19,507 nucleotides of DNA from an uncultured Nitrospiraceae bacterium (lineage in GTDB: Bacteria > Nitrospirota > Thermodesulfovibrionia > Thermodesulfovibrionales > Dissulfurispiraceae). Under the pieces are notes generated by a model, which worked only from the letters and a program-made list of their open reading frames with translations, had not been told where the DNA came from and ran no database searches. Every line of letters starts with the position of its first letter. Positions within the stretch are counted from its first letter, which is position 1. The translations under genes were made by a program, and so were the position numbers. The stretch is from the NCBI GenBank assembly GCA_947085205.1, contig CAMTVO010000003.1, forward strand, positions 1-19,507, written 5' to 3'. Of this stretch, positions 1 through 19,507 are shown piece by piece.

Positions 1-61
1 TCTTCTTTTTTTCATACTCCACCCTTGCCATATACTCATCTTCCCTTTCGCTCGGTTTCAT
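1..61 (-). CDS. 5' part of a small protein running off the window edge, probably a TFIIB-type zinc-ribbon domain protein
   Basis: ATG at 61-59 overlaps the TGA of the upstream ORF (ATGA coupling) and reads MKPSEREDEYMARVEYEKKK. This resembles N-termini of bacterial zf-TFIIB proteins from recall. The Cys motifs lie outside the window. Confidence 0.55.
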   Translation of the reverse strand, partial: MKPSEREDEYMARVEYEKKK

Positions 62-282
62 AAACATTCCCTCCTTTTTTGAAGTTTGTTTTTTGCCTTT
101 TTCAATAACTTCCTCGCCCAGACAAATTCTGTGGCAAGGATTCCCAATCCTACCGGAATTACAATAAAAGCCGGACCCGGCAATACAATCATTGCAAGTC
201 CGACAGCCAAGAGTGTGAAGCCGATTACTGCCACCATAAGTTTCTTTACTTGTTTAGCGCTTTTAATAATTAATGGGGTCAT
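58..282 (-). CDS. PGPGW-family small transmembrane protein
   Basis: Hydrophobic hairpin with VLPGPA...GLGILATEFVWA motif and a basic C-terminal tail. Confidence 0.85.
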   Translation of the reverse strand: MTPLIIKSAKQVKKLMVAVIGFTLLAVGLAMIVLPGPAFIVIPVGLGILATEFVWARKLLKKAKNKLQKRRECL

Positions 283-294
283 AAATTATTAAAC

Positions 295-549
295 CTAATC
301 AAAAATATCAAATATCTTCCCGAATGTAGATTTCTTCTTATATTTGTATTTATCATAATACTCCTTCTTTTCCTTCCAGAGCGGCTTAAACTCATCATCA
401 AGAGATGCCTCTGCCTGTTTTATCTGACTGGTGATTTTACCCATTTCACCCTTATCAAGCCAAATACCGCCGCATGATATGCAGTGGTCAATAACCACAT
501 CATGCTTTACAACCTCAACCAGTTCACCATTACATCTTGGACATACCAT
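295..549 (-). CDS. TFIIB-type zinc-ribbon (zf-TFIIB) domain protein
   Basis: CPRC...IDHCISCGGIWLDKGE motif, C-terminal FGKIFDIFD, and SD-like GAGGAGG upstream. Confidence 0.85.
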   Translation of the reverse strand: MVCPRCNGELVEVVKHDVVIDHCISCGGIWLDKGEMGKITSQIKQAEASLDDEFKPLWKEKKEYYDKYKYKKKSTFGKIFDIFD

Positions 550-598
550 ACTTTAACCTCCTCTCTCAATCGAGATATTTTTTTACTACATTATACCA

Positions 599-1156
599 TT
601 ACATCTCTTTAATTGTTAATTCTGTGATTTCTGAAGGTATAGTTGCTACCTTTTTAAAATTAAACTCTAACCCATGCCTGCCCCTTCTATATTCATAGAC
701 CTCATTTTCAAGAGAAGCGATGATAACCTTTTTCTTAAAACCTAATGTTGCCATCTCCTTGTGATAGAAATCAATGGCTGCCATAAATTTCACCTTCCCT
801 TTATAGACAACAGTTCTTTTCTGATCAGTTATTGCATAAGAGACCCTTATCATGCCAGGGTATCGAGGGACAGGTTTGATGTCTTCTCCTGCAACATCCT
901 TTTCAGGTATCCTGTCAAAGGGCGATATCTCTTTAACCTTTTCTGTCATCTCTGGTGATATTTCTTTAGCCCTCTCTTTTATTGCAGTAAAGGCATCTTC
1001 TGCCTTTTTTATAGCCTCTCTTACTATCGTTTCTCCCCCTTTTGTCCATTCTGGAAATTGTTTCCATAAAAAACCTGCCCCTGCAATAAGTGCCCAGATT
1101 GTGATGATAACGACTACAATTCCACCAATGACTCCAAGTAAAATTACTTTCTTCAT
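599..1156 (-). CDS. Hypothetical protein with N-terminal membrane anchor
   Basis: 185-aa ORF starting MKK followed by a long hydrophobic stretch, with AGAGG SD upstream. No recognisable catalytic motif. Confidence 0.7.
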   Translation of the reverse strand: MKKVILLGVIGGIVVVIITIWALIAGAGFLWKQFPEWTKGGETIVREAIKKAEDAFTAIKERAKEISPEMTEKVKEISPFDRIPEKDVAGEDIKPVPRYPGMIRVSYAITDQKRTVVYKGKVKFMAAIDFYHKEMATLGFKKKVIIASLENEVYEYRRGRHGLEFNFKKVATIPSEITELTIKEM

Positions 1157-1174
1157 ATGAAAATACCTCTTTCA

Positions 1175-1271
1175 TCCTCCCCCTCCCATCAAGGGAGGGG
1201 ATTATCAGTTAGTTCCCTCTCCCCTTGCTGGAGAGAGTTAGAGCCTGCCCCGTACTTGATACGGGGGTGAG
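1175..1271. repeat. REP-like inverted palindrome doublet with nested mini-hairpin
   Basis: Perfect hairpin CCCCTCCC-ATCAA-GGGAGGGG (1180-1200), a related inverted copy CCCTCTCCCCTTGCTGGAGAGAG from 1215, and nested GCCTGCCCCGTACTTGATACGGGGG (1243-1267). Confidence 0.75.
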
Positions 1272-1550
1272 ACTGCGTATTACAAGCCAGTCAGGGAGGA
1301 CTATATCTTTTATGAAAAGCTCATATAAACCCACAGAAAAAATAAAAAGGGCTGTAGTAATGAGGAATATATCCATAAGCTCAATAAGGGCGACAAGAGA
1401 TAAAGGATCTTTTCCATAAGTTACAACAGGCCCCTTAATAACAAAAATAGTCTTAACAGCCCCCCACAAGAACGCTGCTGCTGAGGCAACAAGCAGTGAG
1501 ACAACCGCAATCAGAACAAGCGATTTACTTTTCTGGAGCAATTTTTCCAT
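1209..1550 (-). pseudogene. YqhA/UPF0114-family membrane protein, C-terminally truncated
   Basis: Likely start MEKLLQKSK at 1550. LIELMDIFLI...GLYELFI...LPDWLVI is typical of YqhA. The frame then enters repeat-derived sequence (TPVSSTGQALTLSSKGRGN) and the expected last transmembrane helices are missing. Confidence 0.7.
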
Positions 1551-1608
1551 GGTTTTAAAAAGAAAAATAATCAGGAAGCGGATCGATATCCTCAAACTAA
1601 AAAGACCT

Positions 1609-3672
1609 TTATGCAACCTGCTCTTTGCCCTGTATTTTTTCGAGCGCAAATAGAAGCTGTCCTTCCTGAACAGTATCGTTGAGCTTTACGCACACCTCGA
1701 CAATCTGACCGTCAAATGGAGATATAATGGCATTCTCCATCTTCATAGCCTCTAAGTTTGCAATCTCCTCGCCTTTATGTACAATATCGCCTACCTTAAG
1801 CGCTCCCCTCTCAGGATTGCCGATTCTCCATATATTGCCGTTTATCTGAGCGCCTATATCGCTTGGCCCTTTCGCCATCCTGATTTCGGCCTTCTTTACC
1901 CTCGGCGTCTCTACCTTATAAACTCTCGTCTTGTTATTAACCCTCATTACTACATGAATTATACCCTCATGCTCCGCGCCTATCGAAACAAGCTCTACGC
2001 TGTAAGGCTTTCCCCATAGTTCGAAATCAACCCTGTCGCCTGGCTTCTTCAGACCTTCTCTCCATACATCGGTCGGAAGCGCAAGCGGAGCCTCGCCGTA
2101 TTTCTCTCTGAATTCTATAAATTCAAGCGCATCCTTAAGATGCATGAGATAAAGGATAAACTCTTCCTCGTTTACCTCCCTGCCGAGGCTGTCGCAAAAC
2201 TCCCTTCTTATCCTTTCGAGGTCGTCGTCCGGCACCGAATCAAGAGGCGAAAGCTCTTTTCTTTCTTTAATCTTTGACTCCCACTCTTCGCCGAATGTGC
2301 TTTTGTATACCCATTCTGCAGGCCAGCCTACAGGAAGTTTTCCATAATTGCCGAGGAGGAGGTTCTTAAAGTCTCCCGGAGCATTCCTGAAGAGCATGAG
2401 CAGTTCTTCCTGCTCATCCTTTTCCATTGCATCAAAATCCTGAGCCTTTTGTTCAACAAATTTTGTCATGAGCTCGATTATATGCTTTACTCCTGCGTCT
2501 CCGCGCTCCTTTGCATATCTGTTCACTATGCCGCTGCATGTGACCCATGTAATTTGGGAGCCCGGCGTGACGTCAAAATACTTCACAACCCTGTTATAAA
2601 GCGACATCAGTTTCAATATCGCAGGCATAAGATGAAGGAATTCCGCCTTTTGCGCCTGCTCAAAGGAACTTGGGAATGCGCCTCCTGGCATTTTGTGCAG
2701 CGTAACTGTGTGGTCGAGTCCTTTAAAAGGCGATTCAGCCCATTCATAATGCCCTATCCATTCCCTGACTTTCTGGACAGCGGCCTCTGCCTCTGCCCTG
2801 TTGAGATGGACAGGTATCCCTGATTCTTCAAAGATTGCATGTACGCTGAGTATCGGAGAATGGCCGTAAAAACGGACTAATGAATCTTCTTGTACATCAA
2901 ATATCTTTGCGCCTGCTTTCGCGGCGGATAAAACGGCCGTAATCGCAAGTCCGTCTGTTATATGCCTATGGTAATTGACAACAAGCTCCGGATATGTCTG
3001 TTTTATCGCATCTATAAGATTACCTATCCTATTGACATCTCCTACCCCTGCCATATCCTTAATACAAAGGACTATCTCGTCGACTCCGCTGCACAGGTCG
3101 ACAATGTCTCGCACAACACTGAGGTAATATCCATTTGTTGCCCAATCTGCTACGGTAAAGGATATTGTAGGCTCAAAGAGCCGGCCCCTTTTCATCACGA
3201 CTTCTGCTACAGCACGCATATTCCTTACATCGTTAAGGAAGGAAAAACATCTCCAGACATCTATATCCACCTTCGATACGACATATTCAATAACATTCTT
3301 TGGATAAGGCCTGTAGCCCCAGAGGTTTGTTTCCCTTATCAATGTCTGGAGCAGGACATCAGGCATCAGTTCCCTGAGAATATTAATCTCCTCAAAGGGA
3401 CTTTCCTTTCTGTTCATTATCCCAACGTGCCATCTTGCACCGCCGTGACATTCTGAACTGAAAAGCCCCATATTGTTGTAATAAGGAGCAAGGGTTTTTA
3501 AATCGTATATGCGATGCCTGTTCTTGAAATCGGACTGTCCCGCATCCCTCATCCCTACGGATGTAAGACAGACACCTTTAAGAGAATGCACTGCTTTCAC
3601 TATCTCTTTCGGCGACATGCCCGGTTTTACAAAGATACTGTTTCCCGCAATTTTCCCCTGATTTCCTGCCAT
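1609..3672 (-). CDS. pycB: Biotin-dependent carboxylase, carboxyltransferase plus biotin-carrier subunit (pyruvate carboxylase subunit B-like)
   Basis: RDAGQS, CIKDMAG, HRH, MPGG and VTPGSQ carboxyltransferase motifs, and the EAMKME biotinylation site. ATG at 3672 is preferred over TTG at 3696, which lies inside a tandem repeat. Confidence 0.8.
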   Translation of the reverse strand: MAGNQGKIAGNSIFVKPGMSPKEIVKAVHSLKGVCLTSVGMRDAGQSDFKNRHRIYDLKTLAPYYNNMGLFSSECHGGARWHVGIMNRKESPFEEINILRELMPDVLLQTLIRETNLWGYRPYPKNVIEYVVSKVDIDVWRCFSFLNDVRNMRAVAEVVMKRGRLFEPTISFTVADWATNGYYLSVVRDIVDLCSGVDEIVLCIKDMAGVGDVNRIGNLIDAIKQTYPELVVNYHRHITDGLAITAVLSAAKAGAKIFDVQEDSLVRFYGHSPILSVHAIFEESGIPVHLNRAEAEAAVQKVREWIGHYEWAESPFKGLDHTVTLHKMPGGAFPSSFEQAQKAEFLHLMPAILKLMSLYNRVVKYFDVTPGSQITWVTCSGIVNRYAKERGDAGVKHIIELMTKFVEQKAQDFDAMEKDEQEELLMLFRNAPGDFKNLLLGNYGKLPVGWPAEWVYKSTFGEEWESKIKERKELSPLDSVPDDDLERIRREFCDSLGREVNEEEFILYLMHLKDALEFIEFREKYGEAPLALPTDVWREGLKKPGDRVDFELWGKPYSVELVSIGAEHEGIIHVVMRVNNKTRVYKVETPRVKKAEIRMAKGPSDIGAQINGNIWRIGNPERGALKVGDIVHKGEEIANLEAMKMENAIISPFDGQIVEVCVKLNDTVQEGQLLFALEKIQGKEQVA

Positions 3673-3698
3673 TACTCTATCACTCCAATACTCCAATT
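3671..3698. repeat. Degenerate 8-bp tandem repeat (ATTACTCT ATCACTCC AATACTCC), copy 1
   Basis: CACTCCAATACTCCAATT at 3681-3698 matches 7891-7908 at 17 of 18 positions. Confidence 0.6.
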
Positions 3699-3703
3699 AG
3701 TAT

Positions 3704-5170
3704 CTACATCCATTTCTGAGGTCCGAGCGCCGATATCTCCGCCACATACCTTGCAACTTTAAGCGCTTCATCCTCGCTTGTTTTCTCTCTAAACATTGAT
3801 ATAAGCTCGCTCATATGCTCTTCTATAAATCTGGTCGAAAACTCTCCTGCAATAAAGGCAGGATGCCTGATTATGCTCAACAAAAGCGGCGCAAGGGTCT
3901 TTATGCCTTCCACCCTGAGATTCCTGCTCAATGCGCGGTCCATAGTCCTTACAGCATCTTCCCTGTCAGCCCCTGCTGTCATAAGCAGCATAAAAAGCGA
4001 GTCATAATAAGGAGGAATATCTGCGCCTTCATATACGCCTGATGCTATTCTTACTCCAGGGCCGTGAGGTATCTCAAGACGTGTGATAGTTCCGAATGAA
4101 GGGCTGAATGTCTTCGGATCTTCTGCATTAAGACGCACTTCAAGCGCCCATCTGTTGGGATGAATGTCTGACTGTTTGAATGGCAGTTTCTTACCCGCCA
4201 CCACATCCATCATTATGCCGACTATATCGAGACCTGTTATAAGTTCTGTTACGCCGTGCTCAACCTGAAGTCTTGTATTCACCTCGAGGAAATAGAATTT
4301 CTTTACAGAAGAATCGAAAATAAACTCCACTGTGCCTGCGGTCGTATAGCCTATCTCCCTCATCAGGCGGACTGCTGTAAAGCATATCTCCTGCCTGAGG
4401 TCTTCATCGAGGGAAGGCGAAGGCGCTTCCTCTATTATCTTCTGGTTGCGTCTCTGAAGCGTGCATTCCCTCTCAAATAGATGAATTACATTGCCGTGTT
4501 CGTCGGCAACTATCTGGACTTCTATATGCCTTCCGCTCTCGATATATTTTTCGACCAGTACGGTGTCGTTTCCAAAGGCTTTTTTTGCCTCTGAACGTGC
4601 CTGCGCAAAGGCCTGTGCAATCTGGTCTTCATCTTCTACCTTTACCATTCCCTTTCCGCCGCCGCCTGCCGCAGCCTTAATCATAATCGGAAATGAGACT
4701 TTTTCAGCCTTCATCCATTTTTTTATCTGATTGATGTCTGTGACATTGTTGATTCCCGGAATTGTCGGCACATTCGCCTTCTGCGCAATCTGCTTGGCCT
4801 CTATTTTGTCTCCCATCAGCCTTATAATCTTAGGAGAAGGGCCTATCCATATCAGTCCTGCATCTATAACCTTCTGTGCGAATTCCTCATTCTCCGCAAG
4901 AAAACCCCATCCCGGATGTATTGCATCAGACTTGCTCTGGAGCGCTGCATTAATCATCTTATCCATATTTAGATAGGATTCTATGGGAGGAGCCTCTCCG
5001 ATATGCACTGCCGTATCGGCCATGAATACATGATGCGCAAGGCGGTCGGGAGTGCTGTAAACCGCAGTTGTAGGAATCTTTCTGTCCCTGCATGTATGCA
5101 TAACCCTTACAGCAGGAACTCCCCTGTTTGCAATCAATACCTTTTTAATCTTTCTTTCCAATGTCGCCAC
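3704..5170 (-). CDS. pycA: Biotin carboxylase subunit (pyruvate carboxylase subunit A / AccC-like)
   Basis: KKVLIANRG, IHPGWGFLAEN, KAAAGGGGKGM, ERECTLQRRNQK, FLEVNTRLQVEH and RLNAEDP motifs. Start is uncertain: GTG 5170 or TTG 5161 fit the homology better than 5263. Confidence 0.88.
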   Translation of the reverse strand: MATLERKIKKVLIANRGVPAVRVMHTCRDRKIPTTAVYSTPDRLAHHVFMADTAVHIGEAPPIESYLNMDKMINAALQSKSDAIHPGWGFLAENEEFAQKVIDAGLIWIGPSPKIIRLMGDKIEAKQIAQKANVPTIPGINNVTDINQIKKWMKAEKVSFPIMIKAAAGGGGKGMVKVEDEDQIAQAFAQARSEAKKAFGNDTVLVEKYIESGRHIEVQIVADEHGNVIHLFERECTLQRRNQKIIEEAPSPSLDEDLRQEICFTAVRLMREIGYTTAGTVEFIFDSSVKKFYFLEVNTRLQVEHGVTELITGLDIVGIMMDVVAGKKLPFKQSDIHPNRWALEVRLNAEDPKTFSPSFGTITRLEIPHGPGVRIASGVYEGADIPPYYDSLFMLLMTAGADREDAVRTMDRALSRNLRVEGIKTLAPLLLSIIRHPAFIAGEFSTRFIEEHMSELISMFREKTSEDEALKVARYVAEISALGPQKWM

Positions 5171-5307
5171 CCGCTGAATATTAAAACTTGCCAATTGAAA
5201 TTTGCCAATTAAGACTTGACTGTACGGCTGTACATTATTGCCGGATTTAACAAAAAATATCAAATGACCTTTTAATTTACAACAGTTCTTTACATTTCAT
5301 ACAGCGA

Positions 5308-5333
5308 CTTATTAGAATATAAGCAAAACTCAT
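5308..5333. promoter_or_regulatory. Putative LysR binding site (T-N11-A) in the divergent promoter region
   Basis: ATAAG-CAAAA-CTCAT (5319-5333) is an imperfect palindrome with T5320-N11-A5332. It overlaps CTTAT-N6-ATAAG (5308-5323). Confidence 0.45.
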
Positions 5334-5356
5334 ATTTTTTTCAAAAACATCCGATA

Positions 5357-6274
5357 ATGATAGAAAAATTCAAGATATTCTGCGCCGTCGTAGAAACCAG
5401 AAGTTTCTCCAAGACGTCAAAAATCGTGCACATCACGCAGCCTGCAGTAACTCTGCAAATTCAGGCCATCGAAGAGCTATTCGAAACAAAGCTTTTTGAC
5501 AGGACAGGCAATTCATTAAGCCTTACCGCTGCTGGAGAAATCCTTTACAGGCATGCGCGAGACATCCTAAAGACCTATTCCGCATTGGAAAAGGAGATAT
5601 GGAAGATTACAGGCACGATAAAGGGAGGAGTCACAGTCGGCGCAAGCACAACTATCGGCAATCACGTGCTGCCCGATATAATAATCAGCTTCAAAAAGAG
5701 GCATCCTAAGATAAAAATAAGCGTCCATATAGGCAATACAAAAAGAATCGAGGATTTACTGACTTCAGGGTTTATCGATTTCGGATTGATAGCAGGAGAA
5801 CCTTCAAAAAGCAACTTAAAGGCCGAGATGATGATGTCGGATGAACTTGTTTTTATCACGCCGCCCTTTCATCCATGGTCTAAAAAGAACTTCATCTCGG
5901 TTTATGAGGCAATAAAAGAGCCGTTTATCCTAAGAGAGGAAGGCTCCGGCACAAGACAGAAAGTAGAAGAGTATCTTGAATCCCACGGCATCCGAATAGA
6001 AAAACTGCACATTGCACTGATGCTTGGAAGCAATGAGTTGATAAAAGAGGCGGTGAAGTCCGGCATAGGCATATCCGTTGTCTCAAAGCTGTCCGTTCAA
6101 AAAGAGGTGGAACAAGGGAAACTGAAAGTTGTGGCTCCAAGGGAAGGAAGGATGCTCAGAAATCTATCTTTAATCTTTCCCCAGAAGGCGCATTTCCCGC
6201 CGTCTACCGAAGAGTTCATCCTTTTCACCAAAAGATACATCCGCGAAAATTTCGCATTGGAAAAAGAATTTTAA
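5357..6274 (+). CDS. LysR-family transcriptional regulator (CysL/YeiE-like substrate domain)
   Basis: N-terminal HTH SFSKTSKIVHITQPAVTLQIQAIEELFETKLFDR, plus GASTTIG and FILREEGSGTR; 305 aa. Confidence 0.93.
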   Translation: MIEKFKIFCAVVETRSFSKTSKIVHITQPAVTLQIQAIEELFETKLFDRTGNSLSLTAAGEILYRHARDILKTYSALEKEIWKITGTIKGGVTVGASTTIGNHVLPDIIISFKKRHPKIKISVHIGNTKRIEDLLTSGFIDFGLIAGEPSKSNLKAEMMMSDELVFITPPFHPWSKKNFISVYEAIKEPFILREEGSGTRQKVEEYLESHGIRIEKLHIALMLGSNELIKEAVKSGIGISVVSKLSVQKEVEQGKLKVVAPREGRMLRNLSLIFPQKAHFPPSTEEFILFTKRYIRENFALEKEF

Positions 6275-7383
6275 ATCAGCTTTTCGATATATTCCAATTT
6301 TTCCTTAACATCGTCTTCGGTTTTGCCTAATATATTTATATGTCCCATCTTTCTTCTTTCCCTGACGTCCTTTTTTCCGTAAAGGTGCAGCTTCACGCCC
6401 GGAATGGACAATAGACGCTCAAAATTTAAATCTCCTATTCCCTTGCCGAGGATATTCAGCATAGCAGCAGGGGCTAAAAGTTGAGGGGCTGTTAAGGGCA
6501 AATCGCAGATGGCTCTTAAATGCATTTCAAACTGGGATATATCGCAGGCATCGAGGGTATAATGGCCTGAATTATGCGGCCGCGGGGCAAATTCATTTAT
6601 GAGAATATCATCATTTTTGAGCAGGAACATTTCGACAACAACGACGCCTACAAGGTCAAGCGCTTTTGCAAGTTCCGATACAATATCGTATGCCTTTTTT
6701 TCGGCCTTTTCGCTTATCCGTGAAGGGGCAATGGTATAAAAAAGTATACCCTCTTTATGAAGATTTTCGACCACAGGGTAAAGGACAATATCGCCTTTCC
6801 TGTTACGAGCGCAGATGACTGATATCTCTTTTACAAAAGGAACTAACTCTTCCGCTATTATCTCTTCTTTTAAATCGTCTTTAATATTTTCATAATCGAC
6901 TATATTCCTTATCACATAAAGCCCCTTGCCGTCATAACCGCCGGTGGCTGTCTTTACCATCAAGGGAGTTTTACCAACGAGAGGCTGAATTTGGCAGCCG
7001 TCATTAAAAATCCAGAACCGCGGGACAGGAAATCCTTTATCCGAAAGAAAGGTCTTTTCGGATACCCTGTTTCGCTTTATGTCAAGAATAGCCGGAGAGG
7101 GGAAGACAGGAATGTTTTCTTCTATTTTTTTAACTATATCGATGTCGAAATGCTCAAACTCATATGTCGCCACATGGCATGCCCTAACGAAATCCATAAA
7201 AGAATCCGTACTAAAAGCCTCATTAGCAACCTGAGCGGCAGGGCCTTCTGTGTCGGGGTCTATAACTGCCGAATAATAGCCCATCCTTCTACATTCGAGA
7301 ATTAACATCCGGCCCAGTTGCCCACCTCCTATGACTCCTATCTTCGAGCCGGGCAAAAGAGGCGTTCCATTATTCTTCATCAT
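6271..7383 (-). CDS. purK: N5-carboxyaminoimidazole ribonucleotide synthase
   Basis: [38 protein letters not shown] and LHLYGK...RRKMGHIN motifs; overlaps purE. Confidence 0.96.
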
Positions 7384-7858
7384 AAAGCTTTGTGCCGGAT
7401 ACTTTATCCCTTAATGCCTGCATATAGGCAAACACCCTTCCCTGAATTTCAGGGTATTTTATTCCCAGTATCCTCGCTGCAAGTATCCCTGCATTTTCTG
7501 CGTTATTTATCGCCACAGTGGCCACAGGAATGCCGGCCGGCATCTGGACAATCGACAAAAGGGAGTCCAGACCGTTGAGCGCTGTTGTCTTTACAGGCAC
7601 ACCTATAACAGGCAGGGTGGTTTTAGAAGCGGTCATCCCCGGCAGATGTGCAGCTCCGCCTGCGCCTGCTATTATCACCTCAAGCCCTCTGTCCTTTGCA
7701 GCTTCTGCGTATCTGAACATCTCATCAGGCGTTCTATGGGCTGATTTTATTGATATTTCATATGGTATTTCCAATTCTTTAAGAATATCCGCTGCCTTCT
7801 GCATCACAGGCAGGTCGCTCTTGCTTCCCATAATAATTCCAACAAGCGGCTTTGTCAT
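7370..7858 (-). CDS. purE: N5-CAIR mutase
   Basis: [33 protein letters not shown] and [14 protein letters not shown] motifs. Confidence 0.97.
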
Positions 7859-7880
7859 AATAACTCCTCATTTATGAACC

Positions 7881-7908
7881 AAGATCCCAACACTCCATTA
7901 CTCCAATT
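7881..7908. repeat. Degenerate 8-bp tandem repeat (AAGATCCC AACACTCC ATTACTCC), copy 2
   Basis: CACTCCATTACTCCAATT at 7891-7908, 3 nt past the htpX stop codon. Confidence 0.6.
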
Positions 7909-7911
7909 CTT

Positions 7912-8760
7912 TCAGCCTCCCATCCTCATGGATTCGAGCCTTGCTATCCTCTCGTCCATAGGCGGATGTGTGCTGAAAAGCTTTAAAAGTCCTCCGCCTG
8001 ATAACGGACTTACAATAAACATATGCGCTGTAGCAGGGTTTGCGTTCATCGGTATCCTCTGGGATGCCATGTGAAGTTTTTTAAGGGCGTTGGCGAGATG
8101 CATGGGACTGCCTGCTATGGCAGCGCCGCCCTTGTCCGCTCCGTATTCCCTTGAACGTGAAATCGCCATCTGAACGAGCATAGCGGCAATAGGGCCTACA
8201 ATCATCATTACAATGGATGCAATGGGATTGCTGCTGCCTTCCTCATCGTTATTCCTTCCGCCGAATATCATAGCCCACTGCGCCATCTGTGCAAGATAGC
8301 TTATTGCGCCTGCAATTGTAGCTGCAACTGTGCCTACGAGTATGTCCCTGTGCTTGATATGGGCAAGTTCGTGTCCTATCACACCTTCAAGCTCTTCCCT
8401 CGACAGAATTCTCATAATGCCTGCAGTTACAGCAACAACGCCTTTCTTAGGATTTCTGCCTGTAGCAAATGCATTGGGCTGGTCTTCATCCATAATATAA
8501 ACCATTGGCATTGGAAGTTCTGCCCTGTGAGCGAGCCTTCTTACCATGCCGTAAAGCTCCGGCGACTCTGCCTCGCTGACTTGCCTTGCGCGGTACATCT
8601 TGAGCACAATCTTGTCGCTGAACCAGTAGGTGATAAAGTTCATGCCGAAGGCCATTATAAGTGCAAATGTCATCCCAGACTTGCCACCTAACATACCCCC
8701 AATTGCCACGAGCATGAGGGTCAGGGTTACCATCAAAACCATTGTCTTTAATCCGTTCAT
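7912..8760 (-). CDS. htpX: Zinc metalloprotease HtpX (M48 family)
   Basis: [13 protein letters not shown] zinc motif, [15 protein letters not shown] and N-terminal TM helices; GGAGG SD. Confidence 0.96.
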
Positions 8761-8849
8761 TTTTTACACCTCCAAATTAAAAGACCTTTACTGCAACGAA
8801 TACTTATTAATAAATAGTTTACCAATAAATACTCACTGCGGTAAAGGTC

Positions 8850-8878
8850 TTGACATTTTATGTAACAAATGTTACTCT
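8850..8878 (+). promoter_or_regulatory. Sigma70-type promoter of the chrB operon
   Basis: TTGACA (8850-8855), 17-bp spacer, TACTCT (8873-8878), 30 nt upstream of ATG 8909. Confidence 0.7.
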
Positions 8879-8897
8879 CTAATCAAGAGTTACATAA
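8858..8897. promoter_or_regulatory. Putative operator (GTAAC/GTTAC inverted repeats) overlapping the promoter
   Basis: GTAAC-AAAT-GTTAC (8862-8875), and a perfect 9-bp inverted repeat TTATGTAAC (8858-8866) / GTTACATAA (8889-8897). Confidence 0.6.
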
Positions 8898-8908
8898 GTG
8901 AGGACGCA

Positions 8909-9913
8909 ATGGCAAAGCAAAAAACAAACAAACATAAAACAGGCACGACTGGATGGCTCCTGTTCTTTTACAGCGTCCCTTCAAGGCCTGTAAACAACAG
9001 GATGCGGATATGGAGAAAGCTGATAAAGTCAGGAGCAGTCCAGTTCAAAGGCGCTGTGTATATTCTCCCTTACTGCGAAGAAAACCACGAGTTTTTCATG
9101 TGGCTTGCATCAGAGGTCGCATTCATGAAAGGAGAAAGTGCATTTATCAGGACAGATGCTATTGAGACTATGGATGATAATGAAATTATTGCAGTCTTTA
9201 ACCGTCAGAGGGAAAGGGACTACGGCAATGTGCAAAAACATATCGATGAACTCGAAATAAAAACAAACAGTATACAAAAAGGTGCGGGCATACAGAACAT
9301 AAAAAAACTCTTAGAGCATCTCGCCAAATATTCAAAAGAATTCGAGGAGGTAAAAAAAATCGATTTCTTTTCATCAAAGGCAGGCGTAATCTTGCATAAA
9401 AAGATAGAATCCCTGAAGGCTGCTTTAAAAAACATATCCGGAGCCAAGACAGACAAACAGCCTCCCTCAATAATCCCCAGACGCATTGAAGACTATCATA
9501 GCCGGATGTGGGCCACAAGAAAAAATCCATTTGTTGACAGGATGGCCTCTGCATGGCTCATAAAAAAGCTTATCGACAGCAAGGCATCATTCAAGTTTAT
9601 TGATGAGCGAGACTTAAATGACCTCGGCAAAGAAATCGTCACCTTTGATATAAGAAGCGGAGAGTTCACGCATATCGGCGATATGTGCACATTCGAGGTC
9701 TTGGTTAAGTCATTCGGCATTAAAGACAGGGCGGTTAAAAAGATCGCATGGATTGTCCACGATATCGATATAAAAGACGACAAATACACAGCCCCTGAAG
9801 CAAAAGGCATCGAGGAAATTTTGACAGGTATAAGAAAAGCAGCAAAAGGAGACGCAGACGCTCTCGAAAGAGGGATGGCTGTATTTGAGATGCTTTATGC
9901 ATCTAAAACTTAA
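8909..9913 (+). CDS. chrB: Chromate resistance protein / regulator ChrB (N- and C-terminal domains)
   Basis: WLLFFYSVP...RMRIWRKL...GAVYILP (ChrB_N) and WATRKNPFVDRMASAWLI, FTHIGDMCTFEVL, IVHDID (ChrB_C). Start 8909 has a GAGG SD and lies just downstream of the promoter. Confidence 0.9.
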   Translation: MAKQKTNKHKTGTTGWLLFFYSVPSRPVNNRMRIWRKLIKSGAVQFKGAVYILPYCEENHEFFMWLASEVAFMKGESAFIRTDAIETMDDNEIIAVFNRQRERDYGNVQKHIDELEIKTNSIQKGAGIQNIKKLLEHLAKYSKEFEEVKKIDFFSSKAGVILHKKIESLKAALKNISGAKTDKQPPSIIPRRIEDYHSRMWATRKNPFVDRMASAWLIKKLIDSKASFKFIDERDLNDLGKEIVTFDIRSGEFTHIGDMCTFEVLVKSFGIKDRAVKKIAWIVHDIDIKDDKYTAPEAKGIEEILTGIRKAAKGDADALERGMAVFEMLYASKT

Positions 9914-9933
9914 AAAATAAGGAGGACAAAATT

Positions 9934-10218
9934 ATGCCGCCGGTAGAAAAACATTTAAAGACAAGTCTTGAGAAGACAGGAAAGGAGTACAGGGAGGTTC
10001 ACGAATGGATTGACGGCGACCCTGCCAAAAAAGCCGAAAGGCATGATATCACAAAAATCCATGAATATGGTCAGATGTTTAAGGAGAAATACGGAGACGA
10101 AGCTCTTCAGGAATATTTGCAGCATATTCATGATGATGTTAAGTCAAAATTCAGTCATGTTCAGGAGGATCTGGAAAAAGCCGTTGCAGAAACTCTTACA
10201 TATTTTGGGGTGAAGTAA
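9934..10218 (+). CDS. Hypothetical His/Asp-rich protein, possibly metal-binding
   Basis: Strong SD AAGGAGG; 94 aa with H, HEWID, RH and QHIHDD motifs; lies inside the operon. Confidence 0.8.
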   Translation: MPPVEKHLKTSLEKTGKEYREVHEWIDGDPAKKAERHDITKIHEYGQMFKEKYGDEALQEYLQHIHDDVKSKFSHVQEDLEKAVAETLTYFGVK

Positions 10219-10236
10219 TATAATGGTTATTCGGAA

Positions 10237-10944
10237 ATGGAAATAGAGCTTTTATACACAGGGGATTGTGCCCATTATAAGCTCGCTCGACGGCTCATTC
10301 ACGACACTCTCAAATCGCTCAAGCTCAATTGTCCATTGAAAAAGGTGGAGATCAAGACAGTAGAAGATGCTAAAACCCATTTGTTCGGCGGCTCTCCGAC
10401 GGTACGAATTGACGGCGAAGATGTTGAGCCAGAAACCGTAAGAGCTGCCGGACTGACCTGAAGGATATATGCGAATGGCACAGGGATGCCTGATTCAGAT
10501 GTATTGCGATGCAAGATTGCACAGGCATCTGGGCTGAGAACCATACTGTTTGTCTGCACAGGGAATTCCATTCGTTCACAGATGGCGGAGGCGCTGGTGA
10601 ATAATTTTTTGGGTCAAAGGTGGATTGCCTTTTCCGCAGGGATTATACCCACCGAACTTAACCCAAATGTCCTAAAAGTTATGAAAGAGATAGGCATTGA
10701 CATGAAAGGTCAAAGGGCAAAACATATCAATATATTTCATAACTGTTCTTTTACTAAGGTGATAACCTTGTGCTCTGATGCCGACCGGATGTGTCTTACC
10801 TATCCTGTCACCGATGAACAAGACCGCATAATATTTCATGATCCAATATCGTCTTATGGTCTTGGCTTTGGATCAATTACCTTATTCCGAACATTGCGAG
10901 ATGAAATTAAGCAAAAACTGTTGAAATATTTCAAAGGGGAATAG
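10237..10944 (+). CDS. arsC: Probable selenoprotein: DUF2703-like thioredoxin-fold domain (Cys11, Sec75 in U-R-I-Y) fused to an ArsC/LMW-PTP arsenate reductase-like domain; 235 aa
   Basis: ORFs 10237-10461 and 10486-10944 are in the same frame, separated only by TGA 10459-10461 and 8 sense codons (GLT-U-RIYANGTG-MPD). The upstream domain has GSPTVRIDGEDV, and this family normally continues CRxY. The downstream domain has ILFVCTGNSIRSQMAEA, VITLCSDADRMC, DP and FRTLRDEI. Confidence 0.8.
10462..10505 (+). promoter_or_regulatory. Putative bacterial SECIS hairpin
   Basis: Immediately 3' of the TGA, GATATAT pairs with ATGTATT (two G-U pairs) and GAAT pairs with ATTC. The top is either GGCA-CAGGGA-TGCC or CAGG-GATG-CCTG, giving a G-containing apical loop about 19-23 nt from the UGA. 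Confidence 0.6.
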
Positions 10945-10945
10945 T

Positions 10946-13900
10946 ATGGCAGCATTGTTTAAAAAATTATCAAAAAAAGACAGGTGCGTCCCTCTCATGC
11001 ACATTCAAGGTGGGGCTTCAAAAAAGTATAAAAACTTTAAACACTTCCTGAATCATAATTACACAGCGCTCAACCGCATGGCAGAAATGGAACAGATGTA
11101 TTATAGTGGCAAGCCATTTAGCCTTATCACTGCACAAATAAAATATCAGGAACTTTCAGAGGCTGTGATGGGGCTTGTTTATGCCCTTGAGAGTATGTCA
11201 CATGGCAAGTTTTCCAAGCTCATCAATATAATCAATGATATAGAGTCTGATATATTTGACTACTTTAGCCCGAAATTCTCTTTTCTCACAACAGACATTG
11301 TGGTTCCCCTCGAAAATATCATGCCTGAAATGAGGAGCATTGCCGGAGCAAAAGCTGCAAACCTCGCTGCCATAAAGAATGTTCTTGGTCTTCCCGTCCC
11401 GCATGGTTTTGTTGTTACCGCATATGCCTTCGATAGGTTCATCAAAGAGACAGGTCTTTCTAAACCGATAAAGAAGGAATTGGCAAGGATACCCTATCTT
11501 GATTCAGTCCATACAATGAGGAGGATGAGCGAAAAACTGAGAGGGATGGTCTTACAGGCAACCGTGCCTCCTTCTATCGCCGATGAAATAATAGGGGCAT
11601 ATGAATCCCTCGAAGAGAAGACTCAGAAGAACGTAAGAATCTCCATACGGAGCAGCGCCATCGGAGAGGATACAGAAGCGAGCTTTGCAGGTCAGTACGT
11701 TTCGGTCCTGAATGTCACGAAAGAGAACATACTCGAGGCTTACAAGACTGTGCTTGCGAGCAAATACTCCACTCGGGCGTTAACCTATATGTTCCAATAC
11801 GGACTCCATGACAGGGAGACGCCGATGGCCGCGATAGGACTCGCCATGGTTGACGCCGTATCAAGCGGGGTTGTCTATACATTAAACCCTTCGCAGGACA
11901 ACAGCCAGGCTGTAAAGATCAGCTCTGTATGGGGGCTTGGGGAGTATCTTGTCAGCGGGAATATATCTCCAGATGCATTTCTCGTTGACAGAGATGAAGA
12001 CCGTATAATAGAGCAGGATATAAGGAGAAAGGAACATAAGATAATCCGCCTCGAACAGGGCGGCACCAAGGTCGTTGAGGTTCCTGAGGGTGAAAAAGAC
12101 CTGCCCTCCATTGATAATGACGCCATTTTTATGATCAGGAACTATGCGCTTATGCTTGAGGATTTATTCAAAGGTCCCCAGGATGTGGAATGGGCCATCG
12201 GCAGTGACCGGAACCTCTATGTCCTCCAGTCCAGACCACTCAATATCCCTAAAATGCCCGATGTTCCTGATGTTGTTCAGAAGGAATACCCCGGCAACCC
12301 TGTGCTTTTTACCGGAGGCAAGACCGCCTCCTTTGGAATTGCCACGGGCAGGACATTTATTGCAGCAGAGGGAACTGACCTTTACGGGATTCCTGAAGAT
12401 TCGATCCTCGTGACAAAAACAGCCTCACCTGATTATGTGGCCGTGATTGATAAAATCAGAGGTATTATCACAGATACCGGAAGTGTCACTAGCCACATAT
12501 CTTCAGTGGCACGTGAATTTGGGGTCCCTGCCATAGTGGGAGCAAAGAATGTCACATCCATTTTAAAGGATGGCGACACAATCACCATGTCGGCTGATAC
12601 GGCTACTGTTTATGAAGGCATTGTTGATGAACTGCTTAAAAGCAGAATGCCATTTAAAAGATTGATTTTTGAAAGCCCTGTTCATCAAAGCATGAGGAAT
12701 ATACTTGATAAAATTTCTCCTTTAAACCTTATTGACCCAAATGACCCATTGTTTTGCCCTGAAGGATGCAAAACCATCCATGATATTATCAGATTTGCGC
12801 ACGAACATGCGATTAATCAGATGTTCGGCATCGCTGAAACACTGGAAAACAAGGATATATCTGTAAAGCTCACCTCGAATATTCCTTTGTACCTTTATCT
12901 CGTTGACCTTGGCAGAGGGCTTAAGGAAAATTTGACCACATGCAATGCGGTAACCCCTGACAAAATCGAATCCATACCCATGAAGGCAATCTGGAAGGGT
13001 TTTTCACATCCCGGGATCACATGGGCTGGAGCGATAAGCTTCGATACAAAGAAACTCATGACCCTTTTCGCCTCTGCTGCAACTTCAGAGTTCGGTGAAT
13101 CTCCAGGAGGCGCAAGTTATGGGATACTTTCAGGGGACTACATGAACCTTAGTGCACGTTTTGGCTATCATTTCGCAACGGTTGATGCGCTCTGTGGAGA
13201 AAACAGCGACCAAAACTATATCTCAATGCAGTTCTCAGGAGGGGTTGGTAGTTACTACGGGCGGTCTCTCAGGATTCAATTTCTGGGCAATGTTCTCGAA
13301 AAATTAGGATTTCAGGTATCCATAAAAGGCGACCTTATAGATGCCTTTATTTCCCGCTACGACAGACAATCTTTGGAGGAGAGGCTTGACCAGATGGGAA
13401 GATTGCTGGCATCCAGCCGTTTATTGGATATGGCCATTTCTAATCAGGAAGATGTGAAACTGCTTACAGATAGGTTTTTCAGCGGTGACTATAATTTCCT
13501 TTCCAGAAAGCGGGAGGATGAACCGGAGAATTTCTATATCCATGGCGGCTACTGGAAAAAAGTTGTCGAAAATAACCTCGCTTATTGCATGCAGGACGGC
13601 TCAAAATCAGGATACAGCATCTCCTCCGGAGTTGCTGGAATAATGGGAAAGCTCGTGGGGCAATCCCTTCAGGACTTCCTTGATACAGTGGAGGCCTACT
13701 ACTATTTTCCCATGGCTATCGCAAAGGGCAGCGAGATGTCTGACGGAAAAATAAGTGTCAGTGTCAAACCAGTTAAAGGAAATATCGACAGGGCAGGAGG
13801 AATCGCATTCGGCATACGGAACATTGCCAATTACTTCGTTTTCAGGATTAACGCTCTGGAAGACAATGTGATACTCTTTGAATACATCAATAACAAACGT

Positions 13901-14137
13901 ATGCCGAGGGCTGTGGCAAAGGAATCCATAGAGTCCGGCAGATGGTATAATCTCTGCGTGGAGATCAGGGGAAATATTATTAGCGGATATATAGACGACA
14001 GACAGGTTTTAGAGTATGCATCTGAGAGCCCCCTGCAGGGATTAGCAGGGCTATGGACAAAGGCGGATTCGGTAACATATTTTGAAGGGTTGACAATCCA
14101 GACAGACAGCCAAAAAACAAAAATATCATGCACCTAA
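10946..14137 (+). CDS. PEP-synthase/pyruvate,water dikinase-like enzyme: ATP-grasp, phospho-His swivel, non-canonical domain and C-terminal beta-sandwich (DUF1080/concanavalin-like)
   Basis: GAKAANL, LPVPHGFVVT, IRSSAIGED...SFAGQY, QDVEWA and LQSRP (PPDK_N), then GSVTSHISSVAREFGVPAIVG (His domain). No PEP-binding TIM barrel is evident. The tail GNIDRAGGIAF...NALEDNV...GLWTKADSVTYF is beta-rich. Confidence 0.85.
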   Translation: MAALFKKLSKKDRCVPLMHIQGGASKKYKNFKHFLNHNYTALNRMAEMEQMYYSGKPFSLITAQIKYQELSEAVMGLVYALESMSHGKFSKLINIINDIESDIFDYFSPKFSFLTTDIVVPLENIMPEMRSIAGAKAANLAAIKNVLGLPVPHGFVVTAYAFDRFIKETGLSKPIKKELARIPYLDSVHTMRRMSEKLRGMVLQATVPPSIADEIIGAYESLEEKTQKNVRISIRSSAIGEDTEASFAGQYVSVLNVTKENILEAYKTVLASKYSTRALTYMFQYGLHDRETPMAAIGLAMVDAVSSGVVYTLNPSQDNSQAVKISSVWGLGEYLVSGNISPDAFLVDRDEDRIIEQDIRRKEHKIIRLEQGGTKVVEVPEGEKDLPSIDNDAIFMIRNYALMLEDLFKGPQDVEWAIGSDRNLYVLQSRPLNIPKMPDVPDVVQKEYPGNPVLFTGGKTASFGIATGRTFIAAEGTDLYGIPEDSILVTKTASPDYVAVIDKIRGIITDTGSVTSHISSVAREFGVPAIVGAKNVTSILKDGDTITMSADTATVYEGIVDELLKSRMPFKRLIFESPVHQSMRNILDKISPLNLIDPNDPLFCPEGCKTIHDIIRFAHEHAINQMFGIAETLENKDISVKLTSNIPLYLYLVDLGRGLKENLTTCNAVTPDKIESIPMKAIWKGFSHPGITWAGAISFDTKKLMTLFASAATSEFGESPGGASYGILSGDYMNLSARFGYHFATVDALCGENSDQNYISMQFSGGVGSYYGRSLRIQFLGNVLEKLGFQVSIKGDLIDAFISRYDRQSLEERLDQMGRLLASSRLLDMAISNQEDVKLLTDRFFSGDYNFLSRKREDEPENFYIHGGYWKKVVENNLAYCMQDGSKSGYSISSGVAGIMGKLVGQSLQDFLDTVEAYYYFPMAIAKGSEMSDGKISVSVKPVKGNIDRAGGIAFGIRNIANYFVFRINALEDNVILFEYINNKRMPRAVAKESIESGRWYNLCVEIRGNIISGYIDDRQVLEYASESPLQGLAGLWTKADSVTYFEGLTIQTDSQKTKISCT

Positions 14138-14149
14138 GAAGGAGGTTTT

Positions 14150-14701
14150 ATGAGTTACAACATTAAGAATACGGATATTGAAATTCTCAGAAAGGCAGGG
14201 GTGTCGGAAGACGATATCAAACATTGCGTTAAAGTAGCTGAAAAGGCTCTTGAGATTGCAGAGCGCACAAAGTCAAATGTAGATATGGAGCTTGTCGGAA
14301 GAGGCGCATTGTTTCATGACCTCGGCAAAGCAAAGACCCATGCAATGGAACATGGCAAGATCGGCGCAGAAATGGGAAAAGAGTTGGGCTTGCCTGAAGC
14401 CATAACAGATTTAATGGAAAAACATATCAGGGGCGGACTTACCGAAGATGAGGCAAAAGAACTCGGCCTGCCTGTAAAGGACTATACTCTGAAGAGGCTT
14501 GAGGAGAGAATTGTCATATATGCCGACAGGCTTGTGGATATAATCACAGAAGGCATTGTGGATATTAAAGGTGATGAATTGGAGGCTGAAAGGAGATTTG
14601 AAGAGATATTAAGGGAATACCCAAAATACGGAAAGAACGAAATAACCCTTGACCGTTATCTCGGCTATCACAGGGAGATTCAGGGATTGATGGGAAAATG
14701 A
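14150..14701 (+). CDS. HD-domain metal-dependent phosphohydrolase (HDIG/TIGR00295-like)
   Basis: KHCVKV, GALFHDLGK, EHGKIG, EKHIRGG and IVIYADRL motifs; SD AAGGAGG. Confidence 0.9.
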   Translation: MSYNIKNTDIEILRKAGVSEDDIKHCVKVAEKALEIAERTKSNVDMELVGRGALFHDLGKAKTHAMEHGKIGAEMGKELGLPEAITDLMEKHIRGGLTEDEAKELGLPVKDYTLKRLEERIVIYADRLVDIITEGIVDIKGDELEAERRFEEILREYPKYGKNEITLDRYLGYHREIQGLMGK

Positions 14702-15885
14702 CCTTCAGTCCGTTCCTGCTGCTATGCACCACAGGGCTTTTCGCCATTTTCAGTTCAACAATAGCAAAAAGCCCTGTGCTGCCCCTTTTTGCGACCCACT
14801 TAGGCGCTGATCCCTCCGGTGTCGGCATAGTTGCAGCATTGTCAGCATTTACAGGCATAATTGCGAGCATACCAGCGGGAATGCTTTCAGACAGATTCGG
14901 CAGGCAAAAGATGCTCATCTTTTCGCTGCTCATATTTGCAACAGCGCCTTTTCTGTATTTGCCGGTAACCCAAATCTGGCAGCTTGCTATAGTGAGATTC
15001 TATCACGGCTTTGCCACGGCCATATTCATCCCTGTTGCAATGGCGCTTGTCGCAGACCTTTTTCATACAGAGAGGGGAGAAAAGATGGGGTGGTTTTCCA
15101 CATCAACCCTTATTGGCAGATTTATGGCTCCGATAGTCGGAGGCAGCATCATAGGCGCAATGGTCTTTAATCCCGGCCTTAGTTATAAGATTGTGTATCT
15201 TGTATGCGGCGTGGCAGGCGTAATTGCCCTTATACTTACATTTAAATTGCCATCCGCCCATGATAAGAAAATCGAAAAACGAGACTGGGAAGAGACATTC
15301 GCATCTTTTAAATCGGTGCTATCAAACAGGCTTATCCTCATCACTGCAGGAGTCGAGGCTGCAATACTCTTTGCATACGGGACATTCGAGACATTTCTGC
15401 CGCTCTACGCGATAAAATCAGGCATCAGCGCCTATGAGGTCGGCGTATTCCTTTCTGCGCAGGTAATCACACTGGCGCTTACAAAGCCGATAATGGGAAG
15501 GTTTTCCGACAAACACGGAAGACAGCAGCAGATATTCGGCGGCGCATTAATCGGCGCTGTATGTATTGGAAGCTTTTCTTTATTTCAGTCATTCGTCCCT
15601 CTTCTTGTATTGAGCATATTATTCGGGCTGAGCTTATCGGTTGTCACTTCCGCCACATCCGCATTCATAGCCGATTTGAGCAAAAAGGAGACTCACGGTT
15701 CTGCGATGGGGATTTTAGGCTCGATAATGGACATGGGGCATACGGCAGGCCCGCTGATTTCGGGATTTGTGGCTGCATATTTAGGCTTCGGAAAGGCATT
15801 TATAGGAGCAGGGGTAGTCCTTGCAGCAGCCGGCATTGTATTTTTAGCGGGAGTAAGGCTTCGGCAAGTCCCAAGCAATAGTTGA
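14698..15885 (+). CDS. MFS transporter (DHA1-like, about 12 TM helices)
   Basis: Motif A occurs twice (GMLSDRFGRQ and GRFSDKHGRQ); ATGA overlap with the HD gene. Confidence 0.93.
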   Translation: MTFSPFLLLCTTGLFAIFSSTIAKSPVLPLFATHLGADPSGVGIVAALSAFTGIIASIPAGMLSDRFGRQKMLIFSLLIFATAPFLYLPVTQIWQLAIVRFYHGFATAIFIPVAMALVADLFHTERGEKMGWFSTSTLIGRFMAPIVGGSIIGAMVFNPGLSYKIVYLVCGVAGVIALILTFKLPSAHDKKIEKRDWEETFASFKSVLSNRLILITAGVEAAILFAYGTFETFLPLYAIKSGISAYEVGVFLSAQVITLALTKPIMGRFSDKHGRQQQIFGGALIGAVCIGSFSLFQSFVPLLVLSILFGLSLSVVTSATSAFIADLSKKETHGSAMGILGSIMDMGHTAGPLISGFVAAYLGFGKAFIGAGVVLAAAGIVFLAGVRLRQVPSNS

Positions 15886-15909
15886 TTAGTGCGACAGAGC
15901 GGCAACTTT

Positions 15910-15957
15910 CTGGATTGTCCGGTCAATCCCCCGGTCAAGCCGGAGGAGGACAATGAC
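15910..15957. repeat. REP-like palindrome with nested related hairpin
   Basis: Outer ATTGTCC (15914-15920) / GGACAAT (15948-15954); inner TCCCCCGG-TCAAG-CCGGAGGA (15927-15947); CCGGTCAA occurs twice. Confidence 0.7.
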
Positions 15958-15974
15958 AGACTTACTTTGAAACT

Positions 15975-16016
15975 TGCCCTCTGACCCCCGATCGCAGTCG
16001 AGGGCATGCGAGGCAA
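15975..16016. terminator. Terminator-like hairpin between the convergent MFS and antiporter genes, with inserted mini-hairpin
   Basis: TTGCCCTC...GAGGCAA outer stem with A/T-rich flanks; insert CCCCCGATCGCAGTCGAGGGCATGC at 15985-16009. Confidence 0.45.
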
Positions 16017-16059
16017 TAAATAACTCAATCCTGCACATATATTAGGCATATAAACCTCT

Positions 16060-18072
16060 TTACCTGTGATACTTAGCCACCAGAAATCTCTCCGATTCAA
16101 GATATTCAACCGCTTTATTTATATCTTTCCTCTTGCCTATGAGCAAGATCACATCCCCTGATTTTAATACAAAATCCGGGGGCGGGTTCTGATAGACCTC
16201 ATCTCCCCTCTGGACAGCGATAATCGTAACTCCGGTTTCGGCCCTGAGATGCAATTCCTTCAGAGTATGGCCGTCCACTTTTGAAGATTCCTTTATAAGA
16301 TAGGTCTCAGTCTCTATGTCCTTCAGGAATTCATGCCTTTCTGCAAGATGTTTTTTAGGCAATTCAACGGTTCTCAAGACACTGTAACTGTCTTTTCTGA
16401 TATTTTCTATATGCTCTGCTATCATATTCCTCGGCACATGATAGTGGTGGAGCACCCTTGAGAATATCTCTATGGATGTCTCAAACTCCTCCGGCAGGAC
16501 TTCGTTCGCGCCGAGTTTAATGAGGTCTTCCACCTCGGCTACATACCTTGTCCTGACAACTATATGCAGATTCGGGTTTTCGAGCTTCGCTATCTGTACA
16601 ATCCGGCGCGTAGCAGCAGCATCTGATATGGCAACTACAAGTGCCTTTGCCCTGTGCACTCCAATTTTGTGCAGTATCTCAACGCTCGTTCCGTCTCCAT
16701 AATAAATCGGCTCTCCCTTCTTTTTCATTCTCCGTACCGTATCAGCATTCATTTCGAGGACAACATAGGGAATGTCCGATTCCTTTAATACCTTCGCAAG
16801 ATTGCTGCCGTTGATCCCGAACCCCACTATTATCACATGCCCTGATTTTTTTGCGGGGAAGGCTTCTTTTTCCTTTCGCCTCCTCAATCTCTCAAAGCTC
16901 TTAAACGGAAGCCTTGAAACAACCCATCCCGACACTACAGGGGAAGCGCCTATTATGAAAGGCGTTATGAGCATTGTAAACACCGAGGCCGAAAGGAACA
17001 TCTGATACGCATACTCCGTAAGCAGTCCGGCTCCCTTTCCGGCAAGGGCAAGCACAAAGGAAAACTCGCCTATCTGCGACAGATAAAACCCTGTCTGTAA
17101 CGAAACTCTTATGGACTGTCCGGCAACCGCAGCAGAAATCATACCGGTAATTGACTTTAAAATTAAAATGCCAACTACCACCGTAATTACCGTAAAGATG
17201 TTGTCCACAAAAAAGCCTGTATTCATGAGCATCCCGACGGATATAAAGAAAAGACCCGTAAAGCTCTCTTTAAGGGGCAGTATGTCTGATATGGCCTGTG
17301 AGGCATACTCGGACTCGGATATGACTATGCCGGCAAGAAATGCCCCGAGAGCAAGGGAAAGGCCAAGTTTTGATGTGAGAAACGCTGTGCCGATGCATAA
17401 TAATATAATGGTAATGACAAAAAGCTCACGGCTCCTCGTCCTTACCACCTCATGCAGCATGCGCGGCACTGCCCACCTTGCGGCAAAAAGGACTATGCCT
17501 ACCACCATAAAGGCCTTGAGCATTGTAAATGCAATCTTTTCCATGCCCCCGCCATTGCCGGCGAGCACCGGAATAAGGAGCATGAAAGGCACTACGCATA
17601 AGTCCTGAAATATGAGTATGCCTACGGATGCGCGTCCGTGGGGGGCGTTTATTTCAGCTCTGTCCATAAGCAGCTTAATGACTATTGCTGTACTGCTCAG
17701 AGCCACGAGAAATCCGTCAAAGACAGCCGCATTCAGTTCCTGCTTTAAAAAGAAAAAGCTCAAAAGTATCACCAATCCGGTAGTCAATGTAACCTGCAGC
17801 AGCCCTCCGCCTAAAACCTGAGAGCGGAGCATCATGAGATTTTTCAGGGAAAACTCAAGCCCGATTGTGAACATGAGCAGTATAACGCCGATTTCGGCTA
17901 ACAGTTCGACTTTGTGGACATCTTCTATAAATCCGAAGCCGTGAGGTCCCATTATAACTCCGGCAATCAGGAAGCCGACAATGGAGGGTATCTTCAGTCT
18001 TCCCAATATGAATACAACAAAGGCGGAGACACCAAAAATAACAACCAACGCTTTTAAGAATTCAAGTCCCAT
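16060..18072 (-). CDS. Monovalent cation:proton antiporter-2 (KefB/KefC-like) with RCK-N and RCK-C domains
   Basis: AEIGVILLMFTIGLE, ALSSTAIV, GILIFQD, LGAFLAG and SQIGEFSFV motifs; VIIVGFGING Rossmann motif; C-terminal TrkA-C domain. Confidence 0.93.
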   Translation of the reverse strand: MGLEFLKALVVIFGVSAFVVFILGRLKIPSIVGFLIAGVIMGPHGFGFIEDVHKVELLAEIGVILLMFTIGLEFSLKNLMMLRSQVLGGGLLQVTLTTGLVILLSFFFLKQELNAAVFDGFLVALSSTAIVIKLLMDRAEINAPHGRASVGILIFQDLCVVPFMLLIPVLAGNGGGMEKIAFTMLKAFMVVGIVLFAARWAVPRMLHEVVRTRSRELFVITIILLCIGTAFLTSKLGLSLALGAFLAGIVISESEYASQAISDILPLKESFTGLFFISVGMLMNTGFFVDNIFTVITVVVGILILKSITGMISAAVAGQSIRVSLQTGFYLSQIGEFSFVLALAGKGAGLLTEYAYQMFLSASVFTMLITPFIIGASPVVSGWVVSRLPFKSFERLRRRKEKEAFPAKKSGHVIIVGFGINGSNLAKVLKESDIPYVVLEMNADTVRRMKKKGEPIYYGDGTSVEILHKIGVHRAKALVVAISDAAATRRIVQIAKLENPNLHIVVRTRYVAEVEDLIKLGANEVLPEEFETSIEIFSRVLHHYHVPRNMIAEHIENIRKDSYSVLRTVELPKKHLAERHEFLKDIETETYLIKESSKVDGHTLKELHLRAETGVTIIAVQRGDEVYQNPPPDFVLKSGDVILLIGKRKDINKAVEYLESERFLVAKYHR

Positions 18073-18126
18073 AGTTTTTTATGATAACAGCTTTTTGGTT
18101 CTAATGACATCATTTTGTCCTTAAAA

Positions 18127-18209
18127 TGTCATTCCGCACTTGCCTGCCCTCGAAGTCCTTAATCGGGGGATGCGGAATCCAGTTCCTTATTCAAAAACTC
18201 TGGATTCCC
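18127..18209. repeat. REP-like palindrome doublet with nested mini-hairpin; second copy cut short
   Basis: ATTCCGCA (18131-18138) / TGCGGAAT (18171-18178) surround the insert at 18142-18169. GGAATCCAG (18174-18182) / CTGGATTCC (18200-18208) form a second inverted repeat. Confidence 0.7.
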
Positions 18210-18230
18210 AAAACGGATAAAAAACGGGGA

Positions 18231-18520
18231 TAAAGGGGACGGTTCTATTTATCTTCAATACCAAGTGCCAAGTTATGCGCTCTTTTTATAATGTAAGGCA
18301 TACCAGTCTATAACCTGTCTAATCATTTTTTGATACGAGGTATGATGTTTCTTTGCCTCTTTCTTGAAGAATTCAACGCTTGCTTTTTTTAAGGCAATCG
18401 TTACTTTAATATTTTCTTCTTTTAAGACCAGTTGCTCCAGCGGAGGAAGAAAATCTTTAATAACTCTCAAACTTTGGCGATTTAATCATTTAAATAGTTT
18501 AAATAGAACCGTCCCCTTTA
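18231..18520. mobile_element. Non-autonomous cassette bounded by a perfect 21-bp inverted repeat, carrying an antitoxin-like fragment
   Basis: TAAAGGGGACGGTTCTATTTA (18231-18251) is the exact reverse complement of 18500-18520. 18228-18257 is also a 30-bp exact copy of 18962-18991. Confidence 0.6.
18273..18470 (-). pseudogene. CopG/BrnA-like ribbon-helix-helix antitoxin, probably N-terminally truncated, no toxin partner
   Basis: KDFLPPLEQLVLKEENIKVTIAL...SYQKMIRQVIDWY resembles BrnA/CopG-type antitoxins. It has only a TTG start without SD, and an in-frame stop six codons upstream. Confidence 0.6.
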
Positions 18521-18541
18521 CATAATAAAACATGGTCCGCA

Positions 18542-18943
18542 TTATCTGTTCCGTTTTATCGTCAAAAGATAGTGTCCGGCTGAGAGAGCGATAATAATGG
18601 CGCCCATTCCTATTAAGGTGAGGCTCGAAACCTCTTCTATATCCAGAATGACGACCTTGCGGGCGATAGCAATCATGGCAACCGTGAACACGACTTCAAC
18701 ATGCACTGTCTTTTTGGTTAGATACATCTTTACGGTCTCCAATAACTCAACACCTATCAGCACCAATAGAAACATGCCAAAAATGTCCAACAGTTCATTA
18801 ATATCGAGCAGAAATACAGGAGGGCTGATAATATCTTTTATGATAAGCCATCCCAATTCCACTGTGGAAAGAAAAACAACCGACACCATCATAATCAAGA
18901 GCGATAAGACGATCACTCTTTCGACCTTCTCAAGATATTTCAT
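18542..18943 (-). CDS. Phosphate-starvation-inducible PsiE-family membrane protein
   Basis: Four TM segments, FLLVLIGVELLET and AMIAIARKVVILD signatures, AGGAG SD. Confidence 0.85.
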   Translation of the reverse strand: MKYLEKVERVIVLSLLIMMVSVVFLSTVELGWLIIKDIISPPVFLLDINELLDIFGMFLLVLIGVELLETVKMYLTKKTVHVEVVFTVAMIAIARKVVILDIEEVSSLTLIGMGAIIIALSAGHYLLTIKRNR

Positions 18944-18965
18944 GCCTGCTCCTTTGAAAACGGAT

Positions 18966-19392
18966 AAAGGGGACGGTTCTATTTATCTTCATTTTCACTC
19001 TTTTTCGGCCTTCCCTGCGCTTTAATTACCGCCTCTACATTGTGCTCTTTGCTTACCTTTTCAATAAAGTCTTCACTGCCATATATCGCCCTTCTGTTCA
19101 TCTCCCCTTTCATCGCCTTCTTATCCCTGATCATCCCTTTGACAAAGTCTCTGTATCTTTTTCTCCTGTCAGCTTCGTTGTCTGAGAGTCCTCTGTAGAT
19201 TTGGTGTTCATCGGTTATCTTGTCAGCCTTACCATAGGCATATGCATTATAACTGCTCCATCTGTAATCCTTCGGGTCTTCAACTATCTTTGCCCTCACC
19301 GGATTCAGCTCAACATAACTGCCGCATGCAAGAAGATAATTGTCCTTTGATATGAGGATGCTTTTATGTCAATAATCAGAACCGTCCCCTTT
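18966..19392. mobile_element. Degenerate Y1/RAYT (IS200/IS605 superfamily) element bounded by 15-bp inverted repeats
   Basis: AAAGGGGACGGTTCT (18966-18980) and AGAACCGTCCCCTTT (19378-19392) flank the transposase remnant. Confidence 0.7.
18979..19368 (-). pseudogene. REP-associated tyrosine transposase (Y1_Tnp-like), N-terminal half deleted
   Basis: The frame extends upstream of the called ORF as HKSILISKDNYLLACGSYVELNPVRAKIVEDPKDYRWSSY, containing the YxxxNP catalytic Tyr and YRWSS, and ends in GRPKK. There is a stop at 19371-19369, and no HUH motif or proper start codon. Confidence 0.8.
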
Positions 19393-19437
19393 TCCGTTCT
19401 CTTTTGCAAGAGCCTCTTATAAGTGTATTATATTGTT

Positions 19438-19507
19438 ATGCCAATAGCCAAAGTAACACGCAAACTGCTTACTGCTCTCCGGGAAGTAATAATAGACATT
19501 CTTCCCA
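19438..19507 (+). CDS. Possible 5' end of a gene running off the window edge
   Basis: ATG 19438 is open to the edge (MPIAKVTRKLLTALREVIIDILP), with TTGCAA/TATTAT-like boxes upstream and no SD. Too short to identify. Confidence 0.3.
   Translation, partial: MPIAKVTRKLLTALREVIIDILP

Follow-up and report, generated by a model that had tools for sequence, protein, structure and literature searches.

Low-molecular-weight (LMW) protein tyrosine and arginine phosphatases pair with a BY-kinase or with McsB. Arsenate reductases (ArsC) of the thioredoxin-coupled type possess a triad of cysteines, the last disulfide of which is reduced by thioredoxin, according to the available text of PMC2714181. Families TIGR00014 (UxxS) and NF041106 (UxxC), as described in the accessible part of PMC13188914, are also selenoproteins that bear an arsenate-reductase label. 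The DF family, the 'hypothetical protein DF' of deep-Sep, is a predicted selenoprotein whose function is not known (PMC12013277, available text). Both this family and the gain of selenocysteine (Sec) in place of Cys, of which 33 events in 17 families are counted in the available part of PMC1794560, are therefore already known.

Pairs of a dikinase-type gene and a phosphatase have been described in the 'nitrate cluster' DVU0245-DVU0251 of Desulfovibrio, which also has a link to anion transport. As far as the available text of PMC4001038 goes, DVU0246 of D. vulgaris (PPDK_N plus a mobile domain) lies beside the PTP/dual-specificity phosphatase DVU0245, and the mutants show opposite (nitrate) phenotypes; in D. 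alaskensis G20, the fitness of the phosphatase mutant has the same sign as that of the dikinase-like mutant.

Here we describe a locus of an uncultured Nitrospiraceae bacterium, in which a DF domain is joined across an in-frame TGA to an ArsC/LMW-PTP-fold domain. The window, that is, the whole stretch of DNA that was analysed, comprises 19,507 nucleotides.

Results

A frame of 235 aa interrupted by one TGA

The full readthrough gene occupies positions 10237..10944 of the plus strand. The frame is interrupted only once, by the TGA of codon 75 (10459..10461), and encodes a DF domain followed by an ArsC/LMW-PTP-fold domain, 235 aa in total, when the TGA is read as Sec. The two ORFs are thus in frame across the TGA, as the preliminary description had it, and the product contains the motifs quoted there. 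Full-length Cys orthologs are 45–69% identical to this protein, and the best named relative, from a Nitrospirota metagenome-assembled genome, is 68% identical.

An ATG at 10486..10488 (plus strand; Met84), about where natural short relatives begin, is the gene-caller start of a 152-aa product. This downstream piece stands as a separate protein in a public collection that has NCBI among its sources, and gene callers therefore do split the gene, as had been anticipated. We observed no SD-like motif before ATG 10486; the true gene start itself has only a weak one. A promoter/terminator scan gave results at chance level (15 versus 14.9).

Two alleles, P0122 and P0123, are known as proteins only. 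Their 74-aa products are 91% and 86% identical and end at the same Thr74, and their C-terminal counterparts come from contigs of equal size. A sequencing error at the TGA was ruled out, as these other alleles stop at the same place. Among four sequencing runs, one contig (from another study) crosses the TGA, within 10 nt of the contig end and hence too close to it to be taken as evidence. An alternative genetic code was also ruled out, because TGA ends 246 of the 840 long ORFs of the genome.

The in-frame TGA very probably encodes selenocysteine

The source genome (89.7% complete) carries selA, selB, a Sec-type selD and a tRNA-Sec, all above their cut-offs. The selD gene has an in-frame TGA of its own, and the anticodon of the tRNA-Sec is TCA. 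The machinery that a hidden selenoprotein would call for (selA/selB/selC/selD) is therefore present.

As a reference we picked, by eye, 11 other readthrough genes from a codon-score scan of the source genome, and in 10 of these family models were matched across the TGA. The scan missed the target gene itself (its downstream score is near zero), and the reference list is accordingly incomplete. The nucleotide after the UGA showed no bias among these reference genes.

Some further candidates of the source genome are recorded here as separate observations. A NuoB gene (L164; G000:C59:36455-36976, minus strand) passes the NuoB cut-offs; a TGA lies in frame where its GLACC-type motif has the first Cys, and a SECIS-like hairpin accompanies it. 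A term search in the available text of a 2026 selenoproteome review gave no mention of NuoB. A YeeE/TsuA-like transporter (L166; G000:C38:33817-34911) has two in-frame TGAs, both with hairpins. A 114-aa DsrE-like readthrough candidate (L168; G000:C62:10785-11129; UTGC) also has a hairpin, and no NCBIfam model matches it at 1e-5.

The TGA of the target lies in the Sec column of the DF family. Across 251 genomes of the class, 42 of the 49 DF matches contain one TGA. When 31 DF loci were scored automatically, the TGA fell in the same column in 28; L243 agrees by eye, and of the remaining two, one is a DUF2703 protein and the other a degenerate fusion. Among fused full-length homologs, Cys occupies the TGA column in 24 of 31 (the loop Cys is lost in the other seven) and the Cys11 position in 28 of 31, and the 16 closest have both. 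Homologs with Cys at column 75, and fused ones among them, had been proposed as a check on the prediction, and both exist.

The alternative that the TGA is a true stop has to be weighed at this point. It would have arisen by a nonsense change from TGC to TGA, the 152-aa domain would restart at Met84, and the N-terminal fragment would be a relic or a separate, inactive peptide. Short forms that begin near Met84 are indeed common and keep the partner gene described below, the loop Cys is dispensable enough to be lost in the seven homologs just mentioned, and in the allele P0127 position 79 may be a start codon. However, the stop lies exactly in the family Sec column and is common to alleles that have diverged by 9–14% without any other break. 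These alleles differ from each other at 7–10 of 74 residues in the N-domain and at 7–9 of 152 in the C-domain, and a Cys pair of equal distance differs at 8/74 and 8/151, respectively. As the N-domain divergence of the alleles matches that of the Cys pair, no relaxation of the N-domain is seen. Codons 76–83, which a stop at the TGA and a restart at Met84 would leave untranslated, are conserved: compared with the nearest Cys ortholog they show five synonymous and no non-synonymous codon differences. In an independent run, the differences listed comprised 15 synonymous and 7 non-synonymous codons, with 5 of the 14 N-domain differences among those listed. The lack of an SD-like motif before ATG 10486 and the presence of a hairpin also speak against a restart. 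We consider a true stop quite improbable.

In P0107, a close relative, the DF domain runs into unrelated sequence past residue 68; this may be a broken gene, which would suit a decaying N-domain, or a chimeric contig.

The SECIS-like stem-loop, reported earlier as directly following the TGA, was found at 10464..10505 (plus strand), starting 2 nt past the TGA. It folds at -11.3 kcal/mol, and the segment 10455-10530 gave z = -2.3 against shuffles. The published SECIS criteria, in the available text of PMC13188914, include a G within the first two loop positions. The minimum-free-energy loop, CAGGGA, has its G third and misses this rule, whereas an alternative fold only 0.2 kcal/mol higher, with an apical hairpin at 10481-10492 whose 4-nt loop begins with G and lies 23 nt downstream of the UGA, conforms to all four criteria given there. 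A looser test of our own, set after viewing the reference TGAs, was passed by the target, by 10 of 12 reference TGAs, by 32 of 416 ordinary TGA stops and by one of seven Cys orthologs, and also by 196 of 1000 synonymous recodings of the target. We take the hairpin as modest, supportive evidence for Sec. In a Cys ortholog (L080, genome G114), a hairpin occupies the register of the alternative SECIS fold, either as a remnant or by chance.

On these sequence-based grounds, the UGA is very probably decoded as Sec. The machinery is present, other alleles stop at codon 75 and homologs carry Cys there, so none of the three objections that the preliminary description had foreseen holds.

Sec appears to have been gained recently from Cys

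We found the full-length fusion in 7 of 401 genomes of the phylum. The TGA is confined to the source genome and the other six use Cys, a distribution that also agrees with a true stop. All six Cys-fusion genomes have selA, and a change from Sec to Cys by loss of the machinery was therefore ruled out. A quick tree of 78 rows, built on the catalytic domain, places the TGA alleles within the Cys fusions (84), with the Cys-bearing P0002/P0129 as their sister group (SH-aLRT 97). The simplest reading of this tree would be a single, apparently recent, gain of Sec from Cys on the branch to the small TGA clade. Identity between the DF domain of the target and the class's standalone Sec branch is only 23–29%. 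As it belongs to the Cys-type fused branch and not to that standalone branch, its Sec looks independently gained.

A metagenome scan with the pattern (C/U)RxYxNG..PD returned 23 stretches and no further TGA fusion; 22 were unrelated or out of frame, and one was a real Cys fusion of another branch. The preliminary description knew of no characterised fusion of this kind. The DF-ArsC fusion as such is common with Cys and only its Sec form is rare; NCBI already labels one Cys fusion (P0003) 'DF family (seleno)protein'. The literature searched, with few subscription journals among it, gave no description of the DF-ArsC fusion, of its Sec form or of the PPDK-like link. A term search of the available text of the BSepDB paper (PMC13326102) gave no such fusion either, and the database itself or the supplements of papers may list one.

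A thioredoxin-fold domain probably tethered to an ArsC-like domain

The DF domain comprises residues 1-97 (10237..10527, plus strand) and is an MJ0307-like small thioredoxin fold with an inserted loop of ~20 residues that bears the predicted Sec. With C in place of U it scores 75.4 bits against the cut-off of 70 of NCBIfam NF049942, 'DF family (seleno)protein', and shares the Sec column of that family. It differs from standalone DF proteins in being fused to an ArsC/LMW-PTP-fold domain. The Pfam model DUF2703 (PF10865, cut-off 23.6 bits) did not match the protein at E<=0.1. As judged by sequence comparison, DUF2703 is a more distant relative of the DF domain, so that of the earlier label 'DUF2703-like' the relation to this small thioredoxin-fold family stands and membership in DUF2703 does not. 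The thioredoxin fold itself was borne out by a profile match to 1fo5 (E=1.8e-5) and by structure comparison (Z 6-7 with Trx/Grx folds over residues 1-99); the model of the whole protein has a pLDDT of 87.7 and a pTM of 0.85. Cys11 (10267..10269, plus strand) aligns with the first Cys of the Trx CxxC in 1fo5. The classical motif is absent, residues 11-14 being CAHY with the second Cys replaced, and a thioredoxin-like action would depend on the distal Sec75. Cys11 and Sec75 are 64 residues apart, and Pro54 is conserved.

The ArsC/LMW-PTP-fold domain (residues 98-235; 10528..10941, plus strand) matches Pfam LMWPc (PF01451) with 55.8 bits against a cut-off of 23.2. The ArsC models TIGR02691 and NF010053 were not reached (102.1/215 and 98.9/174.3 bits), and neither TIGR00014 nor NF041106 matches the protein at E<=0.1. 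The best structural match of residues 98-235 is the Trx-coupled ArsC 8p5n (Z 18.9, rmsd 2.4, 138 residues aligned); LMW-PTP folds gave Z 13.7-15.6 for the catalytic domain. The Cys of the P-loop C107-T-G-N-S-I-R113 (CX5R; 10555..10575, plus strand) is shared by 108 of the 110 subfamily proteins. When the domain is aligned with 1jl3 and 2cd7, the redox helix Cys179-X6-Cys186 (10771..10794, plus strand) falls at Cys82/Cys89 of Trx-coupled ArsC, and these residues are kept in 110/110 and 107/110 subfamily proteins, many of them closely related. Asp202-Pro203, which we take to be the general-acid position, is followed by the subfamily-specific hydrophobic loop YGLGFG (together 10840..10875, plus strand; model confidence is low at 207-210). 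The three ArsC-type cysteines that had been read from the sequence, Cys107, Cys179 and Cys186, are therefore present, in the setting of CX5R, CX6C and Asp-Pro.

The domain thus has the fold, CX5R, the CX6C redox helix and Asp-Pro in common with the Trx-coupled ArsCs of S. aureus pI258 and B. subtilis. Unlike these, it scores below the cut-offs, has Ile/Val before the P-loop Arg and a hydrophobic GFG loop, lies outside any ars operon, is linked or fused to a PPDK-like enzyme and bears a tethered Trx-fold domain. With the LMW phosphatases (Wzb, YwlE and PtpA; PF01451) it shares the fold, the P-loop Cys/Arg and the logic of a kinase partner, but it is closer in sequence to ArsC, has the ArsC redox helix and has an ATP-grasp/phospho-His partner. 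In the quick tree the catalytic domain forms its own, well-separated subfamily clade. Sec, unlike that of the TIGR00014 and NF041106 selenoproteins, would sit in an accessory domain and not in the catalytic site.

DF has joined ArsC-fold domains more than once: in the target subfamily, in a second branch (CVANSARS plus CX4C), one member of which (P0177) is fused to an ArsM-like methyltransferase, and in a DUF2703 fusion. In trans, one cluster (L272:2576-6125) contains ArsP, DUF2703, a standalone Sec-type DF, ArsR and ArsC. Such recurrent association of DF with enzymes of the ArsC fold, in cis as well as in trans, makes a built-in reductant plausible and favours a redox or metalloid-handling partner role for DF. 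At the same time, many relatives lack the DF domain or its loop Cys, and the source genome has free Trx and TrxR. The Cys11/Sec75 pair had been proposed as a built-in reductant of the ArsC cascade; from these comparisons that role is plausible, but as an optional and dispensable one.

In two proteins, P0292 and P0033, a membrane domain of the lysylphosphatidylglycerol-synthase type (assigned to PF03706 in P0292) is joined to the DF-ArsC-like domain, and the Cys of the DF loop is missing. At L258:1492-2475, a Sec-type DF is read through into MerB and adjoins a MerA-like oxidoreductase.

The MerB locus, together with the Sec-type DF of ars-type clusters, could be taken to mean that Sec is inserted but that Cys11/Sec75 forms a metal(loid) site, for As(III) or Hg(II), that gates or feeds the catalytic domain. 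The absence of a CxxC and the wide spacing of the pair agree with such a site, and for some families Sec has been noted as a possible ligand of metals (PMC13188914, available part). Against this, the domain folds like Trx, its Cys11 occupies the nucleophile position and its Pro54 is conserved, and it is fused to a domain bearing the very disulfide that Trx normally reduces (PMC2714181, available part). We regard a metal(loid) site in place of a disulfide reductase as improbable.

A PPDK-like enzyme is the conserved partner

The gene is followed, 1 nt after its stop codon, by that of a 1063-aa PPDK-like protein (10946..14137, plus strand). This partner comprises a PPDK_N ATP-binding (ATP-grasp) domain, a phospho-His domain in which His517 is invariant, a domain of ~290 aa and a C-terminal lectin-like domain. 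It lacks the PEP/pyruvate-binding barrel (PF02896), Pfam giving only PF01326 and PF00391, and the PEP synthase model stays below its cut-off (347/598 bits). For its domain 561-845 there was no Foldseek match under 0.001, Atlas scores were under 0.9 and the best Z was 8.0, the model having a pLDDT of 63.8. The corresponding part of the window (12626-13480) encodes a conserved domain of ~285 aa without a clear known fold that occurs in 141 of the 401 genomes. A second, shorter PPDK-like paralog (845 aa; L225:3455-5992, G000:C38) adjoins a response regulator elsewhere in the source genome.

A PPDK-like enzyme of ~1060 aa lies directly after the ArsC-fold gene in 17 of 20 subfamily loci. In addition, 10 of the 15 longer database matches (10 protein clusters) are in-frame LMWPc-PPDK fusions, none with a DF core. 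At partner loci without this ArsC-fold gene, an unrelated PP2C phosphatase lies directly downstream in 6 of 24, against 0 of 17 with one (Fisher p = 0.03, the loci being kin and not independent); the other 18 show no PP2C in the fetched stretch, some of these stretches being short. No PP2C was found in a search of the source genome.

The surrounding genes are a ChrB of the chromate-resistance regulator family (8630..9913, plus strand), whose true start is probably later than the listed GTG, a 94-aa protein of no known family that recurs in the same clusters (9934..10218, plus strand), and, co-directional downstream, a TIGR00295-like HD-domain protein (14150..14701, plus strand) and an MFS transporter (14698..15885, plus strand). 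ChrA, ChrB and MFS genes recur in related loci, and TauE and phosphonate-binding genes in some of them. In L151 and L157 the 94-aa protein is again encoded next to the PPDK-like gene, and 94-aa ORFs, matched by size and place only, occur at the same place in L199, L207, L217 and L221. By domain make-up the locus can be likened to the Desulfovibrio cluster, which differs in its PTP/dual-specificity phosphatase, in the shorter DVU0246 (2235 bp) and, in the part of the source available, in having no Trx or Sec part.

We observed no ars operon around the gene, and no ars genes among the scanned neighbours of the subfamily. Searches of the source genome for Acr3, ArsB and ArsP found none, nor was Acr3 found in G055 (100% complete). 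No second LMWPc gene was found in the source genome. Elsewhere in the genomes of relatives, Acr3 is over its cut-off in 10 of 19; 12 of the 19 have a second LMWPc gene and seven only one, and 4 of the 10 acr3 loci carry a canonical ArsC of their own. In four genomes (G114, G214, G202 and G312), Acr3 is present and the target ortholog is the only LMWPc-family gene found.

These counts bear on the possibility that the protein is a self-sufficient arsenate reductase, in which Sec is inserted, the Cys107/179/186 cascade acts on arsenate or another oxyanion, Cys11/Sec75 is a tethered thioredoxin and the PPDK-like link would serve to shield a phosphoryl-transfer enzyme from arsenate. All ArsC catalytic residues are kept, the best structural matches are ArsCs, the gene is the sole LMWPc gene of the source genome and of seven relatives, four of which have Acr3, and DF is found with arsenic genes in the L272 cluster and in the separate DF-ArsC fusions, one with an ArsM-like domain. 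On the other side stand the scores below both ArsC cut-offs, the well-separated subfamily, the lack of ars genes among the scanned neighbours and of an exporter in the searched genome, the second LMWPc gene in most relatives, the canonical ArsC at some acr3 loci, and the fusions that tie the domain to the PPDK-like enzyme. A self-sufficient arsenate reductase is therefore doubtful, and the arsenate-reductase role assumed in the preliminary description is not upheld as the main one: the conserved partner is PPDK-like, not an ars gene, and the searches of the 89.7%-complete genome gave neither Acr3 nor ArsB nor ArsP.

Discussion

The constant PPDK-like neighbour suggests a redox-controlled phosphatase partner rather than an ordinary arsenic-detoxification protein. 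Our tentative reading, which we put forward at somewhat less than even confidence, is that the protein is a selenoprotein phosphatase acting against the neighbouring dikinase-type enzyme, and that its own ArsC cascade and Cys11/Sec75 keep or gate its catalytic Cys. In comparisons of gene order and sequence, this is favoured by the adjacency of the partner in 17/20 loci, by 10/15 fusions and by PP2C occurring in the same slot (6/24 versus 0/17). By analogy, it is in line with the opposite phenotypes of DVU0245 and DVU0246, and it agrees with the failure to find an arsenite exporter in the source genome or Acr3 in G055. Several observations speak against it. Cys179 and Cys186 are strictly conserved, as would be expected of a reductase more than of a plain phosphatase, the domain resembles ArsC more than it does LMW-PTPs, four genomes have Acr3 with a sole LMWPc gene, 18 of 24 partner loci show no PP2C, and the G20 mutants have fitness effects of the same sign in the available text of PMC4001038.

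Under the phosphatase reading, the UGA would be read as Sec with the help of the downstream hairpin, giving one 235-aa protein whose Sec75 derives from Cys on the branch to the small TGA clade. The C-terminal domain would be a separate ArsC/LMW-PTP subfamily that cooperates with the PPDK-like enzyme. The latter may use ATP and a phospho-His (His517) to phosphorylate some acceptor, from which the P-loop Cys107 would strip the phosphate, thereby tuning the chromate/oxyanion transport cluster. Oxidants, or oxyanions like arsenate, would have access to Cys107, and the oxidation would be passed to Cys179-Cys186 as in ArsC. Where present, Cys11/Sec75 may re-reduce Cys179-Cys186 in cis, and Trx/TrxR would then recycle the pair.

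A broader and more speculative extension, which we think unlikely, is a widespread and hitherto undescribed signalling module in which a dikinase-type kinase controls oxyanion transport and is opposed by interchangeable PP2C, PTP or ArsC-fold phosphatases. Here, the ArsC-fold domain would use its own disulfide cascade to sense arsenate, chromate or oxidants and be reset by a tethered Sec thioredoxin recently derived from a Cys form.

The locus adds a selenoprotein architecture that annotation splits. It also provides a rare close Sec/Cys pair, 68% identical and from two Sec-competent hosts, through which the replacement of Cys by Sec, and the way a SECIS arises within a coding sequence, can be tested directly. 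The orphan DF family gains a concrete candidate substrate, the redox helix of ArsC. In genomes of the Nitrospirota type, members of this subfamily that carry the label 'arsenate reductase ArsC' may have another role than arsenic resistance, and their linkage offers a pointer to the function of the abundant 'PEP-synthase-like' enzymes without a PEP domain, related C-domains of which occur in 141 of 401 genomes.
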